Below are positions 1 through 64,000 of a DNA stretch of 64,000 bases, piece after piece. This DNA is from Shigella phage vB_SboM_Phaginator. A program made the translations under genes and the position numbers. Below the pieces are notes generated by a model. That model searched no databases. It worked only from the letters and a program-made list of their open reading frames with translations, and had not been told where the DNA came from. The stretch lies in the sequence record OL615012; one strand, 5' to 3'. Numbering within the stretch: the first letter of the stretch is position 1; the number at the start of each line of letters is the position of its first letter.

Positions 1-391
1 TTTCAATGAACGTGTACCATATCCCAGATAATATTGCTGCTGTAAAAATATTAACAAGTATGGTTAAAATAATCCAATCTCCCGTTCTGTCTACTGGACT
101 TTCTCCAAAGAAGCAAAATACAAATGATGTCACAGGAAAACTAATAATATACCACAGAATCATAATCTTATCTGTGAACCAATCAGTGTTCGTTAATTTA
201 GCGCGACCATTATGAATACACACGAATTTATCATCTGTTGCAGTAGATGGCTTAACTGGTTGATATCCCATTCTAAACTCCCTAATCAGCAAATTTTTCA
301 TATCTTCGGAACAGCCATTCCAGTCAACTCTATCAACTGGAATGCCATCATCCCCATCATCTAAATCATACCAGCGAGTTTTTAAAATCAT
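1..391 (-). CDS. hypothetical membrane protein, 5' part only (gene continues beyond window start)
   Basis: Open frame from ATG at 391..389 to window edge; ATG overlaps stop of upstream ORF (ATGA); hydrophobic segments in translation. Confidence 0.4.
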   Translation of the reverse strand, partial: MILKTRWYDLDDGDDGIPVDRVDWNGCSEDMKNLLIREFRMGYQPVKPSTATDDKFVCIHNGRAKLTNTDWFTDKIMILWYIISFPVTSFVFCFFGESPVDRTGDWIILTILVNIFTAAILSGIWYTFIE

Positions 392-750
392 TTAATTTTC
401 CTACAATCACTCACAAACTCTTCCATTGATTCTTTTTCAATATAAGACATGTAGCTATTATATTCTTTTAATTGTATTTTGTAATCTTTTTTTCTTTGCC
501 AATTTATTTTAAAATTATCATAATGAAAATATAACATGATACCAAAGAATGAAAATAATGAAATAATTTTAGTATAGTGAAGTTCACTCCAAACTTCTAT
601 TATATTTACTGTGCCGTCAATGTTTAAAATAAGACAGTCAATTAACAATCCAAAAAGACTACCCGCAAGAGCTGCAGCCAACGCCACAGCAAAAATTAAA
701 AATGACTCAGAAAGCGAATATTTGACTTTATTTAGTTTTGGCTTTTGCAT
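388..750 (-). CDS. hypothetical small membrane protein
   Basis: 120-aa ORF, ATG start; two hydrophobic helices (LIFAVALAAALAGSLFGLLI, IISLFSFFGIMLYF). Confidence 0.5.
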   Translation of the reverse strand: MQKPKLNKVKYSLSESFLIFAVALAAALAGSLFGLLIDCLILNIDGTVNIIEVWSELHYTKIISLFSFFGIMLYFHYDNFKINWQRKKDYKIQLKEYNSYMSYIEKESMEEFVSDCRKIK

Positions 751-1124
751 CGTGATTCCTTAACAAATTTCATAATTTCATCAAATTCATACGCAGCAAG
801 TTTAAGCTGGTGTTCCTTTTTAATCTTTTCACACTGTGCTTTCCAATCACGTACGCGTTTACGATAATGTCTTCCTTGATACCAGTATCCTACCCAATTT
901 ACAGGTACTAATAAAAGTGGAACTATTAATGGAAGAATTAGCATTAATACCAGTATTTCGCCAGAATCAATATCAGTCATAACATCTAAAACACCTCCAA
1001 TAATCAATAGAATTACAAATGATATGAGTATAACAGGACCTATTAATACATCAGTAGAAATTATCTGACGCTTTAATTCATACTTTAAGGGTTTACTTGG
1101 AAGATACATTGATGGCTTTGACAT
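732..1124 (-). CDS. hypothetical membrane protein
   Basis: 130-aa ORF, ATG start; long hydrophobic core (VLIGPVILISFVILLIIGGVL, LVLMLILPLIVPLLLVPV). Confidence 0.5.
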   Translation of the reverse strand: MSKPSMYLPSKPLKYELKRQIISTDVLIGPVILISFVILLIIGGVLDVMTDIDSGEILVLMLILPLIVPLLLVPVNWVGYWYQGRHYRKRVRDWKAQCEKIKKEHQLKLAAYEFDEIMKFVKESRCKSQN

Positions 1125-1701
1125 ATTCTCTGCATTCCTTCACAAATTTTTCTAGTAATAAATCGCTTTCAAAATTGGGATTTTCTACGAATTTATCAAA
1201 AAGATCATCAACAATAGTTAAGATATTCTTTTTACTAAGAATACGCTTATTTTCATGCTTAGTTTCAGAATCAACTATAAGAGTAAAGAAATATTTCTTG
1301 TCCCGAAATTTTACAGTAGTATCAATATAGAATAAATTTGACTTTTGTAAATTACGTTTAAACCATGCATCACTTAAACTATAAACGCCGAGATAATCAT
1401 AATCGTCGTTTAAATAACAAACCGTCCATTCAGGAGAAACAAAATCAGTAAATTCAACGTCAAAATCGCATGTTAATAAATGAATTGATTCAATGCTGTT
1501 AATAAGTATTCCAGGACGTATTAAAGACTTTTTACCTCTAGAAAATCTTCCAGAAAGACTTTCATCAGTTTCATATGAAGAACCCCAATAATAATTACGC
1601 CCTTCTGCCATACGTTTAAGAGCATTTAATAATTGGTCTGGAACATCAACTTGTCTTTGGAACTCTTCAAACATTGAATTGAAATCACTTTGCATTTTCA
1701 T
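1093..1701 (-). CDS. hypothetical protein
   Basis: 202-aa ORF with ATG start; no family recognised by eye. Confidence 0.5.
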   Translation of the reverse strand: MKMQSDFNSMFEEFQRQVDVPDQLLNALKRMAEGRNYYWGSSYETDESLSGRFSRGKKSLIRPGILINSIESIHLLTCDFDVEFTDFVSPEWTVCYLNDDYDYLGVYSLSDAWFKRNLQKSNLFYIDTTVKFRDKKYFFTLIVDSETKHENKRILSKKNILTIVDDLFDKFVENPNFESDLLLEKFVKECREYVKAINVSSK

Positions 1702-1722
1702 TCCTACTTACTCCAAGTAATA

Positions 1723-1736
1723 GGGGCCGAAGCCCC
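1723..1736. other. GC stem-loop GGGGCCGAAGCCCC (intergenic hairpin)
   Basis: Perfect 5-bp stem with CGAA loop between two minus-strand ORFs; same 14-mer recurs at 43083 and 63814. Confidence 0.4.
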
Positions 1737-1742
1737 TTATCA

Positions 1743-2336
1743 TTATTTCAGAGAATTAATATATTCCTGAACATCGGCAGAGGTAGTTTCAACCCCAGAA
1801 ATATTGCCATTAAAGGTTTCAACTCGGGCAAGAGTATCTTCAATATCAACCTTAGTCAGTGCTGCAATTTCAACTACATCATCGGCAGTACTAATTCCAA
1901 GGGCATTTGCCGCACGAGTTTCACGAATATATTCCAATTTAACTGCAAGTTCTTGGCGAGCATCATCTAACTCAACTACTTTCTTGGCGATTTCAATTCG
2001 CATTTCAGCATAACCGTCAGCTTTAGTAGTCAACTGCTCAGCTGTTCGGCGATATAGTAAACCGAGTTTAGCATGCATTGTTACATCTTGACCTTCGGAA
2101 AGAAGTTTTCGAATTTCACGCTCTTTTGATTCGGCCTGTCGATTCTTTTCGATAACAAGTTCACGAATACGTTTTTCTTCATTAATAGATTTAATAGAAG
2201 CAGTTTTTAGATCTTTAATTTTATCAAGTAGTTTTGCTGCTGCAGCAGTATACTGTTCTTCAACAGATAGATTTTTAGCCATAGCAGAACCAAGTTTAGT
2301 GCGAATAAACTCAACAATTTTCTTCAGTGTGTTCAT
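1743..2336 (-). CDS. hypothetical coiled-coil protein
   Basis: 197-aa ORF, ATG start; charged, Ala/Glu/Lys-rich sequence typical of coiled coil. Confidence 0.55.
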
Positions 2337-2393
2337 AGTATTTCCTTAGATTGATACAATTAGATAATATCACGTTTTTAATAGATTGTAAAC

Positions 2394-2729
2394 TTATTCT
2401 TCGTCTATCTCATCGATAAAGACGTCAATGGCCTCGATAACGGCATCATTGATAGCCAATAAAGTAAAATCATCGTCAGTACCTTTATAAGATTCTGAAG
2501 CATTGATATATGCTTGATTGACGAGTTCCCAAGCCTTTTTAAAATAAGGAGTTTCATCATCAGGACAAATATCCCGCACACCTTCAAAGATACGATTGGC
2601 ATAATCTAACACCCATTGTACAGGCATGTTTTGAGAACGTTCGTTAAACTCTTTAAATTCCTTAGATTCAAAAAGCTCTTCAGGATAATAATTTCGATTA
2701 CAAAAAGCTTTACTAAAGTTACGTTTCAT
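2394..2729 (-). CDS. hypothetical acidic protein
   Basis: 111-aa ORF; AGGAG upstream of ATG; acidic C-terminus (IDEIDEE). Confidence 0.55.
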   Translation of the reverse strand: MKRNFSKAFCNRNYYPEELFESKEFKEFNERSQNMPVQWVLDYANRIFEGVRDICPDDETPYFKKAWELVNQAYINASESYKGTDDDFTLLAINDAVIEAIDVFIDEIDEE

Positions 2730-2784
2730 AATGTTCTCCTCAAGCTACAGGCTCATAATATCTCAATCATGAGCCTGTGTAAAC

Positions 2785-3048
2785 TTATTTCATATTATTG
2801 AAATATTCTTCTGCGATTTCGTCGTTATCATGGTAAACTTTAGAAGACAGTTTAACATAACCTTCAGCAGTGAACATGTTAATCACAACTTTTACAGTAT
2901 ACCACTGACCGTCTTCATTACCCATTACTGCGTAAGTTTCAAACATCGGATGGTCAGGACCGATAACTTTAATATCATTCACTGTACGACCGAAATCTTC
3001 TGAAACGCATTTCATAAAGAAGTTGAACAGTTCGCCGTAATTATCCAT
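2785..3048 (-). CDS. hypothetical protein
   Basis: ORF track frame 2785..3060 begins with TTG; preferred ATG at 3048 preceded by GGAG. Confidence 0.5.
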   Translation of the reverse strand: MDNYGELFNFFMKCVSEDFGRTVNDIKVIGPDHPMFETYAVMGNEDGQWYTVKVVINMFTAEGYVKLSSKVYHDNDEIAEEYFNNMK

Positions 3049-3091
3049 TTCATTCTCCAAGTTGTTTTCTGTATCAGTAGTTGATAGTTGT

Positions 3092-3121
3092 ATAGTACCA
3101 TGGAAGAACAGGGATGTAAAC
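3092..3121 (-). promoter_or_regulatory. putative T4-type early promoter (GTTTACA-N17-TACTAT)
   Basis: Minus-strand -35 GTTTACA (3115-3121) and -10 TACTAT (3092-3097) with 17-bp spacer, upstream of ORF 2785..3048. Confidence 0.35.
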
Positions 3122-3253
3122 AGTTTTGTGAAAAAATTTTTAAAAAGTTTTGGGGAATTCTAGGGCGGGAGGGGCAATTAAAAGATAGGATAATATATTA
3201 TAAAGGGTAGAAACTAAATGATGTCTAGAGAGGCCTGGAAAGGCCTAGATACC

Positions 3254-3278
3254 AAAAAGCCCTATCATTTAGATAGGG
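3254..3278 (-). terminator. rho-independent terminator downstream of ipIII-like gene
   Basis: 7-bp stem CCCTATC/GATAGGG with 5-nt loop, followed on minus strand by U5. Confidence 0.5.
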
Positions 3279-3288
3279 ATTTAAAATT

Positions 3289-3855
3289 TTATTTACCCAG
3301 TTTAGTTATTATAGCTTCGGCAGCAGCTTTTAGCTTAGATGCAGTGTTAATACGATTTTTAATTTCAGTATACGCATCGCCAAGAACATCAAGGCTATCT
3401 GAATAAACACTTACACTATTGCGTTCGCTATTTGAAATAGAACCTTTAGTTTTACGATCAAAATCGGTATACACGTCTTGAAGATCGCGTGCTGCCTTCT
3501 TTGCATCATCCAATGCATCAAGAGCTTTATTCAAAGCATTAACATATTTTTTAGTGTCAAACATATTCTTAGAAATTTTGACGGGTGCGCGTTCAGGAGT
3601 AGCTAAGGCAGATTTAGGAAGAACCTGTTTGCCAGATGCCAGTTTCTTAGAAATTTTAAAAAACGCTTTATTGAAATTATTTTCTTGACTCATCGTAAAA
3701 GAACTATTATCAATGTTATACATTTCAATAGCTTTAGCTTTCCACTTAAGAAAATCGCCACGGTCTTTTGGATCCAAGTGGAAGAATACTTTAGTAAGAT
3801 CTGCTTCAGATGGTAATTTTGCTGCTTCGGTTAAAAATTCGGCGTAGGTTTTCAT
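3289..3855 (-). CDS. ipIII: internal head protein, IPIII-like (capsid-targeting sequence MKTYAEFLTE)
   Basis: 188 aa; N-terminus matches T4 internal-protein capsid-targeting sequence with L-x-E protease site. Confidence 0.65.
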   Translation of the reverse strand: MKTYAEFLTEAAKLPSEADLTKVFFHLDPKDRGDFLKWKAKAIEMYNIDNSSFTMSQENNFNKAFFKISKKLASGKQVLPKSALATPERAPVKISKNMFDTKKYVNALNKALDALDDAKKAARDLQDVYTDFDRKTKGSISNSERNSVSVYSDSLDVLGDAYTEIKNRINTASKLKAAAEAIITKLGK

Positions 3856-3938
3856 TTAAAATCCTTGAAATAATTTATTGGTTATTAATTATTTATCACG
3901 TTGTTATATGTAACAGCATTCTCCGAGCGATTCAAACT

Positions 3939-3965
3939 AAAAAGCCCCAACCTTTCTGTCGGGGC
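3939..3965 (-). terminator. rho-independent terminator after internal protein gene
   Basis: Minus-strand RNA GCCCCGAC-AGAAAG-GUUGGGGC followed by U5. Confidence 0.6.
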
Positions 3966-3972
3966 TAAAATG

Positions 3973-4446
3973 TTATTTAATTTGCTTAGCAGACCAAATG
4001 CGGTCTTTGATAATTTTTTGGATGTCTTCAACATATTCAAGAGAGTGAACATGTGGGTTATCTTTGAAACTATAAGCACGAGCTAGCTTTTGGCCTTCGG
4101 TTTTGATTACTAAAAGCTCTTTAAGGATAGCTTCATATTTGGAGATAATTCCTTTAACAATATTTTTCTCTTGTGCGACTTTAGGATCTGCTTTAGGAGC
4201 AGGTTTACCTGAAGCCTTTGCAAAAGCAGCTCCAGTAGCAACTAAACTTTTCCAGGCCATACTAACTGCATTCCCTGTAAATCCTTCCGCTTTCATATCG
4301 CGAGCAAATTGGAATCGTGATTCATCGGAAGCATCTTTATAGGAATATTTACCCGCGGCAATGGCAGCTTTTGCAACAGCTTGAATTTCGGTGCTAGATG
4401 CTTCATTTAACACCGCTTCATTTAAAAATTGAGCATATGATTTCAT
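3973..4446 (-). CDS. internal head protein (capsid-targeting sequence MKSYAQFLNE), ipII position
   Basis: 157 aa; N-terminal MK(T/S)Y-x-F-x-E motif with L-N-E cleavage site; late promoter upstream, terminator downstream. Confidence 0.6.
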   Translation of the reverse strand: MKSYAQFLNEAVLNEASSTEIQAVAKAAIAAGKYSYKDASDESRFQFARDMKAEGFTGNAVSMAWKSLVATGAAFAKASGKPAPKADPKVAQEKNIVKGIISKYEAILKELLVIKTEGQKLARAYSFKDNPHVHSLEYVEDIQKIIKDRIWSAKQIK

Positions 4447-4482
4447 CTTATTTCCTGTTTTAATTCGTGGTTTTAATATACT

Positions 4483-4490
4483 TATTTATA
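4483..4490 (-). promoter_or_regulatory. T4 late promoter box TATAAATA
   Basis: Exact TATAAATA on minus strand about 37 bp upstream of the ATG at 4446. Confidence 0.5.
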
Positions 4491-4492
4491 CT

Positions 4493-4519
4493 AAAAAGCC
4501 CCAACCTTTCGGTCGGGGC
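4493..4519 (-). terminator. rho-independent terminator at end of tRNA/stable-RNA operon
   Basis: Near-identical copy of the hairpin at 3939-3965 (one mismatch), followed by U5 on minus strand. Confidence 0.6.
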
Positions 4520-4523
4520 TAAG

Positions 4524-4836
4524 CCTTGCGGCAACCTTGTCGGGGTTCCACCTGCTAAGGCAAGTGTTTGTACGAAACGCCGGGATTCGAACCCGGTTAT
4601 TAAGCAGTTGACGCTACTCAATATTTTTAAAAGGCCATATCTCGACCATATCCGAACGTTCCGTCAAAAACGCTACTCGGTTTACGGCAAAGATATTTCC
4701 TCGAATCGATAATTCGATGCGCCGTTTCTGCTGTGATGTAAGGGGGCATTAACCGATCGTAAAGATTTGTTAATGCCAGTCCTTACCCAGGGAACATCAG
4801 TCCGACGACTTGCCGGTAGCGACCCGGCTTCTTGTC
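4524..4836 (-). ncRNA. structured non-coding RNA region downstream of tRNA-Arg (possibly T4 RNA C / RNA D-like stable RNAs)
   Basis: About 310 nt between tRNA-Arg and terminator; no ORF; several hairpins and a T-arm-like motif CCGGGUUCGAAUCCCGG (4580-4596) but no full cloverleaf. Confidence 0.3.
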
Positions 4837-4912
4837 TGGTCGAGGCAGTAGGGATCGAACCTACGACCTAGGACTTAGAAGGTCCTTGCTCTTCCTTCTG
4901 AGCTATGCCTCG
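4837..4912 (-). tRNA. tRNA-Arg (anticodon UCU)
   Basis: Cloverleaf on reverse complement: D-arm GCUCAGAAGGAAGAGC, anticodon loop CUUCUAA, T-arm GGUUCGAUCC, encoded CCA. Confidence 0.85.
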
Positions 4913-4916
4913 TATT

Positions 4917-4991
4917 TGGCGGACGTGATAGGATTCGAACCTATAACCAATCGCTTAACAGGCGATCGCTCTGCCATTGAGCTACACATCC
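4917..4991 (-). tRNA. tRNA-Asn (anticodon GUU)
   Basis: Reverse complement GGAUGUGUAGCUCAAUGG...; anticodon loop CUGUUAA; T-arm GGUUCGAAUCC; encoded CCA. Confidence 0.8.
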
Positions 4992-4995
4992 AAAT

Positions 4996-5082
4996 TGGTG
5001 GGGAGTGATGGAGTCGAACCACCCGAGTCGCAATGACAATGGATTTACAGTCCACACCGCTACCTCTACGGGATAACTCCCC
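4996..5082 (-). tRNA. tRNA-Tyr (anticodon GUA), long variable arm
   Basis: 87 nt; anticodon loop CUGUAAA; long variable arm; T-arm GGUUCGACUCC; encoded CCA. Confidence 0.75.
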
Positions 5083-5094
5083 TAATTCATAATT

Positions 5095-5169
5095 TGGTGG
5101 CCCTGGGTGGAATTGAACCACCATCTGGCGATTATGAGTCGCTTGCTTGAACCTTCCAGCTACAGGGCC
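5095..5169 (-). tRNA. tRNA with anticodon CAU (Ile as in T4, or Met)
   Basis: Anticodon loop CUCAUAA; T-arm GGUUCAAUUCC; encoded CCA; Ile assignment by analogy with T4 tRNA-Ile. Confidence 0.7.
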
Positions 5170-5170
5170 T

Positions 5171-5246
5171 TGGTGCTGATTGACGGAATCGAACCGCCGA
5201 CCTTCTCATTACAAGTGAGTTGCTCTACCTACTGAGCTAAATCAGC
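5171..5246 (-). tRNA. tRNA-Thr (anticodon UGU)
   Basis: D-arm GCUCAGUAGGUAGAGC; anticodon loop CUUGUAA; T-arm GGUUCGAUUCC; encoded CCA. Confidence 0.85.
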
Positions 5247-5251
5247 AAAAC

Positions 5252-5341
5252 TGGCGGAGGCGATAGGATTTGAACCTATGAGTCGCCGGAGCGACTGCCG
5301 GTTTTCAAGACCGGTGCATTAAACCACTCTGCCACGCCTCC
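5252..5341 (-). tRNA. tRNA-Ser (anticodon UGA), long variable arm
   Basis: 90 nt; GGAGGCGUGGCAGAGUGG...; anticodon loop CUUGAAA; long variable arm; T-arm GGUUCAAAUCC; CCA. Confidence 0.85.
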
Positions 5342-5347
5342 AAATAT

Positions 5348-5956
5348 TTATATATTGTTAATTTGATTTAGAATTCTTTTTGCTTGAGTATGACTTACGC
5401 CAATATGCTTAGCATATTTAGACAATTCGCCACGTTTAGAAAAATCATATAATTTAGAAATTTCTATTCTTCTTTTTCTTTCATCCGCAGAAACTTTTGC
5501 TTCGTTTGCTTTTGCTATTTTACGTTTAGCTTCTTGAGAATGAGTTTTACCAGCAAAGCCATTCTTCATTAATCCATTTGAAGACCATCCTTTTAATTTT
5601 CCGTTAGAATGTGCCTTTTTAACACCCAATGAAATTAATTCGCGTTGCTGATCTGTCATAGGATAATTATTTATATGATCCCATCCACCTTCACCTCCAA
5701 GTTTTAAATTATACACATCTGGTCTATTTAAAAACTCTTCTGTGACAATATTTTTCTCGGCTTCAAGCATAGATTCTTTATCGTCAAAATACTCTAATAT
5801 TTCTTTAGAAAAATTTTCTATACCATATTTATCTTGGGCTCTTTTTAATAATTTACCAGAACCCATATATCCATCATCTAAATTTTCGGTAGAATGCACA
5901 CCAATATAAATTTTATTATTAATTTTATTTGTTATTTTATAAAGATAAAAATGCAT
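5348..5956 (-). CDS. segB: GIY-YIG homing endonuclease, SegB-like, embedded in tRNA operon
   Basis: GIY-YIG motifs (FYLYKI...KIYIGVHS, YMGSG); track ORF 5348..5998, preferred ATG at 5956 preceded by AGGGA. Confidence 0.8.
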   Translation of the reverse strand: MHFYLYKITNKINNKIYIGVHSTENLDDGYMGSGKLLKRAQDKYGIENFSKEILEYFDDKESMLEAEKNIVTEEFLNRPDVYNLKLGGEGGWDHINNYPMTDQQRELISLGVKKAHSNGKLKGWSSNGLMKNGFAGKTHSQEAKRKIAKANEAKVSADERKRRIEISKLYDFSKRGELSKYAKHIGVSHTQAKRILNQINNI

Positions 5957-6002
5957 ATCAGTCCCTAATAAAGAACTGAGCGTCTCACGACGAGTCATAA
6001 AT

Positions 6003-6076
<74 letters not shown>

Positions 6077-6081
6077 AAATT

Positions 6082-6170
6082 TGGTGCGAGAAGTGGGACT
6101 CGAACCCACAAGGAAATCATTCCGCAGCATTTTAAGTGCTGTGCCTTTACCAATTTGACCATTCTCGCGC
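6082..6170 (-). tRNA. tRNA-Leu (anticodon UAA)
   Basis: 89 nt; anticodon loop CUUAAAA; long variable arm; T-arm GGUUCGAGUCC; CCA. Confidence 0.9.
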
Positions 6171-6242
6171 TGGGAATAAAGGACTCGAACCTTTGCATCC
6201 TGGAATCAAAATCCAGTGCCTTACCAACTTGGCTAATTCCCA
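6171..6242 (-). tRNA. tRNA-Gln (anticodon UUG)
   Basis: Anticodon loop UUUUGAU; T-arm GGUUCGAGUCC; directly abuts tRNA-Leu; 3' CCA not obviously encoded. Confidence 0.8.
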
Positions 6243-6328
6243 ATTATTAACAAAGGCTCTCAAGCAAGAACCCTTGATGATAGAGGGTATTAATCAGTGC
6301 GGTATGAGTTAATAATAACAAATAATTC

Positions 6329-6844
6329 TTAAAGCAAATTAAACATTTTAACAGTCGGCAAAACAATTTCTTTTTCTATATAAGAGTATTTAACACTCTC
6401 AACTACACGCAAAAAATCATAATCATAATACTCAGAAGCACTGCCTAAAATATTAATAAGTCCTTCAAGCACTTTATTACCATTCACAAAGAATAAGTCA
6501 AATACACGTTCTTCGTCTTCTTCGGATTTATTACCAAGGTCAACTTCTATGTCAAAGACCTTTTTAATGAATTCTGGATAAAGTTGTTCTGAGAACAGTC
6601 CTTCAACCAAGTATTCATAAATAAAAAGCGATTGCTCGCTGAACAAGCCATTACCACAATAACGTTCAGCTTTAGTACTAGAATGTCTGCTTTTAAACTT
6701 CTTTAAAAGATATTGGAATTGTAAGATTTCATGCTCTTCTACGCCAAACAGTGTTTTAGTTTTATAGTTGTCACCATCATTTTCCCAGGTAGTGACATCA
6801 ATTACGTAACCCTGTGGAATTGTAGTACCTAAACAAATATTCAT
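6329..6844 (-). CDS. hypothetical protein
   Basis: 171-aa ORF, ATG start; internal duplicated GLFSEQ motif; no family recognised. Confidence 0.5.
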   Translation of the reverse strand: MNICLGTTIPQGYVIDVTTWENDGDNYKTKTLFGVEEHEILQFQYLLKKFKSRHSSTKAERYCGNGLFSEQSLFIYEYLVEGLFSEQLYPEFIKKVFDIEVDLGNKSEEDEERVFDLFFVNGNKVLEGLINILGSASEYYDYDFLRVVESVKYSYIEKEIVLPTVKMFNLL

Positions 6845-6847
6845 TTT

Positions 6848-7138
6848 TCACCACGCTGCATTAATATACGTTTTCTGAATACATTCAAGACCCAAAGGAT
6901 TCTTGAAAATATCATATTCAAGAGGACCTTTTTCTGTTTCAATAAAGAAATCAAAATTTACTGTATTAAATTTATGGTCTTCCTTCACTAATTTAACTTG
7001 AGAAGATGAACGGTCAACATAAACCTTTTCAACTTCAAAACATGTTAAAACACCATAATCATCAATCAAGGCTTTAGCCGCGTCTTGATCATATTTATAT
7101 CCATTTTCAATTGATGATACTTTAGCATAAAGAATCAT
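6848..7138 (-). CDS. hypothetical protein
   Basis: 96-aa ORF, ATG start, 3-bp gap from neighbours. Confidence 0.5.
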   Translation of the reverse strand: MILYAKVSSIENGYKYDQDAAKALIDDYGVLTCFEVEKVYVDRSSSQVKLVKEDHKFNTVNFDFFIETEKGPLEYDIFKNPLGLECIQKTYINAAW

Positions 7139-7141
7139 TAT

Positions 7142-7522
7142 TTACCCTTCATCAACAATAGTATGAGTGTGGGCATTTACAATTTGCCACCAATCAAAGC
7201 GATTAGAACCATACATTGGTTTGTTCTCATTTTCTTTGATAAGGTCACGGAGTTCATCTTCGGTAGCGGCTTTCGCGATTAAATCAGCATATCCACCGCG
7301 AGGATAATAATTATCACCTGCAAAAAGTAAAAAGTTTGCTTTAATATTATTAAACTTTTCAAGAGTAATAACTGTTCCACCAGGTTGAACAATCTCTACA
7401 TATTTATATCCTAATTTTTGAGCAGCATCTACTGCTTCAAGCAGGGTATCATGAGCCCATCCAACTTGGCAATCTGGCTTTTCAGATGGATTAGCCTGAT
7501 AATCCGCGTACACTTTATACAT
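7142..7522 (-). CDS. hypothetical protein
   Basis: Track frame 7142..7531 starts with GTG; preferred ATG at 7522 preceded by AAGGTG. Confidence 0.5.
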   Translation of the reverse strand: MYKVYADYQANPSEKPDCQVGWAHDTLLEAVDAAQKLGYKYVEIVQPGGTVITLEKFNNIKANFLLFAGDNYYPRGGYADLIAKAATEDELRDLIKENENKPMYGSNRFDWWQIVNAHTHTIVDEG

Positions 7523-7523
7523 T

Positions 7524-7709
7524 CTATTCACCTTTAGAAATTTTATCCATAACGATAGCGATTAAACCAATTAAAAATGCTACTACAAGCGAAAACACAT
7601 TTTCTGCTGTAGTTAATAATCCGCATATAAATCCAACAAACATTGAAAAACTAAAAGCGGAAGCAGAAATTGCAATAGCAACATTTCGAATTAATTCACA
7701 GCGTTTCAT
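7524..7709 (-). CDS. hypothetical small membrane protein
   Basis: Track frame 7524..7766 starts with TTG; ATG at 7709 preceded by GGAG; hydrophobic helices. Confidence 0.45.
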   Translation of the reverse strand: MKRCELIRNVAIAISASAFSFSMFVGFICGLLTTAENVFSLVVAFLIGLIAIVMDKISKGE

Positions 7710-7777
7710 TTTATTCTCCAATTTCACATTTGCTTTGATAGAACTACTATAACATAGTTCTATCAAGTTGTAAACTA

Positions 7778-8065
7778 TTATAGAAGATTTTTTGCAATAA
7801 TTTTAAGCTGAGCTACTGAAATATGCTTGGCTTTAAACAAAGCAGTTTCTTCAGCAGGAGAGATAACGATTGTAGCACCATCCTTTTTAGCAGACCACCC
7901 ATCACCTAGGTAAACAGTACCTTTGATTTCTTCGCCATCAACCAGACTAATCATTGGTTTACCTTCTCGTCCTTTATTTGCTTTAATAACTTCAGAAGTA
8001 AGAGTAGCTTCGGTAATAGTAGAAACCGGGGTAGTTGTAGAAGTAAATTCTTTGAAAGTTTTCAT
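7778..8065 (-). CDS. ipI: internal protein I (IPI), capsid-targeted injected protein
   Basis: 95 aa as T4 IPI; N-terminus MKTFKEF with I-T-E cleavage site giving a 76-aa mature form. Confidence 0.7.
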   Translation of the reverse strand: MKTFKEFTSTTTPVSTITEATLTSEVIKANKGREGKPMISLVDGEEIKGTVYLGDGWSAKKDGATIVISPAEETALFKAKHISVAQLKIIAKNLL

Positions 8066-8095
8066 TTTATTTTCCTAATTAATTTTGATGAGATA

Positions 8096-8125
8096 ATAGT
8101 ATCACTACCTCATCAACGTGTAAAC
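8096..8125 (-). promoter_or_regulatory. putative T4-type early promoter (GTTTACA-N17-TACTAT)
   Basis: Minus-strand -35 GTTTACA (8119-8125), 17-bp spacer, -10 TACTAT (8096-8101), upstream of ipI. Confidence 0.35.
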
Positions 8126-8137
8126 AACTTTGTGAAA

Positions 8138-8834
<697 letters not shown>

Positions 8835-8835
<1 letters not shown>

Positions 8836-9548
8836 TATAGTACCTTTAGTGTATTTTTAATTTTAGAAAAAAGTTCTTCAAGAGAACCATCGTTTGTAAT
8901 TACTAAATCGCCATCACGAATTGGCAATCCAGCTTCTGTAATATGAGTATCATTGGATTTTTGACCAGGACGAACTACATGAATTACTGTAGCACCCATC
9001 GCCCTAGCCGCATCCATTTCATGATCTTGACGAGTATCAGGAACGATATAATAATCATAACCTGAGTTAAATTTATCAAGATAATCTAAAGCAAATAATT
9101 TTACCCAATACATGCGGTCGAAGTTATTAACAATCAAATCCGTACCTAGGGCTTGCATCAGACGACGGACTGACCATTGATCTTCAATATTATTTATAAC
9201 GTCAGCAATCTTGTTAAATGCTACGAAATTAACTGCGTCATCAAAAACAAACACACCTTTAATTGGGCTTTTACTATTAAGATAGCAAAATGCTTGTTCC
9301 ATAATCGTAATTACTTCTAATTTAGTCAGATTTAAATTAGTTTCACGATCATAGTCAATTCCTTCAAACTCTTTACGAGTTAAACAAGGATAGTCAGTGT
9401 TTGCTGCAAATACACCCCATGCATAAGCCAATGCATCCTTAATAGGACCAGCAAGTTGATATTTAACTGCAGAATAATTATTCATAATAAAATCTGCAGT
9501 AGTATCTTTTCCACTACGCTTTACACCACTTAAAAAGATTAGTTTCAT
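8835..9548 (-). CDS. 1: deoxynucleoside monophosphate kinase (gp1)
   Basis: 237 aa; P-loop GVKRSGKDT; N-terminus MKLIFLSGVKRSGKDTTADFI as T4 gp1. Confidence 0.85.
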
Positions 9549-9597
9549 ATGTTTCTCCTCAAATTTAGTTAAGATTATAACACATGAAACTGAAGCA

Positions 9598-10128
9598 TTA
9601 AACTTCTGCTATAATTTTTCCATCTTTTTCTACTTGAAAATACGTATAAGGAATCGTTGCTGTGCATACTAAGGCTGGGTCTGAATCTTCTGTGTAGCTA
9701 AATTCTACTTCAGACAGGTCAGAAACCCAGGGCTTATAAAAATTTATTGACATCACGATTTCAGTTTTGCTATTATCTAAGATGTAAAGCGTAATGTACT
9801 CAGGACCTGTTTTTTGGGCAGTATTTTCACCTGTAAGATAGTTACTAGTTCCTAGCATCCATTCATACATTCCTATCCATGACTTAAGTTCTTCATCAAC
9901 TATAAATCTCACGATGAGTGGGTCGTACTCAAATGTAACACCTGGACGTTGTGCTCGGCCTAGTCCAAACGGCCCAGTCACGGTATCAGTAACAGGTATC
10001 CTAATTCCCGGAATAGGAACTGACTGAGCATTTAAAGTAAAAGCAGATGTAGTATTACTATGCGGTATTGATACTACAAAGTTAGTTGTATTTGCTTGGT
10101 TAAAAATTTGTTGTAGTGCTTGCGACAT
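9598..10128 (-). CDS. 3: gp3 tail tube terminator / sheath stabiliser
   Basis: Track frame 9598..10209 starts with TTG; ATG at 10128 preceded by GAGGAA gives 176 aa, the T4 gp3 length. Confidence 0.7.
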   Translation of the reverse strand: MSQALQQIFNQANTTNFVVSIPHSNTTSAFTLNAQSVPIPGIRIPVTDTVTGPFGLGRAQRPGVTFEYDPLIVRFIVDEELKSWIGMYEWMLGTSNYLTGENTAQKTGPEYITLYILDNSKTEIVMSINFYKPWVSDLSEVEFSYTEDSDPALVCTATIPYTYFQVEKDGKIIAEV

Positions 10129-10234
10129 ATATTCCTCATAATGCTTCATAAATGTTGGTGGTATAATGGGTCTAAGTCCCTTCCATTCAATTCCAATTAG
10201 AACAAACAATAGAAAAGAATGGAAGATAATAGAA

Positions 10235-11059
10235 TTAGATATTTGACCAGACTTTGTTTGCAGAGAAACGTTTTCCTTTTGAAACGAACTGCTGAAGTGG
10301 CATTAACACAACGTTCGCCCAGTCTTTCGGGGCGATTTCAACAAGGCTACCCATAATATTACCGGGTATATATGCCTTAATCATTTGGTCTGCACCCCTA
10401 AATCCTTTCACTTGACTCCAATCAATTTTTAATTTCGTTTTATTAGTAATAGTAGGTGTATTTGAATATTGCTTTAAAAGCTCTTCTAGAAATTGCTGAC
10501 GAGCTTTAGGTGGAATATAGTGCAAGTTCAATCCGTACATTAAATTATGTTTACCTAAACCGAGGTAAATTATCAAAGGAAATTTATCCCAATAAGGAAG
10601 AGTTTCTTTGTGTTTAGCATCGTAAGCAAAAGCATATATTCGTCCCGGCTGCGGGCGAACAACTTTATGTCCTTTTACCTGCTTAATAGTTTCAGCAAAC
10701 CACTTTCTGGTTTTATTATTAATTGCTGCACCTTCATTACGAATTTTATCACGCAATGTTTGCCTGAATGAATTTATCATAAGCAGTTGTCTTTCTTGCT
10801 TATTGAGTTTATTCATTGGTTTTGATTCAAGCTTTTGAATCTTTTCAGCCGTTTTAATTCCTGAAGCATATTTTGACATTGCCGAAGTAAACGTAGAGTA
10901 TTTGATTCCTCTTTCTTCAGCAAATTGCTTTCCTGTCATTCCTTTTGCTTTGGCCTTTCTGTATTCAAGACCTATCTGAATCCATTTCTTTTCGTTTAAT
11001 GATTGCTTAACCTTTGGAACTTGGGGAGTGCTTTCATTAATTATTTGAAAAATAGCCAT
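10235..11059 (-). CDS. 2: gp2 DNA end protector protein
   Basis: 274 aa, the T4 gp2 length; conserved position between genes 3 and 4. Confidence 0.8.
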
Positions 11060-11511
11060 TATGCCCCCTTAAAGCCAAGAGCTCTTAATCCATCTTCTGT
11101 TAGAATTCTAAATTTTATTCCACGCTTTTCAGCTAAAGCTTGCGCTGCTTTCCATTTGTCAGTATTAACGGAATATGTATAAATTTCATTCATAAATCTT
11201 TTCTTCGCTGCAGTTGTTAGATGTGCCGGTTTAACTGGTGGTTGTGTTTCTTTTTTAGGTTTTATTTCAATAAAAAATTCTTGTCCAGAAGAATCTTTCA
11301 TCCAAATATCCATGAAGTATCTACGTTTTTTCCCTTCTGCATTACAAAAATAAGGAATTACTGCTGTTTCACTACCCCATGCAATAATTTCTGGATTTTT
11401 ATCTAACCATTCAAAAAAGAATTTTTCCCAATTTGATCTATACGTAATTTTTTTAGGGTCACCTCTATATTTTGATATATTTTTAGGAACCCATTTTCCA
11501 GAATATGCCAT
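11059..11511 (-). CDS. 4: gp4 head completion protein
   Basis: 150 aa; start overlaps gene 2 stop; position as in T4. Confidence 0.8.
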
Positions 11512-11522
11512 TGGATTCTCCT

Positions 11523-11530
11523 TATAAATA
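11523..11530 (+). promoter_or_regulatory. T4 late promoter TATAAATA for gene 53
   Basis: Exact TATAAATA 29 bp upstream of the gene 53 ATG. Confidence 0.5.
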
Positions 11531-11537
11531 GATAATA

Positions 11538-11545
11538 TATTTATA
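11538..11545 (-). promoter_or_regulatory. T4 late promoter TATAAATA (minus strand) for gene 4
   Basis: Exact TATAAATA on minus strand 27 bp upstream of the gene 4 start. Confidence 0.45.
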
Positions 11546-11558
11546 AACAGGAGGGCCC

Positions 11559-12149
11559 ATGCTCTTTACATTTTTTGATCCGATTGAATATGCGGCCAAA
11601 ACGGTGAATAAAAACGCGCCGACTATTCCTATGACAGATATTTTTAGAAACTATAAAGACTATTTCAAACGTGCTCTTGCGGGATACCGCTTACGTACTT
11701 ATTATATTAAAGGTTCACCACGCCCGGAAGAATTAGCAAATGCTATATATGGAAATCCGCAGTTGTATTGGGTTTTATTGATGTGTAATGATAATTATGA
11801 TCCGTATTATGGATGGATTACTTCGCAAGAAGCTGCTTATCAAGCATCTATACAAAAATACAAAAACGTAGGTGGAGACCAAATAGTATATCATGTGAAT
11901 GAGAACGGTGAAAAATTTTATAATTTAATATCATATGATGATAATCCATATGTTTGGTATGACAAAGGCGATAAAGCTAGAAAATATCCTCAATATGAAG
12001 GAGCACTTGCTGCGGTAGATACGTATGAAGCTGCTGTTCTTGAAAATGAAAAACTTCGTCAAATAAAAATAATAGCAAAATCAGACATCAATTCATTTAT
12101 GAACGACCTTATACGTATAATGGAGAAATCTTATGGAAATGATAAGTAA
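11559..12149 (+). CDS. 53: gp53 baseplate wedge protein
   Basis: 196 aa; GGAGGG ribosome-binding site; position before gene 5. Confidence 0.85.
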   Translation: MLFTFFDPIEYAAKTVNKNAPTIPMTDIFRNYKDYFKRALAGYRLRTYYIKGSPRPEELANAIYGNPQLYWVLLMCNDNYDPYYGWITSQEAAYQASIQKYKNVGGDQIVYHVNENGEKFYNLISYDDNPYVWYDKGDKARKYPQYEGALAAVDTYEAAVLENEKLRQIKIIAKSDINSFMNDLIRIMEKSYGNDK

Positions 12150-13860
12150 TAACCTTAATTGGTTTGTTGGTGTTGTTGAAGATAGAATGGACCCATTAAA
12201 ATTAGGTCGTGTTCGTGTTCGTGTAGTTGGTCTGCATCCACCTCAAAGAGCCCAAGGCGATGTAATGGGTATTCCAACTGATAAATTACCATGGATGTCA
12301 GTTATTCAACCTATAACTTCTGCAGCAATGTCAGGAATTGGAGGTTCTGTTACTGGACCGGTAGAAGGAACTAGAGTTTATGGTCATTTTTTGGACAAAT
12401 GGAAAACTAACGGAATTGTCCTTGGCACGTATGGTGGAATAGTTCGCGAAAAACCGAATAGACTTGAAGGATTTTCTGACCCAACTGGGCAGTATCCTAG
12501 ACGTTTAGGAAATGATACGAACGTATTAAACCAAGGCGGAGAAGTAGGATATGATTCGTCTTCTAACGTTATCCAAGATAGTAACTTAGACACCGCAATA
12601 AATCCCGATGATAGACCGTTATCAGAAATTCCAACTGATGATAATCCAAATATGTCAATGGCTGAAATGCTTCGCCGTGATGAAGGATTAAGACTAAAAG
12701 TTTATTGGGATACTGAAGGATATCCAACAATTGGTATTGGTCATCTTATCATGAAGCAGCCAGTTCGTGATATGACCCAAATTAATAAAGTTTTATCAAA
12801 ACAAGTTGGTCGTGAAATTACCGGAAATCCAGGTTCTATTACAATGGAAGAAGCGGTAGCTTTATTTGAACGTGATTTGGCTGATATGCAACGTGACATT
12901 AAATCACATTCTAAAGTTGGCCCAGTCTGGCAAGCTGTCAACCGTTCTCGTCAAATGGCATTAGAAAATATGGCATTTCAGATGGGTGTTGGCGGTGTAG
13001 CTAAATTTAACACAATGTTAACTGCTATGTTAGCAGGAGATTGGGAAAAAGCATATAAAGCCGGTCGTGATTCATTGTGGTATCAACAAACAAAAGGCCG
13101 TGCATCCCGTGTTACCATGATTATTCTTACGGGGAATTTGGAATCATATGGTGTTGAAGTGAAAACTCCAGCTAGGTCTTTATCGGCAATGGCTGCGACT
13201 GTAGCTAAATCTTCTGACCCTGCTGACCCTCCTATTCCAAATGACTCGAGAATTTTATTCAAAGAACCAGTTTCTTCATATAAAGGCGAATATCCTTATG
13301 TTCACACAATGGAAACTGAAAGCGGTCATATTCAGGAATTTGATGATACCCCTGGGCAAGAACGATACAGATTAGTTCATCCAACTGGAACTTATGAAGA
13401 AGTATCACCGTCAGGAAGAAGAACAAGAAAAACTGTTGATAATTTATATGATATAACCAACGCTGATGGTAATTTTTTGGTAGCCGGCGATAAAAAGACT
13501 AACGTCGGTGGATCAGAAATTTATTACAACATGGATAATCGTCTTCACCAAATAGATGGAAGCAATACAATATTTGTACGTGGCGATGAAACTAAGACGG
13601 TTGAAGGTAATGGAACTATCCTAGTTAAAGGTAATGTTACTATTATAGTTGAAGGTAATGCTGACATTACAGTTAAAGGAGATGCTACCACTTTAGTTGA
13701 AGGAAATCAGACTAATACAGTAAATGGAAATCTTTCTTGGAAAGTTGCTGGGACAGTTGATTGGGATGTTGGTGGTGATTGGACAGAAAAAATGGCATCT
13801 ATGAGTTCTATTTCATCTGGTCAATACACAATTGATGGATCGAGGATTGACATTGGCTAA
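12133..13860 (+). CDS. 5: gp5 baseplate hub / cell-puncturing spike with tail lysozyme domain
   Basis: 575 aa; N-terminus MEMISNNLNWFVGVVEDRMDPLKLGRVRV; lysozyme motif TIGIGHL; C-terminal V-x-G-x5 beta-helix repeats. Confidence 0.95.
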   Translation: MEMISNNLNWFVGVVEDRMDPLKLGRVRVRVVGLHPPQRAQGDVMGIPTDKLPWMSVIQPITSAAMSGIGGSVTGPVEGTRVYGHFLDKWKTNGIVLGTYGGIVREKPNRLEGFSDPTGQYPRRLGNDTNVLNQGGEVGYDSSSNVIQDSNLDTAINPDDRPLSEIPTDDNPNMSMAEMLRRDEGLRLKVYWDTEGYPTIGIGHLIMKQPVRDMTQINKVLSKQVGREITGNPGSITMEEAVALFERDLADMQRDIKSHSKVGPVWQAVNRSRQMALENMAFQMGVGGVAKFNTMLTAMLAGDWEKAYKAGRDSLWYQQTKGRASRVTMIILTGNLESYGVEVKTPARSLSAMAATVAKSSDPADPPIPNDSRILFKEPVSSYKGEYPYVHTMETESGHIQEFDDTPGQERYRLVHPTGTYEEVSPSGRRTRKTVDNLYDITNADGNFLVAGDKKTNVGGSEIYYNMDNRLHQIDGSNTIFVRGDETKTVEGNGTILVKGNVTIIVEGNADITVKGDATTLVEGNQTNTVNGNLSWKVAGTVDWDVGGDWTEKMASMSSISSGQYTIDGSRIDIG

Positions 13861-13894
13861 TATACTTCCAATGAGCGCTGATTTAGGAGAATCC

Positions 13895-14389
13895 ATGGAA
13901 GGTTCTTCTATCGACGTCACCTTTACCGCTCAATTAGAAACAGGTGAAACGTTAGTATCTATAAATATAACTAGTTACGAAGAAACTCCTGGGGTTTTAG
14001 TAGAAGAAAATCGTTTATATGGAACGTATGAATCTGTATTTGGATTTGGAAATGATGCGTTGAAATATCGTTTAGATAATGAATTTAAAACTGCTGCTTC
14101 ATGGGAAGACCTTCCAACTGATTCTAATACTCAGTTATATTTATGGAAAGCTCCTCAAAACCTCCAGAAGACATTCACTTACGAAGTAACATTAATATAT
14201 GACTACCAAGAACAAGGTGAATCTGGAGGTTCTGGCAGTAATTCTAGGTCATCTTCTGATACTACTGAACCGACGAATCCTCCAGCTCCAATAAGAAAAA
14301 CTCTTGTTAAAAATTATACAAAAACTATAGTTGGAAATTGGAGTCGTTGGGCTAATAAACTGAGAAGCTACGTGTATGAGAGGCCATAA
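13895..14389 (+). CDS. 5.1: gp5.1 conserved hypothetical protein
   Basis: Track frame 13832..14389 (TTG); ATG at 13895 has AGGAGA site; alternative ATG at 13835. Confidence 0.55.
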
Positions 14390-14683
14390 ATGTCAGGATT
14401 AAGTTATGATAAGTGTGTTACTGCTGGCCATGAAGCGTGGCCTCCAACAGTTGTGAATGCTACACAAAGTAAAGTATTCACTGGAGGAATTGCTGTTCTA
14501 GTAGCAGGCGATCCAATTACAGAACATACAGAAATTAAAAAGCCATATGAAACACATGGCGGAGTGACACAACCTAGAACTTCTAAGGTATATGTCACAG
14601 GAAAGAAAGCTGTTCAAATGGCTGATCCAATATCATGCGGTGATACTGTGGCTCAGGCATCATCTAAAGTATTCATTAAATAG
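14390..14683 (+). CDS. 5.4: gp5.4 PAAR-repeat spike tip protein
   Basis: 97 aa; PAAR-like fold signature; immediately follows 5.1. Confidence 0.8.
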
Positions 14684-14691
14684 GATTTAAA

Positions 14692-16674
14692 ATGGCAAAT
14701 ACCCCTGTAAATTATCAATTAACAAGAACAGCAAATGCTATTCCCGAGATATTCGTCGGGGGTACGTTTGCTGAAATAAAACAAAACCTCATTGAATGGC
14801 TTAATGGCCAAAATGAATTTTTGGATTATGATTTTGAAGGCTCAAGATTAAACGTTCTGTGTGACCTTTTGGCTTATAATACGTTGTACATTCAGCAGTT
14901 TGGTAATGCTGCTGTGTATGAAAGCTTTATGCGTACTGCTAACTTACGAAGTTCAGTTGTTCAAGCTGCACAAGATAACGGATATTTACCTACTTCAAAA
15001 TCCGCTGCGCAGACCGAAATTATGTTAACTTGTACAGACGCATTGAATAGGAATTACATTACTATTCCTCGCGGAACTCGCTTTTTAGCATATGCAAAAG
15101 ATACTTCTGTTAATCCATATAACTTCGTTTCTACCGAAGACGTTATTGCTATTCGTGATAAAAATAACCAATATTTTCCACGTTTAAAATTAGCTCAGGG
15201 ACGTATAGTAAGAACTGAAATCATTTATGATAAATTAACACCTATTATCATTTATGATAAAAATATTGATAGAAACCAGGTTAAATTATATGTTGATGGA
15301 GCGGAATGGATTAACTGGACGAGAAAGTCAATGGTTCATGCTGGTTCAACATCAACGATTTACTATATGCGTGAAACTATTGATGGAAACACTGAATTCT
15401 ATTTTGGCGAAGGTGAAATTTCTGTTAATGCTTCTGAAGGAGCTTTGACCGCTAATTATATCGGAGGTCTTAAACCTACCCAGAACTCTACAATTGTTAT
15501 TGAGTACATCAGTACTAACGGTGCAGATGCGAATGGTGCAGTCGGATTTTCATATGCAGATACATTAACAAATATAACTGTCATCAATATTAATGAAAAT
15601 CCAAACGACGACCCAGATTTTGTCGGAGCAGATGGCGGCGGTGATCCAGAAGATATTGAGCGTATTCGCGAATTGGGTACTATTAAACGCGAAACCCAGC
15701 AACGCTGCGTAACTGCGACTGATTATGATACATTCGTTTCAGAGAGATTTGGTTCTATTATTCAAGCTGTTCAGACTTTCACTGATTCTACTAAACCTGG
15801 TTATGCATTTATTGCTGCTAAACCTAAATCAGGATTGTATTTAACTACTGTGCAGCGTGAAGATATTAAAAATTATCTCAAAGATTATAATTTAGCTCCT
15901 ATTACGCCATCAATTATTTCTCCTAATTATCTTTTTATTAAGACTAATTTAAAAGTCACATACGCTTTAAATAAGCTGCAAGAATCCGAACAGTGGCTCG
16001 AAGGTCAAATAATTGATAAAATTGATCGTTATTATACTGAAGATGTAGAAATTTTTAACTCATCTTTCGCTAAGTCTAAGATGTTGACATATGTAGATGA
16101 TGCAGATCATTCTATCATTGGTTCATCAGCGACAATTCAAATTGTTCGTGAAGTACAAAACTTCTATAAAACGCCTGAAGCAGGTATTAAATACAATAAT
16201 CAAATAAAAGACCGTTCTATGGAATCTAATACGTTTTCATTTAATTCTGGACGAAAAGTTGTAAATCCTGATACTGGTTTAGAAGAAGATGTATTATATG
16301 ACGTTCGTATAGTATCAACAGACCGAGATTCTAAAGGAATTGGTAAAGTTATTATCGGTCCATTTGCTTCTGGCGATGTTACAGAAAATGAAAATATTCA
16401 GCCATACACAGGAAATGATTTTAACAAATTAGCAAACTCCACAGGACGTGACAAATACTATGTTATCGGTGAAATAAATTATCCAGCTGACATGATTTAT
16501 TGGAATATCGCTAAAATTAATTTAACATCTGAAAAATTTGAAGTTCAGACTATTGAATTATATTCTGACCCAACCGATGATGTTATCTTTACTCGCGATG
16601 GTTCACTGATTGTATTTGAAAATGACTTACGTCCACAATACTTAACTATCGATTTGGAGCCTATATCACAATGA
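14692..16674 (+). CDS. 6: gp6 baseplate wedge protein
   Basis: 660 aa, T4 gp6 length and position. Confidence 0.9.
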   Translation: MANTPVNYQLTRTANAIPEIFVGGTFAEIKQNLIEWLNGQNEFLDYDFEGSRLNVLCDLLAYNTLYIQQFGNAAVYESFMRTANLRSSVVQAAQDNGYLPTSKSAAQTEIMLTCTDALNRNYITIPRGTRFLAYAKDTSVNPYNFVSTEDVIAIRDKNNQYFPRLKLAQGRIVRTEIIYDKLTPIIIYDKNIDRNQVKLYVDGAEWINWTRKSMVHAGSTSTIYYMRETIDGNTEFYFGEGEISVNASEGALTANYIGGLKPTQNSTIVIEYISTNGADANGAVGFSYADTLTNITVININENPNDDPDFVGADGGGDPEDIERIRELGTIKRETQQRCVTATDYDTFVSERFGSIIQAVQTFTDSTKPGYAFIAAKPKSGLYLTTVQREDIKNYLKDYNLAPITPSIISPNYLFIKTNLKVTYALNKLQESEQWLEGQIIDKIDRYYTEDVEIFNSSFAKSKMLTYVDDADHSIIGSSATIQIVREVQNFYKTPEAGIKYNNQIKDRSMESNTFSFNSGRKVVNPDTGLEEDVLYDVRIVSTDRDSKGIGKVIIGPFASGDVTENENIQPYTGNDFNKLANSTGRDKYYVIGEINYPADMIYWNIAKINLTSEKFEVQTIELYSDPTDDVIFTRDGSLIVFENDLRPQYLTIDLEPISQ

Positions 16675-19600
16675 CAGTAAAAGCACCTTCAGTCACTAGT
16701 CTCAGAATTTCCAAGTTATCCGCAAATCAGGTGCAAGTACGCTGGGATGACGTTGGTGCTAATTTCTACTATTTTGTAGAAATCGCTGAGACAAAAACAA
16801 ACTCGGGGGAAAATCTCCCGAGTAATCAATACAGATGGATTAATTTAGGGTATACAGCAAATAATAGTTTCTTTTTTGATGATGCTGATCCACTGACATC
16901 ATATGTTATTAGAGTAGCTACGGCGGCTCAAGATTTTGAGCAGTCTGACTGGATTTATACCGAAGAGTTTGAAACTTTTGCTACGAATGCTTACACATTT
17001 CAAAATATGATTGAAATGCAATTAGCTAATAAATTCATTCAGGAAAAGTTCACTCTTAATAATTCTGATTATGTTAATTTTAATAATGACACCATAATGG
17101 CTGCATTGATGAATGAATCGTTTCAATTCAGCCCATCATATGTTGATGTTTCATCAATCAGTAATTTTATTATTGGTGAAAATGAGTATCATGAAATACA
17201 AGGTTCTATTCAGCAAGTATGTAAGGATATTAACCGAGTTTATTTGATGGAATCAGAAGGGATTCTATATCTTTTTGAGCGCTATCAACCCGTAGTTAAA
17301 GTATCCAATGATAAAGGACAAACCTGGAAAGCTGTAAAGCTCTTCAATGACCGCGTAGGATATCCTTTATCTAAGACTGTATATTACCAATCTGCGAACA
17401 CAACATACGTTCTAGGATACGACAAGATTTTCTATGGCCGCAAATCTACTGATGTTAGATGGTCAGCCGATGATGTCAGATTTAGTTCTCAGGATATAAC
17501 ATTTGCTAAACTTGGCGACCAGTTACATTTAGGATTTGATGTAGAAATTTTTGCCACTTACGCAACTTTACCAGCGAATGTATACCGTATAGCTGAGGCT
17601 ATTACTTGCACGGATGATTATATCTATGTTGTTGCCAGAGATAAAGTTAGATACATAAAAACGAGTAATGCACCTATAGATTCTGATCCATTATCTCCAA
17701 CATATTCGGAAAGACTTTTTGAACCTGATACCATGACTATAACCGGAAATCCTAAAGCAGTATGCTATAAAATGGATTCTATCGGTGATAAAGTTTTTGC
17801 TCTCATTATTGGTGAAGTTGAAACATTAAATGCTAATCCTAGAACATCAAAAATAATTGATTCCGCTGATAAAGGAATATATGTTTTAAATCATGACGAA
17901 AAAACATGGAAAAGAGTTTTTGGTAATACCGAAGAAGAAAGAAGACGTATTCAACCCGGATATGCGAATATGTCAACTGACGGTAAATTAGTTTCTCTGT
18001 CTTCGAGTAATTTTAAATTTTTAAGTGATAATGTTGTTAATGACCCTGAAACTGCAGCAAAATATCAGTTAATTGGTGCTGTCAAATATGAATTTCCTCG
18101 TGAATGGTTAGCTGATAAGCATTATCATATGATGGCATTTATAGCGGATGAAAAATCTGATTGGGAGACTTTTACTCCTCAACCAATGAAATACTACGCA
18201 GAACCGTTCTTTAACTGGTCTAAAAAATCTAACACACGTTGTTGGATAAACAACTCCGATAGGGTTGTAGTAGTTTATGCTGATTTAAAATACACTAAAG
18301 TTATAGAAAATATTCCGGAAACATCACCAGATAGATTAGTTCATGAATACTGGGATGATGGCGATTGCACTATAGTAATGCCAAATGTCAAATTCACTGG
18401 ATTTAAAAAATACGCATCAGGAATGCTTTTTTATAAAGCCTCTGGTGAAATAATTTCTTACTATGATTTTAACTATCGTGTGAGAGATACAGTAGAAATT
18501 ATTTGGAAGCCAACTGAAGTATTTTTAAAAGCATTTTTACAAAACCAAGAGCATGAAACCCCTTGGTCGCCTGAAGAAGAGCGTGGATTGGCTGACCCTG
18601 ATTTAAGACCATTGATTGGCACAATGATGCCTGATTCTTATTTGTTACAGGATTCGAATTTTGAGGCATTTTGCGAAGCATATATTCAATATCTTTCTGA
18701 TGGATATGGAACTCAGTATAACAATTTACGAAATTTAATTCGTAACAAATATCCACGAGAAGAGCATGCATGGGAATATTTGTGGTCAGAGATATATAAA
18801 AGAAACATTTATTTAAATGCTGACAAACGTGATGCTGTTGCAAGATTTTTCGAATCACGTAGCTATGATTTTTATTCTACTAAAGGAATTGAAGCATCAT
18901 ACAAATTTCTTTTTAAAGTTCTTTATAATGAAGAGGTTGAAATTGAAATTGAATCTGGGGCTGGTACTGAATATGATATAATCGTTCAATCTGATTCTTT
19001 GACTGAAGACTTAGTAGGACAAACGATTTATACGGCAACAGGAAGATGTAATGTTACTTATATAGAAAGAAGCTATTCTAATGGTAAATTGCAATGGACC
19101 GTAACTATTCATAATCTTTTAGGACGATTAATTGCTGGTCAAGAAGTTAAAGCAGAAAGACTCCCTAGTTTTGAAGGCGAAATTATTCGTGGGGTTAAAG
19201 GAAAGGATTTGCTTCAAAATAATATAGACTATATTAATAGAAGTCGATCATATTATGTAATGAAAATTAAATCCAATTTACCTTCTTCTCGTTGGAAATC
19301 TGACGTTATTCGTTTTGTTCATCCAGTAGGATTTGGATTTATAGCAATTACACTTTTAACGATGTTTATTAATGTTGGTTTAACTCTTAAACACACAGAG
19401 ACTATAATTAATAAATACAAAAACTATAAATGGGATTCTGGATTGCCTACTGAATATGCTGATAGAGTAGCTAAATTGACTCCAACTGGTGAAATTGAGC
19501 ATGATTCGGTAACAGGCGAAGCAATTTATGAGCCTGGCCCAATGGCTGGTGTAAAATATCCTCTTCCTGATGACTATAATGCTGAAAATAATAATTCAAT

Positions 19601-19769
19601 ATTTCAAGGTCAATTGCCGTCTGAACGACGTAAATTAATGAGTCCTTTATTTGATGCATCTGGAACAACATTTGCGCAATTTAGAGATTTAGTTAATAAA
19701 CGTCTAAAAGATAATATAGGAAATCCAAGAGACCCTGAAAATCCAACACAGGTTAAAATAGATGAATGA
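16671..19769 (+). CDS. 7: gp7 baseplate wedge protein
   Basis: 1032 aa, T4 gp7 length and position; ATGA overlap with gene 6. Confidence 0.9.
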   Translation: MTVKAPSVTSLRISKLSANQVQVRWDDVGANFYYFVEIAETKTNSGENLPSNQYRWINLGYTANNSFFFDDADPLTSYVIRVATAAQDFEQSDWIYTEEFETFATNAYTFQNMIEMQLANKFIQEKFTLNNSDYVNFNNDTIMAALMNESFQFSPSYVDVSSISNFIIGENEYHEIQGSIQQVCKDINRVYLMESEGILYLFERYQPVVKVSNDKGQTWKAVKLFNDRVGYPLSKTVYYQSANTTYVLGYDKIFYGRKSTDVRWSADDVRFSSQDITFAKLGDQLHLGFDVEIFATYATLPANVYRIAEAITCTDDYIYVVARDKVRYIKTSNAPIDSDPLSPTYSERLFEPDTMTITGNPKAVCYKMDSIGDKVFALIIGEVETLNANPRTSKIIDSADKGIYVLNHDEKTWKRVFGNTEEERRRIQPGYANMSTDGKLVSLSSSNFKFLSDNVVNDPETAAKYQLIGAVKYEFPREWLADKHYHMMAFIADEKSDWETFTPQPMKYYAEPFFNWSKKSNTRCWINNSDRVVVVYADLKYTKVIENIPETSPDRLVHEYWDDGDCTIVMPNVKFTGFKKYASGMLFYKASGEIISYYDFNYRVRDTVEIIWKPTEVFLKAFLQNQEHETPWSPEEERGLADPDLRPLIGTMMPDSYLLQDSNFEAFCEAYIQYLSDGYGTQYNNLRNLIRNKYPREEHAWEYLWSEIYKRNIYLNADKRDAVARFFESRSYDFYSTKGIEASYKFLFKVLYNEEVEIEIESGAGTEYDIIVQSDSLTEDLVGQTIYTATGRCNVTYIERSYSNGKLQWTVTIHNLLGRLIAGQEVKAERLPSFEGEIIRGVKGKDLLQNNIDYINRSRSYYVMKIKSNLPSSRWKSDVIRFVHPVGFGFIAITLLTMFINVGLTLKHTETIINKYKNYKWDSGLPTEYADRVAKLTPTGEIEHDSVTGEAIYEPGPMAGVKYPLPDDYNAENNNSIFQGQLPSERRKLMSPLFDASGTTFAQFRDLVNKRLKDNIGNPRDPENPTQVKIDE

Positions 19770-20766
19770 TTCAAGTGTTATCTATCGTGCGATAGTTACT
19801 TCAAAATTTAGAACAGAAAAAATGTTGAATTTTTATAATTCAATTGGAAGTGGTCCGGATAAAAACACTATCTTTATCACATTTGGAAGATCAGAACCGT
19901 GGTCATCAAATGAAAATGAGGTGGGCTTTGCCCCACCTTATCCAACAGATTCTGTATTAGGCGTAACTGACATGTGGACGCATATGATGGGAACAGTAAA
20001 AGTTCTTCCATCAATGCTTGATGCAGTTATTCCTCGCAGAGATTGGGGAGATACTAGATATCCGGATCCATACACATTTAGAATTAATGATATTGTAGTG
20101 TGTAACTCAGCTCCTTACAACGCTACTGAATCAGGTGCAGGCTGGTTAGTATATCGTTGTTTAGATGTTCCTGATACCGGAATGTGTTCAATCGCATCTT
20201 TAACTGATAAGGATGAATGCCTTAAGTTAGGTGGAAAATGGACTCCTTCTGCTAGGTCAATGACTCCTCCTGAAGGTCGAGGAGATGCTGAAGGAACAAT
20301 TGAACCTGGGGACGGATATGTTTGGGAATATCTATTTGAGATTCCGCCTGATGTATCTATAAATAGATGCACGAATGAATATATCGTGGTTCCTTGGCCT
20401 GAGGAATTAAAAGAAAATCCGACTAGATGGGGATATGAAGATAATCTCACTTGGCAACAAGATGATTTTGGATTAATTTACCGTGTTAAGGCAAATACTA
20501 TCCGTTTTAAAGCATATTTAGATTCAGTTTATTTTCCTGAAGCTGCATTGCCGGGAAATAAAGGATTTAGACAAATATCAATAATCACGAATCCTCTTGA
20601 AGCTAAAGTTCATCCAAATGACCCAAATGTTAAAGCTGAAAAGGATTATTATGATCCGGAAGATTTAATGAGGCATTCGGGCGAAATGATTTATATGGAA
20701 AATAGGCCACCTATTATTATGGCAATGGATCAGACAGAAGAAATCAATATTCTGTTTACATTTTAA
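19762..20766 (+). CDS. 8: gp8 baseplate wedge protein
   Basis: 334 aa, T4 gp8 length and position. Confidence 0.9.
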   Translation: MNDSSVIYRAIVTSKFRTEKMLNFYNSIGSGPDKNTIFITFGRSEPWSSNENEVGFAPPYPTDSVLGVTDMWTHMMGTVKVLPSMLDAVIPRRDWGDTRYPDPYTFRINDIVVCNSAPYNATESGAGWLVYRCLDVPDTGMCSIASLTDKDECLKLGGKWTPSARSMTPPEGRGDAEGTIEPGDGYVWEYLFEIPPDVSINRCTNEYIVVPWPEELKENPTRWGYEDNLTWQQDDFGLIYRVKANTIRFKAYLDSVYFPEAALPGNKGFRQISIITNPLEAKVHPNDPNVKAEKDYYDPEDLMRHSGEMIYMENRPPIIMAMDQTEEINILFTF

Positions 20767-20770
20767 ATTA

Positions 20771-20797
20771 AGGGAGCCCATGGGCTCCCTTTTTCTT
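20771..20797 (+). terminator. rho-independent terminator after gene 8
   Basis: Hairpin GGGAGCCC-ATG-GGCTCCC followed by TTTTTCTTT. Confidence 0.55.
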
Positions 20798-20805
20798 TAT
20801 AAATA
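20798..20805 (+). promoter_or_regulatory. T4 late promoter TATAAATA for gene 9
   Basis: Exact TATAAATA 25 bp upstream of the gene 9 ATG. Confidence 0.5.
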
Positions 20806-20829
20806 CTATAAACTCATAAGGAAACCGCT

Positions 20830-21696
20830 ATGTTCATTCAAGAACCAAAGAAATTGATTGATACCGGCGAAATTGGTAACGCTTCTACTGGTGATATCTT
20901 ATTCGACGGTGGTAATAAAATTAATAGTGATTTTAACGCAATTTATAATGCGTTTGGCGATCAACGTAAAATGGCAGTAGCAAATGGCACCGGAGCAGAT
21001 GGTCAAATTATCCATGCTACTGGATATTATCAAAAACACTCTATTGCAGAGTATGCAACTCCAGTGAAAGTTGGCACTAGACATGATATTGATACCTCTA
21101 CTGTAGGTGTTAAAGTTATCATTGAAAGAGGCGAACTCGGCGATTGTGTTGAATTCATTAACTCTAATGGATCAATATCAGTTACTAATCCTTTGACAAT
21201 CCAAGCTATTGATTCAATTAAAGGCGTTTCAGGTAATTTAGTAGTAACTAGTCCATATAGTAAAGTTACTTTACGTTGTATTTCATCTGATAATTCAACT
21301 TCAGTTTGGAATTATTCTATTGAAAGCATGTTTGGACAAAAGGAATCACCAGCTGAAGGTACATGGAATATTTCTACATCTGGATCAGTTGATATTCCAC
21401 TATTTCATCGTACTGAATACAATATGGCTAAATTGCTAGTTACGTGCCAATCGGTAGATGGAAGAAAAATTAAAACAGCAGAAATAAATATTCTTGTGGA
21501 TACTGTTAATTCAGAAGTTATTTCTTCTGAGTATGCTGTCATGCGAGTTGGGAATGAAACCGAAGAAGACGAAATCGCTAATATTGCATTTAGTATTAAA
21601 GAAAATTATGTAACGGCGACTATAAGTTCTTCAACTGTCGGTATGAGAGCAGCAGTTAAAGTTATCGCTACGCAGAAAATCGGGGTGGCTCAATAA
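20830..21696 (+). CDS. 9: gp9 baseplate wedge, long tail fibre socket
   Basis: 288 aa, T4 gp9 length and position. Confidence 0.9.
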   Translation: MFIQEPKKLIDTGEIGNASTGDILFDGGNKINSDFNAIYNAFGDQRKMAVANGTGADGQIIHATGYYQKHSIAEYATPVKVGTRHDIDTSTVGVKVIIERGELGDCVEFINSNGSISVTNPLTIQAIDSIKGVSGNLVVTSPYSKVTLRCISSDNSTSVWNYSIESMFGQKESPAEGTWNISTSGSVDIPLFHRTEYNMAKLLVTCQSVDGRKIKTAEINILVDTVNSEVISSEYAVMRVGNETEEDEIANIAFSIKENYVTATISSSTVGMRAAVKVIATQKIGVAQ

Positions 21697-23504
21697 TGAA
21701 ACAAAATATTAATATCGGTAATGTTGTAGATGATGGTACCGGTGACTACCTGCGTAAAGGTGGTATAAAAATAAATGAAAACTTTGATGAGCTTTATTAC
21801 GAGCTCGGTGATGGAGACGTTCCATATTCAGCCGGTGCCTGGAAAACTTATGATTCTTCATCTGGGCAAACACTAAAAGCTGAATGGGGAAAATCATACG
21901 CTATTAATACCTCTTCTGGAAGAGTGACTATAAATCTTCCAAAAGGAACAGTTAATGATTACAACAAGGTAATTAGAGCTAGAGACGTATTTGCTACATG
22001 GAACGTTAATCCAGTTACACTAGTAGCTGCTTCCGGCGATACGATTAAAGGGTCTGCAGTACCAGTTGAAATTAATGTTCAATTCAGCGATTTAGAACTA
22101 GTGTATTGTGCCCCAGGACGTTGGGAATATGTCAAAAATAAACAAATTGACAAAATTACCAGTTCAGACATTAGTAATGTAGCTCGTAAAGAATTTTTAG
22201 TCGAAGTCCAAGGACAAACAGACTTTTTAGATGTTTTCCGTGGAACTAGTTATAATGTAAATAACATCAGAGTAAAACATCGTGGTAACGAATTATATTA
22301 TGGCGATGTATTTAGCGAAAACAGCGATTTTGGCTCTCCGGGCGAAAATGAAGGAGAACTAGTTCCTCTTGATGGATTTAATATTCGATTAAGACAGCCT
22401 TGTAATATTGGTGACACTGTTCAAATTGAAACATTTATGGATGGTGTATCGCAGTGGAGAAGTTCATATACAAGACGTCAAATTAGATTGTTAGATTCAA
22501 AATTAACGTCAAAAACTTCTTTAGAAGGAAGCATTTACGTTACTGATTTATCAACAATGAAATCAATTCCATTTTCTGCTTTTGGATTAATTCCAGGAGA
22601 ACCTATTAATCCTAACTCTCTTGAGGTTCGTTTTAATGGAATTTTGCAGGAATTGGCTGGAACAGTTGGAATGCCGTTATTTCATTGTGTTGGTGCCGAT
22701 TCAGATGATGAAGTAGAATGCTCTGTTTTAGGTGGAACTTGGGAACAATCTCATACCGATTATTCAATTGAAACTGATGAAAACGGCATACCGGAAATTT
22801 TACATTTTGATAGAGTATTTGAGCATGGTGACATTATCAATATCACCTGGTTTAATAATGATTTGGGTACATTATTAACAAAAGATGAGATTATTGATGA
22901 AACTGATAATCTCTATGTATCGCAAGGACCAGGAGTAGATATTTCTGGTGATGTAAATTTAACGGACTTCGATAAAATTGGTTGGCCAAATGTAGAAGCA
23001 GTTCAATCTTATCAACGTGAATTTAATGCTGTTTCAAATATTTTCGATACGATTTATCCTATCGGAACTATATATGAAAATGCTGTTAATCCAAATAACC
23101 CTGTTACATATATGGGATTCGGCTCGTGGAAATTATTTGGGCAAGGAAAAGTTTTAGTTGGATGGAATGAAGATATTTCGGACCCTAACTTTGCTTTAAA
23201 TAACAATGATTTAGATTCGGGTGGAAATCCTTCACATACTGCAGGTGGAACAGGCGGTTCTACTTCTGTTACATTGGAAAATGCTAATCTTCCTGCAACT
23301 GAGACAGATGAAGAAGTTCTAATAGTTGATGAAAATGGATCAGTCATTGTTGGTGGATGTCAATACGATCCAGATGAGTCTGGTCCGGTTTACACGAAAT
23401 ACCGTGAAGCTAAAGCATCTACTAACTCTACTCACACTCCGCCAACATCAATAACTAACATTCAACCATATATTACAGTTTATCGTTGGATAAGGATTGC
23501 ATAA
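21696..23504 (+). CDS. 10: gp10 baseplate wedge, short tail fibre attachment
   Basis: 602 aa, T4 gp10 length and position. Confidence 0.9.
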
Positions 23505-24163
23505 TGAGTTTACTTAATAATAAAGCGGGAGTTATTTCCCGCTTAGCCGATTTTCTTGGTTTTAGACCTAAAGCTGGTAATATAGATGTAATGAATCGTC
23601 AATCAGTTGGGTCAGTGACAATTTCTCAATTAGCGAAAGGATTCTATGAACCAAACGTAGAATCAGCTATTAATGATGTTCATAATTTTTCTATAAAAGA
23701 TGTTGGTACAATTATTACTAATAAAACCGGTGTTTCTCCTGAGGGTGTTTCTCAAACTGATTATTGGGCATTTTCGGGAACGGTAACAGACGATTCGCTT
23801 CCTCCAGGTTCTCCTGTTACTGTATTAGTATTTGGACTTCCAGTTTCAGCTACAACCGGAATGACAGCAATTGAGTTTGTTGCAAAAGTTCGTGTTGCAT
23901 TACAAGAAGCTATTGCGTCATTTACTGCTATCAATTCATATAAAGACCATCCAACAGATGGTAGTAAATTAGAAGTTACTTATTTAGATAATCAAAAACA
24001 TGTATTAAGCACATATTCTACATATGGAATAACTATTTCGCAGGAAATTATTTCTGAGTCTAAACCTGGCTACGGTACATGGAATTTATTAGGCGCACAA
24101 ACTGTAACTTTAGATAATCAGCAGACTCCTACAGTATTTTATCATTTTGAGAGAACAGCATGA
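23504..24163 (+). CDS. 11: gp11 baseplate wedge, short tail fibre connector
   Basis: Track frame starts 23486 (non-ATG); ATG at 23504 (TAATG overlap with gene 10) gives 219 aa starting [20 protein letters not shown]. Confidence 0.85.
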
Positions 24164-25743
24164 GTAATAATACATATCAACACGTTTCTAATGAATCTCG
24201 TTATGTAAAATTTGATCCTACCGATACGAATTTTCCACCAGAGATTACTGATGTTCAGGCTGCTATAGCAGCCATTTCTCCTGCTGGCGTAAATGGAGTT
24301 CCTGATGCATCGTCAACAACAAAGGGAATTTTATTTCTTGCCACTGAACAGGAAGTTATAGATGGAACTAATAATACTAAAGCAGTTACACCAGCAACGT
24401 TGGCAACAAGATTATCTTATCCAAATGCAACTGAAACTGTTTACGGATTAACAAGATATTCAACCAATGATGAAGCCATTGCCGGAGTTAATAATGAATC
24501 TTCTATAACTCCAGCTAAATTTACTGTTGCTCTTAATAATGCGTTTGAAACTCGTGTTTCAACTGAATCCTCGAATGGTGTTATTAAAATTTCATCTCTA
24601 CCGCAAGCATTAGCTGGTGCAGATGATACTACTGCAATGACTCCGTTAAAAACTCAACAGTTAGCTATTAAACTAATTGCGCAAATTGCTCCTTCTGAAA
24701 CTGCAGCTACCGAATCGGCCCAAGGCGTTGTTCAATTAGCAACAGTAGCGCAAGTTCGTCAAGGAACTTTAAGAGAAGGCTATGCGATTTCTCCTTATAC
24801 GTTTATGAATTCTACTGCTACTGAAGAGTATAAAGGTGTAATTAAATTAGGAACACAGTCAGAAGTTAACTCGAATAATGCTTCAGTTGCAGTTACTGGC
24901 GCAACTCTTAATGGCCGTGGTTCTACAACGTCAATGAGAGGCGTAGTTAGATTAACAACAACAGCTGGGTCACAAAGCGGAGGTGATGCTTCATCAGCAT
25001 TAGCTTGGAATGCTGACGTTATCCACCAAAGAGGTGGTCAAACGATTAATGGAACACTCCGCATTAATAATACGCTCACAATAGCTTCAGGTGGAGCAAA
25101 TATTACCGGCACAGTTAATATGACTGGTGGTTATATTCAAGGTAAGCGTGTCGTAACACAAAATGAAATTGATAGAACTATTCCTGTCGGAGCTATTATG
25201 ATGTGGGCCGCTGATAGTCTTCCTAGTGATGCTTGGCGATTCTGTCATGGCGGAACTGTTTCAGCTTCAGATTGTCCATTATATGCTTCTAGAATTGGAA
25301 CAAGATACGGCGGAAGTTCATCAAATCCTGGATTGCCTGACATGCGCGGTCTTTTTGTTCGTGGCTCTGGTCGTGGCTCTCACTTAACTAATCCAAATGT
25401 TAATGGTAATGACCAATTTGGTAAGCCTAGATTAGGTGTAGGTTGTACCGGTGGATATGTTGGTGAAGTACAGAAACAACAGATGTCTTATCATAAACAT
25501 GCTGGCGGATTTGGTGAGCATGATGATTCTGGAGCATTCGGTAATACCCGTAGATCAAATTTTGTTGGTACACGTAAAGGACTTGACTGGGATAACCGTT
25601 CATACTTCACCAATGATGGATATGAAATTGACCCAGCATCACAACGAAATTCCAAATATACATTAAATCGTCCTGAATTAATTGGAAATGAAACACGTCC
25701 ATGGAACATTTCTTTAAACTACATTATTAAGGTAAAAGAATGA
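24160..25743 (+). CDS. 12: gp12 short tail fibre
   Basis: 527 aa; C-terminal receptor-binding region; T4 gp12 length and position. Confidence 0.9.
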
Positions 25744-27203
25744 CAGATATTGTACTGAATGACTTACCATTCGTTGACGGCCCTCCTGCAGAGGGCCAGA
25801 GCCGCATTTCCTGGATTAAAAACGGCGAAGAAATATTAGGAGCTGACACACAGTATGGAAGTGAAGGTTCAATGAATAGACCTACAGTTTCCGTACTAAG
25901 AAATGTTGAAGTTCTTGATAAAAACATTGGAATACTTAAAACATCTTTAGAAACCGCAAATAGTGATATTAAAACCATCCAGGGCATCTTAGATGTATCT
26001 GGTGATATTGAAGCTTTGGCCCAAATAGGTATCAATAAAAAGGATATTTCTGACCTCAAAACGCTAACCAGTGAACACACAGAAATATTAAATGGAACTA
26101 ATAGTACTGTTGACAGCATTCTTGCTGATATTGGTCCATTTAACTCTGAGGCCAACTCTGTATACAGAACAATCAGAAATGATTTACTGTGGATAAAGCG
26201 TGAACTTGGACAATACACTGGTCAAGATATTAATGGTCTTCCTGTTGTAGGAAATCCTAGTAGCGGAATGAAGCATCGCATTATTAATAATACTGATGTC
26301 ATTACTTCACAGGGAATACGTTTAAGCGAATTAGAAACAAAATTTATTGAATCTGATGTAGGTTCTTTGACTATTGAAGTTGGTAATCTTCGCGAAGAGC
26401 TTGGACCGAAACCACCGTCTTTTTCACAGACTGTTTATAGTCGTTTAAATGAAATTGACACTAAACAGACAACAGTTGAGTCTGATATTAGTGCTATTAA
26501 GACCTCAATAGGATATCCGGGAAATAATTCGATTATTACGAGTGTTAATACAAACACTGATAATATTGCATCTATTAATTTAGAGCTAAATCAAAGTGGA
26601 GGTATTAAACAGCGTTTAACCGTTATTGAAACTTCTATTGGTTCAGATGATATTCCTTCGAGTATTAAAGGACAAATTAAAGATAATACAACTTCAATCG
26701 AAGCTCTAAACGGAATTGTAGGTGAAAACACTTCATCTGGTTTAAGAGCGAATGTTTCATGGTTAAACCAAATTGTTGGAACTGATTCTAGCGGTGGACA
26801 ACCGTCTCCTCCTGGGTCTCTTTTAAACCGAGTTTCTACAATTGAAACTTCTGTTTCAGGCTTGAATAACGATGTTCAAAACCTACAAGTAGAGATTGGT
26901 AATAACAGCACAGGAATTAAAGGGCAAGTTGTAGCGTTAAATACTTTAGTAAATGGAACTAACCCAAATGGTTCAACTGTCGAAGAACGCGGATTAACCA
27001 ATTCAATAAAAGCTAACGAAACCAACATTGCATCAGTTACACAAGAAGTGAATACCGCTAAAGGTAGTATATCTTCTCTACAAGGTGATGTTCAAGCTCT
27101 CCAAGAAGCAGGTTATATTCCTGAAGCTCCAAAAGATGGCCAAGCTTACGTTCGTAAAGACGGCGAATGGGTATTACTTTCTACCTTTTTATCACCAGCA
27201 TAA
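25740..27203 (+). CDS. wac: fibritin (whisker antigen control, Wac)
   Basis: 487 aa; coiled-coil repeats; C-terminal foldon [27 protein letters not shown]. Confidence 0.92.
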
Positions 27204-27235
27204 CATGGGGCCGCAAGGCCCCAAAGGATTTTTAA

Positions 27236-28937
<1,702 letters not shown>

Positions 28938-28978
28938 TAAATATTATAAACTAATTAAAGCCCAGATTAGGAGAAATC

Positions 28979-32116
<3,138 letters not shown>

Positions 32117-32147
32117 ATATATTAAAGCATATTAAAGAGGATTAAAA

Positions 32148-34127
32148 ATGACTTTATTATCTCCGGGCATTGAGCTCAAAGAAACTACGGTTCAAAGCAC
32201 CGTGGTTAATAACTCTACTGGTACAGCAGCTTTGGCCGGTAAATTCCAGTGGGGTCCTGCTTTTCAGATTAAACAGGTTACAAATGAAGTAGATTTAGTT
32301 AATACTTTTGGTCAACCAACCGCTGAAACTGCTGACTATTTTATGTCTGCGATGAATTTCTTGCAGTACGGAAATGACTTACGAGTAGTTCGTGCTGTTG
32401 ACAGAGATACCGCTAAAAACTCATCGCCAATTGCTGGTAATATTGAATACACAATTTCTACCCCAGGTAGTAACTATGCAGTTGGAGATAAAATCACGGT
32501 CAAATATGTTTCGGATGATATTGAAACTGAAGGTAAAATTACTGAAGTAGACGCAGATGGAAAAATCAAGAAAATTAGTATTCCTACTGCAAAAATTATC
32601 GCTAAAGCGAAAGAAGTCGGTGAATATCCGGAATTAGGTTCTAACTGGACTGCGGAAATTTCTTCGTCTTCCTCTGGTTTAGCTGCAGTAATAACTCTTG
32701 GAAAAATTATTACTGATTCTGGTATTTTATTAGCTGAAATTGAAAATGCTGAAGCTGCTATGACAGCGGTTGACTTTCAAGCAAATCTCGAAAAATATGG
32801 AATTCCAGGAGTAGTAGCTCTTTATCCAGGCGAATTAGGCGATAAAATTGAAATTGAAATCGTATCTAAAGCTGACTACGCAAAAGGAGCTTCTGCATTA
32901 CTGCCAATTTATCCAGGTGGTGGTACTCGTGCATCTACTGCCAAAGCGGTGTTTGGATATGGACCACAAACTGATTCGCAATACGCTATTATAGTTCGTC
33001 GTAATGATGCTATTGTTCAAAGCGTTGTTCTTTCAACTAAGCGTGGTGAAAAAGATATTTACGATAGTAACATCTATATCGATGACTTTTTCGCAAAAGG
33101 TGGTTCAGAATATATTTTTGCAACTGCACAAAACTGGCCAGAAGGCTTCTCTGGAATTTTAACTCTGTCTGGTGGATTATCATCAAATGCTGAAGTAACA
33201 GCAGGAGATTTGATGGAAGCTTGGGACTTCTTTGCTGACCGTGAATCTGTTGATGTTCAGTTGTTTATTGCGGGTTCTTGTGCCGGTGAATCTTTAGAAA
33301 CAGCATCTACTGTCCAAAAACACGTCGTTTCAATTGGGGATGCTCGCCAAGATTGCTTAGTATTGTGCTCTCCTCCGCGTGAAACTGTAGTTGGAATTCC
33401 TGTAACCCGCGCAGTAGATAATTTAGTTAACTGGAGAACTGCCACAGGTTCATATACTGATAATAACTTTAATATTAGTTCAACCTATGCAGCAATTGAT
33501 GGTAACTACAAATATCAGTATGACAAATATAATGATGTGAATCGTTGGGTTCCATTAGCAGCTGATATTGCCGGTTTATGTGCAAGAACCGATAACGTTT
33601 CTCAGACTTGGATGTCTCCAGCTGGTTATAATCGCGGCCAGATTCTTAACGTTATTAAACTTGCTATTGAAACTCGCCAGGCTCAGCGCGACCGTTTATA
33701 CCAAGAAGCTATCAACCCAGTAACTGGTACAGGTGGCGATGGTTACGTATTGTATGGTGATAAAACAGCTACTTCTGTTCCTTCTCCATTTGATCGTATT
33801 AACGTTCGTCGTCTGTTTAATATGTTGAAAACGAATATCGGACGTAGTTCAAAATATCGTTTGTTCGAATTAAACAACGCGTTTACTCGTTCATCATTCC
33901 GCACAGAAACTGCCCAGTACTTACAGGGAATTAAAGCTCTCGGTGGAATTTATGAATATCGTGTAGTTTGCGATACAACAAATAACACTCCGTCAGTAAT
34001 TGATAGAAATGAGTTTGTTGCAACATTCTACATCCAACCGGCTAGAAGCATTAACTACATTACCTTAAACTTCGTAGCAACTGCTACTGGTGCAGACTTC
34101 GATGAGTTAACTGGTCTTGCAGGTTAA
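32148..34127 (+). CDS. 18: gp18 tail sheath protein
   Basis: 659 aa; N-terminus MTLLSPGIELKETTVQS matches T4 gp18. Confidence 0.95.
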   Translation: MTLLSPGIELKETTVQSTVVNNSTGTAALAGKFQWGPAFQIKQVTNEVDLVNTFGQPTAETADYFMSAMNFLQYGNDLRVVRAVDRDTAKNSSPIAGNIEYTISTPGSNYAVGDKITVKYVSDDIETEGKITEVDADGKIKKISIPTAKIIAKAKEVGEYPELGSNWTAEISSSSSGLAAVITLGKIITDSGILLAEIENAEAAMTAVDFQANLEKYGIPGVVALYPGELGDKIEIEIVSKADYAKGASALLPIYPGGGTRASTAKAVFGYGPQTDSQYAIIVRRNDAIVQSVVLSTKRGEKDIYDSNIYIDDFFAKGGSEYIFATAQNWPEGFSGILTLSGGLSSNAEVTAGDLMEAWDFFADRESVDVQLFIAGSCAGESLETASTVQKHVVSIGDARQDCLVLCSPPRETVVGIPVTRAVDNLVNWRTATGSYTDNNFNISSTYAAIDGNYKYQYDKYNDVNRWVPLAADIAGLCARTDNVSQTWMSPAGYNRGQILNVIKLAIETRQAQRDRLYQEAINPVTGTGGDGYVLYGDKTATSVPSPFDRINVRRLFNMLKTNIGRSSKYRLFELNNAFTRSSFRTETAQYLQGIKALGGIYEYRVVCDTTNNTPSVIDRNEFVATFYIQPARSINYITLNFVATATGADFDELTGLAG

Positions 34128-34162
34128 TACGGTGCATTCTAAAGGCCTGTTTCGGCAGGCCA

Positions 34163-34170
34163 TATAAATA
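34163..34170 (+). promoter_or_regulatory. T4 late promoter TATAAATA
   Basis: Exact TATAAATA after a GC hairpin downstream of gene 18. Confidence 0.4.
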
Positions 34171-34221
34171 CACTATATCCTTAATTCTTTAATTCTATAT
34201 GCCCTAGGTTAAACATAGGAA

Positions 34222-34229
34222 TATAAATA
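34222..34229 (+). promoter_or_regulatory. T4 late promoter TATAAATA for gene 19
   Basis: Exact TATAAATA 15 bp upstream of the gene 19 ATG. Confidence 0.45.
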
Positions 34230-34243
34230 CTACAGAGGCTAAT

Positions 34244-34735
34244 ATGTTTGTAGATGATGTAACACGAGCGTTTGAATCTGGTGATTTTGCTCGACCTAAC
34301 TTATTCCAAGTAGAAATTTCTTATCTTGGACAAAATTTTACGTTCCAATGTAAAGCCACTGCTTTACCAGCTGGTATTGTAGAAAAAATTCCAGTCGGAT
34401 TTATGAACCGTAAAATTAACGTAGCAGGTGATCGTACATTCGATGATTGGACTGTTACAGTAATGAATGATGAAGCTCATGATGCTCGTCAGAAGTTTGT
34501 TGATTGGCAAAGCATTGCTGCGGGGCAAGGAAACGAAATTACTGGTGGAAAACCTGCAGAGTATAAAAAGAGCGCTATCGTTCGTCAATATGCTCGTGAC
34601 GCTAAAACAGTAACAAAAGAAATTGAAATTAAAGGTCTGTGGCCTACTAACGTGGGTGAACTTCAATTAGATTGGGATTCAAACAATGAAATTCAAACCT
34701 TTGAAGTAACTCTTGCTCTCGATTATTGGGAATAA
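34244..34735 (+). CDS. 19: gp19 tail tube protein
   Basis: 163 aa, T4 gp19 length and position. Confidence 0.9.
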   Translation: MFVDDVTRAFESGDFARPNLFQVEISYLGQNFTFQCKATALPAGIVEKIPVGFMNRKINVAGDRTFDDWTVTVMNDEAHDARQKFVDWQSIAAGQGNEITGGKPAEYKKSAIVRQYARDAKTVTKEIEIKGLWPTNVGELQLDWDSNNEIQTFEVTLALDYWE

Positions 34736-34767
34736 AATGAATGGGGAGAAATCCCCATCCTGCTTAA

Positions 34768-36392
<1,625 letters not shown>

Positions 36393-36393
<1 letters not shown>

Positions 36394-36635
36394 TGGAAGG
36401 TTTAATTGAAGCTATTAAATCAAACGACCTCGTAGCCGCTCGTAAATTATTTGCTGAAGCCATGGCTGCAAGAACGATTGATTTAATTAAAGAAGAAAAA
36501 ATCGCTATCGCTCGTAATTTCTTAATCGAAGGTGAAGAACCTGAAGACGAGGATGATGACGAAGATGGTGATGATAAAGACGATAAAAAAGACAAAGACT
36601 CTGACGAAGATGACGAAGACGAGGATGATGAATAA
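36393..36635 (+). CDS. 67: gp67 prohead core protein
   Basis: 80 aa with highly acidic C-terminal tail; ATGA overlap with gene 20. Confidence 0.8.
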
Positions 36636-37060
36636 TGCTTCTGATCCCTGAAACTCATGAATTAGTTCTCGAGAATGTCGAAGCACTTATTCCTGAAGCA
36701 CAGGGTCGCTTTGACGAATTGTCTTCTGCTTTAAATAAAGACGATATAAATACAATTGTCGAGAATATGCTTGATGATGAAACTGATTTAGCGGTTGCAT
36801 TAGCTTCTATTAATGAAAATATGCCATTAAATGAATTCATCGTTAAACATGTTTCCGCCCGTGGTGAAATTACTCGCACTAAAGATCGCAAAACCCGCGA
36901 ACGTAATGCATTTCAAACCACTGGGCTGTCTAAAGCAAAACGTAGACAAATTGCTCGCAAAGCTACCAAAACGAAGATTGCCAATCCAGCAGGTCAATCT
37001 CGTGCTCAGCGTAAGCGTAAAAAAGCTCTTAAACGCCGTAAAGCATTAGGATTAAGCTAA
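36635..37060 (+). CDS. 68: gp68 prohead core protein
   Basis: 141 aa; basic C-terminus; T4 gp68 length and position. Confidence 0.8.
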
Positions 37061-37698
37061 TGAATGAACCCCAATTACTAATTGAAACTTGGGGTCAACC
37101 TGGCGAAATTATTGATGGCGTGCCAATGCTTGAATCTCATGATGGAAAAGACCTAGGTTTAAAACCTGGTTTATACATCGAAGGAATATTCATGCAAGCG
37201 GAAGTCGTCAATAGAAATAAACGTCTTTATCCAAAACGCATATTAGAAAAAGCGGTAAAAGACTATATCAATGAGCAAGTTTTAACTAAACAAGCTCTCG
37301 GAGAATTAAATCATCCTCCACGCGCTAATGTTGACCCGATGCAAGCCGCTATCATTATAGAAGATATGTGGTGGAAAGGAAATGACGTATACGGACGAGC
37401 TCGTGTTATTGAAGGTGACCATGGTCCTGGAGATAAATTAGCAGCTAATATTCGTGCCGGATGGATTCCAGGAGTTTCTTCTCGTGGATTAGGTTCATTG
37501 ACTGACACAAATAAAGGTTATCGTATCGTAAACGAAGGATTCAAATTAACTGTAGGTGTTGATGCAGTATGGGGTCCAAGTGCTCCAGATGCATGGGTAA
37601 CTCCTAAGGAAATTACCGAATCACAGACGGCGGAAGCCGATACAAGTGCCGATGACGCCTATATGGCTCTCGCAGAGGCCATGAAAAAAGCGTTATAA
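37060..37698 (+). CDS. 21: gp21 prohead core scaffold protease
   Basis: 212 aa, T4 gp21 length and position. Confidence 0.9.
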   Translation: MNEPQLLIETWGQPGEIIDGVPMLESHDGKDLGLKPGLYIEGIFMQAEVVNRNKRLYPKRILEKAVKDYINEQVLTKQALGELNHPPRANVDPMQAAIIIEDMWWKGNDVYGRARVIEGDHGPGDKLAANIRAGWIPGVSSRGLGSLTDTNKGYRIVNEGFKLTVGVDAVWGPSAPDAWVTPKEITESQTAEADTSADDAYMALAEAMKKAL

Positions 37699-37701
37699 AT
37701 A
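37694..37701 (+). promoter_or_regulatory. T4 late promoter TATAAATA for gene 22
   Basis: Exact TATAAATA overlapping the gene 21 stop, 28 bp upstream of gene 22. Confidence 0.5.
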
Positions 37702-37728
37702 TTATTATCTAAACAACAGGACTACAAA

Positions 37729-38538
37729 ATGCTTAAAGAACAACTGATTGCTGAAGCGCAAAAAATTGATGCTTCCGTTGCTCTTGATAGTATTTTCGAA
37801 TCAGTTAATATTTCTCCGGAAGCAAAAGAAACTTTCGGCACTGTATTCGAAGCTACCGTCAAGCAGCACGCCGTTAAATTAGCTGAATCTCATATCGCTA
37901 AAATTGCTGAAAAAGCAGAAGAAGAAGTAGAAAAAAATAAAGAAGAAGCCGAAGAAAAAGCTGAGAAGAAAATCGCTGAGCAAGCTTCTAAATTCATCGA
38001 CCATCTTGCGAAAGAATGGCTCGCTGAAAATAAATTAGCAGTTGATAAAGGTATCAAAGCCGAACTGTTTGAATCCATGCTTGGTGGATTAAAAGAGCTC
38101 TTTGTTGAACACAACGTTGTTGTTCCAGAAGAATCAGTTGATGTTGTAGCTGAAATGGAAGAAGAGCTGCAAGAACATAAAGAAGAATCAGCTCGTCTGT
38201 TCGAAGAACTCAATAAGCGTGACGCATATATCAATTATGTGCAGCGTGAAGTGGCATTGAGCGAAAGTACTAAAGATCTGACTGAGTCTCAAAAAGAAAA
38301 AGTCTCTGCTCTGGTCGAAGGTATGGATTATTCAGATGAATTCTCAAGTAAATTGAGTGCCATCGTAGAAATGGTGAAGAAGTCTAATAAAGATGAAAGC
38401 ACTATTACTGAGAGTATAAATACTCCTGATACTGAAGCAGCCGGACTGAATTTCGTCACTGAAGCTGTAGAAGATAAAGCTGCACAGGGTGCAGAAGATA
38501 TTGTAAGTGTATATGCGAAAGTCGCATCTCGTTTCTAA
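37729..38538 (+). CDS. 22: gp22 prohead core scaffold protein
   Basis: 269 aa; Glu/Lys-rich helical scaffold; T4 gp22 length. Confidence 0.85.
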   Translation: MLKEQLIAEAQKIDASVALDSIFESVNISPEAKETFGTVFEATVKQHAVKLAESHIAKIAEKAEEEVEKNKEEAEEKAEKKIAEQASKFIDHLAKEWLAENKLAVDKGIKAELFESMLGGLKELFVEHNVVVPEESVDVVAEMEEELQEHKEESARLFEELNKRDAYINYVQREVALSESTKDLTESQKEKVSALVEGMDYSDEFSSKLSAIVEMVKKSNKDESTITESINTPDTEAAGLNFVTEAVEDKAAQGAEDIVSVYAKVASRF

Positions 38539-38556
38539 TTTTAAAGGTTAACACAA

Positions 38557-40122
38557 ATGACTATCAAAACTAAAGCTGAACTTTTGAACAAATGGAAGCC
38601 ATTACTGGAAGGTGAAGGTTTACCGGAAATTGCTAATAGCAAACAAGCGATTATCGCTAAAATCTTTGAAAACCAGGAAAAAGATTTCCAGACAGCTCCG
38701 GAATATAAAGACGAAAAAATTGCTCAGGCATTCGGTTCTTTCTTAACAGAAGCTGAAATCGGTGGTGACCACGGTTACAATGCTACCAACATCGCCGCAG
38801 GTCAGACTTCTGGCGCAGTAACTCAGATTGGCCCAGCTGTTATGGGTATGGTACGTCGTGCTATTCCTAACCTGATTGCTTTCGATATTTGCGGTGTTCA
38901 AGCGATGAGCAGCCCAACCGGTCAGGTATTCGCACTCCGCGCGGTATATGGTAAAGATCCGATCGCTGCCGGTGCTAAAGAAGCATTCCACCCAATGTAT
39001 GGTCCAGATGCAATGTTCTCTGGTCAGGGTGCTGCTAAGAAATTCGCTGCTTTGAAAGCAAGTGATACTCTTGAAGTCGGAACTATTTACACCCACTTCT
39101 TCCAGGAAACTGGTACTGTATATCTGCAAGCTACAGAAGTTAAACAAATTGATACTAGTGCAACTGATGCAGCTAAATTAGATGCTGAAATTAAGAAACA
39201 AATGGAAGCTGGTGTACTGGTAGAAATCGCTGAAGGTATGGCTACTTCTATCGCTGAACTTCAGGAAGGTTTCAACGGTTCTACCGATAACCCATGGAAT
39301 GAAATGGGCTTCCGTATCGATAAACAAGTTATCGAAGCTAAATCTCGCCAGCTGAAAGCTGCTTACTCTATTGAATTAGCACAAGACCTCCGCGCTGTTC
39401 ATGGTATGGATGCTGATGCTGAACTGTCTGGTATTCTGGCTACCGAAATCATGCTGGAAATCAACCGCGAAGTTGTTGATTGGATTAACTACTCAGCACA
39501 GGTTGGTAAATCTGGTATGACCCTGACTCCGGGTTCTAAAGCTGGTGTATTTGACTTCCAGGATCCGATTGATATTCGTGGTGCTCGCTGGGCTGGTGAA
39601 TCATTTAAAGCTCTGTTGTTCCAGATTGACAAAGAAGCAGTTGAAATTGCTCGTCAAACCGGTCGCGGCGAAGGTAACTTCATTATCGCTTCCCGTAACG
39701 TAGTTAACGTTCTGGCTTCAGTTGATACCGGCATTTCTTATGCTGCACAAGGTCTGGCTACCGGCTTTAACACTGATACTACCAAGTCAGTATTTGCTGG
39801 TGTTCTGGGTGGTAAATACCGCGTATATATCGACCAGTATGCTAAACAGGATTACTTCACTGTAGGTTATAAAGGTCCGAACGAAATGGATGCTGGTATT
39901 TACTATGCTCCATATGTAGCTCTGACTCCGCTGCGCGGTTCCGATCCGAAGAACTTCCAACCAGTAATGGGATTCAAAACTCGTTACGGTATCGGTATCA
40001 ACCCATTTGCAGAATCCGCTGCTCAGGCTCCGGCTTCTCGCATCCAGAGCGGTATGCCTTCTATCCTGAACAGCCTTGGTAAAAACGCTTACTTCCGCCG
40101 TGTATATGTTAAAGGTATCTAA
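38557..40122 (+). CDS. 23: gp23 major capsid protein
   Basis: 521 aa; N-terminus MTIKTKAELLNKWKPLLEGEGLPEIANSKQAIIAKIFENQEKDFQTAPEYKDEKIAQAFGSFLTEAEIGGDHGYNATNIAAGQ matches T4 gp23. Confidence 0.97.
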   Translation: MTIKTKAELLNKWKPLLEGEGLPEIANSKQAIIAKIFENQEKDFQTAPEYKDEKIAQAFGSFLTEAEIGGDHGYNATNIAAGQTSGAVTQIGPAVMGMVRRAIPNLIAFDICGVQAMSSPTGQVFALRAVYGKDPIAAGAKEAFHPMYGPDAMFSGQGAAKKFAALKASDTLEVGTIYTHFFQETGTVYLQATEVKQIDTSATDAAKLDAEIKKQMEAGVLVEIAEGMATSIAELQEGFNGSTDNPWNEMGFRIDKQVIEAKSRQLKAAYSIELAQDLRAVHGMDADAELSGILATEIMLEINREVVDWINYSAQVGKSGMTLTPGSKAGVFDFQDPIDIRGARWAGESFKALLFQIDKEAVEIARQTGRGEGNFIIASRNVVNVLASVDTGISYAAQGLATGFNTDTTKSVFAGVLGGKYRVYIDQYAKQDYFTVGYKGPNEMDAGIYYAPYVALTPLRGSDPKNFQPVMGFKTRYGIGINPFAESAAQAPASRIQSGMPSILNSLGKNAYFRRVYVKGI

Positions 40123-40137
40123 TCTTTGACGATTTAA

Positions 40138-40166
40138 GGGACCTTCGGGTCCCTTTAGTTGTTTTT
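40138..40166 (+). terminator. rho-independent terminator after gene 23
   Basis: Hairpin GGGACC-TTCG-GGTCCC followed by a T-rich tract. Confidence 0.7.
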
Positions 40167-40170
40167 ATGG

Positions 40171-40178
40171 TATAAATA
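40171..40178 (+). promoter_or_regulatory. T4 late promoter TATAAATA for gene 24
   Basis: Exact TATAAATA 27 bp upstream of the gene 24 ATG. Confidence 0.5.
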
Positions 40179-40205
40179 AATCATATAAACCAAAAGGAAA
40201 GCGCA

Positions 40206-41489
40206 ATGGCTAAAATCAACGAACTTCTGCGCGAATCAACCACAACGAATAGCAACTCAATCGGTCGCCCAAATCTCGTTGCTTTGACTCGCGCTACCAC
40301 TAAATTAATATATTCTGACATTGTAGCAACGCAAAGAACTAATCAACCTGTTGCTGCTTTTTATGGTATCAAATACCTTAACCCAGACAATGAATTTACA
40401 TTTAAAACTGGTGCTACTTATGCTGGCGAAGCTGGATATGTAGACCGAGAACAAATCACAGAATTAACAGAAGAGTCTAAATTAACTCTCAATAAAGGCG
40501 ATTTATTCAAATATAATAATATCGTTTATAAAGTATTAGAAGATACACCATTTGCTGATATTGAAGAAAGCGATTTAGAATTAGCTCTTCAGATTGCAAT
40601 TGTTCTTTTAAAGGTTCGTCTATTTTCTGACGCAGCGTCAACAAGCAAATTTGAAAGCTCTGATAGTGAAATTGCGGATGCTAGATTCCAGATTAATAAA
40701 TGGCAAACCGCAGTTAAATCTCGTAAACTTAAAACCGGTATCACAGTTGAATTAGCACAAGATTTAGAAGCAAATGGATTCGATGCTCCTAATTTCTTGG
40801 AAGATTTGCTTGCAACCGAAATGGCGGATGAAATCAATAAAGATATTTTACAATCTTTGATTACCGTATCAAAACGCTATAAAGTTACAGGAATTACTGA
40901 TACTGGATTCATTGATTTGAGTTATGCATCTGCACCTGAAGCTGGTCGTTCATTATACCGAATGGTATGCGAAATGGTTTCGCATATCCAAAAAGAATCA
41001 ACTTATACAGCAACGTTCTGTGTTGCTTCTGCTCGTGCCGCTGCGATTCTTGCTGCATCAGGTTGGTTAAAACATAAACCAGAAGATGATAAATATCTTT
41101 CACAAAATGCCTATGGGTTCTTAGCTAATGGTTTACCGCTTTATTGCGATACTAACAGCCCATTAGATTATGTAATCGTTGGCGTAGTAGAAAATATCGG
41201 TGAAAAAGAAATTGTCGGATCAATTTTCTATGCTCCGTATACAGAAGGTCTTGACTTAGATGACCCTGAACATGTAGGTGCATTTAAAGTTGTAGTTGAC
41301 CCAGAAAGCTTACAACCATCTATCGGTTTATTGGTTAGATATGCTTTATCTGCAAATCCTTACACTGTAGCAAAAGATGAAAAAGAAGCAAGAATAATTG
41401 ATGGTGGAGACATGGATAAAATGGCGGGTCGTTCAGATTTGTCTGTTTTATTAGGTGTTAAACTACCAAAAATTATTGTTGATGAATAA
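40206..41489 (+). CDS. 24: gp24 capsid vertex protein
   Basis: 427 aa; paralogue of gp23; T4 gp24 length and position. Confidence 0.9.
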   Translation: MAKINELLRESTTTNSNSIGRPNLVALTRATTKLIYSDIVATQRTNQPVAAFYGIKYLNPDNEFTFKTGATYAGEAGYVDREQITELTEESKLTLNKGDLFKYNNIVYKVLEDTPFADIEESDLELALQIAIVLLKVRLFSDAASTSKFESSDSEIADARFQINKWQTAVKSRKLKTGITVELAQDLEANGFDAPNFLEDLLATEMADEINKDILQSLITVSKRYKVTGITDTGFIDLSYASAPEAGRSLYRMVCEMVSHIQKESTYTATFCVASARAAAILAASGWLKHKPEDDKYLSQNAYGFLANGLPLYCDTNSPLDYVIVGVVENIGEKEIVGSIFYAPYTEGLDLDDPEHVGAFKVVVDPESLQPSIGLLVRYALSANPYTVAKDEKEARIIDGGDMDKMAGRSDLSVLLGVKLPKIIVDE

Positions 41490-41495
41490 AGCAAA

Positions 41496-41520
41496 GGGAC
41501 CGAAAGGTCCCTTTTTATTT
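41496..41520 (+). terminator. rho-independent terminator after gene 24
   Basis: Hairpin GGGACC-GAAA-GGTCCC followed by TTTTTATTT. Confidence 0.7.
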
Positions 41521-42523
41521 AACTTACCAATTCAATCCAAGCCGGACGAAGTACATCTTGTACCATTTTAACTAATTCCTTTTTAATCAAAGAAGGATTA
41601 TCCGCTTGAGTTAGAGTAATACCTTCACGAGAAGTTTCTTCCAAAATATCTTGAACAGTTAGTCCCATCACCTTTCCAAAATCTTTTGGACCAATTTCGC
41701 CAATTTTAGAAATAACGTTATTTACTCGGTTCAGTGTAACGTAGCAAGCTAAAATTCCCAGCAATTTATTATCAGCTTCTGACAGCTCAACTTTAGCTTT
41801 AATAGGCTTATCAGACTTTTTCTTTTCACTAAATTTGGAATTCTTGCATTTAATAGCTACACGATTGCGATTAGGCAGCCAAGAAGGATAACAAGGTTTC
41901 AATACATATCCTTCAGCGGTAAATACTTCGCCTTTGGCTTCGGCATTCCAAACGCATTTATTTGCATCAACTAATCCAGCATGGTCTACTGTAAAATTAT
42001 AATCTTGGACGACAGAATCTAAATCATTTGGCAATTTAATAAGCTCTTCAAATTTACCGCGGCCTAAAAGTGGAGCCATTTTAAACCCAAATGAATTACA
42101 AAACGATTCCATCATGTAATCATCAACATAAGTTACATCACCACTTTCTGTAGTAACAATAATGTCAAATACATAAAAATCTTTATCGCCATAATCAACA
42201 TTCTTCTGAATGCCAGGTCCAGCGAATTCGCCAAAAACTTGATAAGATACAACCGCTGAAGTTTCCATAATATCTTGTACTGCTTTAATGGAATCAGCGT
42301 AATTCTTCAAAATAATTTCATACCCAAAGAAATCTTCAGCAGGAAGAATAGGACCAGTGCGTTTAGCGCAAGTTACTTTATCACGCTCAATAATTAATGA
42401 GAAATTTGTGCCGTGAATCTTTTCACGAGCCACCCATTCGCCGCCAGTCAATCCTAAACTGTAAAGTTTTTCAATAAATTTAGAGTTGTAATGATTTTCA
42501 AGACTGCTATACTTTTTAAACAT
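41519..42523 (-). CDS. rnlB: RNA ligase 2 (RnlB/Rnl2)
   Basis: 334 aa; adenylation lysine motif KIHGTN; N-terminus [41 protein letters not shown] as T4 Rnl2. Confidence 0.88.
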
Positions 42524-42532
42524 AATTAATCC

Positions 42533-42811
42533 TCAGAATGTAATTTCTAACCAATCACCATCACGTTGATCACTATTGACTTTAAAATTAAATCCTTCTT
42601 TTCTCAGCCAATCACCAATTTCTTCAGTAATCAATTTATCGCGAGCAGTACAATAATAACTAAAATATGTTTTACCTTGTTCAGCTGCTTTATTAGCAAG
42701 TTCTGAAAAATCTTTAATAAAACACTCTAGCTTAAACTGTTTACTTTTAAGTGCTTTTTCGCGTAATTGATTAGCAAAAGATTCATTTTCATAAAGATCA
42801 TACTGTTCCAT
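42533..42811 (-). CDS. hypothetical protein (T4 24.2-like position)
   Basis: 92-aa ORF, ATG start, between rnlB and hoc. Confidence 0.5.
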   Translation of the reverse strand: MEQYDLYENESFANQLREKALKSKQFKLECFIKDFSELANKAAEQGKTYFSYYCTARDKLITEEIGDWLRKEGFNFKVNSDQRDGDWLEITF

Positions 42812-43013
42812 TTTTCACCTTTTTATTGATATGTCTTTTTCTATAGACAACTTTTTCTCGAGTTTCAAATTTATTCTTAGCAGTCATAGCTCGAGCCCAT
42901 AATACAGCCACTTCTTTCGCCTGTAAGTTTAATTCACGAGCAATTTCAATGAATGACTTTCCAGACTCATGAAGAGTAAACACCACAACCTCAGTTCTCA
43001 TAATCAATCTCAT
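42798..43013 (-). CDS. hypothetical small protein with helix-turn-helix-like segment (T4 24.3-like position)
   Basis: 71 aa; segment SFIEIARELNLQAKEVAVLWARA resembles an HTH; basic C-terminus. Confidence 0.45.
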   Translation of the reverse strand: MRLIMRTEVVVFTLHESGKSFIEIARELNLQAKEVAVLWARAMTAKNKFETREKVVYRKRHINKKVKNGTV

Positions 43014-43067
43014 GTTATCGAGTTGGTGCCATTATATACATCATTTTCTGAGTGTGTTTTGTGTGCT

Positions 43068-43096
43068 TTCAAAATGAAGAAAGGGGCCGAAGCCCC
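43068..43096 (-). terminator. rho-independent terminator downstream of hoc
   Basis: Hairpin GGGGCUUCGGCCCC followed by UUUCUUCAUUUU on the minus strand. Confidence 0.55.
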
Positions 43097-43102
43097 TTAC
43101 GA

Positions 43103-44521
43103 TTATGGATAGGTATAGATGATACCAGTTTCTAAAGCAGTTTTGTGAATGATGTATCCATTACGCGATTCTTGAACATCAACTTCTGGATAATCTTTCA
43201 TCATTTTCTGAAGAGTGTAACGATGCAAGTAGTATTTACTATCTGGATCTTCAGTTTTCCAATCTTTACCTTCTTCAGTCATTTTTTGTATTTCATCCAT
43301 AACCCACCAACCGCACCAGATGTAAGCTGAAGTACGATGTGGAAGAGGATGAACATAAGGTAATTCACCTTCTGGTTCCGGAGCAACTTTATCAGTCACT
43401 TGAACTTGACCTTCTGCTGTAATAGTTTTGCTATCATAATCAGTAGCAGTAACAATTGCCGTAACTTCAATAGTTTGACTTCCAATAGATGAGGTATCAA
43501 CGGTATATACATTAGTTGACCCTTCTACAGGAGAAGAATCTTTCTTCCATGAATAAGCAATTTGTGCTTCTTCTGGTGCATCAGTGACATTAGCAGTAAA
43601 TGTGGCCGAAGCATCTTGCTGAACATTAATAGAAGGAGGAGTCAATGTAACCTGTGGATTCATTGTCTTCTTATTAACTGTTAATGATACTTCATTAGAA
43701 GTAACTTCCTTTTCATTGTAATTTTCAGCAGTTACTTGAGCTACACATTTAATTCTTTTTACTCCACTTGTAGTTGGAGTATAGCTAAATGTAGAGTTAG
43801 TTTCTCCACCAACTTGTGAATCATCTACATACCACTGATACGTAGCAGATGCTCCATCAGGTTGAGAAGCTAAGGCAGCAGTAAATTGAACTGGGGTTCC
43901 AATTACTCCAGCTGAAGGACTATCGGGAGTTACTGCCAAAGTAGTTGTCTGCGTCTTTTTATTAACAGTCAGTGATACTTCATTAGAAGTAACGCTCAGT
44001 GCATCATAATTTGTCGCGGTTACTTGAGCTATGCACTTGATTTTTTTAACTCCGCTTGTGTCAGGAGTGTAATTGAATGTAGCGCTAGTCGCTTCGCTCA
44101 CAGGAGAATCGTCAACGTACCATTGATACGTAGCGTTTGCGCCCGATGGCTGCGAAGCTAAAGCGGCAGTAAATTCAACAGCTGTTCCGATTACTCCAGC
44201 GTCAGGGTTATTAGGAGTTACAGCTAAGGTAGTCGTTTGTGTCTTATTTTGAACTGTGATAGTTGTTGTCGCTTCAGCCGTTTCCGGGCCTCCTTCAGAA
44301 AGTGTATTTGTTGCAACTACTTTAATAGTCTTTTGACCGGCAGGTCCTTTTAGTACATAACTAAAAGTTGCTTCAGCTCCATCTTGTGGAACATCATCTA
44401 CAGTCCAAGCATAGGTAATAGTTCCACCTCCAGTTTCACCACTGGGTGTAGCAGTAAACTGCTGAGTCTGATCTATAACTCCAGTAGGTGTTTTAGGAGT
44501 TATATCAACTGTAAAAGCCAT
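43103..44521 (-). CDS. hoc: Hoc, highly immunogenic outer capsid protein, with an extra Ig-like domain
   Basis: 472 aa against 376 aa recalled for T4 Hoc; N-terminus MAFTVDITPKTPTGVID and C-terminal capsid-binding region conserved; extra 96-aa repeat. Confidence 0.85.
   Translation of the reverse strand: MAFTVDITPKTPTGVIDQTQQFTATPSGETGGGTITYAWTVDDVPQDGAEATFSYVLKGPAGQKTIKVVATNTLSEGGPETAEATTTITVQNKTQTTTLAVTPNNPDAGVIGTAVEFTAALASQPSGANATYQWYVDDSPVSEATSATFNYTPDTSGVKKIKCIAQVTATNYDALSVTSNEVSLTVNKKTQTTTLAVTPDSPSAGVIGTPVQFTAALASQPDGASATYQWYVDDSQVGGETNSTFSYTPTTSGVKRIKCVAQVTAENYNEKEVTSNEVSLTVNKKTMNPQVTLTPPSINVQQDASATFTANVTDAPEEAQIAYSWKKDSSPVEGSTNVYTVDTSSIGSQTIEVTAIVTATDYDSKTITAEGQVQVTDKVAPEPEGELPYVHPLPHRTSAYIWCGWWVMDEIQKMTEEGKDWKTEDPDSKYYLHRYTLQKMMKDYPEVDVQESRNGYIIHKTALETGIIYTYP
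43670..44245 (-). repeat. tandem in-frame duplication (2 x 288 bp) encoding two Ig-like domains within hoc
   Basis: Hoc residues 93-188 and 189-284 are about 80% identical, both starting KTQTTTLAVTP and ending EVSLTVNK. Confidence 0.7.
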
Positions 44522-44530
44522 AAGTTATCC

Positions 44531-45211
44531 TTATTTTAATGTTACGAAAGAAGAATTGCGTGTTTCACGAATTAAAACTGATCCGTCACGGTTAATGTAA
44601 TAAATTAAGCTAAATAAAGTTTGGTGTGCAGAAGCATGCTCAAAACTAGTTGGGTGAGATTTCCAATCAGGAGTTTCAGCAATCCATTGATAAATCCACC
44701 AAGGAACGGTACAAAATCCTGGATTTTTTCCTAATAGTTGAAGATTTGGACTAAAGTTTTCCGGAAGAGTAAATACAGACGGCTTTTCAGATTCAATAAT
44801 CTCAGCTACAGCCTGTTCGAATTTTTCTTCAACAAAAGGAGTATCTTCAATCAAAACTGAGGTATTTTCAGGAATTTTATCAGTTTCTACTACTTCAATT
44901 TTAATGTCAGATTTAACCGGAGAATCAATCAGAAGTGCTGCTTCTGGATTGACTTCTTCATCGTCATATTTTAACCCCTCTGCAGCATCAGCAGCATTGA
45001 TTAAGTCTTTAATAGATAACCCATCAGTCTCTGGCATAGGTTCACTAGCGAGCTTCTGGAGGGCTTCTTCAATATCAACAACGATATTATCAAAAGATTT
45101 ATTCTTTTTGACCTTTATACCAAACTGTTCAGCATATTCAGCTAATTTAGCTTTAGCTTCTTTGTTATCATCAAGAGCCTTCAGCTCTGCAATATAATCT
45201 TTATCTATCAT
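44531..45211 (-). CDS. inh: Inh, inhibitor of prohead protease gp21
   Basis: 226 aa, T4 Inh length and position after hoc. Confidence 0.75.
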   Translation of the reverse strand: MIDKDYIAELKALDDNKEAKAKLAEYAEQFGIKVKKNKSFDNIVVDIEEALQKLASEPMPETDGLSIKDLINAADAAEGLKYDDEEVNPEAALLIDSPVKSDIKIEVVETDKIPENTSVLIEDTPFVEEKFEQAVAEIIESEKPSVFTLPENFSPNLQLLGKNPGFCTVPWWIYQWIAETPDWKSHPTSFEHASAHQTLFSLIYYINRDGSVLIRETRNSSFVTLK

Positions 45212-45224
45212 AATATTTCCTCAG

Positions 45225-45232
45225 TATAAATA
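45225..45232 (+). promoter_or_regulatory. TATAAATA late-promoter box upstream of uvsW
   Basis: Exact TATAAATA 30 bp upstream of the uvsW ATG. Confidence 0.4.
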
Positions 45233-45261
45233 TAGATATATTTATTACATGGTATTTAGAC

Positions 45262-46773
45262 ATGACTGACATTAAAGTACATTTTTATGATTTTAGTCAC
45301 GTGAGAATTGATTGTGAAGAAAGTACATTTCATGAACTCCGTGATTTCTTTAGCTTTGAAGCTGATGGGTATCGTTTTAATCCGAAGTACAGATATGGCC
45401 ACTGGGATGGACGAATCCGTCTGTTAGATTATAATCGTCTTCTTCCATTCGGCTTAGTCGGGCAAATTAAAAAGTTCTGTGATAACTTTGGCTATAAAGC
45501 CTGGATTGACCCACAAATTAACGAAAAAGAAGAATTATCAAGAAAAGATTTTGATGAATGGCTTTCTAAATTAGAAATCTATTCAGGAAATAAAAGAATT
45601 GAACCGCACTGGTATCAAAAAGATGCAGTGTTCGAAGGATTAGTTAATCGTCGTAGAATTCTTAATCTTCCAACATCCGCTGGTAAATCGTTAATTCAAG
45701 CTTTGCTTGCGCGATATTATTTGGAAAATTATGAAGGTAAAATTCTTATCATTGTTCCAACAACTGCTCTAACAACTCAGATGGCTGATGACTTCGTTGA
45801 CTATCGTTTATTCAGTCATGCAATGATAAAGAAAATTGGTGGCGGAGCATCAAAAGATGATAAATATAAAAATGATGCACCAGTCGTTGTTGGTACATGG
45901 CAAACTGTAGTAAAACAACCAAAAGAATGGTTCTCACAGTTTGGAATGATGATGAATGATGAATGTCATCTTGCTACAGGAAAAAGTATTTCATCTATCA
46001 TATCAGGTTTAAATAACTGCATGTTTAAATTTGGTCTATCAGGTTCATTACGTGATGGCAAAGCTAATATCATGCAGTATGTTGGAATGTTTGGTGAAAT
46101 ATTTAAGCCAGTAACGACTTCTAAATTAATGGAAGATGGACAAGTAACTGAGCTAAAAATTAATAGTATTTTTCTTCGCTATCCAGATGAGTTCACTACT
46201 AAATTAAAGGGAAAAACTTACCAAGAAGAAATAAAAATTATTACTGGGCTCAGTAAAAGAAATAAATGGATCGCTAAATTAGCTATTAAGCTTGCGCAAA
46301 AAGATGAAAACGCTTTTGTCATGTTTAAACACGTATCGCACGGTAAAGCTATTTTCGATTTAATTAAAAATGAATACGATAAAGTTTATTACGTATCAGG
46401 GGAAGTTGATACCGAAACACGCAACGTAATGAAAACCTTAGCTGAAAACGGTAAAGGAATAATTATAGTAGCTAGTTATGGTGTATTTTCTACCGGTATT
46501 TCAGTTAAAAATCTGCATCACGTTGTTTTAGCACACGGTGTTAAATCTAAAATTATTGTATTGCAAACAATAGGTCGCGTATTACGTAAGCATGGTTCCA
46601 AAACAATCGCAACAGTCTGGGACCTCATAGATGATTGTGGTGTTAAGCCAAAATCTGCTAATACGAAAAAGAAATACGTTCATTTGAACTATCTTTTAAA
46701 ACACGGCATTGATCGTATTCAGCGCTACGCAGATGAAAAATTTAATTACGTAATGAAAACAGTTAATTTATAA
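45262..46773 (+). CDS. uvsW: UvsW DNA/RNA helicase (SF2)
   Basis: 503 aa; Walker A PTSAGKS, DExH box MMNDECH; T4 UvsW length. Confidence 0.9.
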   Translation: MTDIKVHFYDFSHVRIDCEESTFHELRDFFSFEADGYRFNPKYRYGHWDGRIRLLDYNRLLPFGLVGQIKKFCDNFGYKAWIDPQINEKEELSRKDFDEWLSKLEIYSGNKRIEPHWYQKDAVFEGLVNRRRILNLPTSAGKSLIQALLARYYLENYEGKILIIVPTTALTTQMADDFVDYRLFSHAMIKKIGGGASKDDKYKNDAPVVVGTWQTVVKQPKEWFSQFGMMMNDECHLATGKSISSIISGLNNCMFKFGLSGSLRDGKANIMQYVGMFGEIFKPVTTSKLMEDGQVTELKINSIFLRYPDEFTTKLKGKTYQEEIKIITGLSKRNKWIAKLAIKLAQKDENAFVMFKHVSHGKAIFDLIKNEYDKVYYVSGEVDTETRNVMKTLAENGKGIIIVASYGVFSTGISVKNLHHVVLAHGVKSKIIVLQTIGRVLRKHGSKTIATVWDLIDDCGVKPKSANTKKKYVHLNYLLKHGIDRIQRYADEKFNYVMKTVNL

Positions 46774-46798
46774 GGGCTTCGGCCCTTTGGAGAAAAAG

Positions 46799-47029
46799 AT
46801 GTTACTAGAATTTAAACAATTTCTTTATGAAGCTTCTATTGATGAATTTATGGGTAAAATTGCCTCTTGTCAAACGATAGAAGGTCTAGAAGAACTTGAA
46901 GCTTATTATAAGAAAAGAGTTAAAGAAACTGAATTAAAAGATACTGATGACATCTCAGTCAGAGATGCTTTGGCAGGAAAAAGAGCTGAATTAGAAGATT
47001 CAGATGATGAAGTAGAAGAAAGCTTTTAA
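46799..47029 (+). CDS. uvsW.1: UvsW.1 small acidic protein
   Basis: Track frame starts TTG 46787; ATG at 46799 preceded by GGAG; 76 aa. Confidence 0.65.
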   Translation: MLLEFKQFLYEASIDEFMGKIASCQTIEGLEELEAYYKKRVKETELKDTDDISVRDALAGKRAELEDSDDEVEESF

Positions 47030-47084
47030 ATTAAAAAAGGCCCAACCAAAAAGGAAGGGCCAAAACTATAGACTAAAGGTCACA

Positions 47085-47252
47085 CTATAGCAAAAGTTGT
47101 GTTTCATTTAATTGTTCTTCCGAACTTTCTGAAACTGGTAGTTCTTTAATGTAATTATAGCAAGGCCCAGGATGTACAGGACCTTTGTCTGTTTCAACAA
47201 CCAATGCAGAATCGATTGGAGTTTTACAGACAACACAAATCTTATCTGACAT
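47085..47252 (-). CDS. small Cys-rich protein (CVVC...C; putative zinc ribbon), uvsY.-2-like position
   Basis: 55-aa ORF absent from track; GAGGAG site 6 nt upstream; TATAAATA late box at 47278-47285. Confidence 0.55.
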   Translation of the reverse strand: MSDKICVVCKTPIDSALVVETDKGPVHPGPCYNYIKELPVSESSEEQLNETQLLL

Positions 47253-47280
47253 GATTGTCTCCTCTGAATTATATATCTAT

Positions 47281-47505
47281 TTATACAACTCTCATATGCA
47301 TATCAATGCCCATATCTTTAGAATAAAAATATTCATCAAGATATCCGGCAAATTTTCCTTTAATATAAAGGACATCTTCACCACACGGGTGGTCGGCCAG
47401 GATACGAATATCCTGACGCTTAAGATTATACTTTTTCATTAAGAATTGAATTTCCGTTTCAAATTCTTCTTCATAATTAAAAGCATCATCAATGTTATAT
47501 CTCAT
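47281..47505 (-). CDS. hypothetical protein (uvsY.-1-like position)
   Basis: 74-aa ORF immediately downstream of uvsY with ATGA-type overlap. Confidence 0.55.
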   Translation of the reverse strand: MRYNIDDAFNYEEEFETEIQFLMKKYNLKRQDIRILADHPCGEDVLYIKGKFAGYLDEYFYSKDMGIDMHMRVV

Positions 47506-47918
47506 TATTTTCCAGCCTCAAATGCTCGCATGTCTTGAATATGCTTAATAGCAAATCCGCGTGATTTAATAGCATCAAGAGCTCCGCTACAGAAATCTAA
47601 TAAAATCCCCCAATACTGTAACGAGGTATCAACCTTTAAAACATCCTTATCAGCTGATAGAACTGTCTTCATTTCTGATTTCTCGTAACGATCCATACTA
47701 AATTCATCACCATCTCCTCGTCCCGAGTAGTAGTCTAATTTAGCTTTAAGAGCAACTTTTTTCTGTGCATCAATTCTAAGCATTTCCTTTTTAATACTTG
47801 AATGCTTATTAAGCCATTTACTATATAACATCACATTATTAGCTGCTTCATACTGCAATTTAGTCGAATCTATAAACACATCTTTCTTCAATTCTTCTTG
47901 AAGATCTTCTAATCTCAT
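47505..47918 (-). CDS. uvsY: UvsY recombination mediator protein
   Basis: 137 aa, T4 UvsY length; N-terminus MRLEDLQEELKKDVFIDSTKLQYEAANNVMLYSKWLNK. Confidence 0.88.
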   Translation of the reverse strand: MRLEDLQEELKKDVFIDSTKLQYEAANNVMLYSKWLNKHSSIKKEMLRIDAQKKVALKAKLDYYSGRGDGDEFSMDRYEKSEMKTVLSADKDVLKVDTSLQYWGILLDFCSGALDAIKSRGFAIKHIQDMRAFEAGK

Positions 47919-47958
47919 ATTGTTCTCTATTCAATTGTTATTGGATGGACTTAGATTC

Positions 47959-47986
47959 ATTATACCACGTTTATACGTGAAGCATT
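47959..47986 (-). promoter_or_regulatory. T4 middle (MotA-dependent) promoter for uvsY
   Basis: Minus-strand MotA box AATGCTTCA, 13-bp spacer, -10 TATAAT, about 40 bp upstream of uvsY. Confidence 0.5.
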
Positions 47987-48383
47987 ATACTCTATTACTG
48001 GAAGCCAGCTGCAGTTTTATCTGCTCAATATCATCAGGATTATCGATGACCGAAAAGCGTATTTCTACTATCAGAGTATAATCATCATAAACTGGTATCA
48101 CATTAACTGATAATTTATCAATACGTGGCTCATAGTTTCTTACTGCGCTTTCGATATTGCGCTCAACCGTGTCAGCAGTAAGAGGAGTCATATTTTCAAA
48201 AAGCTGGTCTGATAAATCACATCCAAATTCAGGGTCAAACGGTCTTGAACCTTTTCTTGTTGTAATAATTCCCAAAAGACTGTTTTTAATTGACCTTAAT
48301 CCAAGCGATCTGGAAACGTCTTTGTCCCAGTCCATTTTCATTTCTGGGTCGATGTCAGAATAAAGCTTATTAATATTTGCCAT
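47985..48383 (-). CDS. 25: gp25 baseplate wedge protein
   Basis: 132 aa, T4 gp25 length and position. Confidence 0.88.
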   Translation of the reverse strand: MANINKLYSDIDPEMKMDWDKDVSRSLGLRSIKNSLLGIITTRKGSRPFDPEFGCDLSDQLFENMTPLTADTVERNIESAVRNYEPRIDKLSVNVIPVYDDYTLIVEIRFSVIDNPDDIEQIKLQLASSNRV

Positions 48384-49009
48384 TATAGTAACTCAAAGAA
48401 CTCTTTGAGGCCTCTTATTACATGAGCATGGGTTTTTCCACACTCTGGACATTTAATTGGAACAGCCAAATAAACGGTAGGCTTTAAAAGCATATCTTTT
48501 ATAGCTACAATATCTGACTCTGTGATGATAGAATATAAATCTTCTAGTTCCTTTTCATTTAAGTCTTCAACTGGAATGCTTTCCCCGTTAGCATGAATCG
48601 TTTCTATGCATGATACTATCATGTGGGCTATATTTTTATCATCAAAAATTTTAGGGTATCGGAATTTAATTTTAATGTCACCCAGTGTATACCAGAGGTC
48701 TTCTGGTGCATCTATTTGTGTATGTAATAGATTTATATGGGTTGGTATTTCAGTTCCACAGGTGCACTTCCAGGAGTTTTCGTGATTAACTTCACCGAGA
48801 GAATGTGCCCATAAATGAATCAACAATAGTTCTGATTCTTGGCGGTTTAAATCTTTTGCATTTGTGCAGTCTTTGATTATCTTTTTAACAATTACTTCTA
48901 CGGAACCATTATTTTTGGCAGTAATAAGTTCTAGATATTCTTTAAGCGTGAATGCGCGACAATTGATTATTTTAGAACCAACTCGCACATCAAATTTGTA
49001 TTCATACAT
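48383..49009 (-). CDS. 26: gp26 baseplate hub protein
   Basis: 208 aa, T4 gp26 length; ATGA overlap with gene 25. Confidence 0.85.
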
Positions 49010-49030
49010 ATTTAGCTCCTTTATTTATCA

Positions 49031-49042
49031 TATTTATAAATA
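49031..49042. promoter_or_regulatory. divergent late promoters in palindrome TATTTATAAATA (gene 26 leftward, gene 51 rightward)
   Basis: Overlapping TATAAATA boxes on both strands (49031-49038 minus, 49035-49042 plus) between divergent genes 26 and 51. Confidence 0.45.
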
Positions 49043-49059
49043 GAATAAAAGGAGCATCT

Positions 49060-49812
49060 ATGGCAAACATTATTCGTTGTAAATTACCAGATGGTGTTCA
49101 TCGTTTTAAACCATTTACGGTAGAAGATTATCGAGATTTTTTGTTAGTTCGAAACGATATAGAACATCGGTCACCACAAGAACAAAAAGAAGTAATTGCT
49201 GATTTAATTGCTGATTATTTTGGAGACTATCCAAAGACTTGGCAACCATTTATATTTTTGCAGGTATTTGTAGGGTCAATAGGTAAAACTAAAGTACCAG
49301 TCACATTTGTATGTCCAAAATGTAAAAAAGAAAAGACAGTTCCATTTGAAATATATCAAAAAGAATTAAAGGAACCTGTTTTTGATGTAGCTAATGTTAA
49401 AATTAAATTAAAGTTTCCTTCTGAGTTTTATGAAAATAAAGCAAAGATGATTACTGAAAATATTCATTCCGTCCAAGTAGATGAAATTTGGTATGATTGG
49501 AAGGAAATTAGTGAATCAAGTCAAATAGAACTTGTTGATGCTATCGAGATAGAAACATTAGAAAAAATTCTCGATTCAATGAATCCTATTAATTTAACAT
49601 TGCATATGTCATGCTGTAATAAGTATGTAAAAAAATACACTGATATAGTAGATGTGTTTAAGCTATTAGTTAACCCAGATGAAATATTTACTTTTTATCA
49701 AATCAATCACACGCTCGTAAAAAGTAATTATAGCTTAAATTCAATAATGAAAATGATTCCTGCCGAGCGCGGATTCGTATTAAAACTGATTGAGAAGGAT
49801 AAACATCAATGA
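49060..49812 (+). CDS. 51: gp51 baseplate hub assembly protein
   Basis: 250 aa; AAGGAG site; position before gene 27. Confidence 0.85.
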
Positions 49813-50984
49813 GTATGTTACAACGCCCTGGATATCCAAATCTCAGCGTTAAATTATTTGATAGCTACGACGCTTGGAGTAATAATAGATTTGTTGAATT
49901 AGCTGCTACTATTACCACATTAACTATGCGGGATTCTCTTTATGGACGAAATGAAGGAATGCTGCAGTTTTATGATTCTAAAAATATCCACACAAAAATG
50001 GATGGAAATGAAATAATTCAAATTTCTGTAGCTAATGCAAACGATATTAATAATGTTAAAACACGAATTTATGGATGTAAGCATTTTTCCGTGTCAGTAG
50101 ATTCAAAAGGCGATAACATTATTGCTATTGAATTGGGAACTATTCATTCTATAGAAAATCTTAAATTTGGTAGACCATTTTTCCCTGATGCAGGTGAATC
50201 TATAAAAGAAATGCTTGGTGTCATTTATCAGGACCGCACATTATTAACTCCAGCAATAAATGCTATAAATGCTTATGTTCCTGATATTCCATGGACTAGC
50301 ACATTTGAAAACTATTTGTCATATGTCAGAGAAGTTGCTCTAGCTGTAGGAAGTGACAAATTTGTATTTGTGTGGCAAGACATCATGGGAGTTAACATGA
50401 TGGACTATGATATGATGATAAATCAAGAACCATATCCAATGATTGTCGGTGAGCCATCTTTAATAGGTCAATTCATTCAAGAATTAAAATATCCATTAGC
50501 ATATGATTTTGTTTGGTTGACTAAATCGAATCCTCACAAACGTGACCCAATGAAAAATGCTACTATCTATGCGCATTCATTTTTAGATTCTTCATTACCG
50601 ATGATTACTACAGGAAAGGGTGAAAACTCTATTGTAGTGTCAAGGTCAGGTGCTTATTCTGAAATGACTTATAGGAATGGATATGAAGAAGCTATTCGTC
50701 TTCAAACTATGGCGCAATATGACGGATATGCTAAATGTTCTACTGTCGGTAATTTTAACTTGACTCCTGGTGTTAAAATTATTTTTAATGATAGTAAAAA
50801 CCAATTTAAAACAGAATTTTACGTTGATGAAGTTATCCATGAATTATCCAATAATAACTCAGTAACACATCTATATATGTTCACTAATGCAACGAAACTG
50901 GAAACAATAGACCCAGTTAAGGTTAAAAATGAATTTAAATCTGATACTACCACTGAAGAAAGTAGTTCTTCCAATAAGCAATAA
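49809..50984 (+). CDS. 27: gp27 baseplate hub protein
   Basis: 391 aa, T4 gp27 length; ATGA overlap with gene 51. Confidence 0.9.
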
Positions 50985-51462
50985 AGAAGTTTCTATTCCT
51001 AAAATGGGTCTTAAACATTATAATATTTTAAAAGATGTTAAAGGTCCTGATGAAAATTTAAAACTTCTTATTGATTCTATTTGTCCGAATTTATCACCGG
51101 CAGAAGTTGATTTCGTTTCTATTCATTTATTGGAATTTAATGGAAAGATTAAATCTCGTAAAGAAATAGATGGCTATACTTATGACATAAATGATGTTTA
51201 TGTATGCCAAAGATTAGAGTTTCAATACCAAGGAAATACATTTTATTTTAGACCTCCTGGAAAATTTGAACAATTTTTAACTGTAAGCGATATGTTATCC
51301 AAATGCTTGCTTAAGGTCAATGATGAAGTTAAAGAAATTAATTTTCTTGAGATGCCAGCATTCGTTTTAAAATGGGCAAATGATATTTTTACAACTTTAG
51401 CAATTCCTGGCCCTAATGGTCCAATAACCGGAATTGGCAATATTATTGGATTATTTGAATGA
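50929..51462 (+). CDS. 28: gp28 baseplate hub distal subunit
   Basis: 177 aa, T4 gp28 length; overlaps gene 27 end. Confidence 0.8.
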
Positions 51463-53231
51463 AAAAGCCACAAGAAATGCAAACGATGCGTAGAAAAGTT
51501 ATTTCAGATAATAAACCAACACAGGAAGCGGCTAAATCCGCTTCTAACACTTTATCTGGACTTAACGATATATCTACGAAATTGGATGATGCTCAAGCTG
51601 CCTCTGAATTAATAGCTCAAACTGTCGAAGAAAAATCGAATGAAATAGTTGGAGCAATTGACAACGTAGAAAGCGCAGTGAGTGATACTACCGCAGGTTC
51701 TGAGTTAATTGCTGAAACTGTTGAAATTGGCAACAATATTAATAAAGAAATCGGTGAATCACTCGGAAGCAAATTAGATAAATTAACGAGTTTATTAGAA
51801 CAAAAAATTCAGACAGCTGGAATTCAACAAACAGGAACCAGTTTAGCTACGGTTGAAAGTGCTATTCCTGTTAAAGTTGTTGAGGATGATACAGCTGAAT
51901 CTGTGGGTCCTTTATTACCGGCTCCTGAAGCAGTTAATAATGATCCTGATGCTGATTTTTTCCCTACCCCTCAGCCAGTTGAACCCAAACAAGAATCACC
52001 AGAAGAAAAACAGAAAAAAGACGCATTTAACTTAAAATTATCTCAAGCTTTAGATAAATTAACAAAGACAGTTGATTTTGGATTTAAGAAATCCATTTCA
52101 ATTACTGATAAAATATCAAGCATGCTATTTAAGTATACTGTCAGTGCTGCTATTGAAGCTGCTAAAATGACTGCAATGATATTGGCTGTTGTTGTTGGAA
52201 TAGACCTGTTGATGGTTCATTTTAAATACTGGTCAGATAAATTTTCAAAAGCCTGGGATTTATTTAATACTGACTTTACTAAATTCTCTAGCGAAACCGG
52301 AACATGGGGTCCTTTATTACAGAGCATCTTTGATTCTATTGATAAAATTAAACAACTTTGGGAAGCGGGAGATTGGGGTGGATTGACAGCAGCTATTGTT
52401 GAAGGACTCGGAAGTGTTCTTTTTAATTTAGGTGAACTTATTCAATTAGGTATGGCTAAATTATCTGCAGCAATTCTTCGAGTCATTCCTGGTATGAAGG
52501 ATACTGCTGATGAAGTAGAAGGAAGAGCATTAGAAAATTTCCAAAATTCTACTGGAGCATCTCTCAATAAAGAAGACCAGGAAAAAGTTGCAAATTATCA
52601 AGATAAACGAATGAATGGAGACCTTGGTCCGATAGCAAAAGGATTAGATAAAATTGCTAATTGGAAAACTCGTGCATCTAATTGGATTCGTGGGGTTGAT
52701 AATAAAGAAGCACTAACTACCGACGAAGAACGCGCAGCAGAAGAAGAAAAATTAAAGCAACTTTCACCTGAAGAAAGAAAAAATGCTTTAATGAAGGCTA
52801 ATGAAGCCCGTGCCGCAATGATTCGCTTTGAAAAATATGCTGATTCAGCTGATATGAGTAAAGACTCAACGGTTAAATCAGTTGAAGCTGCCTATGAAGA
52901 CCTTAAAAAACGGATGGATGACCCGGATTTAAATAATTCACCGGCAGTTAAAAAAGAACTTGCTGCTAGATTTTCTAAAATTGATGCTACTTATCAAGAG
53001 CTCAAGAAAAATCAGCCTAATGCCAAACCTGAAACTTCTGCTAAATCGCCAGAAGCAAAACAAGTCCAGGTAATAGAAAAGAACAAAGCACAGCAAGCTC
53101 CTGTTCAACAAGCATCTCCTTCAATCAATAATACTAATAATGTTATTAAGAAAAATACTGTCGTTCATAATATGACACCTGTCACAAGCACAACTGCTCC
53201 TGGTGTATTTGATGCGACTGGAGTTAATTAA
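51459..53231 (+). CDS. 29: gp29 tail tape measure / baseplate hub protein
   Basis: 590 aa, T4 gp29 length; ATGA overlap with gene 28. Confidence 0.9.
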   Translation: MKKPQEMQTMRRKVISDNKPTQEAAKSASNTLSGLNDISTKLDDAQAASELIAQTVEEKSNEIVGAIDNVESAVSDTTAGSELIAETVEIGNNINKEIGESLGSKLDKLTSLLEQKIQTAGIQQTGTSLATVESAIPVKVVEDDTAESVGPLLPAPEAVNNDPDADFFPTPQPVEPKQESPEEKQKKDAFNLKLSQALDKLTKTVDFGFKKSISITDKISSMLFKYTVSAAIEAAKMTAMILAVVVGIDLLMVHFKYWSDKFSKAWDLFNTDFTKFSSETGTWGPLLQSIFDSIDKIKQLWEAGDWGGLTAAIVEGLGSVLFNLGELIQLGMAKLSAAILRVIPGMKDTADEVEGRALENFQNSTGASLNKEDQEKVANYQDKRMNGDLGPIAKGLDKIANWKTRASNWIRGVDNKEALTTDEERAAEEEKLKQLSPEERKNALMKANEARAAMIRFEKYADSADMSKDSTVKSVEAAYEDLKKRMDDPDLNNSPAVKKELAARFSKIDATYQELKKNQPNAKPETSAKSPEAKQVQVIEKNKAQQAPVQQASPSINNTNNVIKKNTVVHNMTPVTSTTAPGVFDATGVN

Positions 53232-53239
53232 GGAATAAT

Positions 53240-54334
53240 ATGGCAATTGTTAAAGAAATAACTACTGATTTAATTAAAAAGTCCGGTGAGAAAATTTCAG
53301 CTGGACAGAGCACTAAATCAGAAGTAGTAACTAAAACATACACTGCCCAGTTTCCAACTGGGCGTGCTAGTGGTAATGACACTACAGGGGACTTCCAGGT
53401 AACAGATCTATATAAGAATGGATTATTATTTACTGCATACAATATGTCATCTAGGGATTCTGGAAGTCTTAGATCGATGAGATCTAACTACTCTTCTTCA
53501 TCTTCGAGTATTTTACGTACAGCCAGAAACACTATTAGTAGTACAGTATCAAAACTATCAAATGGATTAATATCAAATAATAATTCAGGAACAATAAGTA
53601 AAGCTCCTGTCGCAAACATTCTTTTACCGAGATCTAAATCTGATGTTGACACATCATCGCATAGATTTAACGATGTTCAAGAAAGCCTTATCAGTAGAGG
53701 CGGAGGTACTGCTACTGGTGTGCTAAGTAATATTGCTTCAACTGCAGTATTTGGTGCACTGGAAAGTATAACACAAGGTATAATGGCTGATAATAATGAA
53801 CAGATTTATACGACAGCCAGAAGTATGTACGGCGGTGCTGAAAATAGAACTAAAGTGTTTACATGGGATTTGACTCCACGTTCAACAGAAGATTTAATGG
53901 CTATTATTAATATCTATCAGTATTTTAACTATTTTTCTTATGGTGAAACAGGTAAATCTCAATATGCTGCTGAAATAAAGGGGTATTTAGATGATTGGTA
54001 TCGTTCTACATTAATTGAACCTTTATCTCCGGAAGACGCAGCTAAAAATAAAACACTATTTGAGAAAATGACAGCAAGTTTAACGAACGTTCTTGTAGTT
54101 TCAAACCCGACAATTTGGATGGTGAAAAACTTTGGTGCAACATCTAAGTTTGATGGAAAAACGGAAATATTTGGTCCATGCCAAATACAAAGCATTAGAT
54201 TTGATAAAACACCTAATGGTAACTTTAACGGATTAGCTATTGCTCCAAACCTCCCTAGTACATTTACTCTCGAGATTACTATGAGAGAAATTATCACGTT
54301 AAACCGTGCTTCTTTATATGCGGGGACTTTTTAA
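53240..54334 (+). CDS. 48: gp48 baseplate tail tube junction protein
   Basis: 364 aa, T4 gp48 length and position. Confidence 0.85.
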   Translation: MAIVKEITTDLIKKSGEKISAGQSTKSEVVTKTYTAQFPTGRASGNDTTGDFQVTDLYKNGLLFTAYNMSSRDSGSLRSMRSNYSSSSSSILRTARNTISSTVSKLSNGLISNNNSGTISKAPVANILLPRSKSDVDTSSHRFNDVQESLISRGGGTATGVLSNIASTAVFGALESITQGIMADNNEQIYTTARSMYGGAENRTKVFTWDLTPRSTEDLMAIINIYQYFNYFSYGETGKSQYAAEIKGYLDDWYRSTLIEPLSPEDAAKNKTLFEKMTASLTNVLVVSNPTIWMVKNFGATSKFDGKTEIFGPCQIQSIRFDKTPNGNFNGLAIAPNLPSTFTLEITMREIITLNRASLYAGTF

Positions 54335-55299
54335 TGTATTCTTTAGAGGAATTTAATAATCAAGCAATAAACGCAGATTTCCAACGTAATAATATGTTTA
54401 GCTGCGTTTTCGCAACAACTCCATCAACTAAAAGCTCTTCGTTGATAAGTTCAATTAGCAACTTTTCTTATAATAACTTGGGTCTAAATTCAGATTGGTT
54501 AGGATTAACTCAAGGTGATATTAATCAGGGAATTACTACGCTAATTACAGCTGGCACACAAAAACTGATAAGAAAATCAGGGGTTAGTAAATATCTTATT
54601 GGTGCCATGAGTCAACGTACAGTTCAAAGTTTATTAGGCTCATTTACAGTTGGTACATATTTAATTGACTTCTTTAACATGGCATATAACTCATCTGGAT
54701 TGATGATATATTCTGTAAAAATGCCAGAGAATAGATTATCCTATGAAACTGACTGGAACTATAATTCTCCTAATATTCGTATAACCGGAAGAGAATTAGA
54801 CCCTTTGGTTATTTCATTTAGAATGGATTCAGAAGCTTGTAACTATCGTGCAATGCAAGACTGGGTTAACTCTGTTCAAGACCCAGTAACTGGATTACGT
54901 GCTTTGCCACAAGATGTCGAGGCAGATATTCAGGTTAATCTTCATGCTCGTAATGGATTACCTCATACTGCGGTGATGTTCACCGGATGCATTCCAATAT
55001 CAGTGAGCGCTCCTGAGTTATCATATGATGGAGATAACCAAATAACTACATTTGATGTTACTTTTGCGTATAGAGTCATGCAGGCTGGGTCGGTTGATAG
55101 ACAAGCTGCGCTTGAGTGGCTTGAATCTGCTGCTATAAATGGCATTCAAAGTGTTCTCGGAAATAGTGGAGGTGTTACTGGATTATCTAATTCGCTTTCA
55201 CGACTTAGTAGATTAGGAGGAACTGCTGGAAGCATTTCAAACATTAATACTATGACGGGAATTGTCAACTCGCAAAGTAAAATATTAGGAGCAATATAA
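54334..55299 (+). CDS. 54: gp54 baseplate tail tube initiator
   Basis: 321 aa, T4 gp54 size and position; paralogous pattern to gp48. Confidence 0.85.
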   Translation: MYSLEEFNNQAINADFQRNNMFSCVFATTPSTKSSSLISSISNFSYNNLGLNSDWLGLTQGDINQGITTLITAGTQKLIRKSGVSKYLIGAMSQRTVQSLLGSFTVGTYLIDFFNMAYNSSGLMIYSVKMPENRLSYETDWNYNSPNIRITGRELDPLVISFRMDSEACNYRAMQDWVNSVQDPVTGLRALPQDVEADIQVNLHARNGLPHTAVMFTGCIPISVSAPELSYDGDNQITTFDVTFAYRVMQAGSVDRQAALEWLESAAINGIQSVLGNSGGVTGLSNSLSRLSRLGGTAGSISNINTMTGIVNSQSKILGAI

Positions 55300-55303
55300 C
55301 AAT

Positions 55304-55330
55304 GGGGACCGAAAGGTCCCCATATTTTTT
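55304..55330 (+). terminator. rho-independent terminator after gene 54
   Basis: Hairpin GGGGACC-GAAA-GGTCCCC followed by ATATTTTTTATTT. Confidence 0.65.
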
Positions 55331-55619
55331 ATTTACGGAATGAAATAAAAGCAGCAACTGAAGCAACTAAACTGTCTTCAATATAAACTTCAATTTTTAC
55401 CGGAGCTTCTGATTCAAATTTACCTGTTACTACACCCTGAAAAATACTTTCAGTCTGTTCTGGCTTTGAAAAATTTTCAGAAGGAAAAATTCCGAACTTT
55501 TTATCTGTTCCAAAAATTTTGATAAATTCATCGTAAACTGCTTCATTAAAAGCATTATCAGCAGGAATAACGCCTTCAACTACAAGTTCTTGACCTAAAA
55601 AGCGCAAAGAAGATTTCAT
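55329..55619 (-). CDS. hypothetical protein downstream of alt
   Basis: 96-aa ORF, ATG start. Confidence 0.5.
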   Translation of the reverse strand: MKSSLRFLGQELVVEGVIPADNAFNEAVYDEFIKIFGTDKKFGIFPSENFSKPEQTESIFQGVVTGKFESEAPVKIEVYIEDSLVASVAAFISFRK

Positions 55620-55679
55620 TTTGTGTTCCTCATGTTATGTCAGTAAGATTACTATAACACAACACGAGGGACTTGTAAA

Positions 55680-57737
55680 CTACATTTTGAACTTTTTAGA
55701 CATTCCGTTAATGTTAACCAAAGAAGCTAAGATTTGAGAAACTTCGTTTTCCTCTTCTTTTGATTCTTCTACAAGGAATTGATTAAATCCAGTCATTGGA
55801 CGAACTTCACCAGTTTCCATCAAATGGTCGCCATCATATACTGATTCCTCTAATTGTTCAGAAGGAGGAACGATTGTACCTTCGATTAGATACTTGTTAT
55901 AAGCAGTTTCTTTCATAAAGTACGTACTTACTTTATTAATCTTCAGTAAAATTCCACGTGGTAGAATAACTTCAGCTTCTGATGGAAATCCTGATAAATG
56001 ACCTGGAACGATAACTTTGATTCGCTCAGCTCCTTTAATTACCATACCCACGCTAGTTTCAGCATCTTCATTAGCATATGTAGAATGACTACCCATATGC
56101 ATCAAATCTTCTGCATCAACGGAACCTTCTCCTTCACCAGAAAATACTGCGCCGGAATCATCTAGAGCCATATAGTTTTTACCATGCTCACCGAAGATAT
56201 TTGGTTTAAGCGATGTGGATACGAAGTTCTTGAAATAGAACATTTTGTTTTCAATGTTATGACGCAAAGTTTTAAAGGTAACTTCTTGACCACGGTAAAG
56301 TGTAGTTCCTGGAGGAAGAACTGAACCTTTAGCGAATGCAGAATCAAGCGTCTCAATATGTTTAATAGCTCGTTCCATATATTCTTCACGGGTAGAATCT
56401 GGTTTACCCAAAAGGAACGAGTTCATTTCAACATATGAATCTGCGCAATAATCTTCAATTACATCAGATTCAGCTTGAGTTAATCCTTTTGGAGTTACTT
56501 CGGTGCTCGCGTATTCATATGCCTGAGCGGCAGATTCATTAATCAATTTATAAATGCCATTCATGACAAATTGAATAATAGCTGTCTTTTCATCTGGTGT
56601 AGCTTTAGAACCTTTAACTAAATCATTGATAATTTTCTTAATAACATCAAAGCTATTAGAAATATTAATGTCAGCAAGATCGCTTAAAATTTTATCAGTT
56701 TTATAATCAAAGAATTCTTTATTCTTTAAATATTCTTGAGAACCTTGATATGTTATATCGCTCTGCAACTTGATAGATGGATCACGTAAACGCGCATGGG
56801 CTAATGCAATATGATTTCGGAAACTTTCTAGTTCATAATCATTAGATTTAAAACGAGAAGCACTTCTCATACCACCGATAGCTCCTTTGCTGAAGTTTGA
56901 ACCAATCTGAATAACGCCAGAGTTCATTGGTCCTTCTGCTTTATATACCGGAACTTTAGATTCAAACTCTTGATATTTCTTAGCAGCGAAGCTATCACCC
57001 TGAAGTGAAGCATCAACAGTAGAATATTGAGCTTGTGCTGCTAATCGACGACTAATTTTAGTTTTCTGAATAACAGCTTGATCAGTGCGCTTATCATTTT
57101 CTAAAGCAATAGAAGCAGCAACAGCAACAGCTTTAGGAACAGCATTTCCTGTTTTAACGTCTACATAAACATCACCAACCTTTGATTCAACTTTTGTGAA
57201 TAACTCAGTTGAAATAGGAGGTATACCTGGAATGTCTTCTAAATTGGCATTTTTACGGTAAACCATAATATATGCATATTTCTTATCATAGTCCCAGATT
57301 TCCTTTAAAAGAACATACCGACCTGCTCCTTTAGTACGTACTAAACGGTCAGCAATAACTTGCATTTGACGGGCTGCGCCATTTGTTTTACTTTTTAGTA
57401 CGCGGAATAGGCATGCATCAATTTTATACTGTTTCATTGTTTGAAGAGCAGTATCAAAAACAGCATTAATGACGCCAATTGGATTTCCACCCAAGTTTTT
57501 AAGCTTGACTAACGATAATTTCTCGTTGACACCTATCATTACGATATGCATCATTTTGTCGCCCGGCTTAACGTTTTTATTCGTATCGCCGCCAGAGGTG
57601 TATGTACAAAATCTAAATCCAGGAAGCACGCTTTCTTCGCCGACTTGGATAGCAAAAATTTGTGGTATTTTATGCTTAGGATTTAAGTTAACAACCGGCG
57701 CCGAAGCGCCGTCAAATAATTCTGTAATAAGTTCCAT
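55680..57737 (-). CDS. alt: Alt ADP-ribosyltransferase (head-packaged, injected)
   Basis: 685 aa; N-terminus MELITELFDGASAPVVNLNPKHKIPQIF; R-S-E motifs LYRGQ, FVSTSL, EAEVILPRG. Confidence 0.88.
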   Translation of the reverse strand: MELITELFDGASAPVVNLNPKHKIPQIFAIQVGEESVLPGFRFCTYTSGGDTNKNVKPGDKMMHIVMIGVNEKLSLVKLKNLGGNPIGVINAVFDTALQTMKQYKIDACLFRVLKSKTNGAARQMQVIADRLVRTKGAGRYVLLKEIWDYDKKYAYIMVYRKNANLEDIPGIPPISTELFTKVESKVGDVYVDVKTGNAVPKAVAVAASIALENDKRTDQAVIQKTKISRRLAAQAQYSTVDASLQGDSFAAKKYQEFESKVPVYKAEGPMNSGVIQIGSNFSKGAIGGMRSASRFKSNDYELESFRNHIALAHARLRDPSIKLQSDITYQGSQEYLKNKEFFDYKTDKILSDLADINISNSFDVIKKIINDLVKGSKATPDEKTAIIQFVMNGIYKLINESAAQAYEYASTEVTPKGLTQAESDVIEDYCADSYVEMNSFLLGKPDSTREEYMERAIKHIETLDSAFAKGSVLPPGTTLYRGQEVTFKTLRHNIENKMFYFKNFVSTSLKPNIFGEHGKNYMALDDSGAVFSGEGEGSVDAEDLMHMGSHSTYANEDAETSVGMVIKGAERIKVIVPGHLSGFPSEAEVILPRGILLKINKVSTYFMKETAYNKYLIEGTIVPPSEQLEESVYDGDHLMETGEVRPMTGFNQFLVEESKEEENEVSQILASLVNINGMSKKFKM

Positions 57738-57740
57738 GAT

Positions 57741-59834
57741 TTATCCTTGAACGAACTTGTAAGGCATGTTTGTAATATCTATGCAAGACGCAATAATTCC
57801 AAGAGATGATTCTACTTTCTGTTTAACATTTGATGAAACAAATGATGCAAAGTCAACTCTGTCTTCTATTTCAATATCATCTGTCATTGCAACTACTTCG
57901 CCGGTTTCCATTAAATGGTCTCCGTCATAGATTACCGATTCGGTGAGTTCTTCTGTGGTCATAACTTCAGCTTGAATGAGTTTTGTATTATTAGATGTTG
58001 TTCCGTCATTATTAGAAGCATCAGTTATTTTATTAACTTTGACCATCAATCCGCGCGGTAGAATAACTTCAGCTTCTGTTGCTATTCCGAGACTTCCTGG
58101 ATATACAACATTAACTTTATGAGCTCCATCAATTGCCCATCCTATTTGAACTTTAACGTATTCAGGATTTTCTTTATACGCTCTTATTTCGCTTGGATTA
58201 ATAGTTATTCCTTCTTCATTTTTATCAACTGTCAATTCATTACGAGCTTCTGGTTCTAAAAGACCAATACCAGCATGTGTAATTCCAAAACGTCCAAAAA
58301 TGATAGGAGTTAAAGAAGTAGATACAAAATTTCTGAAATAGAACACTTTATTTTTAACTAGTGCTTCGTATATAGGAGCAGTCATACTTTGAGCACGATA
58401 AACTGTGATGCCTTCCGGTATGCGGTCACCATTTTCAAAAGCTGAATCTAAGTTATTTATAGCAGATTCAATTTCTTTTTCACTCATTACATCATATCGT
58501 TCTGGATTGTAACGACCTAAAAGAAGATTATTGATGTCAGTATATCCTGAACCGCAATATTCTCTAATGCCACGCTTTTGTGATGGAGTATATTTAGAAC
58601 CATCACGGGCAATAGTAATATCAATCATTGGACCAGCACCAATTCCAGAAAAACTGTAAATCATTCGTTTGAGGAATTTAGTTTTTGCTGCGTTCCAGGA
58701 ATTTTTAGTTATTTCTTCCCAGACTTCATCTGGTTGTCCTTTACGAGTTTTATTATGTTTATCAAGCCAATTATCTTTATATTCTTCAAAGAATTTATTA
58801 ACAGCTGCTGCGTATTTCTCTAAACATTTTATTGAAGTAGTTGGTTCATTTTTGATTGCGTTAAAAATTACATCTTTAATTTTTTCTGAAACTTCATCAA
58901 CCTCACTTTTTGAAAAGAATTTATAGTCATAGTGAAGTTCATTCGCAGTTCCTTCGGCAATAATTTTTGCTGCCTTAGTTTTAGAAGCTAATGAATTAAT
59001 TCCAAGCTTCATTTCTTCTGCTTCGGGAATTAAAGGAGCGGTAGCAGGTTTATTGAAATTAGCTGCGGTAGATTCATACTTCTGGAATAATTCACTTTCA
59101 AATCTAGAAGATTCCAATGATTGACTTTGTGCAATTGCTCTACGGGAAATTTTAACTTTAACGATTACCGCTTGGTCAGAACGTTTATCATTTTCTTGCG
59201 CAATAGATGCTGCAATTGCCTCATTTTTAGTTACTTGGGCTCCAGTATCTTTATTGATATAAACATCACCGACCTTTGATTCAACTTTAGTAAATAGCTC
59301 GGTACTAATTTCCGGAACTCCTGGAATGTCTTCTAGTGATACATTTTTGCGATGTATAAGAATATATGCATACTTTTTATCGTAATCCCAGAGTTCCTTA
59401 AGAAGGACGTATCTGCCACCTGAACGACTACGGATAAGTCTATCAGCAATAACTTGAATTTGTCGAGCTTGGCCAGCAGTTTTAGACTTAAGAATACGAA
59501 GCATACAAGCATCAATTTTATATTGACGCATAGTTTGCATTGCAACAGTAAAAACTGAATTGATATAATTAATTGGGCTTGGACCAAGACCTTTTAATTT
59601 AGCAATTGAACCTTTAGCAGTTAATGTAAAAGGAACAATATGCATCATTTTATCGCCCATCTTTAAATCGCGATTAGTATCACCTCCAGATGTATAGGTA
59701 CATAAACGAAAGCCTGGTTGTTCAATTGCATCATCAACATGAACTGAAAAAATTTGTGGTATTTTCTTCTTTGGATTTAAGTTTGTAATCGGAAGAGTAG
59801 TATCTTCGTCAAATAATTCTGTAATAAGTTCCAT
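57741..59834 (-). CDS. second Alt-like ADP-ribosyltransferase paralogue
   Basis: 697 aa; N-terminal 230 aa and catalytic core (VYRAQ, FVSTSL, EAEVILPRG) match Alt, central region divergent. Confidence 0.8.
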   Translation of the reverse strand: MELITELFDEDTTLPITNLNPKKKIPQIFSVHVDDAIEQPGFRLCTYTSGGDTNRDLKMGDKMMHIVPFTLTAKGSIAKLKGLGPSPINYINSVFTVAMQTMRQYKIDACMLRILKSKTAGQARQIQVIADRLIRSRSGGRYVLLKELWDYDKKYAYILIHRKNVSLEDIPGVPEISTELFTKVESKVGDVYINKDTGAQVTKNEAIAASIAQENDKRSDQAVIVKVKISRRAIAQSQSLESSRFESELFQKYESTAANFNKPATAPLIPEAEEMKLGINSLASKTKAAKIIAEGTANELHYDYKFFSKSEVDEVSEKIKDVIFNAIKNEPTTSIKCLEKYAAAVNKFFEEYKDNWLDKHNKTRKGQPDEVWEEITKNSWNAAKTKFLKRMIYSFSGIGAGPMIDITIARDGSKYTPSQKRGIREYCGSGYTDINNLLLGRYNPERYDVMSEKEIESAINNLDSAFENGDRIPEGITVYRAQSMTAPIYEALVKNKVFYFRNFVSTSLTPIIFGRFGITHAGIGLLEPEARNELTVDKNEEGITINPSEIRAYKENPEYVKVQIGWAIDGAHKVNVVYPGSLGIATEAEVILPRGLMVKVNKITDASNNDGTTSNNTKLIQAEVMTTEELTESVIYDGDHLMETGEVVAMTDDIEIEDRVDFASFVSSNVKQKVESSLGIIASCIDITNMPYKFVQG

Positions 59835-59857
59835 TATAGCCTCTCTAGTGTTTATTC

Positions 59858-59865
59858 TATTTATA
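59858..59865 (-). promoter_or_regulatory. T4 late promoter TATAAATA for the alt-like/alt operon
   Basis: Exact TATAAATA on minus strand 24 bp upstream of the ATG at 59834. Confidence 0.5.
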
Positions 59866-59886
59866 AAATTAAAGGCCCGAAGGCCT

Positions 59887-60075
59887 TTAGTAATCTAGTG
59901 GTAAGAGAGTACGATATATTTCAAACTTTGGTCCTTTTTCATAGGCATCAAATGTTTCTGTAAATTTATTATAAGCGTATGCATCTACAAATTCGAGAAT
60001 GACTTGTGATACAGAAGTAGAAACATCTCCACCTTCTTTTTGAGCAATGACAATTGTTTCTAAGTAAGCTTTCAT
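59887..60075 (-). CDS. hypothetical small protein downstream of DNA ligase
   Basis: 62-aa ORF; start overlaps ligase stop (ATGA). Confidence 0.5.
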   Translation of the reverse strand: MKAYLETIVIAQKEGGDVSTSVSQVILEFVDAYAYNKFTETFDAYEKGPKFEIYRTLLPLDY

Positions 60076-61535
60076 AAACCAGTTACCTCATGAAAATCGC
60101 CAAATACATCTTCAAACGTATTAGCTTTAGTTTTATCTTCACGTAAACGAATCGCAATCGGAAGAAATAATTTAACGTAATCAGTGCGGCCATCAGATTT
60201 TAACCAACCGTTGCATTCGCACTCTAGAATTTTTCCAATATAATAATTTTGGTTTTCCATAATGCGAGTACGGTCAAGTTCATGCGATTTTACACCGGCT
60301 TTATCTTTTAAGCCTGAACCAGCATTTACTTTAATTTTTCCACACTCTGACTCAAGAATAAATCCACCCGCTTTAGTAGGGTCTTTACGGTGAGGATAAA
60401 TTCCTACAATTTTTAAATCAACATCAATTACTTCTTTAAATTTATAAAGATTTTTTGAACGAGCATTTTCCCATAATCCATCGATATTTTTGAGAATAAT
60501 ACCTTCAAGACCTTGGTCAATATACTTTTTGTAAATTACCTTAGCTTCATCTAGGTTATTTACTACTTGGTTTTCAATTAAAATTACTTTATCATAGCCT
60601 GATGTCATTTGTTCTAGTTTAGAAAAACGTACATCATACTTTAAACGAAATGCAGGAAGACCATATATTTCTACTAATGGAACATAGTCCCAGACCTGAA
60701 ACTTCATGCATTGTGCTTCTTTTTCGGAAATGGTTCCCTTTAAAGATTTATTAGCGATTCCATTAGAAGTAGTACGTGATTCAGCTACTTCGGCGAATTC
60801 TTTAGCTTTACTAATTTCAGGATAAGCATCAAAAAGAAAATCTAGGCCTTCTGGCTCCTTTTCAACTTGCTCGTGGTATACCAATTCGCCATCAATTAAC
60901 ACACCTTCTGGATGAATCTGGCGGGCTTCAGCGGTCATTTTGATTAACTCTTCCTTAAGAAGATCTAATCCTAGGTATTCATTACCAGCTCGTGATAAAA
61001 GACGAACATCATCTAATTCATCACCTCTGACTTCGGCAAAGCACCGAGCTCCATCAGCCTTTAACTGGGCAAAAGCTGGAAATTTGATATTCTTATTAAT
61101 GCCTTTTTCATCATAAGAACTTGCCAGCATTTGAGGTTGTTCAGGAATTAAACCTGGCCAAACTTTGTTTGCAATAGATATTGAAGCACCGCATTCAAGG
61201 TCTCGCATCATCACTCGACGCAAAACTTCAACATCATCCTTTTTACCATCGGTGATATATCCAGTCAATTCCTCAATTGCAGCATTTCCGGTCAATTTCC
61301 GAGTAGCTAACGTGAATTCAATGAAGTCAAGCATATCGGTAATAGTCAGCATTCCAAAACTCTGGGTAGCAATACCAGGTTTAGGCCATTTCTTGATATA
61401 ATACTGCAACCCACGAGAATAAGTCAGACGATATACTCGTTTAAGCAATTCATTATCTTTATTCTTTTCAAGAATTGCTTGCTTCTGCTTAGTTGAACCA
61501 ATAGATGCTATTTCGTTCAGAATTTTAAGAATCAT
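60072..61535 (-). CDS. 30: ATP-dependent DNA ligase (gp30)
   Basis: 487 aa; adenylation lysine motif KADGAR; N-terminus MILKILNEIASIGSTKQKQAILEKNKDNELLKRVYRLTYSRGLQYY as T4 ligase. Confidence 0.95.
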   Translation of the reverse strand: MILKILNEIASIGSTKQKQAILEKNKDNELLKRVYRLTYSRGLQYYIKKWPKPGIATQSFGMLTITDMLDFIEFTLATRKLTGNAAIEELTGYITDGKKDDVEVLRRVMMRDLECGASISIANKVWPGLIPEQPQMLASSYDEKGINKNIKFPAFAQLKADGARCFAEVRGDELDDVRLLSRAGNEYLGLDLLKEELIKMTAEARQIHPEGVLIDGELVYHEQVEKEPEGLDFLFDAYPEISKAKEFAEVAESRTTSNGIANKSLKGTISEKEAQCMKFQVWDYVPLVEIYGLPAFRLKYDVRFSKLEQMTSGYDKVILIENQVVNNLDEAKVIYKKYIDQGLEGIILKNIDGLWENARSKNLYKFKEVIDVDLKIVGIYPHRKDPTKAGGFILESECGKIKVNAGSGLKDKAGVKSHELDRTRIMENQNYYIGKILECECNGWLKSDGRTDYVKLFLPIAIRLREDKTKANTFEDVFGDFHEVTGL

Positions 61536-61801
61536 TGTTCATCCTTTAGAGTTTGGTTTACAGCTCTATTATAAATCAATTCATCATTAAGCTCAGGCAA
61601 AGACTTATGATATGTAGTTCTAACTTTATTTCCTTGCATCCAGTGCTTGACGTAAATGAAACCTTGCTCTACACATTTTTTAAAAATTCGTTCGTCTTTT
61701 TGAGCTCGGAATTCTGGATTGCATCTAAAAAATTGATTTACGTGACCGTAATCACGTGTAGTATTACCTTCATTTTCATAAATAGTATGAACAACAAACA
61801 T
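61532..61801 (-). CDS. hypothetical protein (T4 30.1-like position)
   Basis: 89-aa ORF, ATGA overlap with ligase start. Confidence 0.55.
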   Translation of the reverse strand: MFVVHTIYENEGNTTRDYGHVNQFFRCNPEFRAQKDERIFKKCVEQGFIYVKHWMQGNKVRTTYHKSLPELNDELIYNRAVNQTLKDEQ

Positions 61802-62661
61802 TAGAATGCTCCTTGGAAAATATTATCACCACTACCACTAGTAAGTCTATTAAAATACCCTGCATCGCCAGGCTTAATATAACTCCATGTATGGAATGGA
61901 TGGAATGGATTCTGATATGAGTGTGTATAATATGGATGATATGGATTATAAGGATTAAATCCAGGAGTTCTCCAAGTAGTGTTCCAACGAAAAGAATCGT
62001 TTTTAATCATCTTTTCAACTACATCTTTTATAGCTTTTTCACTATCAAAACTTTCTTTATTTTCCTTCGATGGAAAAAGCTTATTCTCTACATCATTCCA
62101 TGTATAAACTCGCTGTGCAGTTTTTGGAATACTGTCACGTTCCCCTCGAGCCATCCAATAAACAGGCACATTTAATATTTCACTCGCGTGATCGCAGTGG
62201 TGAGCGAGATCGTCAATATAACAAATTACGTTATATTTCTCTTTTGCCTTTTTGAACAACTCTTCTTTTGAAGAATCATGACCACACATCAATACTTCTG
62301 AGAAGGCACCAGGAAAAAGAGCATTCAAATTAAATTGACGATTCAGCAGAGCGTCAATAGAATCACCCAATGCTGTAACAGCTACAAAATTATAATCTTC
62401 TTTTAATTTGTTAATTACACACAGGGCATCTTTATATGGAGACAAGTAACGAATAAAATCTGAACGATTGTATTTTTCAATTAACTTGACGCCAAGTTCT
62501 TCATCACAATTAAAGAGTTTACCAGGAGAAATAAATTTCTCATCTTGGATCATTTTTAAAATATGTTCTAACGGAAGATTATATTTTTGGGCAAAATAAG
62601 GAAGACCTGATTGCCAGCTTAAACATACACCATCAATATCAGTCAAAATAGTAGGCTTCAT
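61801..62661 (-). CDS. HAD-like hydrolase-fold protein (T4 30.2-like position) with Pro/Tyr/His-rich C-tail
   Basis: 286 aa; N-terminal LTDIDGV resembles HAD motif I (DxDGT/V); C-terminal NPYNPYHPYYTHSYQNPFHPFH low-complexity tail. Confidence 0.55.
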   Translation of the reverse strand: MKPTILTDIDGVCLSWQSGLPYFAQKYNLPLEHILKMIQDEKFISPGKLFNCDEELGVKLIEKYNRSDFIRYLSPYKDALCVINKLKEDYNFVAVTALGDSIDALLNRQFNLNALFPGAFSEVLMCGHDSSKEELFKKAKEKYNVICYIDDLAHHCDHASEILNVPVYWMARGERDSIPKTAQRVYTWNDVENKLFPSKENKESFDSEKAIKDVVEKMIKNDSFRWNTTWRTPGFNPYNPYHPYYTHSYQNPFHPFHTWSYIKPGDAGYFNRLTSGSGDNIFQGAF

Positions 62662-63116
62662 AGAGAGTCTCTTAATAGGTTTAACACATCAATAAATTCA
62701 GCTTCGGTTAGTATTGTATCATCTTTTGTTAGACCACTAGCCATGCTGTGCTTCAAAACTTTTCCTTTCGAGGCTTGTAATGCATCACGAAAGCCCTTGT
62801 TTTGGATCGCTGTTTCAAAATATGCATTTGTGTATAATTCTTTCCACGCCGGGGAGTATCTTGAAAACGGAACTCCGAGCCAGAAGAGGGTCCCACGGTC
62901 CTGAGCTCTAGCATAAGACCTTCCAGCTTGTTGGGCGGCAAGCCCGGATAACCCAAATACACGACGTTGTTGTTCAACATTTTTCACCTTGCACCCTTGG
63001 AGGAATCCTTCAAGACCTCCAAATTGAATACCATCCATAACGAAAGGCCATTGGGCGAAATTACTTAATGCACATGATGGCCACCTAAAATTGCTTCTAA
63101 TCTCTAACTCAGACAT
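62658..63116 (-). CDS. NADAR (YbiA-like) domain protein (T4 30.3-like position)
   Basis: Track frame starts TTG 63122; ATG at 63116; motif LSNFAQWPFVMDGIQFGGLEGFLQ resembles the NADAR/YbiA signature. Confidence 0.6.
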   Translation of the reverse strand: MSELEIRSNFRWPSCALSNFAQWPFVMDGIQFGGLEGFLQGCKVKNVEQQRRVFGLSGLAAQQAGRSYARAQDRGTLFWLGVPFSRYSPAWKELYTNAYFETAIQNKGFRDALQASKGKVLKHSMASGLTKDDTILTEAEFIDVLNLLRDSL

Positions 63117-63315
63117 TTTCAATACTTATAATTTCAACATCAGCCCAATGACCATAGCAAGGAAGACGAAATTCAACTGGCCAGTTAGGGTCCTTTTCTA
63201 ATATAACAGACTCAACTCGTGGTTCTTCATGTTCATCAGTATATGGATTTTTATCTGTTACTTTATATGTGACCTTAATGTACTGAATTCCAAAAATCTT
63301 ATTAATTATATTCAT
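63109..63315 (-). CDS. hypothetical small protein
   Basis: 68-aa ORF, ATG start, overlapping neighbours. Confidence 0.45.
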   Translation of the reverse strand: MNIINKIFGIQYIKVTYKVTDKNPYTDEHEEPRVESVILEKDPNWPVEFRLPCYGHWADVEIISIENV

Positions 63316-63509
63316 ACTAATTCCTTTAATCCGTAAATAGGAGATAATTCATCACCCATACGAAGGTCTTCATTTCCATCTACCCAGGAAACAATATAAG
63401 CCTCTTTTATTTGAATACCACTCCATTTAAATGGAGGTAGAACCTTAGAAATTAATCCAGGTATACCAACTACCTTTAATTCAACAGTTTGACCTAAAAA
63501 GAATTTCAT
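63312..63509 (-). CDS. hypothetical small protein
   Basis: 65-aa ORF, ATGA overlap with the downstream ORF. Confidence 0.45.
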   Translation of the reverse strand: MKFFLGQTVELKVVGIPGLISKVLPPFKWSGIQIKEAYIVSWVDGNEDLRMGDELSPIYGLKELV

Positions 63510-63796
63510 TAGAACCTCATCTGAAAACCGTGCGATTTAACATTACCACCGCCAATATCAGAAATGTTAATTTCACTCGCAATCGAAGGATCGATGTCAA
63601 TTTCACGATTAAGTTTAGTGATAGCTAAAGTATCACGCCCATTTACTGTACGGAATTCTAAAGGACAAACCACATCAACGTAATTTTTAATCGATTCACT
63701 GGTAGGTTGCAAATGAGCAGGAAGGTCTTTAGGCGCCTTTGAGAAAACAACTTCACAGAAATTTTTGCGGGTATCAAAATAAGTAGTCATAAACAT
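63509..63796 (-). CDS. hypothetical protein
   Basis: 95-aa ORF, ATG start. Confidence 0.5.
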   Translation of the reverse strand: MFMTTYFDTRKNFCEVVFSKAPKDLPAHLQPTSESIKNYVDVVCPLEFRTVNGRDTLAITKLNREIDIDPSIASEINISDIGGGNVKSHGFQMRF

Positions 63797-63813
63797 AATA
63801 TTTTCCTCAGTAA

Positions 63814-63827
63814 GGGGCCGAAGCCCC
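63814..63827. other. GC stem-loop GGGGCCGAAGCCCC (intergenic hairpin)
   Basis: Third copy of the identical 14-mer hairpin; followed on plus strand by TCATTTATTTTT. Confidence 0.4.
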
Positions 63828-63837
63828 TCATTTATTT

Positions 63838-64000
63838 TTAAATATCAAATTCGTTGAGAACTACATCAAAGATTGCTTCAAGATGTTCAGGTTTAGCTCT
63901 GTTACTCAGAATATGACGAATCCAAGTTTTAACCAGAAGCTTGCGATTAACACCATTCCAGCAAGGATGAGTCCCTAAATCGCGTTGACGAAAATCATCA
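63838..64000 (-). CDS. hypothetical protein, 3' part only (gene starts beyond window end)
   Basis: Open minus-strand frame from window edge to TAA at 63838-63840, translating ...WNGVNRKLLVKTWIRHILSNRAKPEHLEAIFDVVLNEFDI. Confidence 0.4.
   Translation of the reverse strand, partial: DDFRQRDLGTHPCWNGVNRKLLVKTWIRHILSNRAKPEHLEAIFDVVLNEFDI

Follow-up and report, generated by a model that had tools for sequence, protein, structure and literature searches.

Positions 1–3060 of the window, the whole 64,000-nucleotide stretch of Shigella phage vB_SboM_Phaginator (OL615012) analysed here, contain the Tequatrovirus copy of the T4 genes e.2–e.8, an identification that is virtually certain. The e.6 product probably belongs to the PspA/ESCRT-III superfamily as a remote homologue of PspA/Vipp1, and it is likely to be functionally linked to e.5, the gene immediately downstream. 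The conserved core of the block is best read, with about even confidence, as a phage-encoded Psp-like membrane-maintenance module, which we infer from the homology of e.6 and the proteins encoded beside it.

Identity and layout of the block

Seven ORFs occupy the minus strand at essentially the coordinates of the first-pass annotation (Table 1), with overlaps of 4, 19 and 32 nt matching the overlapping stops and starts it had described. It had recognised no family among them; in fact, each ORF is orthologous to one of T4 e.2–e.8 and matches one PHROG (E 1e-54 to 5e-108). The T4 orthologues are one-to-one (82–99% amino-acid identity), with order and strand kept and equal lengths for e.3–e.8. 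The block DNA is matched by 663 phage records, one of which, carrying T4 gene names, labels e.2–e.8. As in T4 (NC_000866, T4p125–T4p131; UniProt P32273, P32274, P39222–P39226), where overlaps and PHROGs are alike, the block lies between nudE/e and the tRNA cluster; here the tRNAs are at 4840–6242 and nudE lies beyond the window. The two phages differ upstream of e.8, where vB_SboM_Phaginator carries two IP-like genes and T4 carries rnaC/rnaD. Transcriptionally, the block is downstream of the internal-protein-like genes rather than upstream of them, as had been proposed.

The two outermost gene calls required amendment. The ORF at 1–391 is present but incomplete, as it runs off the window start. 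Its fragment shares 82.5% amino-acid identity with T4 e.2 (97 aa) and 85–95% with the 162-aa e.2 of relatives, and matches phrog_2203 'membrane protein' (E 1e-58). With its two TM segments it follows the longer, 162-aa type, whereas T4 e.2 is a truncated 102-aa form. The last ORF, called at 2785–3060, also exists, but its TTG start at 3060 gives way to an ATG at 3048, the most likely start, which GGAG precedes and which yields an 87-aa product, as in T4.

Table 1. Genes and other features of the block, in window coordinates
Feature	Position	Strand	Remarks
e.2 orthologue, 5' 130 codons only	1-391	-	ATG at 391; cut by window edge
e.3 orthologue, 120 aa	388-750	-	90% identity to T4 e.3; phrog_2330, E 1e-59
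e.4 orthologue, 130 aa	732-1124	-	90% identity to T4 e.4; phrog_2604, E 2e-70
e.5 orthologue, 202 aa	1093-1701	-	92.6% identity to T4 e.5; phrog_2607, E 5e-108
C(UUCG)G tetraloop hairpin GGGGCUUCGGCCCC	1722-1737	-	between e.6 and e.5, without U-tract
e.6 orthologue, 197 aa	1743-2336	-	98% identity to T4 e.6; phrog_1203, E 3e-87
T4 early-promoter-like site, GTTTACA-N17-TATTAT, TG-extended	2364-2393	-	upstream of e.6
e.7 orthologue, 111 aa	2394-2729	-	90% identity to T4 e.7; phrog_7266
T4 early-promoter-like site, GTTTACA-N17-TATTAT	2755-2784	-	upstream of e.7
e.8 orthologue, 87 aa	2785-3048	-	98.9% identity to T4 e.8; phrog_2678
T4 early-promoter-like site, GTTTACA-N17-TACTAT	3092-3121	-	upstream of e.8

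Judged from their T4 orthologues, the genes of the block are probably early, expressed and dispensable in the laboratory, with no function assigned, in agreement with the earlier description of early accessory genes. RNA-seq classes T4 e.2–e.8 as early, and all seven were detected as protein, that of e.3 accumulating late (PMC9697503 supplement). Knock-down guides against e.2–e.8 are labelled 'Not Fit', the knock-downs causing no fitness defect in laboratory conditions, and the function of all seven is given as 'Unknown' (PMC11879866 supplement). The first-pass annotation had been framed against the existence of T4 orthologues of known function; orthologues exist, but they bring no known function, so that objection holds only by half.

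e.6 resembles PspA and Vipp1

The product of e.6, described at first as a coiled-coil protein, is predicted to form a long helical hairpin. Its AF2 model (pLDDT 75 overall, ∼90 in the hairpin and <50 in the first helix) places helices at residues 3–22, 25–80 and 86–145, a predicted ESCRT-III-type fold in which a long alpha1-alpha2/3 hairpin is followed by short C-terminal helices. In a Foldseek search of the PDB with this model, ranks 1 to 8 are all Vipp1/IM30 (prob 0.99–1.00, E 1e-3 to 2e-2), and archaeal CdvB2 is also among the matches. Orthologues aside, the BFVD matches include a 'Snf7 family protein' of viral origin and the 'PspA/IM30 family protein' of Acinetobacter phage ME3.

Profile comparison points the same way. 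By hhalign, a 58-sequence e.6 profile matches PspA+Vipp1+YjfJ at 94% (P 1.4e-7, 191 columns, residues 1–197 against 1–201), and at 90% (P 1.7e-6) with 31 PspA sequences added. The score is 52.4 against 11.7 ± 1.7 for 60 column shuffles, while reversed controls reach 0.3% and 1.8% and helical IP-like proteins 0.2%. The signal depends on a diverse profile, as 30 closer sequences give only 10%; the poorest alignment of e.6 is with YjfJ (0.8%). With hmmsearch, the e.6 profile finds Vipp1 in a colinear alignment (4–143 against 4–145), but at an E of only 1.8–4.4. Neither PspA_IM30 (PF04012) nor Snf7 (PF03357) of Pfam matches e.6, nor any of 30 relatives even at E ≤ 10; the Pfam matches of family members are coiled-coil noise. 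Across 1.84 billion representatives, HMMER delineates a closed e.6 family of 45 proteins, mostly of ∼200 aa, and none of the longer, cellular-type proteins. The family is represented in ∼1,000 phage records from the Straboviridae and Ackermannviridae.

At ∼200–220 aa, PspA, Vipp1 (IM30) and ESCRT-III proteins (PF04012, PF03357; PDB 4WHE, 7O3W, 6ZVR) are similar in length to e.6. Like PspA/Vipp1, e.6 has a hairpin tip between alpha1 and alpha2/3 at residues 80–85 and, around residue 170, a short 'ARxExF'-like stretch that is conserved; its predicted N-terminal helix, alpha0, is putatively amphipathic and in the same register. Unlike them, it lacks the alpha0/alpha1 KAEDPxK motif, falls below all Pfam thresholds and belongs to a closed phage-only family. 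The hydrophobic moment (muH) of alpha0 is 0.45, compared with 0.42 in PspA and 0.57 in Vipp1; the e.6 family mean is 0.43 versus 0.25 for shuffled sequences, with only 20% of members above the shuffled 95th percentile. Hydrophobic positions 4, 7, 8, 10, 11, 15, 18 and 19 of alpha0 are conserved in register with PspA, and the N-termini of distant family members (MGILSRIKEF and MGIKSFF) resemble the MGIFSRF of PspA. A member of phrog_1203, Gp_125 of Salmonella Kuttervirus SeF3a, was called 'phage_shock_protein_A' in 2022 through a pdb70 comparison and presented as a peculiarity of that one Kuttervirus; T4 e.6 goes unmentioned there, as do its e.5 partner, the paralogous membrane proteins and the motif described below (Int J Mol Sci 2022, PMC9409062).

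e.5, the small membrane proteins and a shared C-terminal motif

An e.5-family ORF lies immediately downstream of e.6 in 40/40 T4-like IMG/VR loci, and the two stay close in a remotely related Morganella phage, even though a td gene has been inserted there. The e.5 protein is soluble, without TM segments, and ends in FVKECR, with F186 and C190 invariant in the family; its AF2 model is poor (pLDDT 54).

Kyte-Doolittle profiles bear out the three small membrane proteins of the first-pass annotation, e.2, e.3 and e.4, and give no TM segment in the other four ORFs. The e.2 fragment has a ∼70-aa soluble N-terminal part followed by TM segments at 76–94 and 106–124, and its full-length relatives terminate in NNFITECRKLK. 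In e.3, whose ATGA overlaps the e.2 start, one TM segment is clear (19–37) and a second, probable one (57–75) rises above threshold in the T4 orthologue; its basic, helical C-terminal tail, probably cytoplasmic, ends in FVSDCRKIK. The TM segments of e.4 lie at 31–49 and 57–75, and its tail ends in FVKESRCKSQN. Iterated HMMs join e.3 and e.4, and their tails match in orthologue-only profiles (hhalign 48%, E 2e-4; reversed control 0.9%), while direct BLASTP of e.3 against e.4 is not significant. Overall, e.2, e.3 and e.4 appear to form one 2-TM family, on weaker evidence than that for e.6. Membrane proteins of the e.3/e.4 type occur in 30–33 of the 40 loci, mostly directly after e.5. In Ackermannviridae, the e.6-like gene is followed by TM proteins with [IV][IV]xxAR tails.

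The e.5 and e.2/e.3/e.4 proteins have in common a C-terminal F-[IV]-x-x-C-R motif. It is found in 40/48 e.5, 42/68 e.3/e.4-type and 16/29 e.2-type proteins and in 34/1043 other ORFs, counts that are not independent events because the families are internally homologous and part of the coding sequence of the motif doubles as the Shine-Dalgarno and start of the next, overlapping gene.

Promoter-like sites, an RNA hairpin and the acidic proteins e.7 and e.8

The GTTTACA-N17-TACTAT element proposed upstream of the block was found at that place on the minus strand, and similar sites precede e.7 and e.6 (Table 1). The pattern GTTTAC-N16-19-TAnnAT occurs 4 times in the 64-kb window against 1.2 expected, a number reached in 5/100 shuffles, and three of the four matches fall exactly in the gaps upstream of e.6, e.7 and e.8. 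Phage JB75 has an annotated promoter at the place homologous to the e.7 site. Between e.6 and e.5, the GGGGCUUCGGCCCC hairpin has a 6-bp stem (MFE of the 46-nt stretch -13.5 kcal/mol, z -1.9) and may act in 3'-end stabilisation or attenuation. The same hairpin sequence is found in T4, as seen in a guide sequence (PMC11879866 supplement).

The two small proteins e.7 (pI 4.29) and e.8 (pI 4.46) are acidic, as had been noted. Both are sporadic, with e.7 in 9/40 and e.8 in 12/40 loci, and their presence varies independently among relatives. Neither has a match in Pfam, the PDB, NCBIfam or PADLOC. They would be separate, sporadic accessory genes of the early class, each preceded by a promoter-like site of its own and lying outside the Psp-like module.

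A proposed Psp-like module and its alternatives

In this module, e.6 would attach to the inner membrane by its putatively amphipathic N-terminal helix, polymerise via the helical hairpin and maintain a sealed membrane and the proton-motive force once T4 has shut off the host, which can therefore no longer induce its own psp response. Together, e.5 and e.4/e.3/e.2 would regulate e.6 and anchor it at, or recruit it to, the membrane, in the manner of PspB/PspC or LiaI. We hold this fuller version of the module, anchors included, tentatively and somewhat less firmly than the membrane-maintenance reading itself.

PspA-type proteins have anchors encoded adjacent to them, PspB/PspC in E. coli and LiaI for LiaH in B. 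subtilis, which are small bitopic or hairpin membrane proteins. The e.6 to e.5 to e.4/e.3/e.2 layout parallels pspA-pspB-pspC, and by analogy the tails could recruit e.6. However, the neighbours of e.6 belong to different families: homologues of PspF, PspB and PspC are absent beside it, and hhalign comparison of the e.2–e.5, e.7 and e.8 profiles with E. coli PspB, PspC, PspD and PspE does not exceed 16%. The block proteins have no detectable similarity to PspB/PspC or LiaI, and we infer their partnership with e.6 from gene order and the motif only. E. coli yjfIJKLM has a like arrangement, in which the PspA-family YjfJ, a ∼200-aa soluble protein (YjfK, DUF2491) and a ∼130-aa membrane protein (YjfL, DUF350) follow in order. 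Profile comparisons of e.5 with YjfK/YjfI and of e.3/e.4 with YjfL by hhalign nonetheless give nothing above 5%, and YjfM likewise resembles none of e.5, e.3 and e.4.

More speculatively, T-even and Vi1-like phages might own a Psp-like envelope-stress system made up of an e.6 polymer, an e.5 partner, variable membrane proteins and a common docking peptide, a possibility that we consider rather doubtful in this full form. The docking peptide of all e.6 partners would be the C-terminal F/I-[IV]-x-x-C/A-R, and the role of the system would be to sustain an energised inner membrane after host shut-off or to overcome abortive-infection systems that depolarise the membrane. The long-sought membrane-resealing activity that follows T4 DNA injection could also reside in it.

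It is unlikely that e.6, with e.5, is instead a specific anti-Abi factor directed at membrane-depolarising or permeabilising defences, of which Rex-type, AbiZ-type and TM effectors such as those of CBASS are candidate targets, rather than at general upkeep. Such a role has been proposed for the same PHROG, phrog_1203 (PMC9409062), and would suit early, accessory genes in a plastic region that are dispensable in a defence-poor laboratory host; the downstream partners also diverge very fast among relatives (12–22% identity for e.5), as an arms race predicts. Yet the near-identity of e.6 to its T4 counterpart and its spread over two phage families fit a housekeeping-like role better than strain-specific counter-defence. 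Moreover, no block ORF matches a known defence or anti-defence family in PADLOC, Pfam, NCBIfam or PHROG, and no target is known.

We give still less credence to e.2–e.4 acting alone in superinfection exclusion or lysis timing, as Imm, Sp or rI do, unrelated to e.6. Like T4 Imm and Sp, they are small early envelope proteins of a T-even phage, located in the inner membrane; relatives carry anything from 0 to 4 or more copies, a variability also seen in exclusion genes, and the late accumulation of T4 e.3 would also fit. The Imm/Sp analogy of the first-pass annotation found no support, however: no Imm or Sp PHROG is matched, and similarity of e.2, e.3 and e.4 to T4 Imm, Imm.1 and Sp reaches at most 15%, in a hydrophobic TM stretch. 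Imm lacks both a cytoplasmic helical tail and the FVxxCR motif, and Sp is a periplasmic protein. Adjacency to e.5 in most loci and the common C-terminal motif suggest that they share a partner instead of acting independently, and knock-down has no fitness effect, although that assay would not reveal exclusion.

Equally improbable is that e.6 is a generic coiled coil convergent on PspA within a block of unrelated leftovers without joint function: Pfam and HMMER provide no link and e.7 and e.8 vary in presence independently of each other, but PspA alignments that were reversed or column-shuffled score 12–20 against 46–52 for the real ones, even though both controls preserve composition and the reversed one helical periodicity as well. 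In addition, cyclic rotations recover the e.6/PspA register every time, colinearity begins at residue 1 and takes in alpha0 and the hairpin tip, Vipp1 heads the Foldseek list, and the invariable e.6-e.5 adjacency is not predicted by a miscellany.

Significance

T4 is the best-studied lytic phage, and e.2–e.8 have remained 'hypothetical' since its genome was sequenced. These genes have long been catalogued and the PspA call for phrog_1203 dates from 2022 (PMC9409062); the probable link of T4 e.6 to PspA, the e.5 partner, the membrane paralogues, the shared motif and the ∼1,000-record spread are new here. Should the PspA reading fail, the block would stay a set of conserved, expressed and dispensable early genes without an assigned function. 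If e.6 does work as a PspA/ESCRT-III-type protein, a viral branch of the oldest membrane-remodelling superfamily is widespread, spanning the Straboviridae and Ackermannviridae. In that case, phage upkeep of the energised membrane of a shut-off host until lysis would become testable in a tractable system, and e.5 with the motif-bearing membrane proteins would represent a new partner set for PspA/ESCRT-III polymers.

Identity of the seven-gene block

The block at window positions 1–3060 contains seven minus-strand ORFs at essentially the coordinates proposed by the first-pass annotation, and by sequence these are the known T4 genes e.2–e.8 (Table). The first-pass view that they belong to no recognizable family therefore does not hold, because the ORFs match T4 e.2–e.8 one-to-one and each of the seven proteins matches one PHROG (E 1e-54 to 5e-108), annotated as ‘membrane protein’ for e.2 and ‘unknown function’ for the other six. 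The T4 genome (NC_000866) carries e.2–e.8 in identical order and on the same strand, with identical lengths for e.3–e.8. At the DNA level, the block matches 663 phage records at 90–97% identity, nearly all from Tequatrovirus and relatives. In a record annotated with T4 gene names, the ORFs are called e.2, e.3, e.5 (to which e.4 is fused there), e.6, e.7 and e.8, and nudE and e lie just past the window edge. For e.8, the start is most likely the ATG at 3048 behind GGAG (87 aa) rather than the TTG at 3060.

Several sequence features noted at first pass are borne out: the overlapping stops and starts measure 4 nt (ATGA), 19 nt and 32 nt, and the two small acidic proteins have pI values of 4.29 and 4.46. 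The three small membrane proteins are borne out as well: the hydropathy scan finds two transmembrane (TM) segments each in the e.2 fragment and e.4, and one clear segment in e.3, whose T4 orthologue has a second segment over threshold. No TM segment is found in e.5, e.6, e.7 or e.8 by the same scan. None of the seven proteins has a match above noise in Pfam, NCBIfam or PADLOC, and PDB sequence searches with e.5, e.6, e.7 and e.8 give no significant match. Homologues of e.5 carry the precomputed accession PF26876.1; the Pfam scan of e.5, run on a copy without PF26876, yields no match. Nothing found supports the names ‘putative sulfurtransferase’ for e.3/e.4 (phage Kelasse) or ‘host specificity protein’, ‘tail completion protein’ and ‘putative ABC-type phosphate transport system’ for e.6 orthologues.

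Table. Genes and elements in and beside the block, with occurrence of gene types at 40 IMG/VR loci encoding an e.6 relative
Feature	Position	Strand	Length	aa identity to T4	Loci (of 40)	C-terminal tail
e.2 orthologue (5' fragment only)	ATG at 391; frame exits window start	-		82.5% over 97 aa		FITECR (162-aa form)
e.3 orthologue	388–750	-	120 aa	90%	30–33 for e.3/e.4-type small membrane proteins (1–4 copies, mostly adjoining e.5 downstream)	FVSDCR
e.4 orthologue	732–1124	-	130 aa	90%	counted with e.3	FVKESR
e.5 orthologue	1093–1701	-	202 aa	92.6%	40, intact or fragmented; start 40–60 nt past e.6	FVKECR
C(UUCG)G tetraloop hairpin GGGGCUUCGGCCCC, without U-tract, between e.6 and e.5; sequence also in T4	1722–1737	-
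e.6 orthologue	1743–2336	-	197 aa	98%	40
e.7 orthologue	2394–2729	-	111 aa	90%	9
e.8 orthologue	ORF 2785–3060	-		98.9%	12
Third terminator-like site, just upstream of the e.8 promoter-like site	3260–3278
Internal-protein-like gene	3289–3855	-
Terminator hairpin	3943–3966	-
Internal-protein-like gene	3973–4446	-
Terminator hairpin	4497–4520	-
tRNA cluster	4840–6242

Probable relation of e.6 to PspA/Vipp1

Homologues of e.6 are encoded in T4-like phages of Escherichia, Klebsiella, Serratia, Yersinia, Pectobacterium and Aeromonas, with identity down to 47%. Structurally, an AF2 model built from an alignment of 30 homologue sequences (pLDDT 75 overall, about 90 in the hairpin) places helices at residues 3–22, 25–80, 86–145, 165–175 and 186–196, the first of them poorly modelled (pLDDT below 50). 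Foldseek comparison with the PDB ranks Vipp1/IM30 in positions 1 to 8 (prob 0.99–1.00, E 1e-3 to 2e-2), followed by the archaeal ESCRT-III protein CdvB2. Among viral models, the matches after the orthologues are a giant-virus ‘Snf7 family protein’ and the ‘PspA/IM30 family protein’ of Acinetobacter phage ME3.

At the sequence level, HMMER by itself is insufficient for the link: the match to Vipp1 is colinear (4–143 against 4–145) but reaches an E value of just 1.8–4.4, the Pfam matches of 30 e.6 relatives are nothing but coiled-coil noise, and the e.6 profile finds no bridge to cellular PspA among 1.84 billion representatives. The family recovered from those representatives is a closed phage-type set of 45 proteins, most of them around 200 aa long. 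Profile–profile comparison goes further. With hhalign, a 58-sequence e.6 profile aligned to a target of E. coli PspA, Synechocystis Vipp1 and E. coli YjfJ gives 94% (P 1.4e-7, score 52.4) over 191 columns (1–197 against 1–201), and 90% when 31 extra PspA sequences are added to the target. The link emerges solely with this more diverse e.6 profile, as a less diverse 30-sequence profile gives just 10%, and the 30-sequence alignment against E. coli PspA alone only a short C-terminal match (0.5%). Widening the PspA profile by a genome-contig search yielded only close enterobacterial PspA sequences.

A rival reading takes the likeness as mere coiled-coil convergence. In the hhalign controls, reversed PspA alignments give 0.3% and 1.8%, 60 column shuffles a score of 11.7 ± 1.7 (maximum 16.8), and the helical internal-protein-like proteins of the window 0.2%, while cyclic rotations recover the identical e.6/PspA register every time. 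The N-terminal helix of e.6 also agrees with that of PspA in its hydrophobic positions and is similar in hydrophobic moment (0.45 versus 0.42; family mean 0.43 versus 0.25 shuffled), and distant family members start MGILSRIKEF or MGIKSFF, comparable to MGIFSRF of PspA. Fold and profile similarity together make it quite probable that e.6 belongs to the PspA/ESCRT-III superfamily.

The PspA assignment has a precedent within the family, being already in print for phrog_1203, the PHROG matched by e.6. A 2022 paper identified Gp_125 of Salmonella Kuttervirus SeF3a as a PspA homologue against pdb70 and proposed ‘phage_shock_protein_A’ as the annotation of phrog_1203 (PMC9409062). The GenBank record of Klebsiella phage vB_KpnM-VAC36 names its e.6 orthologue ‘shock protein A transcrption regulator’, and a pspA-like gene has been reported in jumbo gut phages. 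No paper was found that ties the assignment to T4 e.6, and phage-encoded members are not taken up in two reviews or surveys on the evolution of PspA/ESCRT-III. The family is far more widespread than stated in PMC9409062, where the gene was found only in SeF3a among the Kutterviruses studied and in 4/15 Kuttervirus genomes in PHROGs. With one distant e.6-family member as query, tblastn matches 1,014 of 50,697 phage records; with the member from phage Ag3, it matches 184 records at E <= 1e-10, including the Ackermannviridae Vi01, SFP10 and Ag3. The gene is common among Kuttervirus, and the reported rarity may reflect gene calling or clustering, since close copies turn up by tblastn in Vi01, SFP10 and numerous other Ackermannviridae.

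Gene neighbors and the common C-terminal tail

Neighbors of e.6 relatives were surveyed at the 40 IMG/VR loci by tblastn, ORF calling and iterated HMMs, and the strictly adjacent neighbor is e.5 (Table). Three Aeromonas-type loci carry a tandem duplication of e.5. A distant Morganella phage has an inserted thymidylate synthase gene downstream of e.6, and beyond it two ORFs with e.5-type FVxxC tails, one of which matches the e.5 profile (E 2e-5). The e.5 protein evolves very fast (12–22% identity across the family, with N98, F186 and C190 retained); a homologue search seeded with its alignment finds 29 proteins alone, and its AF2 model (pLDDT 54) is not good enough to search for similar folds. 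In some very close relatives (L005, L007 and L010, around 6600–7000 of each locus), e.7 is absent between e.8 and e.6, and other small genes take its place in L010.

The e.3 and e.4 proteins share a layout of short basic N-terminus, hydrophobic hairpin region and basic helical tail. Iterated HMMs unite them, and orthologue-only profiles align on the tails (48%, E 2e-4; 0.9% when reversed), while direct BLASTP is not significant. They probably form one family, an assignment weaker than the rest that draws on profiles and architecture. The full-length 162-aa e.2 of relatives adds an N-terminal domain ahead of a TM hairpin and tail like those of e.3/e.4. The T4 e.2 (L003, 4153–4461; 102 aa, one TM) is truncated relative to the 162-aa form of most relatives, while the long form (L006, 8943–9431; L008, 4227–4715) has a second TM segment and a FITECRKLK tail; the window e.2 is of the long type so far as the fragment can be read.

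A C-terminal F-[IV]-x-x-C/S-R motif is common to full-length e.2, e.3, e.4 and the soluble e.5. Counted in a loose form within the last 25 residues, it occurs in 40/48 e.5-type, 42/68 e.3/e.4-type and 16/29 e.2-type proteins versus 34/1043 other ORFs, counts that are descriptive rather than a test because the families are internally homologous. The motif partly overlaps the ribosome-binding site of the next gene, yet it is kept in Aeromonas-type e.5 proteins. In Ackermannviridae (Shigella phage Ag3, L047, 4137–5177; Erwinia phage phiEa2809, L048, 4194–5691), the genes after the e.6-like one encode a TM-anchored protein of about 180 aa and tiny single-TM proteins, with [IV][IV]xxAR[KGS] tails (for example LIVHNARKRRK, HIVSKARGRRK, IIISQARSRTRQ and KIVEQARKEQK).

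In E. coli K-12, the yjfIJKLM genes (L045, 5134–8026) include yjfJ, the host's second PspA-family gene. There, yjfJ is followed by the 219-aa soluble YjfK and the 132-aa membrane protein YjfL, a size pattern like that of e.6-e.5-e.4, although homology between the two sets is not detectable. Direct homology of the block to the yjf or psp operon finds no support, as e.5 shows no relation to YjfK/YjfI, nor e.3/e.4 to YjfL/PspB/PspC.

Expression and regulatory elements

In time-resolved T4 omics, the RNA of all seven genes is early and every one of the proteins is detected, with early protein timing for e.4, e.5, e.7 and e.8, middle for e.2 and e.6, and late for e.3 (PMC9697503 supplements 4 and 6). 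The CRISPRi-ART data list the function of e.2–e.8 as ‘Unknown’ and their prior essentiality as ‘UNKNOWN’, and label the guide rows listed for them ‘Not Fit’ (PMC11879866 supplements). This label is read as no fitness defect upon knock-down, i.e. dispensability in T4. Literature searches of main texts found nothing on e.6 and the like in T4, the information sitting in supplements. The first-pass label ‘uncharacterised’ remains apt. Its caveat, that the ORFs might have T4 orthologues of known function or be absent from transcript and proteome data, does not apply, because T4 does have the orthologues and expresses them, with no function assigned to them.

The GTTTACA-N17-TACTAT element proposed at 3092–3121 is indeed there, in minus-strand orientation. 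Across the 64 kb, GTTTAC-N16-19-TAnnAT has only four matches against 1.2 expected, and three of these fall in the intergenic gaps upstream of e.6, e.7 and e.8, giving each of these genes its own early-promoter-like site. Overlaps link the remaining genes, e.5, e.4, e.3 and e.2, and suggest that their translation is coupled. We infer that the C(UUCG)G hairpin stabilizes or partly ends the e.6 message; this would leave e.6 in excess over its partners, as a protein that forms polymers would be expected to be. No Rfam family is found within 1–4700 of the window.

In the sense of transcription, the block lies downstream of the internal-protein-like genes, not upstream as first described. These two paralogues (both phrog_2280) begin MKTYAEFLTEA and MKSYAQFLNEA, comparable to MKTYQEFIAEA of T4 IPII/IPIII, with an overall identity of just 30–38%. 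The position they occupy, between e.8 and the tRNA cluster, is that of rnaC/rnaD in T4. T4 ipII/ipIII are found between denV and e. Each is followed by a near-identical terminator hairpin, AGCCCCGAC(A/C)GAAAGGTTGGGGCT then TTTT.

Proposed role of the e.6 module

In the proposed mechanism, e.6 would bind the inner membrane through its N-terminal helix (alpha0) and polymerize like PspA/Vipp1, thereby limiting proton leak. T4 would need a PspA-like protein of its own because host transcription is shut off and the host psp response cannot rise. The e.5 protein may serve as regulator or chaperone of e.6, and the tails of e.4, e.3 and e.2 may recruit e.6 to the membrane. A rival is the dedicated anti-Abi function hypothesized for the phrog_1203 family (PMC9409062). 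Another holds that the membrane proteins act independently in exclusion or lysis; the lack of any detected similarity to Imm or Sp speaks against it and leaves the first-pass analogy with these proteins without support. The main gain is a specific interpretation of e.6/e.5 and e.2–e.4 that can be put to the test in T4 itself.

What the first reader, a model, noticed from the sequence alone, without database searches (positions are those of the whole stretch)
3254..4523. Internal-protein cassette flanked by near-identical 32-bp terminator repeats
Two genes (3289-3855 and 3973-4446) encode proteins whose N-termini (MKTYAEFLTE, MKSYAQFLNE) match the T4 capsid-targeting sequence with an L-x-E protease site, so both are predicted to be packaged in the head and injected with the DNA. 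Their mature parts are unrelated to each other. The second gene is bracketed by two copies of one terminator (3937-3968 and 4491-4523, 31 of 32 nt identical), a layout that would let homologous recombination swap or delete the cassette. Injected proteins at such loci in T4 include the anti-restriction factor IPI, so these are candidates for uncharacterised anti-defence effectors.
Basis: partly seen in the sequence, partly recalled or inferred. Interest (0 to 1): 0.6.

Follow-up and report, generated by a model that had tools for sequence, protein, structure and literature searches.

The report
Swappable injected-protein gene cassettes in T4-like phage
A T4-like phage carries two optional genes for proteins that are probably packed into the virus head and injected with the DNA. 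Related phages gain and lose each gene by recombination at repeated copies of one transcription terminator, a known kind of arrangement seen here at a site not described before.

Summary
Two minus-strand genes (3973-4446, 157 aa; 3289-3855, 188 aa) start with T4-type capsid-targeting leaders. The 157-aa gene is bracketed by two copies of one intrinsic terminator (4490-4522 and 3936-3968, 32/33 nt identical), found nowhere else in the 64 kb.

The locus is not ipII/ipIII. It is the gap between rnaC (the end of the tRNA cluster) and e.8. That gap is empty in T4, T2 and PST, where a single copy of the same terminator sits.

Related phages show all four states: both genes, either one alone, or neither. 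Every junction lies at the terminator T-run, so cassette turnover at the repeats is directly supported. RB32's GenBank record already notes the flanking repeat.

The two proteins are not unrelated. Without their leaders, both match phrog_2280. They share a predicted layout (helical N-domain, Lys/Pro linker, helical hairpin), and chimeric relatives link them.

No fold or family match gives a function. All four leader-bearing proteins with a known target (Ip1-3, Bas37_0260) inhibit type IV restriction enzymes, so that is the likeliest role here, but it is untested.

Verdict: new, uncharacterised members of a known kind, at a third ip site. Moderate interest.

The parts
4571..4832 (-). Context: rnaC (4571-4709) and rnaD (4718-4832) small stable RNA genes. 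They form the 3' end of the tRNA cluster, whose transcript ends at terminator T1.
   Evidence: blastn against T4 rnaC gives 97.8% over 139 nt, and against rnaD 86% over 116 nt.
4490..4522 (-). Terminator T1, the ancestral copy. The hairpin is AGCCCCGACC-GAAA-GGTTGGGGCT followed by TTTTT. It is the upstream boundary of the 157-aa cassette.
   Evidence: -20.3 kcal/mol. The same sequence is present as a single copy in T4, PST and BYEP01 at the empty site. JS98-like phages carry a compensatory C-G to G-C change in the stem, in both of their copies.
4483..4490 (-). Exact T4 late-promoter motif TATAAATA. It abuts the T-run of T1 and lies 36 nt upstream of the 157-aa gene's ATG. An AGGAAA ribosome-binding site follows.
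   Evidence: The same T1+TATAAATA composite precedes cassettes in RB32, JB75, L003-L005 and L008-L012.
3973..4446 (-). Gene for the 157-aa protein (w157). The leader is MKSYAQFLNE|AVLNE|A, with two L-N-E sites. The mature protein is about 16 kDa with pI 9.5. The model shows a three-helix N-domain (res ~18-71), a Lys/Pro linker and a C-terminal helical hairpin.
   Evidence: tblastn finds it in 511 phage records, 467 of them near full length. It matches phrog_2280.
3936..3968 (-). Terminator T1', the second copy (one loop mismatch). It terminates w157 and is the boundary between the two cassettes.
   Evidence: -16.3 kcal/mol.
3890..3897 (-). GATAAATA, a 7/8 match to the late-promoter motif, upstream of the 188-aa gene. 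Relatives have AATAAATA at this position. This is a possible weak late promoter.
   Evidence: Alignment of six w188 upstream regions shows ATAAATAATTAATAACCA is invariant. No sigma-70-type site was found here on the minus strand. A promoter function is inferred, not shown.
3289..3855 (-). Gene for the 188-aa protein (w188). The leader is MKTYAEFLTE|AA. The mature protein is about 19.8 kDa with pI 9.5. The model shows a small helical N-domain, a disordered linker (res 77-98) and a long helical hairpin (101-186).
   Evidence: tblastn finds it in 164 phage records. Its only distant relatives are other leader-bearing proteins: P0028 and the JS98-like 205-aa protein. It matches phrog_2280.
3254..3278 (-). 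Terminator T2, with a different stem (CCCTATC-TAAAT-GATAGGG) but the same GGGCTTTTT/GGTATCTAGG junction to the e.8 side as T1 has in empty-site phages.
   Evidence: -11 kcal/mol.
2785..3120 (-). Context: e.8 (ATG at 3048, stop at 2785) and its T4-type early promoter (3092-3120). This is the conserved right-hand flank of the site.
   Evidence: T4 annotation.

Best explanation
The window comes from a Tequatrovirus (T4-like phage). The intergenic site between the end of the tRNA/rnaD/rnaC cluster and gene e.8 is empty in T4. Here it holds two tandem accessory-gene cassettes.

Each cassette consists of a terminator, a late or late-like promoter, a ribosome-binding site and an ORF that begins with a capsid-targeting sequence (CTS). 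The first cassette is bounded on both sides by copies of the tRNA-cluster terminator T1.

Shown: recombination within these about 33-bp repeats, and at the shared GGGCTTTTT tail of the third terminator, accounts for the natural states seen among close relatives. Those states are both genes, either one alone, or neither.

Inferred: the two proteins are made late, carried into the prohead core by the N-terminal CTS, and cleaved after Glu10 of L-x-E by the prohead protease gp21. They would then be stored with the DNA as basic 16- and 20-kDa proteins and injected.

Inferred by analogy only: once in the cell, each protein blocks a specific host nuclease that attacks sugar-modified hmC DNA, meaning a type IV restriction enzyme of the GmrSD or McrBC kind.

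The two proteins belong to one mosaic family (phrog_2280) whose N- and C-terminal domains have been reassorted among T4-like phages of Escherichia, Klebsiella and Yersinia.
For: Locus identity and the empty site:
- PST is and BYEP01.

Cassette states, with junctions exactly at the terminator T-run:
- Both genes: window, JB75, L005, L012.
- w157 only: RB32, L003, L004.
- w188 only: G4498.
- Sources.

Spread sample of 60 of 721 matching phage records:
- 11 have both genes, 3 have w188 only, 22 have w157 only and about 7 are empty.
- All of these have flanks 88-97% identical to the window (mostly 93-97%).

Prior note: the RB32 GenBank record says 'flanked by 34 bp imperfect direct repeat'.

Repeat significance and hairpins.

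Leader and protein properties:
- The leaders match T4 MKTYQEFIAE at 7/10 and 5/10 positions, with L-x-E followed by Ala.
- Only three such ORFs occur in the 64 kb.
- Distant homologues keep the leader while the rest diverges.
- Mature pI is 9.5, like T4 IPs.
- An exact TATAAATA follows T1.

Family relations.

Functional analogy:
- Ip1, Ip2 and Ip3 each inhibit a distinct GmrSD (PMC12373910).
- The leader-bearing Bas37_0260 inhibits McrBC (bioRxiv 10.1101/2025.11.20.689424).
- IPIII works in the cytoplasm without its CTS (PMC9391042).

Recombination model: promoter/stem-loop-mediated modular shuffling and IP-locus plasticity are described in PMC2839356.
Against: - There is no direct evidence that either protein is in virions or injected. 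The literature searches found no proteomics for them.
- Neither protein shows sequence or fold similarity to IPI*, IPII, IPIII or any characterised inhibitor.
- The w188 model has only moderate confidence (pLDDT 66).
- ip4-10 tested against 15 GmrSD groups gave no reproducible targets, so the analogy may not generalise.
- w188 lacks an exact late promoter.
- At the same site, JS98-like phages carry a cassette with no leader (DUF7338). The site is therefore not specific to internal proteins.
- T1' and T2 share only about 9-10 nt, which is short for homologous exchange.
Confidence: 0.7

Rival explanations
1. The two genes are simply this phage's ipII and ipIII, orthologues of the characterised T4 genes in conserved synteny.
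For: The gene order (a shorter gene then a ~190-aa gene), the CTS leaders and the proximity to e-region genes look similar at first sight.
Against: T4 ipII/ipIII lie between denV and e, about 4.5 kb away, and this site is empty in T4. BLASTP against IPIII matches only the 12-residue leader, and against IPII it finds nothing. T4 IPII and IPIII fall in other PHROGs (7857, 5341) and do not hit phrog_2280.
Confidence: 0.02
2. The proteins are packaged internal proteins, but their role is structural or physico-chemical rather than inhibition of a specific host defence. Basic counter-ions or spacers for the condensed DNA, or aids to ejection, are examples.
For: Both mature proteins are basic (pI 9.5), have Lys/Pro-rich disordered linkers and consist of long helices without recognisable active sites. 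No target was found for ip4-10 in the one systematic test.
Against: Presence or absence varies among near-identical phages, and pseudogenised copies exist: RB69 is split into ORF148c/149c, and there are 93-106-aa truncations. This fits host-specific accessory functions better than a general structural need. All four CTS proteins with known roles are specific nuclease inhibitors.
Confidence: 0.2
3. The N-terminal resemblance to the CTS does not function. The proteins are ordinary late cytoplasmic accessory proteins that are not packaged.
For: The w157 leader matches the T4 consensus at only 5/10 positions. No virion data exist.
Against: The leader, with its L-x-E then Ala site, is kept across genera while the rest of the protein diverges to 25-40% identity or is swapped. 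The motif is found only three times in the window, and the third is IPI. Late-promoter placement fits prohead assembly timing.
Confidence: 0.1
4. The two terminator copies are independent, convergent terminators with no role in gene turnover. Variation among relatives arose by unrelated illegitimate deletions.
For: Intrinsic terminators are common after phage accessory genes. T2 after w188 has a different stem.
Against: 32/33 identity includes the loop and non-pairing flanks (TTAG...AGT), and no other copy exists in 64 kb. Junctions in independent genomes of three different states fall exactly at the T-run. Polymorphisms in T1 and T1' are exchanged between the two positions in different phages: CCCCAGCC is upstream in L004 and downstream in RB32.
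Confidence: 0.05

Closest known systems
[quoted passage not shown] 1994; Mullaney & Black 1996; Silas et al. 2025, PMC12373910)
   Same: They share a short N-terminal capsid-targeting leader ending in (L/I)-x-E then Ala. The mature proteins are small and basic. The genes are dispensable and highly variable among close relatives, and sit next to conserved regulatory stem-loops.
   Different: The mature sequences and predicted folds are unrelated to IPI*, IPII, IPIII, and PST IpIV/V/VI. The genes lie at a third site (rnaC/e.8), not at the two described ip loci. The control module is a GC-rich intrinsic terminator plus a late promoter, whereas T4 ipI/II/III have early promoters with AT-rich stem-loops. 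Packaging, injection and target are untested.
[quoted passage not shown] 2010, PMC2839356; Comeau et al. 2014, PMC4122927)
   Same: A variable ORF is flanked by repeated regulatory stem-loop motifs. Relatives with the ORF missing keep a single motif. The cassette brings its own promoter and terminator. Recombination between flanking motifs explains insertion and deletion.
   Different: The repeat here is a terminator joined to a late promoter (TATAAATA), not a sigma-70-like early promoter with an embedded stem-loop. Only the terminator part is duplicated around w157. Mini-circle intermediates have not been looked for.
Bas37_0260, a CTS-bearing McrBC inhibitor at the ipI locus of phage Bas37 (HIDEN-SEQ preprint, 10.1101/2025.11.20.689424)
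   Same: It is a previously unannotated protein recognised by the N-terminal packaging leader alone, in a variable ip site of a T4 relative.
   Different: It sits at a different locus.
RB32ORF133c and RB69ORF148c/149c (GenBank DQ904452, AY303349)
   Same: These are direct orthologues of w157 and w188 at the same site. The RB32 record already notes 'flanked by 34 bp imperfect direct repeat'.
   Different: They are annotated only as hypothetical proteins, with no mention of the leader. In RB69 the w188 homologue is split into two ORFs.

Membership tests
T4-type internal (CTS-targeted, injected) proteins | N-terminal ~10-residue capsid-targeting sequence resembling MKTYQEFIAE | tested here: met
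   w188 MKTYAEFLTE matches at 7/10 positions. w157 MKSYAQFLNE matches at 5/10, with three conservative changes. Only three ORFs in the 64 kb carry the pattern.
T4-type internal (CTS-targeted, injected) proteins | gp21 prohead-protease site (L/I)-x-E followed by a small residue at the end of the leader | tested here: met
   LTE|A in w188. LNE|A at residues 8-11 and again at 13-16 in w157. Cleavage itself was not tested.
T4-type internal (CTS-targeted, injected) proteins | Physically present in the mature head and injected with the DNA | not testable with these tools
   No virion proteomics for these proteins was found.
T4-type internal (CTS-targeted, injected) proteins | Dispensable, and variable in presence among close relatives | tested here: met
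   All four presence/absence states occur among phages whose flanks are mostly 93-97% identical to the window. Truncated and split copies exist.
T4-type internal (CTS-targeted, injected) proteins | Encoded at one of the two described ip loci (denV-e, or trna.4-57B) | tested here: not met
   The genes lie between rnaC and e.8. The literature speaks of two loci. This is a feature of description rather than of mechanism.
T4 IPII / IPIII orthologues | Similarity of the mature protein to IPII or IPIII, with conserved synteny | tested here: not met
   Only the leader aligns. The PHROGs differ, and so does the locus.
IPI* (Pfam PF11634) GmrSD inhibitor fold | Match to the IPI_T4 family or fold | tested here: not met
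   The window's own IPI orthologue (7778-8065) hits PF11634 at 5e-52, whereas w157 and w188 do not. Both models are all-helical.
Type IV restriction (GmrSD/McrBC) inhibitors, functional class | Relieves restriction of glucosyl-hmC phage by a specific nuclease | not testable with these tools
   The inference rests on Ip1-3 and Bas37_0260.
PeSL-type modular shuffling cassettes | Variable ORF flanked on both sides by a repeated regulatory stem-loop motif, with relatives that lack the ORF keeping one motif | tested here: met
   T1 and T1' flank w157, and there is a single T1 in T4, PST and BYEP01.
PeSL-type modular shuffling cassettes | The motif contains a sigma-70-like early promoter combined with the stem-loop | tested here: not met
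   The promoter joined to T1 is the late motif TATAAATA, and no sigma-70-type site is present.
PeSL-type modular shuffling cassettes | Circular excision products formed during infection | not testable with these tools
   This needs inverse PCR or deep sequencing of infected cells.
phrog_2280 (unknown function) | Significant full-length profile match that does not depend on the leader | tested here: met
   Leaderless w157 scores 7e-53 and leaderless w188 9e-47. The JS98-like 205-aa protein, P0022 and P0028 also match, while the T4 IPs do not.

The most novel reading that the evidence does not exclude
The terminator of the tRNA/rnaC cluster may act as a recurrent docking site for 'terminator + late promoter + ORF' cassettes, forming a small integron-like array. 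It would be a third, unrecognised hotspot for injected-protein genes in Tevenvirinae, and it also accepts other cargo (DUF7338). Spread of the cassettes may be helped by co-conversion from the neighbouring Seg homing endonuclease. Its main cargo, the phrog_2280 family, would be a modular two-domain injected inhibitor in which one domain is swapped to retarget different host nucleases.
Probability: 0.3. Interest if true: 0.6.

Novelty: new member of a known kind. Interest (0 to 1): 0.4.

Why it matters
Injected internal proteins of T-even phages have recently been shown to be specific inhibitors of type IV restriction enzymes, and most variants still have no known target.

The 157-aa protein is present in roughly 500 sequenced phage genomes and the 188-aa protein in about 160. 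Many of these phages are being considered for therapy, yet nearly every record calls the genes 'hypothetical'.

Recognising them as leader-bearing cassette genes at a third variable site has three practical consequences:
- It gives two concrete candidates for host-range determinants.
- Natural isogenic-like comparisons already exist, because phages with and without each gene are available.
- The flanking repeats offer a simple handle for engineering.

It also corrects the view that ip genes are confined to two loci.

Tried and rejected
Searches that gave nothing useful for function:
- Pfam gave only sub-threshold helical-bundle noise.
- NCBIfam gave nothing.
- A PDB sequence search gave nothing below E = 0.1.
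- Foldseek of the w157 model against the PDB gave E > 1 throughout.
- Foldseek of both models against BFVD returned only members of their own family.

Ideas tested and rejected:
- That w157 is the named IpIV of phage PST, which has the same length of 157 aa. The sequences are unrelated and PST's rnaC/e.8 site is empty.
- That phrog_2280 membership is an artefact of the shared leader. Leaderless proteins still match, and the T4 IPs do not.

Weak or failed attempts:
- My own profile-profile comparison of the two leaderless families gave only a weak C-terminal signal (hhalign probability 40%). Homology of the two proteins therefore rests on the PHROG profile and on bridging sequences, not on a direct match.
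- The IMG/VR scan with e.8 returned only 10 loci. The census therefore rests on a 60-row spread sample and on tblastn totals, not on a full count.
- Repoila et al. 1994 is not held in the library. Its Ip4-10 sequences could only be checked indirectly, through GenBank notes.
- Literature searches for the locus tags and for virion proteomics of these proteins found nothing.
Full report
**What is in the sequence**

The window is a T4-like phage. A 2-kb query around the finding matches 718 phage records, nearly all Tequatrovirus, with the best at about 97% identity. All genes here read on the minus strand. In transcription order the region contains:
- a tRNA cluster (4837-6242, nine tRNAs);
- homologues of the T4 small RNAs rnaD (4718-4832) and rnaC (4571-4709);
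- terminator T1 (4490-4522);
- an exact late-promoter motif TATAAATA (4483-4490);
- the 157-aa gene, here called w157 (3973-4446);
- terminator T1' (3936-3968);
- the 188-aa gene, here called w188 (3289-3855);
- a different terminator, T2 (hairpin 3260-3278);
- the early promoter and coding sequence of e.8, followed by e.7, e.6, e.5, e.4 and e.3.

**Checking the observation**

T1 and T1' are 32/33 identical, and the 33-nt pattern occurs nowhere else in the 64 kb. No match was found in 100 shuffles. Both copies fold as strong hairpins followed by a T-run: -20.3 and -16.3 kcal/mol, with no shuffle doing as well. A six-frame scan for the leader pattern finds only these two ORFs and the IPI orthologue at 7778-8065.

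**Which locus this is**

It is not ipII/ipIII. In T4 those genes lie between denV and e, and ipI lies between trna.4 and 57B. The interval between rnaC and e.8 in T4 is a 285-bp gap. That gap contains one copy of T1, followed directly by GGTATCTAAGCC.... In the window the same flank (GGTATCTAGGCC...) follows T2. Relative to T4, the window therefore has two insertions, each ending in a terminator whose T-run joins the next unit. Neither protein resembles IPII or IPIII beyond the leader.

**Turnover at the repeats**

I took a spread sample of 60 of the 721 records that match 2785-4840. It falls into discrete size classes:

| Class | Records in sample | Span |
|---|---|---|
| Both genes | 11 | about 2050 bp |
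| w188 only | 3 | about 1490 bp |
| w157 only | 22 | about 1370 bp |
| Neither | about 7 | 750-820 bp |

The rest of the sample is more divergent. Flanks are 88-97% identical to the window (mostly 93-97%) in all four classes.

I read one or more representatives of each class:
- RB32 has rnaC-T1-TATAAATA-w157-T1'-GGTATCTAGG.
- G4498 has rnaC-T1-AGTTTGAATC-w188-T2-GGTATCTAGG. This is exactly the product expected from an exchange between T1 and T1' in a two-gene phage.
- T4, PST and BYEP01 have rnaC-T1-GGTATCTA(A/G)G.

Every junction is at the end of a terminator T-run. Polymorphisms within the repeat swap position between phages: the CCCCAGCC variant is the upstream copy in L004 and the downstream copy in RB32.

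Totals from tblastn agree with this picture. w157 is in 511 records, w188 is in 164, and 127 records cover at least 80% of the two-gene locus.

**More distant relatives**

Mosigvirus Shf125875 has a w157 homologue between two T1-like hairpins. JS98-like phages (L008, L010) carry two other cassettes at the same site: a DUF7338 membrane-like ORF without a leader, and a 205-aa leader-bearing protein. Each is preceded by a T1 variant plus TATAAATA. In these phages the stem carries a compensatory C-G to G-C change in both copies, which supports a conserved hairpin. The unit that repeats is thus 'terminator + late promoter'.

T4 ipI, ipII and ipIII differ in this respect. They sit behind early promoters with AT-rich stem-loops between the -35 and -10 elements. 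Those are the elements described by Repoila et al. and called PeSL-like by Arbiol et al..

**The proteins**

BLASTP between w157 and w188 aligns only the leader. Several results nevertheless link them:
- Both match phrog_2280 over their full length.
- They still match after the leader is removed (7e-53 and 9e-47), whereas T4 IPII, T4 IPIII and PST IpIV fall in other PHROGs.
- An all-against-library HMMER search with mature w188 found only its own tight family plus P0028. P0028 is a 204-aa protein with its own leader (MITFNEFLNE) at 29% identity.
- The JS98-like 205-aa protein aligns with w188 end to end.
- Klebsiella and Yersinia phage proteins (P0022, P0021) combine the conserved N-domain of w157 (P0022 52% identity, P0021 55%) with a C-domain that matches the 205-aa protein (4e-6).

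AlphaFold models give the same layout for both: a small helical N-domain, a Lys/Pro-rich linker and a long helical hairpin. Mean pLDDT is 77 for w157 and 66 for w188. My own profile-profile test gave only a weak direct signal.

Both mature proteins have pI 9.5, within the range of T4 IPI*, IPII and IPIII.

**Function**

No curated family, solved structure or predicted viral structure outside the family matches. The functional inference is therefore by analogy:
- In T4, Ip1, Ip2 and Ip3 each inhibit a different GmrSD type IV restriction enzyme (PMC12373910).
- IPIII acts in the cytoplasm without its leader (PMC9391042).
- A leader-bearing protein of phage Bas37 inhibits McrBC.

Against generalising, ip4-10 gave no reproducible target among 15 GmrSD groups.

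My estimates are about 0.8 that the two proteins are packaged and processed, about 0.85 that the cassettes turn over by recombination at the terminators, and about 0.4-0.5 that their targets are type IV restriction enzymes.

**Comparison with what is known, and novelty**

The following are all established:
- leader-bearing variable internal proteins;
- their association with repeated regulatory stem-loops;
- recombination between such motifs as the engine of cassette shuffling.

What is not in the sources I could read:
- these two proteins as internal-protein candidates, since nearly all database names are 'hypothetical', with one 'Internal head protein' on a Klebsiella homologue;
- the use of a strong intrinsic terminator joined to a late promoter as the repeated module.

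This is a new member of a known kind, of moderate interest. It is directly testable because natural plus and minus variants exist.

Noticed in passing
window 5348-5998 (-): This is a GIY-YIG homing endonuclease. Its N-terminal catalytic domain is 83% identical to T4 SegB over 117 aa, but its C-terminal half is unrelated. It sits between tRNA-Ser and tRNA-Gly. T4 and PST have segB next to tRNA-Arg, and JB75 has tRNA-Pro at this position and no endonuclease. It looks like a Seg variant with a new target site inside the tRNA cluster, about 0.9 kb from the cassette site.
   Followed up: partly
window 4837-6242 (-): The tRNA set differs from T4. The window has Arg, Asn, Tyr, Met, Thr, Ser, Gly, Leu and Gln (nine tRNAs, no Ile, no Pro). 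T4 has Arg, Ile, Thr, Ser, Pro, Gly, Leu and Gln.
   Followed up: no
window 7778-8065 (-): This is a near-identical orthologue of T4 IPI, the GmrSD inhibitor (Pfam PF11634 at 5e-52). It sits at the classical ipI locus behind an early promoter with a stem-loop. This phage therefore carries at least three leader-bearing genes within the window.
   Followed up: partly
L008 4636-5190 and L010 (JS98-like phages), same site as window 3254-4523: A 184-aa membrane-like protein (DUF7338, phrog_2143) with no capsid-targeting leader occupies a cassette. That cassette is bounded by the same terminator-plus-late-promoter module.
   Followed up: partly
RB69 (AY303349) 73431-73990; also 93-106-aa cluster members: The w188 homologue of RB69 is split into two ORFs (148c/149c). 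Several phages carry truncated w157 or w188 copies, which suggests frequent pseudogenisation of these accessory genes.
   Followed up: no
window 4402-4446 (-), codons 1-15 of w157: The leader region reads LNEAVLNEA, an apparent five-residue duplication that creates two protease sites. Other family members have a single site (MKSYAEFLTEQ...). The JS98-like 205-aa protein shares the duplicated form (LNESVLNEA) despite a different mature part, which suggests exchange within the leader-coding DNA.
   Followed up: partly
window 2394-2729 (e.7), compared with RB32, PST and Shf125875: The neighbouring gene e.7 is itself replaced by unrelated ORFs in RB32 (note 'replaces e.7'), in PST (ORF130) and in Mosigvirus. 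The whole e.7-rnaC stretch is therefore a variable region.
   Followed up: no

Follow-up and report, generated by a model that had tools for sequence, protein, structure and literature searches.

Orthologs of the T4 stable RNAs D and C at the end of a T4-like phage tRNA operon, with a predicted tRNA-shaped RNA C

Identity and gene order of the locus

The minus strand at positions 4524–4836 of the DNA analysed here (the window, 64,000 nucleotides of Shigella phage vB_SboM_Phaginator) lies at the 3' end of a tRNA operon, and the question is what this interval encodes. An initial annotation had described it as a single structured RNA of ~310 nt with a tRNA-like T arm, had named the T4 stable RNAs C and D as the first guess, and had listed a tRNA mimic among the other options. 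As shown by alignment to the T4 genome (NC_000866), the first guess was correct: the rnaD and rnaC annotated there could be aligned to the interval position by position, at the same location and with the same order, strand, terminator and lengths. Our reading is that the interval is the minus-strand tail of a T4-like tRNA operon and carries orthologs of T4 rnaD and rnaC, with a tRNA-shaped RNA C. We assign this reading a probability of about 0.9, a figure that refers to the whole best explanation, including the inferred processing and tRNA-mimic steps.

The gene order on the minus strand was rnaD, rnaC, a 3' trailer and then the terminator. In the T4 annotation, rnaC and rnaD are likewise located directly 3' of tRNA-Arg and are followed by the terminator. 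tRNA-Arg (UCU, with an encoded CCA; minus strand, 4837–4912) was called by ARAGORN, scored 68.1 bits with the Rfam tRNA model, and was the last tRNA of the operon, directly upstream of RNA D. Two RNAs rather than one were found in the interval. The rnaD homolog (species 2 RNA, ~120 nt) was placed at 4716–4835 by alignment to rnaD of NC_000866, and the rnaC homolog (species 1 RNA, 139 nt) at 4571–4709 by alignment to T4 rnaC and by a covariance model. Mapping of the T4 annotation left a 6-nt spacer, GAAUUA (4710–4715), between them, all on the minus strand; the ends of RNA C and RNA D in the window were taken over from that annotation. Only allelic differences separated the two genes from those of T4. 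rnaC was identical to T4 rnaC at 136 of 139 positions (97.8%) and scored 170.6 bits with covariance model R1, built from 30 homologs. rnaD was 84.3% identical to T4 and 96.7% identical to phage GiZh. There was no second copy of rnaC in the window, where the next-best matches to the RNA C model scored 15.6 and 14.2 bits.

Knowledge of both RNAs goes back to the 1970s, and with rnaC and rnaD annotated in the T4 reference genome, the locus itself is not a discovery. T4 RNAC was detected by northern blot as a stable transcript of ~140 nt, and RNAC and RNAD were classed as late RNAs (PMC9697503). No function is assigned to either RNA in the literature covered here (PMC3014915; PMC9697503; PMC12685909). 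Added here are a structural model of RNA C (a covarying acceptor stem, a T arm, two further arms and a loop-loop contact), its N-C-A tail, and a modular RNA D. The structural model makes a 50-year-old question about function easier to test, and the annotation of phage genomes would improve with it.

Folding of the interval was stronger than chance: the z-score was −3.97 over rnaC, −4.15 over rnaD and −7.57 when all 361 nt were folded together. The native energy was reached by none of the shuffles in all three runs (200 for rnaC, 200 for rnaD and 100 for the whole). The sequence motifs listed in the initial annotation were all recovered on the minus strand in their expected places.

Three elements were identified in the flanks, all on the minus strand. 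The 3' trailer from RNA C to the terminator (4521–4567) contains a predicted hairpin, CACUUGC-CUUA-GCAGGUG, and was conserved only in those T4-like phages whose operon ends with rnaC (Tequatrovirus and Gaprivervirus). A terminator scan found the intrinsic terminator AGCCCCGACC-GAAA-GGUUGGGGCU followed by UUUUU at 4492–4520 (hairpin 4497–4520), and the same terminator is annotated in the record of phage GiZh. Just upstream of tRNA-Ser, TATAAATA (5345–5352) matched the T4 late-promoter consensus and is a candidate late promoter of the distal tRNAs, RNA D and RNA C.

Structure of RNA D

The alignment, the folds and the pair counts showed that RNA D consists of a 5' hairpin followed by a long rod, with a rod base that is invariant and a tip that is swapped between phages. 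Hairpin 1 (GCCGGGUCGCUACCGGC; minus strand, 4812–4828) has a 5-bp stem and the 7-nt loop GUCGCUA, which was present in 20 of 21 sequences, JE01 having AUCGCUA. Its closing pair covaried (AU in 11, GC in 6 and GU in 4 of the 21 sequences). The rod (minus strand, 4719–4809) is closed by the basal helix GUCGUCG / CGGCG-CA, and the basal module GUCGUCGGACUGAUGUUCCCUG ... AUCACAGCAGAAACGGCGCA was nearly invariant in four genera. The basal helices show no variation and hence carry no information on pairing; covariation speaks neither for nor against them. For the distal hairpin, compensatory pairs were counted in helix 4 (four) and helix 5 (three).

The distal hairpin with its hypervariable tip is located at 4737–4788 on the minus strand. 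In the window, the 9-bp tip stem is formed by GGCAUUAAC at 4777–4769 and GUUAAUGCC at 4753–4745. At least four unrelated sequence types of tip were found among the phages, and per-sequence MFE folds gave a hairpin in 20 of 21 sequences. Differences between the window and T4 were concentrated in the tip, which is of the 'GiZh/RB' type and not of the T4 type, while the ~47-nt 5' core differed at three positions and the ~21-nt 3' core was identical.

Acceptor stem, T arm and 3' tail of RNA C

The diversity of homologs was obtained by stepwise BLAST in a phage collection. The comparison set for rnaC contained 34 homologs from nine Tevenvirinae genera, and a set of 30 sequences was used for RNAalifold, which returned 43 pairs with compensatory changes in 28 of them. 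In the RNA C model on 34 sequences, 93.9% of the cells were paired and 32 of 50 pairs showed compensatory changes. None of 500 shuffles reached these values, and slid controls were 35–50% paired.

The covariation showed a predicted tRNA-shaped RNA C, in which a 7-bp acceptor stem made from the molecule's own ends abuts a canonical 5-bp T stem. CGUUUCG (minus strand, 4573–4579), directly after the T arm as in a tRNA, pairs with the 5' end of RNA C, CGAUUCG (minus strand, 4702–4708), and thus gives a 7-bp acceptor stem beside the T arm. Among the 34 sequences, acceptor pair 2 was G-C in 32, A-U in one and G-U in one, and acceptor pair 3 was A-U in 15 and G-C in 19. Two U.U mismatches occupied the centre of the stem in 32 of 34 sequences; Tegunavirus has U-A and C-G there. 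The initial annotation had stated that there is no cloverleaf, which is wrong in topology, as RNA C is predicted to have an acceptor stem, a T arm and two more arms around a four-way junction. Covariation folding, which had been suggested there, gave a structured RNA C with a corrected fold.

Two pairings that had been put forward earlier were not retained. CGGAACG and CGUUUCG are both present (4663–4657 and 4579–4573, spanning 91 nt), but the pair counts rejected their pairing: with the internal CGGAACG (4657–4663) as acceptor partner there were no compensatory changes, and one position was broken in 13 of 30 sequences. The hairpin UCGAAU-UAUCG-AUUCGA (UCGAAUUAUCGAUUCGA) is likewise present, at 4717–4701, but it is not a conserved element. 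It straddles the junction of RNA D and RNA C and excludes the acceptor stem, with which it competes; T4 has CCAAAU and Karamvirus has none.

The canonical T arm reported earlier was confirmed at 4596–4580. In this arm, CCGGG-UUCGAAU-CCCGG (CCGGGUUCGAAUCCCGG; minus strand, 4580–4596), all stem cells were paired. One T-stem pair was GC in 16, UA in 16, AU in one and UG in one of the 34 sequences, and another was CG in 32 and UA in two. The T loop varied only at positions that are variable in tRNA (57, 59 and 60, and 54 in Tegunavirus), with the exception of the degenerate loop of MY742 (UGCAUGC).

The T arm and acceptor stem are followed by a conserved 3' tail, U-A-C-A-A (minus strand, 4568–4572; from the alignments), in the place of the discriminator and CCA. 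Across the rnaC homologs, the U, C and A were invariant, and the last A was invariant save in phage Ursula (G). The middle base was mostly A, with C in Klebsiella phages (U-CCA-A) and U in Tegunavirus. The T4 annotation places the start of RNA C 1 nt before the first acceptor pair and its mature end at 4571, at U-A and not at N-C-A.

Arms I and II of RNA C and a putative kissing loop

In the predicted fold, two arms supported by compensatory changes stand in place of the D and anticodon arms of a tRNA, Arm I being long and Arm II having a stem of 10 bp. Arm I (minus strand, 4632–4701) begins with an AGG/CCU helix and continues as a long irregular hairpin, and 12 of 14 and 5 of 5 of its pairs showed compensatory changes in the 34 sequences. 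Arm II (minus strand, 4598–4623), at the position of a tRNA anticodon arm, consists of the 10-bp stem and the loop CGUCAA (4608–4613); nine of the ten pairs showed compensatory changes, and the loop was nearly invariant. One A-U pair of Arm II in T4 is G-U in the window.

The apical loop of Arm I, UUGACG (minus strand, 4662–4667), is a candidate kissing partner of the Arm II loop. The two loops are complementary over 6 nt and were paired in 34 of 34 sequences, with two independent compensatory changes, UUGGCG/CGCCAA in Marfavirus and UUGAUG/CAUCAA in Tegunavirus; this covariation comes from two variant lineages and four sequences. As the loops are perfectly complementary and covary, they most likely kiss, which suggests a kissing loop between Arm I and Arm II. 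Kissing within one RNA C and kissing between molecules would both fit the covariation. The contact would most likely bury the RNA C loop at the anticodon-equivalent place. Taken with this putative loop-loop contact, the covariation shows RNA C as a molecule predicted to be tRNA-shaped, not as a broken tRNA.

Two further features of the arms were considered. Motif GAGUAGCGU, which had been noted as occurring twice, is indeed present at 4678–4670 and 4619–4611; it is not family-wide, as Arm I of the Kanagawa-, Marfa-, Moon- and Gelderlandvirus type lacks the first copy. An unpaired GG (4635–4636) just before the 3' strand of Arm I was invariant except in phage MY742. We do not claim that this GG mimics the docking of D-loop G18-G19 on the T loop, for which the sole hint is MY742 (GG changed to CG, T loop UGCAUGC).

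Comparison with tRNA models and known RNAs

ARAGORN with default settings found no tRNA and no tmRNA in the interval, and with relaxed thresholds it called a 95-nt tRNA-like fold. With the gathering scores of Rfam 15, a scan that had been proposed at the outset, only the nine tRNAs of the window passed; no family matched the rnaC or rnaD part, and both appear to be without an Rfam family. Searching 4400–4836 against Rfam with E up to 10 gave matches at chance level only. The only tRNA-related match, tRNA-Sec, scored 16.6 bits (E = 1.7), where the gathering score is 47, and the tmRNA models gave nothing beyond a 17-nt T-loop match (E = 8.4). The initial annotation had named acceptance by a standard tRNA model and the lack of a stable transcript as findings against it. 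Neither ARAGORN with default settings nor Rfam accepted the region, and the stable transcript has been seen for T4 RNAC by northern blot (PMC9697503).

One hallmark of tRNA, an acceptor stem running directly into a T arm with the T-loop motif, was found in RNA C, with covariation in both helices. RNA C shares with tRNA (RF00005) the 7-bp acceptor stem made by its ends and contiguous with a 5-bp T stem, the four-way junction and the placement in tRNA arrays. Its 7-nt T loop fits the tRNA pattern U54-U55-C56-R57-A58-N-N, and its tail is located where CCA would be. The D arm and 7-nt anticodon loop that tRNA models need for a score above threshold were not found in the interval. Unlike a tRNA, RNA C is 139 nt long and has no D arm or loop of tRNA size, no 7-nt anticodon loop and no linker nucleotides 8–9. 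It also differs in its A-C-A tail instead of C-C-A, in the two acceptor U.U mismatches, and in failing the tRNA models.

tmRNA (SsrA) resembles RNA C in that its ends build an acceptor stem and T arm around a large non-tRNA insert, and tmRNA is a known RNase P substrate. However, RNA C has no G3.U70 (A3-U70 in the window and G3-C70 in others), no encoded CCA, no tag reading frame and no tmRNA pseudoknots. mascRNA of MALAT1 and bacterial YrlA may serve as analogies, being non-decoding RNAs in which a tRNA-like module recruits RNase P and related enzymes and gives stability (e.g. PMC11693755). RNA C shares no sequence or model similarity and no Rfam match with them, and differs in its two extra arms and predicted loop-loop contact. 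E. coli is not known to have a Ro protein partner. Like RNA C, the pRNA of phi29 has two mutually complementary loops in one phage RNA that covary between relatives. The phi29 loop pairing is intermolecular and builds a ring. RNA C has no sequence or structural homology to pRNA, which would be an analogy for the intermolecular reading only, and T4 DNA packaging is not known to require an RNA.

Distribution of rnaC

The same region was found in ~700–800 T4-like phage records, several of which annotate rnaC or both rnaC and rnaD. At least nine Tevenvirinae genera carry rnaC, which is often just another gene of the tRNA array, and its 139–150-nt architecture scored 110–173 bits in all nine genera. 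In Karamvirus, Gelderlandvirus and the unclassified Citrobacter phage Ursula, rnaC was located directly after tRNA-Trp; in Tegunavirus, it was directly upstream of tRNA-Trp. tRNA-Gly followed within a few nt 3' of rnaC in Karamvirus and Gelderlandvirus, but was not directly downstream in Ursula. In the former two genera, rnaC was located in mid-array, without rnaD and without an adjacent terminator.

Proposed biogenesis and role

We infer as most likely that tRNA-processing enzymes produce RNA C and that it acts as a non-chargeable tRNA mimic; the tRNA-mimic option of the initial annotation fits RNA C as well. RNA D and RNA C would be co-transcribed with the tRNAs, and the transcript would end at the 4497–4520 terminator. 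The cut that matures the 3' end of tRNA-Arg would also create the 5' end of RNA D. RNase P would release RNA C by cutting at the base of its acceptor stem (~4709/4708). This cut would leave a short 3' tail on RNA D, to be trimmed by exonucleases, and the GAAUUA spacer would presumably be lost once cleavage has produced the 5' end of RNA C. The literature of the 1970s–80s dealt with RNase P, E or III as processing enzymes of the species 2–species 1 precursor.

Once released, RNA C would be stabilised by its tRNA-like top half. As a mimic or decoy, it may tie up a protein that recognises tRNAs by their acceptor/T-arm half, with no charging and no decoding. T4 phages deleted for the entire tRNA region can grow on laboratory strains, so any role of these RNAs would be conditional.

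A more speculative extension, which we consider doubtful, joins both RNAs in one counter-defence or takeover device, with RNA C as a decoy whose acceptor/T-arm half and N-C-A tail would bind a host enzyme or immune nuclease specific for tRNA top halves or 3' ends, and RNA D as a diversifying module. As a tentative part of the same proposal, kissing Arms I and II would hide the anticodon-equivalent loop and lock the body of RNA C. Equally conjectural is its third part, that the RNA D tip is under host-driven diversifying selection and that the device is present in most T4-like enterobacterial phages. When a T4-like phage was adapted to a semi-permissive host, 3 of 3 lines acquired a single rnaD SNP, and selection of an rnaD SNP was seen on ECOR34 (PMC12685909). 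Host-driven diversifying selection on RNA D would fit this convergent change.

Alternative explanations

The same convergent SNP would also fit trans-acting regulators that pair with host or phage mRNAs, especially through the RNA D tip or loop. So would the swapping of the tip between phages above an invariant base, and authors commonly use the word 'regulatory' for these RNAs (PMC9697503). We judge this explanation unlikely, as antisense matches to RNA D or RNA C within the 64-kb window did not exceed 12 nt, the longest being AT-rich and no better than chance, and most of the RNA D tip lies inside a stem. As of a 2010 review, T4 had no functionally characterised trans-acting regulatory sRNA (PMC3014915).

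The two RNAs might instead form a module that acts purely in cis at the operon's 3' end, as a platform for processing or a barrier that shields the tRNA precursors from exonucleases, and have no role once excised. Such a module would suit the compact, stable structure and the location of the rnaD-rnaC pair before the terminator in T4-like E. coli phages. It would not suit the Karamvirus and Gelderlandvirus rnaC, which lies between tRNA-Trp and tRNA-Gly with neither rnaD nor an adjacent terminator, and a barrier needs neither invariant loops nor a conserved N-C-A tail. The northern blot detection of T4 RNAC and the late class of both RNAs also argue against it (PMC9697503), and we rate it quite improbable.

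The presence of a canonical T arm and acceptor-like pairing inside tRNA arrays could also be read as the relic of a decaying tRNA pseudogene without function, its D and anticodon arms lost, and the relaxed ARAGORN fold and the weak tRNA-Sec match point the same way. However, the parts that are not tRNA-like were the best conserved: Arms I and II and their loops kept pairing by compensatory changes across nine genera, with the same architecture and the 110–173 bits throughout. Relics keep neither covarying helices nor invariant loops, and decay is very unlikely as an explanation of RNA C.

An authentic tRNA of unusual form, which would have a long variable arm or contain an intron and use CGGAACG/CGUUUCG as its acceptor, has been called elsewhere: in Enterobacter phage id4496, ARAGORN with default settings gives a 95-nt tRNA-Met on this pairing and GenBank annotates it likewise, while other records label the region 'tRNA-OTHER' or 'tRNA-Lys'. 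It is scarcely credible for the interval, where this internal helix has no compensatory pair and its one broken position recurs in 13 of 30 sequences, the CGGAACG strand is engaged in a hairpin with 5 of 5 pairs covarying, a 7-nt anticodon loop is missing, and neither the Rfam tRNA model nor ARAGORN with default settings calls this region.

Small protein-coding genes are an equally remote explanation, although ORFs of 40 aa (4627–4749, minus strand, ATG start), 53 aa (4460–4621, minus strand, TTG start) and 81 aa (4467–4712, plus strand, GTG start) exist and many records carry 'hypothetical protein (x2)', because the 40-aa ORF has its ATG within the hypervariable RNA D tip, where the other tip types lack it, its frame stops earlier in T4 (GGU UGA instead of GGU CGA), the 53- and 81-aa ORFs start without ATG, extend across the terminator or lie opposite RNA C on the other strand and do not exceed chance length, and the substitutions preserve pairs and are not codon-like. 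The earlier statement that the interval has no plausible ORF was upheld, as its small ORFs were not conserved.

Occurrence in metagenomes and annotation in databases

Pattern scans retrieved 14 loci in IMG/VR and 9 loci in metagenome contigs, which were mostly near-identical and included two false positives. In phage records, rnaC was frequently mis-annotated as tRNA or as hypothetical proteins.

Identification of the RNA D and RNA C genes

The window phage is T4-like, and its minus-strand tRNA cluster was read by ARAGORN and Rfam as Gln, Leu, Gly, an ORF, Ser, Thr, Met(CAU), Tyr, Asn and Arg. The region studied here is bounded by the end of tRNA-Arg (4837) and an intrinsic terminator (4520-4497 plus a U run), also on the minus strand. 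It matched about 700 Tequatrovirus-type records, the nearest being Escherichia phage Ec_O157kw (98.9% over 361 nt). In the T4 reference (NC_000866), two misc_RNAs are located immediately 3' of tRNA-Arg: rnaD ("small, stable RNA; species 2 RNA", 119 nt), then rnaC ("species 1 RNA", 139 nt). The window aligned with both free of rearrangement, and mapping of the T4 coordinates placed the rnaD homolog at 4716-4835 and the rnaC homolog at 4571-4709 on the minus strand, with a spacer of 6 nt as mapped from the T4 annotation. The rnaD homolog is 84.3% identical to T4 and the rnaC homolog 97.8%; against phage GiZh, whose record annotates rnaC and the terminator, the values are 96.7% and 98.6%, respectively. 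The interval corresponds to the T4 RNA D and RNA C genes with a probability of about 0.95 or higher.

The initial annotation had described a single RNA of about 310 nt; the T4 alignment resolves it into two genes, rnaD and rnaC, both already known. The motifs listed there were all found at their positions, and its leading interpretation (T4 RNAs C and D; tRNA mimic) was supported with a corrected fold. The comparison adds a covariation-tested structural model and the distribution across genera. Both genes are conserved, structured and non-coding, and the top half of RNA C is tRNA-like. Folding was far better than that of shuffled sequence, with z = -3.97 for the rnaC part, -4.15 for the rnaD part and -7.57 for the whole.

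ARAGORN with default settings called nothing over either RNA. The Rfam scan at gathering scores returned nine tRNAs only and matched neither RNA, a permissive scan gave only a sub-threshold tRNA-Sec match (16.6 bits, E = 1.7) on the T arm, and Rfam 15 contains no family for rnaC or rnaD. An Rfam scan had been proposed as a check on the region, and no tRNA model takes either RNA. The claim that the interval holds no plausible ORF also stood, its short ORFs lacking conservation. A 40-aa ORF was rejected as a gene: its start codon lies inside a segment replaced in other phages, and the T4 stop comes earlier.

Structure of RNA C

Rounds of BLAST with ever more divergent copies as queries, together with pattern scans, yielded 34 distinct rnaC homologs from Tequatro-, Mosig- (RB69), Gapriver-, Teguna-, Karam-, Kanagawa-, Marfa-, Moon- and Gelderlandvirus. 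For 30 of these, aligned with MAFFT, RNAalifold predicted 43 pairs, 28 with compensatory changes. The alignment of all 34 was fitted to the model, and the independent MAFFT alignment agrees with it. In this model-based alignment, the structure including a loop-loop helix had 93.9% of cells paired and compensatory changes in 32 of 50 pairs. None of 500 shuffles matched it on any of five measures, and slid controls were only 35-50% paired.

The covariation-tested model is a four-way junction. The acceptor stem pairs 4708-4702 (CGAUUCG) with 4579-4573 (CGUUUCG) on the minus strand and is supported by covariation: pair 3 is A-U in 15 and G-C in 19 of the 34 sequences, and Tegunavirus has U-A and C-G in place of the two central U.U mismatches. 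Arm I is long and irregular, opened by a 3-bp helix (AGG/CCU), and is followed by an A-rich, single-stranded linker and by Arm II, a 10-bp stem with covariation in nine pairs. A single unpaired A precedes the T arm (4596-4580, minus strand), and pair 3 of the T stem alternates between G-C and U-A among homologs. The acceptor 3' strand abuts the T arm without a gap, as in a tRNA, and T-loop variation is confined to tRNA-variable positions except in one degenerate copy. That copy, from Enterobacter phage MY742 (sequence L003, 1503-1651), has the T loop UGCAUGC versus UUCGAAU, and is the sole rnaC sequence to read CG at the conserved unpaired GG beside helix 2. These two changes may be coupled, a hint of D-loop-like docking of the GG on the T loop; alternatively, the copy may be decaying.

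The acceptor pairing originally proposed, CGGAACG/CGUUUCG, did not hold up: it showed no compensatory change and was broken at one position in 13 of 30 sequences. The internal CGGAACG belongs instead to a hairpin with covariation in all five pairs. In Enterobacter phage id4496 this internal pairing is perfect by chance, and ARAGORN builds on it a 95-nt "tRNA-Met" that GenBank annotates likewise; with relaxed thresholds ARAGORN calls the same fold in the window. The false tRNA-Met label is thus reproduced by ARAGORN through a non-conserved internal pairing. Homologs of rnaC are frequently mislabelled in GenBank (PQ824230, our sequence L009, 651-745; MK373779; MK327945; many more), as a 95-nt "tRNA-Met", "tRNA-OTHER", "tRNA-Lys" or one or two "hypothetical proteins".

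Arm I ends in an apical loop, UUGACG (4667-4662), that is exactly complementary to the Arm II loop, CGUCAA (4613-4608). Both loops are near-invariant, including where the underlying stems are wholly rewritten, and the six loop-loop pairs are intact in 34 of 34 sequences. The loops changed in step in two lineages, UUGGCG with CGCCAA in Klebsiella Marfavirus phages and UUGAUG with CAUCAA in Tegunavirus, which argues for a kissing interaction; the covariation would fit an intra- or an intermolecular contact. No description of this contact was found in the literature searched, older primary literature lying outside that search.

The tail 3' of the acceptor stem reads U-N-C-A-A. Its U, C and first A never vary, and only phage Ursula departs from the final A. 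Most sequences carry A at N; Tegunavirus has U there, and the Klebsiella phages have C and therefore encode U-CCA. In the T4 annotation, mature RNA C begins one nt 5' of the first acceptor pair and stops after U-A.

Structure of RNA D

Among 21 distinct homologs (Tequatro-, Mosig-, Dhaka- and Gaprivervirus), the 5' part, AAGAA-R-CCGGGUCGCUACCGG-Y-AAGUCGUCGGACUGAUGUUCCCUG, and the 3' part, AUCACAGC-W-GAAACGGCGCA, were almost invariant, and the central segment fell into at least four unrelated sequence types. All sequences but JE01 (20 of 21) share a fold, consisting of a 5-bp hairpin with a 7-nt loop (GUCGCUA) and a long rod that has the helix GUCGUCG/CGGCG-CA at its base and the variable segment as its tip. 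The closing pair of the hairpin covaries (A-U in 11, G-C in 6, G-U in 4). Overall, 92.2% of cells were paired, with seven compensatory pairs within the variable helices; the basal helices are invariant and so uninformative on pairing either way.

Distribution and genomic setting

The rnaC gene occurs without adjoining rnaD in Karam-, Teguna-, Kanagawa-, Marfa-, Moon- and Gelderlandvirus. Conversely, phages AnYang (L006) and TH40 (L007), of Dhakavirus and Gaprivervirus, have rnaD, still after tRNA-Arg, but lack rnaC; in both, sequence divergence begins directly past the RNA D 3' core. Since each is found alone, the two are independent, separable modules.

All rnaC homologs are located within the tRNA region and share the strand of the tRNAs. 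In Karamvirus and Gelderlandvirus, rnaC is located a few nt 3' of the tRNA-Trp CCA and a few nt 5' of tRNA-Gly; the unclassified Citrobacter phage Ursula has it after tRNA-Trp, with tRNA-Gly about 385 nt on, past an ORF; in Tegunavirus it is immediately before tRNA-Trp; and in E. coli T4-like phages it is the last in the operon. The gene therefore behaves as one more tRNA gene, and its placement is consistent with excision by tRNA-processing enzymes.

Expression, processing and function

T4 RNAC and RNAD are classed as late RNAs, and RNAC has been examined by northern blotting (PMC9697503). A candidate late promoter, an exact match to the T4 late-promoter consensus TATAAATA, lies just upstream of tRNA-Ser (5352-5345, minus strand). 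A second exact match (4483-4490, minus strand) lies directly past the operon terminator and precedes the gene at 3973-4446.

Maturation of the tRNA-Arg 3' end would generate the 5' end of RNA D. RNase P would cut at the base of the acceptor stem of RNA C, parting RNA C from RNA D, because RNase P recognises an acceptor/T-arm minihelix, and exonucleases would trim the RNA D 3' end as far as the basal helix. In classic studies, species 2 and species 1 RNA reportedly shared a joint precursor, with RNase P, RNase E and RNase III involved.

Given the identification, the leading proposal for RNA C, though a less than even one, is a non-chargeable tRNA mimic that would occupy a protein that reads the acceptor/T half of tRNA. 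No antisense target of RNA C or RNA D was found in the window. Reviews and recent papers describe the function of both RNAs as unknown (PMC3014915, PMC9697503, PMC12685909). In three lines of T4-like phage adapting to ECOR34, the sole common mutation was in rnaD (PMC12685909), a hint of host-dependent importance of the locus.

Neighbouring features

A GIY-YIG homing-endonuclease ORF of 216 aa (5348-5998, minus strand) lies between tRNA-Gly and tRNA-Ser, where T4 and GiZh have tRNA-Pro, which the window lacks. Over its N-terminal 117 aa it shares 83% identity with T4 SegB, its C-terminal (DNA-binding) half is unrelated, and Pfam matches were GIY-YIG, SegE_GIY-YIG and a borderline NUMOD3. The ORF seems to be a SegB relative in which the targeting domain has been swapped and which inserted at a different place in the tRNA array.

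Near-identical terminator hairpins at 4497-4520 and about 3941-3968 (minus strand; GCCCCGAC..GAAAGGUUGGGGC plus a U run) end two successive transcription units, and the half-site CCCCGACAAGGUUG recurs in the trailer 3' of RNA C. The neighbouring minus-strand ORFs of 157 aa (3973-4446) and 188 aa (3289-3855) gave no significant match in a Pfam search. Their N-termini, MKSYAQFLNEA and MKTYAEFLTEA, are near-identical, and the two look paralogous.

Follow-up and report, generated by a model that had tools for sequence, protein, structure and literature searches.

Hoc homologues carry between 1 and 10 immunoglobulin (Ig)-like domains, and the fibre formed by the T4 protein measures 180 Angstrom (PMC10385173). 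Variation in domain number has been described on several occasions. A published Hoc from PhiPNJ-9 is without domain 3 and has two Ig-like domains, the Hoc-like protein of Klebsiella phage PMBT63 has an extra Ig-like domain, and that of Serratia phage Muldoon has 10. Closest to the case considered here is the hoc gene of phage RB30, whose GenBank record (AY101183) carries the annotation [quoted passage not shown] and lists five domain features besides the repeat. A search of a limited collection of papers for one on the RB30 or 472-aa Hoc duplication found none. We nevertheless count the long Hoc as known, because of this annotation and of general statements in the literature on variation in the number of Hoc domains.

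To this background we add the hoc gene of Shigella phage vB_SboM_Phaginator (OL615012), as contained in the window, the 64,000-nucleotide stretch of DNA that was analyzed. A sequence-only reading had noted that Hoc here bears an extra Ig-like domain, produced by an in-frame tandem duplication. The observation is correct, yet the allele it describes occurs often in nature and has been annotated before. As a discovery it is modest, the additional domain being annotated for RB30 and shared by a large part of those T4-like coliphages that have been sequenced. Its interest lies rather in placing the three-Ig Hoc of T4 as one of several natural length variants, a point relevant to users of Hoc for display and to work on mucus adherence.

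The hoc locus and its tandem module

The open reading frame at 43103..44521 on the minus strand encodes 472 aa plus a stop codon, and ORF call, phmmer and synteny identify it as the highly immunogenic outer capsid protein Hoc in its long RB30/RB27-type allele. We are highly confident that the gene belongs to an RB27-like Tequatrovirus and is hoc in a 472-aa allelic form that is old, widespread and already annotated in RB30. The window is ~97% identical to RB27, vB_Eco_T-01 and other Tequatrovirus genomes over 24 kb. At hoc itself, RB30 (AY101183, AAM52483.1) and RB27 (KM607000, AIT74544.1) likewise encode 472 aa and have the same 2 x 288-nt repeat, domain order and genomic position, with 94.5-94.7% nucleotide identity to the window (94.5% for RB30); the RB27 protein differs at 20 of 472 aa.

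The surroundings are conventional. Genes run in the order uvsW / inh (hoc.1) / hoc / 24.3 / 24.2 / rnlB, with ORFs spanning 41519-46773 and order and spacing as in RB27 and T4. On the 5' side of hoc is inh (44531-45211, minus strand), followed by the ORF of uvsW (45262-46773, plus strand), and downstream of hoc is a 71-aa homologue of gene 24.3 (42798-43013, minus strand), whose equivalent in PhiZZ23 bears a DUF2774 domain annotation. A consensus scan found a terminator-like, GC-rich hairpin and T-run at 43081..43098 on the minus strand, reading AAGGGGCTTCGGCCCCTT and then TCTTCATTTT; this strong hairpin stands 5 nt past the hoc stop codon, before the 24.3 homologue. A small plus-strand ORF inside hoc (43145-43330) was judged spurious.

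Comparison with T4 locates the additional sequence. T4 Hoc (PDB 5vf3_Z, 376 aa) was the phmmer match of the window protein in the PDB, with E=9e-223 and in two pieces that pair query residues 1-106 with T4 1-106 and query residues 189-472 with T4 93-376. The 96-aa gap in T4 Hoc relative to the window Hoc corresponds to one extra Ig-like module in the window. The flanking genes are alike in the two phages, but T4 Hoc has a single domain-2 module and three Ig-like domains where the window Hoc has four. The length excess of about 96 aa in the sequence-only reading is thus borne out, the ORF being present and T4 Hoc being 376 aa in the PDB alignment rather than itself about 470 aa.

Tandem Repeats Finder detected a single array, 43665-44245, in which a period of 288 recurs in 2.0 copies with 74% matches (score 640), and a second repeat search placed the copies at 43665-43952 and 43953-44240, again with 74% identity. 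These searches agree with the 2 x 288 bp direct repeat first described at 43670-44245, which maps exactly to residues 93-284; residues 93-188 are encoded by 43958-44245 and residues 189-284 by 43670-43957. Both 96-aa copies open with KTQTTTLAVTP and close with EVSLTVNK. Positions and shared ends therefore stand as they were claimed, and only the claimed identity of roughly 80% needs lowering, as the copies match at 74 of 96 aa (77%) and at 212 of 288 nt (73.6%). Such a match is far beyond chance, the best of 20,000 shuffles reaching 106/288, and the remaining pairs of Ig-like domains within the window Hoc share only 26-41% identity.

All five parts of the protein, encoded on the minus strand, can be set against T4. 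Ig-like domain 1 (D1; aa 1-92, 44246..44521) differs from T4 D1 at 7 of 92 residues and is predicted by AlphaFold2 (AF2) to be a beta-sandwich (pLDDT ~90). The first copy of the domain-2 module, which we term the alpha type (aa 93-188, 43958..44245; AF2 pLDDT 88-95), differs from T4 D2 at 18 of 96 aa and is without a close counterpart in T4. The second copy, of beta type (aa 189-284, 43670..43957), with a Pfam PKD match at 195-267, differs at 8 of 96 aa and corresponds to domain 2 of T4. Ig-like domain 3 (D3; aa 285-376, 43394..43669), also a beta-sandwich by AF2 and matched by Pfam Ig_3/I-set at 289-373, corresponds to T4 189-280 with 13 of 92 differences. The capsid-binding domain at the C-terminus (aa 377-472, 43106..43393; T4 281-376), with limits taken from PMC10385173, shows 3 differences from T4 in 96 residues and is nearly invariant among 30 homologues. 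The N- and C-terminal domains, earlier called unchanged, are accordingly conserved but not identical to those of T4.

Structure prediction gives the same picture. Pfam matches to the window Hoc are to PKD, Ig_2, Ig_3 and I-set, and AF2, run on a 30-sequence alignment, predicts four beta-sandwich domains with pLDDT ~90 across residues 1-376. Alignment to T4, repeat mapping and AF2 together support the view that the extra Ig-like domain is an in-frame tandem copy of domain 2. AF2 confidence was low for the C-terminal domain, which may reflect its resolution only when bound to gp23 on the capsid. The best Foldseek matches in the PDB are strings of four Ig domains (Dscam, Sidekick, ICAM-5 D1-D4), and RB49 Hoc (3shs) was also matched. 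The 22 aa differences between the two copies did not cluster in the loops of the AF2 model, 11 falling in strands and 11 outside them (Fisher p=0.47).

Two module lineages and their age

Nei-Gojobori comparison of the two window copies gives dS=1.47, dN=0.157 and omega=0.11. Across five long alleles the paralogous modules are separated by a dS of 1.1-1.5, whereas D1, D3 and the C-terminal segment, compared as orthologs between nine phages, do not exceed 0.46. Because of this difference and the low omega, both module copies are old and under purifying selection. Divergence of this order also bears on the quality of the sequence, as tandem repeats are prone to misassembly and the duplication might be a repeat expansion introduced in assembling the window. 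Copies that differ at 76 of 288 nt (26%) would allow reads to be placed uniquely, however, and the frame is intact under the omega just given. Moreover, the two-module architecture, with position-specific orthologous modules, recurs in RB30 (a single-gene record), RB27, mobillu, CHD94UKE2 and hundreds of independent assemblies. The deep divergence of the copies and the number of these assemblies rule out an artefact, to which we attach practically no probability.

Modules at the same position are related across phages. The alpha lineage consists of module 1 of the window, RB27, RB30, mobillu, CHD94UKE2 (CHD94) and UGKSEcP1 (UGKS1), at 85-94% nucleotide identity; the beta lineage consists of module 2 of these phages together with the single modules of T4 and PhiZZ23, at 88-98%. 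Module 1 of the window is 88-94% identical to module 1 of the other five (94% for RB27 and RB30, 88% for UGKSEcP1), compared with 74-77% to their second modules. Module 2 of the window is 88-98% identical to their second modules, reaching 98% for CHD94UKE2, and is 91% identical to the T4 module and 97% to the single module of PhiZZ23. Orthology is thus position specific, with module 1 alpha and module 2 beta, in a nucleotide-level comparison that covers ten alleles.

This pattern makes it very improbable that a recent, lineage-specific duplication in situ created a novel Hoc in the window phage. What speaks for such an event is that the repeat preserves both register and reading frame perfectly and that its modules share identical ends. 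Against it are the paralog dS of 1.47, set beside no more than 0.46 in the orthologous parts of hoc, the closeness of each module to its positional ortholog in RB27/RB30 or CHD94UKE2, and the long allele already annotated in RB30. The reading we favor remains that of an old and widespread allele, of which the window gene is one mosaic: its D1 and module 2 are nearest CHD94UKE2, and its module 1 is nearest RB27. Its best match being 95.6% in nucleotides and 94% in protein, the window gene has a mosaic sequence that is new, though of a kind ordinary for the hoc locus.

Mosaicism extends to single-copy alleles. When typed at the 76 sites that differ between the window copies, the single module of RB32 starts out alpha-like, stays so for two thirds of its length, and ends beta-like. 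In T4 the module follows module 1 of RB30 over its first 14 informative sites (~56 nt) and from there on is beta except for an alpha-like patch at nt 213-251; the single module of PhiZZ23 is beta throughout. Among 120 protein clusters the modules are heavily mosaic, and alpha and beta can be told apart cleanly at only four positions (48, 51, 52, 55), too few to indicate the direction of change. The patch formed by residues 48-55 is of alpha type in ~36 and of beta type in ~29 of the 78 single-copy clusters.

Copy number across hoc alleles

The long form is common. Megablast of the window hoc against 50,697 phage records gave 662 matching records, and the top matches are full-length, single-piece alignments of 1419 nt at 93-96% identity; the genes of RB30, RB27, CHD94UKE2 and others are 94.5-95.6% identical to it. 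We sampled 60 of the 662 records at even spacing, and 24 of these carry the long allele with both modules (22 as a single full-length piece of ~1419 nt), a proportion of ~40% with a wide confidence interval; the 1131-nt span of the T4 type was found in ~29. By protein length, the best 120 clusters include 78 of 376 aa, 29 of 472 aa and 8 of 568/570 aa. Alleles of 282, 376, 472 and 568 aa were all found, and the three longer forms carry one, two and three domain-2 modules, whereas the 282-aa form is a fusion of D2 and D3.

The three-module proteins of 568-570 aa (UGKSEcP1/2, YUEEL01, EC101, ESh16) have the 96-aa module of the window in tandem and, beyond the window's two, a third module, for five Ig-like domains in total. 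Their module 1 is alpha-like, their module 2 beta-like, and their module 3 is of a third, more mosaic type. These alleles are rarer, with a full-length 568-aa match in 14 of the 14 records listed and 17 records in the bands of at least 90% identity. UGKSEcP1 corresponds to OV877085, with the three-module allele at 301-2007 of the excerpt, and one three-module record bears the name "T4_ev151" (LR597660).

Change in the opposite direction is seen in the 282-aa Hoc of AV111 (OR352941, Mosigvirus; 601-1449 of the excerpt), a member of the same Hoc family that keeps the C-terminal domain. Here D2 and D3 are fused in register at their common VTATDYD motif, leaving two Ig-like domains and a protein that resembles the PhiPNJ-9 variant. 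As judged from its sequence, the AV111 fusion is a case of non-identical Ig modules recombining unequally. Unequal homologous recombination that keeps modules in register would account for both gain and loss, and hoc alleles form a recombining pool whose members differ in the number of Ig-like domains.

How the long allele came about can be pictured in more than one way. It could derive from diverged single-copy hoc genes, one of alpha and one of beta type, that recombined unequally with an offset of one module during mixed infection. Single-copy alleles with an alpha-type and with a beta-type central patch both occur, in the numbers given above, PhiZZ23 supplies a pure beta module very close to module 2 of the window, and T4 x RB30 crosses with SegE have documented gene conversion adjoining hoc in mixed infection. 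However, no pure alpha single-copy module was present among the nucleotide sequences examined, RB32 being alpha only in part, and an old duplication with later collapses fits the data equally well. We regard an origin by such an offset exchange as possible, though unlikely.

The order of events may also have been the reverse, the two-module allele being ancestral and the 376-aa Hoc of the T4 type a secondary collapse through unequal crossover between alpha and beta modules. A deletion product of this kind must start as alpha and end as beta; RB32 is exactly so, and T4 opens with the informative sites of RB30 module 1 before turning to beta. The fusion in AV111 demonstrates that a collapse mechanism is active. 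On the other hand, the alpha-like patch within the T4 module requires more than one exchange, pure beta single modules such as that of PhiZZ23 occur, and the nucleotide-level basis is the ten alleles. The proposal of an ancestral two-module allele is accordingly a tentative one, about which we are more doubtful than persuaded.

Homing may have contributed to the movement of hoc alleles. T4 has the homing endonuclease gene segE between inh and uvsW, whereas the corresponding 50-nt spacer of the window (45212-45261) contains no segE, and 110 nt around this spacer are 100% identical to RB27. In RB30 and RB52, which are without segE, SegE is reported to cut the inh-uvsW region, and its homing to co-convert flanking DNA (PMC2330249). 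SegE homing is thus a plausible route for hoc exchange in mixed infections with T4.

A more inclusive model would hold that Hoc of Tequatrovirus and Mosigvirus has a standing polymorphism in domain-2 copy number, from one to three modules plus the D2/D3 fusion and hence from two to five Ig-like domains. Unequal recombination between alpha and beta modules would keep this polymorphism, the 376-aa protein of T4 would be a product of collapse, module number would tune reach and avidity for mucin glycans, and homing of the SegE type would help to shuffle alleles. Taken in all its parts this model is speculative, and we think it improbable that every part is right. The old alpha and beta modules, the mosaic single-copy alleles and the 282-, 376-, 472- and 568-aa forms could nonetheless support a modest evolutionary study.

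Fibre length, mucin binding and related Hoc proteins

The capsid-binding domain of the window Hoc is near-identical to that of T4, and on these grounds we infer binding to gp23 hexamers, with one Hoc copy probably at the center of each hexamer in the mature capsid; like other Hoc proteins of T4-like phages it would be dispensable for growth. By homology to T4, the C-terminal domain would dock at the hexamer center, and four Ig-like domains would project a fibre longer than that of T4 by one Ig domain, or ~40 Angstrom. The role of the extra module would be that of a spacer, of a further unit for glycan binding, or of both.

Residues reported to bind mucin are present in the parts concerned. E29 and G33 are the reported MUC2-binding residues of PhiPNJ-6 Hoc, and the SLT motif at the end of D2 is a reported MUC2-binding site of PhiPNJ-9 Hoc. 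The window Hoc carries E29 and G33 in D1, and its duplicated module carries SLT, so that the motif occurs twice, at 183-185 and 279-281. A mucus-adherence (BAM) adhesin function, in which Ig-like domains would bind mucin glycans (MUC2 fucose), is putative for the window Hoc, where the check covered the conservation of these motifs.

Among Hoc proteins with more domains than that of T4, those of PMBT63 and Muldoon are the more remote comparison. They belong to phages of other genera, their sequences are far removed, and the domains they have in addition do not correspond to the domain-2 module of Tequatrovirus. Their plan is nevertheless that of the window Hoc, in which a string of Ig-like domains is carried on a conserved capsid-binding domain.

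Follow-up and report, generated by a model that had tools for sequence, protein, structure and literature searches.

Genomic context of uvsY.-2

The window analyzed here is a 64,000-nucleotide stretch of Shigella phage vB_SboM_Phaginator (sequence record OL615012). Its minus strand carries, at positions 47085 to 47252, an open reading frame (ORF) of 55 codons followed by a TAG stop; the frame and its translation, as given in the initial annotation, were recovered by reading of the strand and from the ORF listing. The same annotation described the ORF as unlisted, a label that reflects only an ORF length cutoff and has to be dropped, because the gene is annotated in T4 records as uvsY.-2. Judged by its sequence, the ORF is this long-annotated T4 gene and belongs to the Pfam family DUF2685 and to phrog_1043. 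The product is identical to T4 UvsY.-2 (NP_049797.1) at 55 of 55 residues. It matches the DUF2685 (PF10886) HMM over its full length, with 119 bits against a gathering cutoff of 25 (residues 3 to 55 on profile positions 1 to 55), and phrog_1043 with an E value of 3.9e-31. As is characteristic of the family, it is a stand-alone protein of about 55 residues with the pattern C-x2-C-K ... H-x3-C and a tail that is acidic and ends in Leu. No NCBIfam model matched UvsY.-2, and the term "DUF2685" was not found in the literature searched.

The leftward 25-uvsY transcription unit ends with uvsY.-2, which is convergent with uvsW.1 and uvsW. This order is that of the T4 reference records, which carry uvsY.-2 (NP_049797.1/AAD42525.1; UniProt Q00778) at the corresponding position, with uvsY.-1 on one side and convergent uvsW on the other. 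The neighbors in the window are a 503-residue helicase, an 80-residue UvsW.1-domain ORF, a 74-residue ORF, the 137-residue UvsY, and baseplate genes. Among 52 related loci, retrieved with an 8-member family alignment, uvsW lies downstream and convergent in 51, and gp25 lies upstream in 50. The upstream gene, uvsY.-1 (74 amino acids; 47281 to 47505, minus strand; identified by phrog_1541 and the T4 annotation), is probably cotranscribed from the uvsY middle promoter; it is far less conserved than uvsY.-2, being detectable in only 10 of the 52 loci. Where it is absent, other small ORFs or nothing are found; the Aeromonas 31 and Vibrio ValKK3 phages, for instance, have a YqeY-like "tRNA amidotransferase" there.

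A 901-bp query matched 749 phage records, mostly Tequatrovirus, with identities of up to 99.3%. T4 and the window phage share the amino acid sequence and genomic position of UvsY.-2, with no difference at the protein level. T4 has segE between inh and uvsW, whereas the window phage is without segE there, so the window derives from a segE-less Tequatrovirus and not from T4 itself. The short gap (45212 to 45261) between inh (44531 to 45211) and uvsW (45262 to 46773) holds a copy of TATAAATA, the late-promoter box described below, on the plus strand at 45225 to 45232, just upstream of uvsW. In the window, uvsW (503 amino acids) and uvsW.1 (46787 to 47029; Pfam UvsW-1) are separate plus-strand ORFs, together spanning 45262 to 47029, whereas the T4 records NC_000866 and AF158101 annotate one 587-residue uvsW with a note on sequence discrepancies. 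The E. coli genomes searched contained no copy of uvsY.-2, which is therefore not a prophage or host gene. A 98%-identical copy labeled Enterococcus faecalis (P0003) and a 99%-identical T4-like record labeled as a Pseudomonas aeruginosa phage (PV654520.1) probably reflect contamination or host mislabeling.

Translation and transcription signals

The start codon of uvsY.-2 (ATG, 47250 to 47252, minus strand) is preceded by the Shine-Dalgarno sequence GAGGAG (47259 to 47264), separated from it by 6 nt (ACAATC), a spacing within the T4 optimum of 6 to 9 nt (PMC2988022); a Shine-Dalgarno sequence is present at the matching offset in 50 of the 52 related loci. Further upstream, an exact late-promoter box, TATAAATA, lies on the minus strand at 47278 to 47285, where it overlaps the TAA stop codon (47281 to 47283) of uvsY.-1 and is directly followed by the A+T-rich GATATATAAT. 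The T4 late-promoter consensus spans positions –13 to –6, and A at –13 is its commonest natural variant (PMC2988020). With the box placed at –13 to –6 by this numbering, the predicted transcription start is the A at 47272, the sixth base after the box, and the predicted late transcript has a leader of 20 nt. In T4 the corresponding leader is 18 nt, since the window phage has a 2-nt insertion (AT) within 47265 to 47277 (minus strand), between the late box and the Shine-Dalgarno sequence. A sigma-70-like site at 47295 to 47268 was set aside, as such sites occur at chance level (5 found versus 7.6 expected).

A single TATAAATA box proves little, because the window contains 25 of them versus 9.4 expected. 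In the related loci, the exact box is found upstream of uvsY.-2 in 18 of 52 (1.5% of random 60-nt windows), and the ATAAATA core occurs 22 to 40 nt before the ATG in 38 of 52 (2.5% of random 60-nt windows). The cassette of box, Shine-Dalgarno sequence, and ATG accompanies uvsY.-2 although only 10 of the loci have uvsY.-1. The box is absent from the Aeromonas-31, Vibrio ValKK3, and Krischvirus homologues, in which uvsY.-2 abuts the preceding gene. The core kept in 38 loci and the late class of the protein (see below) are indirect support for a putative gp55-dependent late promoter belonging to uvsY.-2. Our literature search for T4 transcription start site maps yielded no 5'-end mapping of this promoter, although older T4 papers may document it. 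The uvsY middle promoter/oriF lies upstream (PMC3016281), and the onset of uvsY.-2 RNA is classed as "middle" (see below), so the late promoter is probably not the only source of uvsY.-2 transcripts; read-through from the uvsY middle promoter likely adds to them.

The 55-nt gap between uvsY.-2 and the convergent uvsW.1 holds a predicted terminator. On the minus strand, the hairpin GGCCCUUCCUUUUUGGUUGGGCC (47039 to 47061; 5+2-bp stem) has a folding energy of –13.6 kcal/mol on its own and is immediately followed by a U6 run (47033 to 47038), and the 66-nt terminator region folds with a z-score of –3.8 relative to shuffled sequences. The predicted structure is thus that of an intrinsic terminator, a G+C-rich stem-loop with a U-run directly after it; an analogous hairpin and T-run follow the stop codon in 44 of the 52 loci. 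This terminator-like hairpin would close the 25/uvsY/uvsY.-1/uvsY.-2 transcription unit. A simple terminator scan did not list it because the internal loop in the stem exceeded the loop limit of 8. A weak palindromic hairpin (CUAUAG...CUAUAG; 47066 to 47090, minus strand) spans the uvsY.-2 stop codon just before the terminator hairpin, and relatives likewise have a second small hairpin near this stop.

The initial annotation had proposed the ribosome-binding site at optimal distance, the exact late box, and the hairpin with its U-run at 47033 to 47061, and all three are borne out. Its further proposal that the ORF has a late promoter of its own stands in part: the box is present and its core is kept in most related loci, but the exact box is not universal and other transcripts probably contribute.

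Conservation and expression of uvsY.-2

By tblastn, the uvsY.-2 frame was recovered from at least 1,257 records of phages, with identities down to about 40%; the hosts include Escherichia, Klebsiella, Shigella, Acinetobacter, Vibrio, and Aeromonas, among others. Among 1.84 billion representative proteins, a profile search returned 65 clusters at 50% identity, nearly all of them stand-alone proteins of 51 to 67 amino acids, and the frame is intact in the 52 loci, which are independent IMG/VR loci. dN/dS values versus the window sequence range from 0.04 to 0.32, with a median of 0.18 (Nei-Gojobori; 273 informative pairs). At the sequence level, the identity of the gene, its conservation, and the purifying selection acting on it are firmly established.

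Several longer database proteins were encountered. Those of 100 to 101 amino acids (P0025, P0030, and P0047) result from read-through of the uvsY.-2 stop codon as Gln (…LLIQ…); they are artifacts and not long isoforms, most likely arising from metagenome gene callers that picked an alternative genetic code. One protein of 126 amino acids (P0097/phrog_26998) has DUF2685 at residues 73 to 126 behind an unrelated 72-residue N-terminal extension and could be either a true fusion with an upstream ORF or a miscalled start. Neither the 100-residue nor the 126-residue forms change the conclusion on uvsY.-2.

Published data show that uvsY.-2 is expressed and affects fitness. In time-resolved T4 omics, it (Q00778) is classed as "middle-RNA_late-Protein", the late protein having been detected by mass spectrometry (PMC9697503 supplement). 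By CRISPRi-ART, uvsY.-2 is "Semi-Fit", while uvsY.-1, uvsY, and uvsW are "Not Fit"; the pooled score of uvsY.-2 is modest (1.12; K-S p = 0.12), single guides against the ribosome-binding site score ~2.2, and the phenotype of the ribosome-binding site knock-down is complemented by the protein in trans (PMC11879866). Conservation of the frame among T4-like phages and translation in late-infected cells, the two points on which the initial annotation had made its ORF depend, are both found.

A predicted zinc knuckle with an acidic C-terminal tail

Conservation within UvsY.-2 was read from an 83-member alignment that reaches down to 35% identity to the window protein. The N-terminal part (codons 5 to 37; 47142 to 47240, minus strand) is predicted, from conservation and AlphaFold2, to be a treble-clef zinc-knuckle module. 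Residues C6, C9, K10, and C31 are invariant (83/83), and H27 is found in 82 of 83 members; the lone exception is Cys, the swap expected for a metal ligand. G24 and G29 are retained in 80 and 81 members, respectively, and the ligand residues persist in the most distant representatives. The ligand set is likely C6 (47235 to 47237), C9 (47226 to 47228), H27 (47172 to 47174), and C31 (47160 to 47162; all minus strand), a CCHC arrangement through which UvsY.-2 most likely binds one Zn(II). The AlphaFold2 model built with the family alignment (mean pLDDT, 78.6; 81 to 89 for residues 1 to 40) consists of the CxxC knuckle, a β-hairpin (residues 19 to 26), and a helix (residues 30 to 37) starting at the H27/C31 pair. 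As modeled, this is a treble clef, in which the knuckle and hairpin are combined with a helix N terminus that gives the last two ligands. No solved structure or metal analysis was found for any DUF2685 member. The initial annotation had suggested a small metal-binding protein from its cysteines; the three cysteines are indeed conserved throughout the alignment and metal binding is probable, but the histidine ligand H27 had been overlooked.

The remainder of the protein (codons 39 to 55; 47088 to 47138, minus strand) comprises an acidic, Ser-rich linker and a C-terminal motif that we propose to be a docking peptide. It is predicted to be disordered: residues 39 to 55 have pLDDT values of 57 to 69, a low confidence consistent with a flexible tail. 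In conservation, the C-terminal motif, L-x-E-[TV]-[QE]-L-L-hydrophobic, is roughly on a par with the ligands (L48 in 64, E50 in 73, L53 in 72, and L54 in 67 of 83 members). Indels are confined to the linker, which varies in length; conservation of the tail next to a linker that takes indels speaks for the tail being a functional motif. The median charge of the tail is –5, and the net charge of family members ranges from –2 to –9 with a median of –6, K10 being the only invariant basic residue. Such strong acidity argues against nucleic acid binding and for protein binding, and UvsY.-2 would accordingly bind a protein rather than nucleic acid.

Comparison with known zinc modules and C-terminal tails

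The treble-clef modules with which UvsY.-2 was compared are ribosomal eL24/L24e, TRASH, the LIM half-site, PKC C1, FYVE, HIT, and the Vps39 C-terminal zinc finger. UvsY.-2 differs from them in being a stand-alone protein with an acidic tail, and LIM, C1, FYVE, and HIT have two metal sites, whereas UvsY.-2 has a single predicted one. Sequence matches outside the family had best E values of about 0.02 to 0.1, apart from a single match to DUF2175 (1.5e-4), and none came near the DUF2685 score. Among PDB sequences, the family profile matched only a lysostaphin repeat artifact and, nonsignificantly, the Vps39 finger (E = 0.12), and Foldseek against viral structures returned only uncharacterized family members. 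UvsY.-2 is not a LIM domain: it has only four conserved ligands, and a weak LIM match was seen in 2 of 83 members (best E = 0.026). Nor does it belong to the YacG family, as the Pfam zf-YacG HMM gave no match. YacG has four Cys ligands, whereas the predicted set of UvsY.-2 is CCHC. E. coli YacG is a host gyrase inhibitor, whereas UvsY.-2 is a phage protein without an evidenced link to gyrase or topoisomerase; a YacG-like inhibitor design could be suggested by analogy only.

The C terminus of UvsY.-2 (LNETQLLL-COOH) was compared with those of T4 gp43 (SLDFLFG), gp55 (SLDFLYEAND), gp33 (TLDFLL-COOH), and gp32 (DLDDLLNDL-COOH). UvsY.-2 shares with the T4 clamp-binding tails an arrangement of body, flexible linker, and short hydrophobic/acidic C-terminal peptide, as well as an acidic/leucine character, and gp33, like UvsY.-2, has two leucines at its free C terminus. 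However, the clamp-binding core [ST]-L-D-F-L with its aromatic residue, present in gp43, gp55, and gp33, is missing in UvsY.-2. In terms of the T4 sliding-clamp-binding motif (SCBM), [ST]-L-D-F-L-[FYL], the D-F core was found in none of the family members seen, so UvsY.-2 falls outside the clamp-binding class and the clamp idea stays a low-probability lead.

Proposed role of UvsY.-2 and alternatives

We consider it probable that UvsY.-2 is a small late adaptor or competitor that combines a zinc module, a linker, and a docking tail and binds a protein. In this model, the N-terminal treble-clef knuckle would hold one Zn(II) via Cys6, Cys9, His27, and Cys31; a short, acidic, Ser-rich flexible linker of variable length would join it to the tail; and the conserved Leu-rich C-terminal peptide (L-x-E-[TV]-[QE]-L-L-hydrophobic-COOH) would dock on a partner. 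The zinc module and the tail would each touch a partner protein late in infection. Such a design would be analogous to the body-linker-tail organization of gp33, gp55, the gp32 tail, and YacG.

A partner-specific version of this adaptor model, which we regard as unlikely, has the tail occupying the gp45 clamp site of the gp33, gp55, and gp43 tails, or mimicking the acidic tail of gp32, and thereby tuning replication, recombination, or late transcription. The late appearance of UvsY.-2 and its recombination/replication neighborhood are in keeping with it, but none of the members seen has the [ST]-L-D-F-L core with its aromatic residue, and short leucine/acid motifs easily arise by chance. Nucleic acid binding is likewise an unlikely candidate: UvsY.-2 would be a tiny zinc finger acting on DNA or mRNA, resembling phage Mu Com or P2 Ogr, and would tune late expression, recombination, or origin use, a role that fits its position beside uvsY/oriF and uvsW. 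Against this stand the strongly acidic family (median, –6), in which K10 is the one basic residue that never varies and a basic patch is lacking, and the Pfam search, which gave no match to families of the Ogr/Delta or Com type at E values of up to 10. Moreover, uvsY is not adjacent to uvsY.-2 in Acinetobacter and Aeromonas-31-type phages, and knock-downs of uvsY and uvsW are "Not Fit" whereas that of uvsY.-2 is "Semi-Fit".

We give little credence to a counterdefense or host takeover factor, a small acidic zinc protein that might inhibit a gammaproteobacterial enzyme or defense system much as YacG inhibits gyrase by means of a zinc finger and a tail. Takeover and antidefense genes are not usually expressed late, uvsY.-2 sits in a conserved, core-like position and not in a variable accessory island, Pfam YacG is not matched, and the fitness effect is seen in an ordinary laboratory host. 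That the frame is a chance ORF in the 3' untranslated/terminator region of the uvsY operon, yielding no functional protein, has practically no likelihood left. The ORF is very short, A+T-rich phage DNA yields many small ORFs, and one TATAAATA box may be coincidence, but the idea is refuted by conservation in at least 1,257 records, the median dN/dS of 0.18, the Pfam family, mass spectrometry, and complementation in trans.

A more far-reaching reading is that UvsY.-2 is a hitherto unrecognized late regulator whose zinc finger anchors to a component of replication, recombination, or late transcription while the tail competes at gp45 or at a site of a gp32-tail partner; we hold this specific form to be improbable. 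If it were true, UvsY.-2 would determine when, late in infection, the phage switches between replication, recombination, and packaging, and this would explain why knock-down of uvsY.-2 carries a fitness cost versus none for uvsY, uvsY.-1, and uvsW.

uvsY.-2 is already known, having been annotated in T4 for decades, with a Pfam family, proteomics, and a published knock-down phenotype, and its value as a discovery is limited. Few T4 genes whose function is wholly unknown have a fitness effect that can be measured, and uvsY.-2 is one of them. The present analysis makes modest additions, namely, the reading of the module as a CCHC treble clef, the conserved tail motif, and the promoter cassette that travels with uvsY.-2. 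The predicted anatomy of a knuckle, an acidic linker, a docking peptide, and a late cassette narrows the search for a partner, and the question of what UvsY.-2 binds is directly testable.
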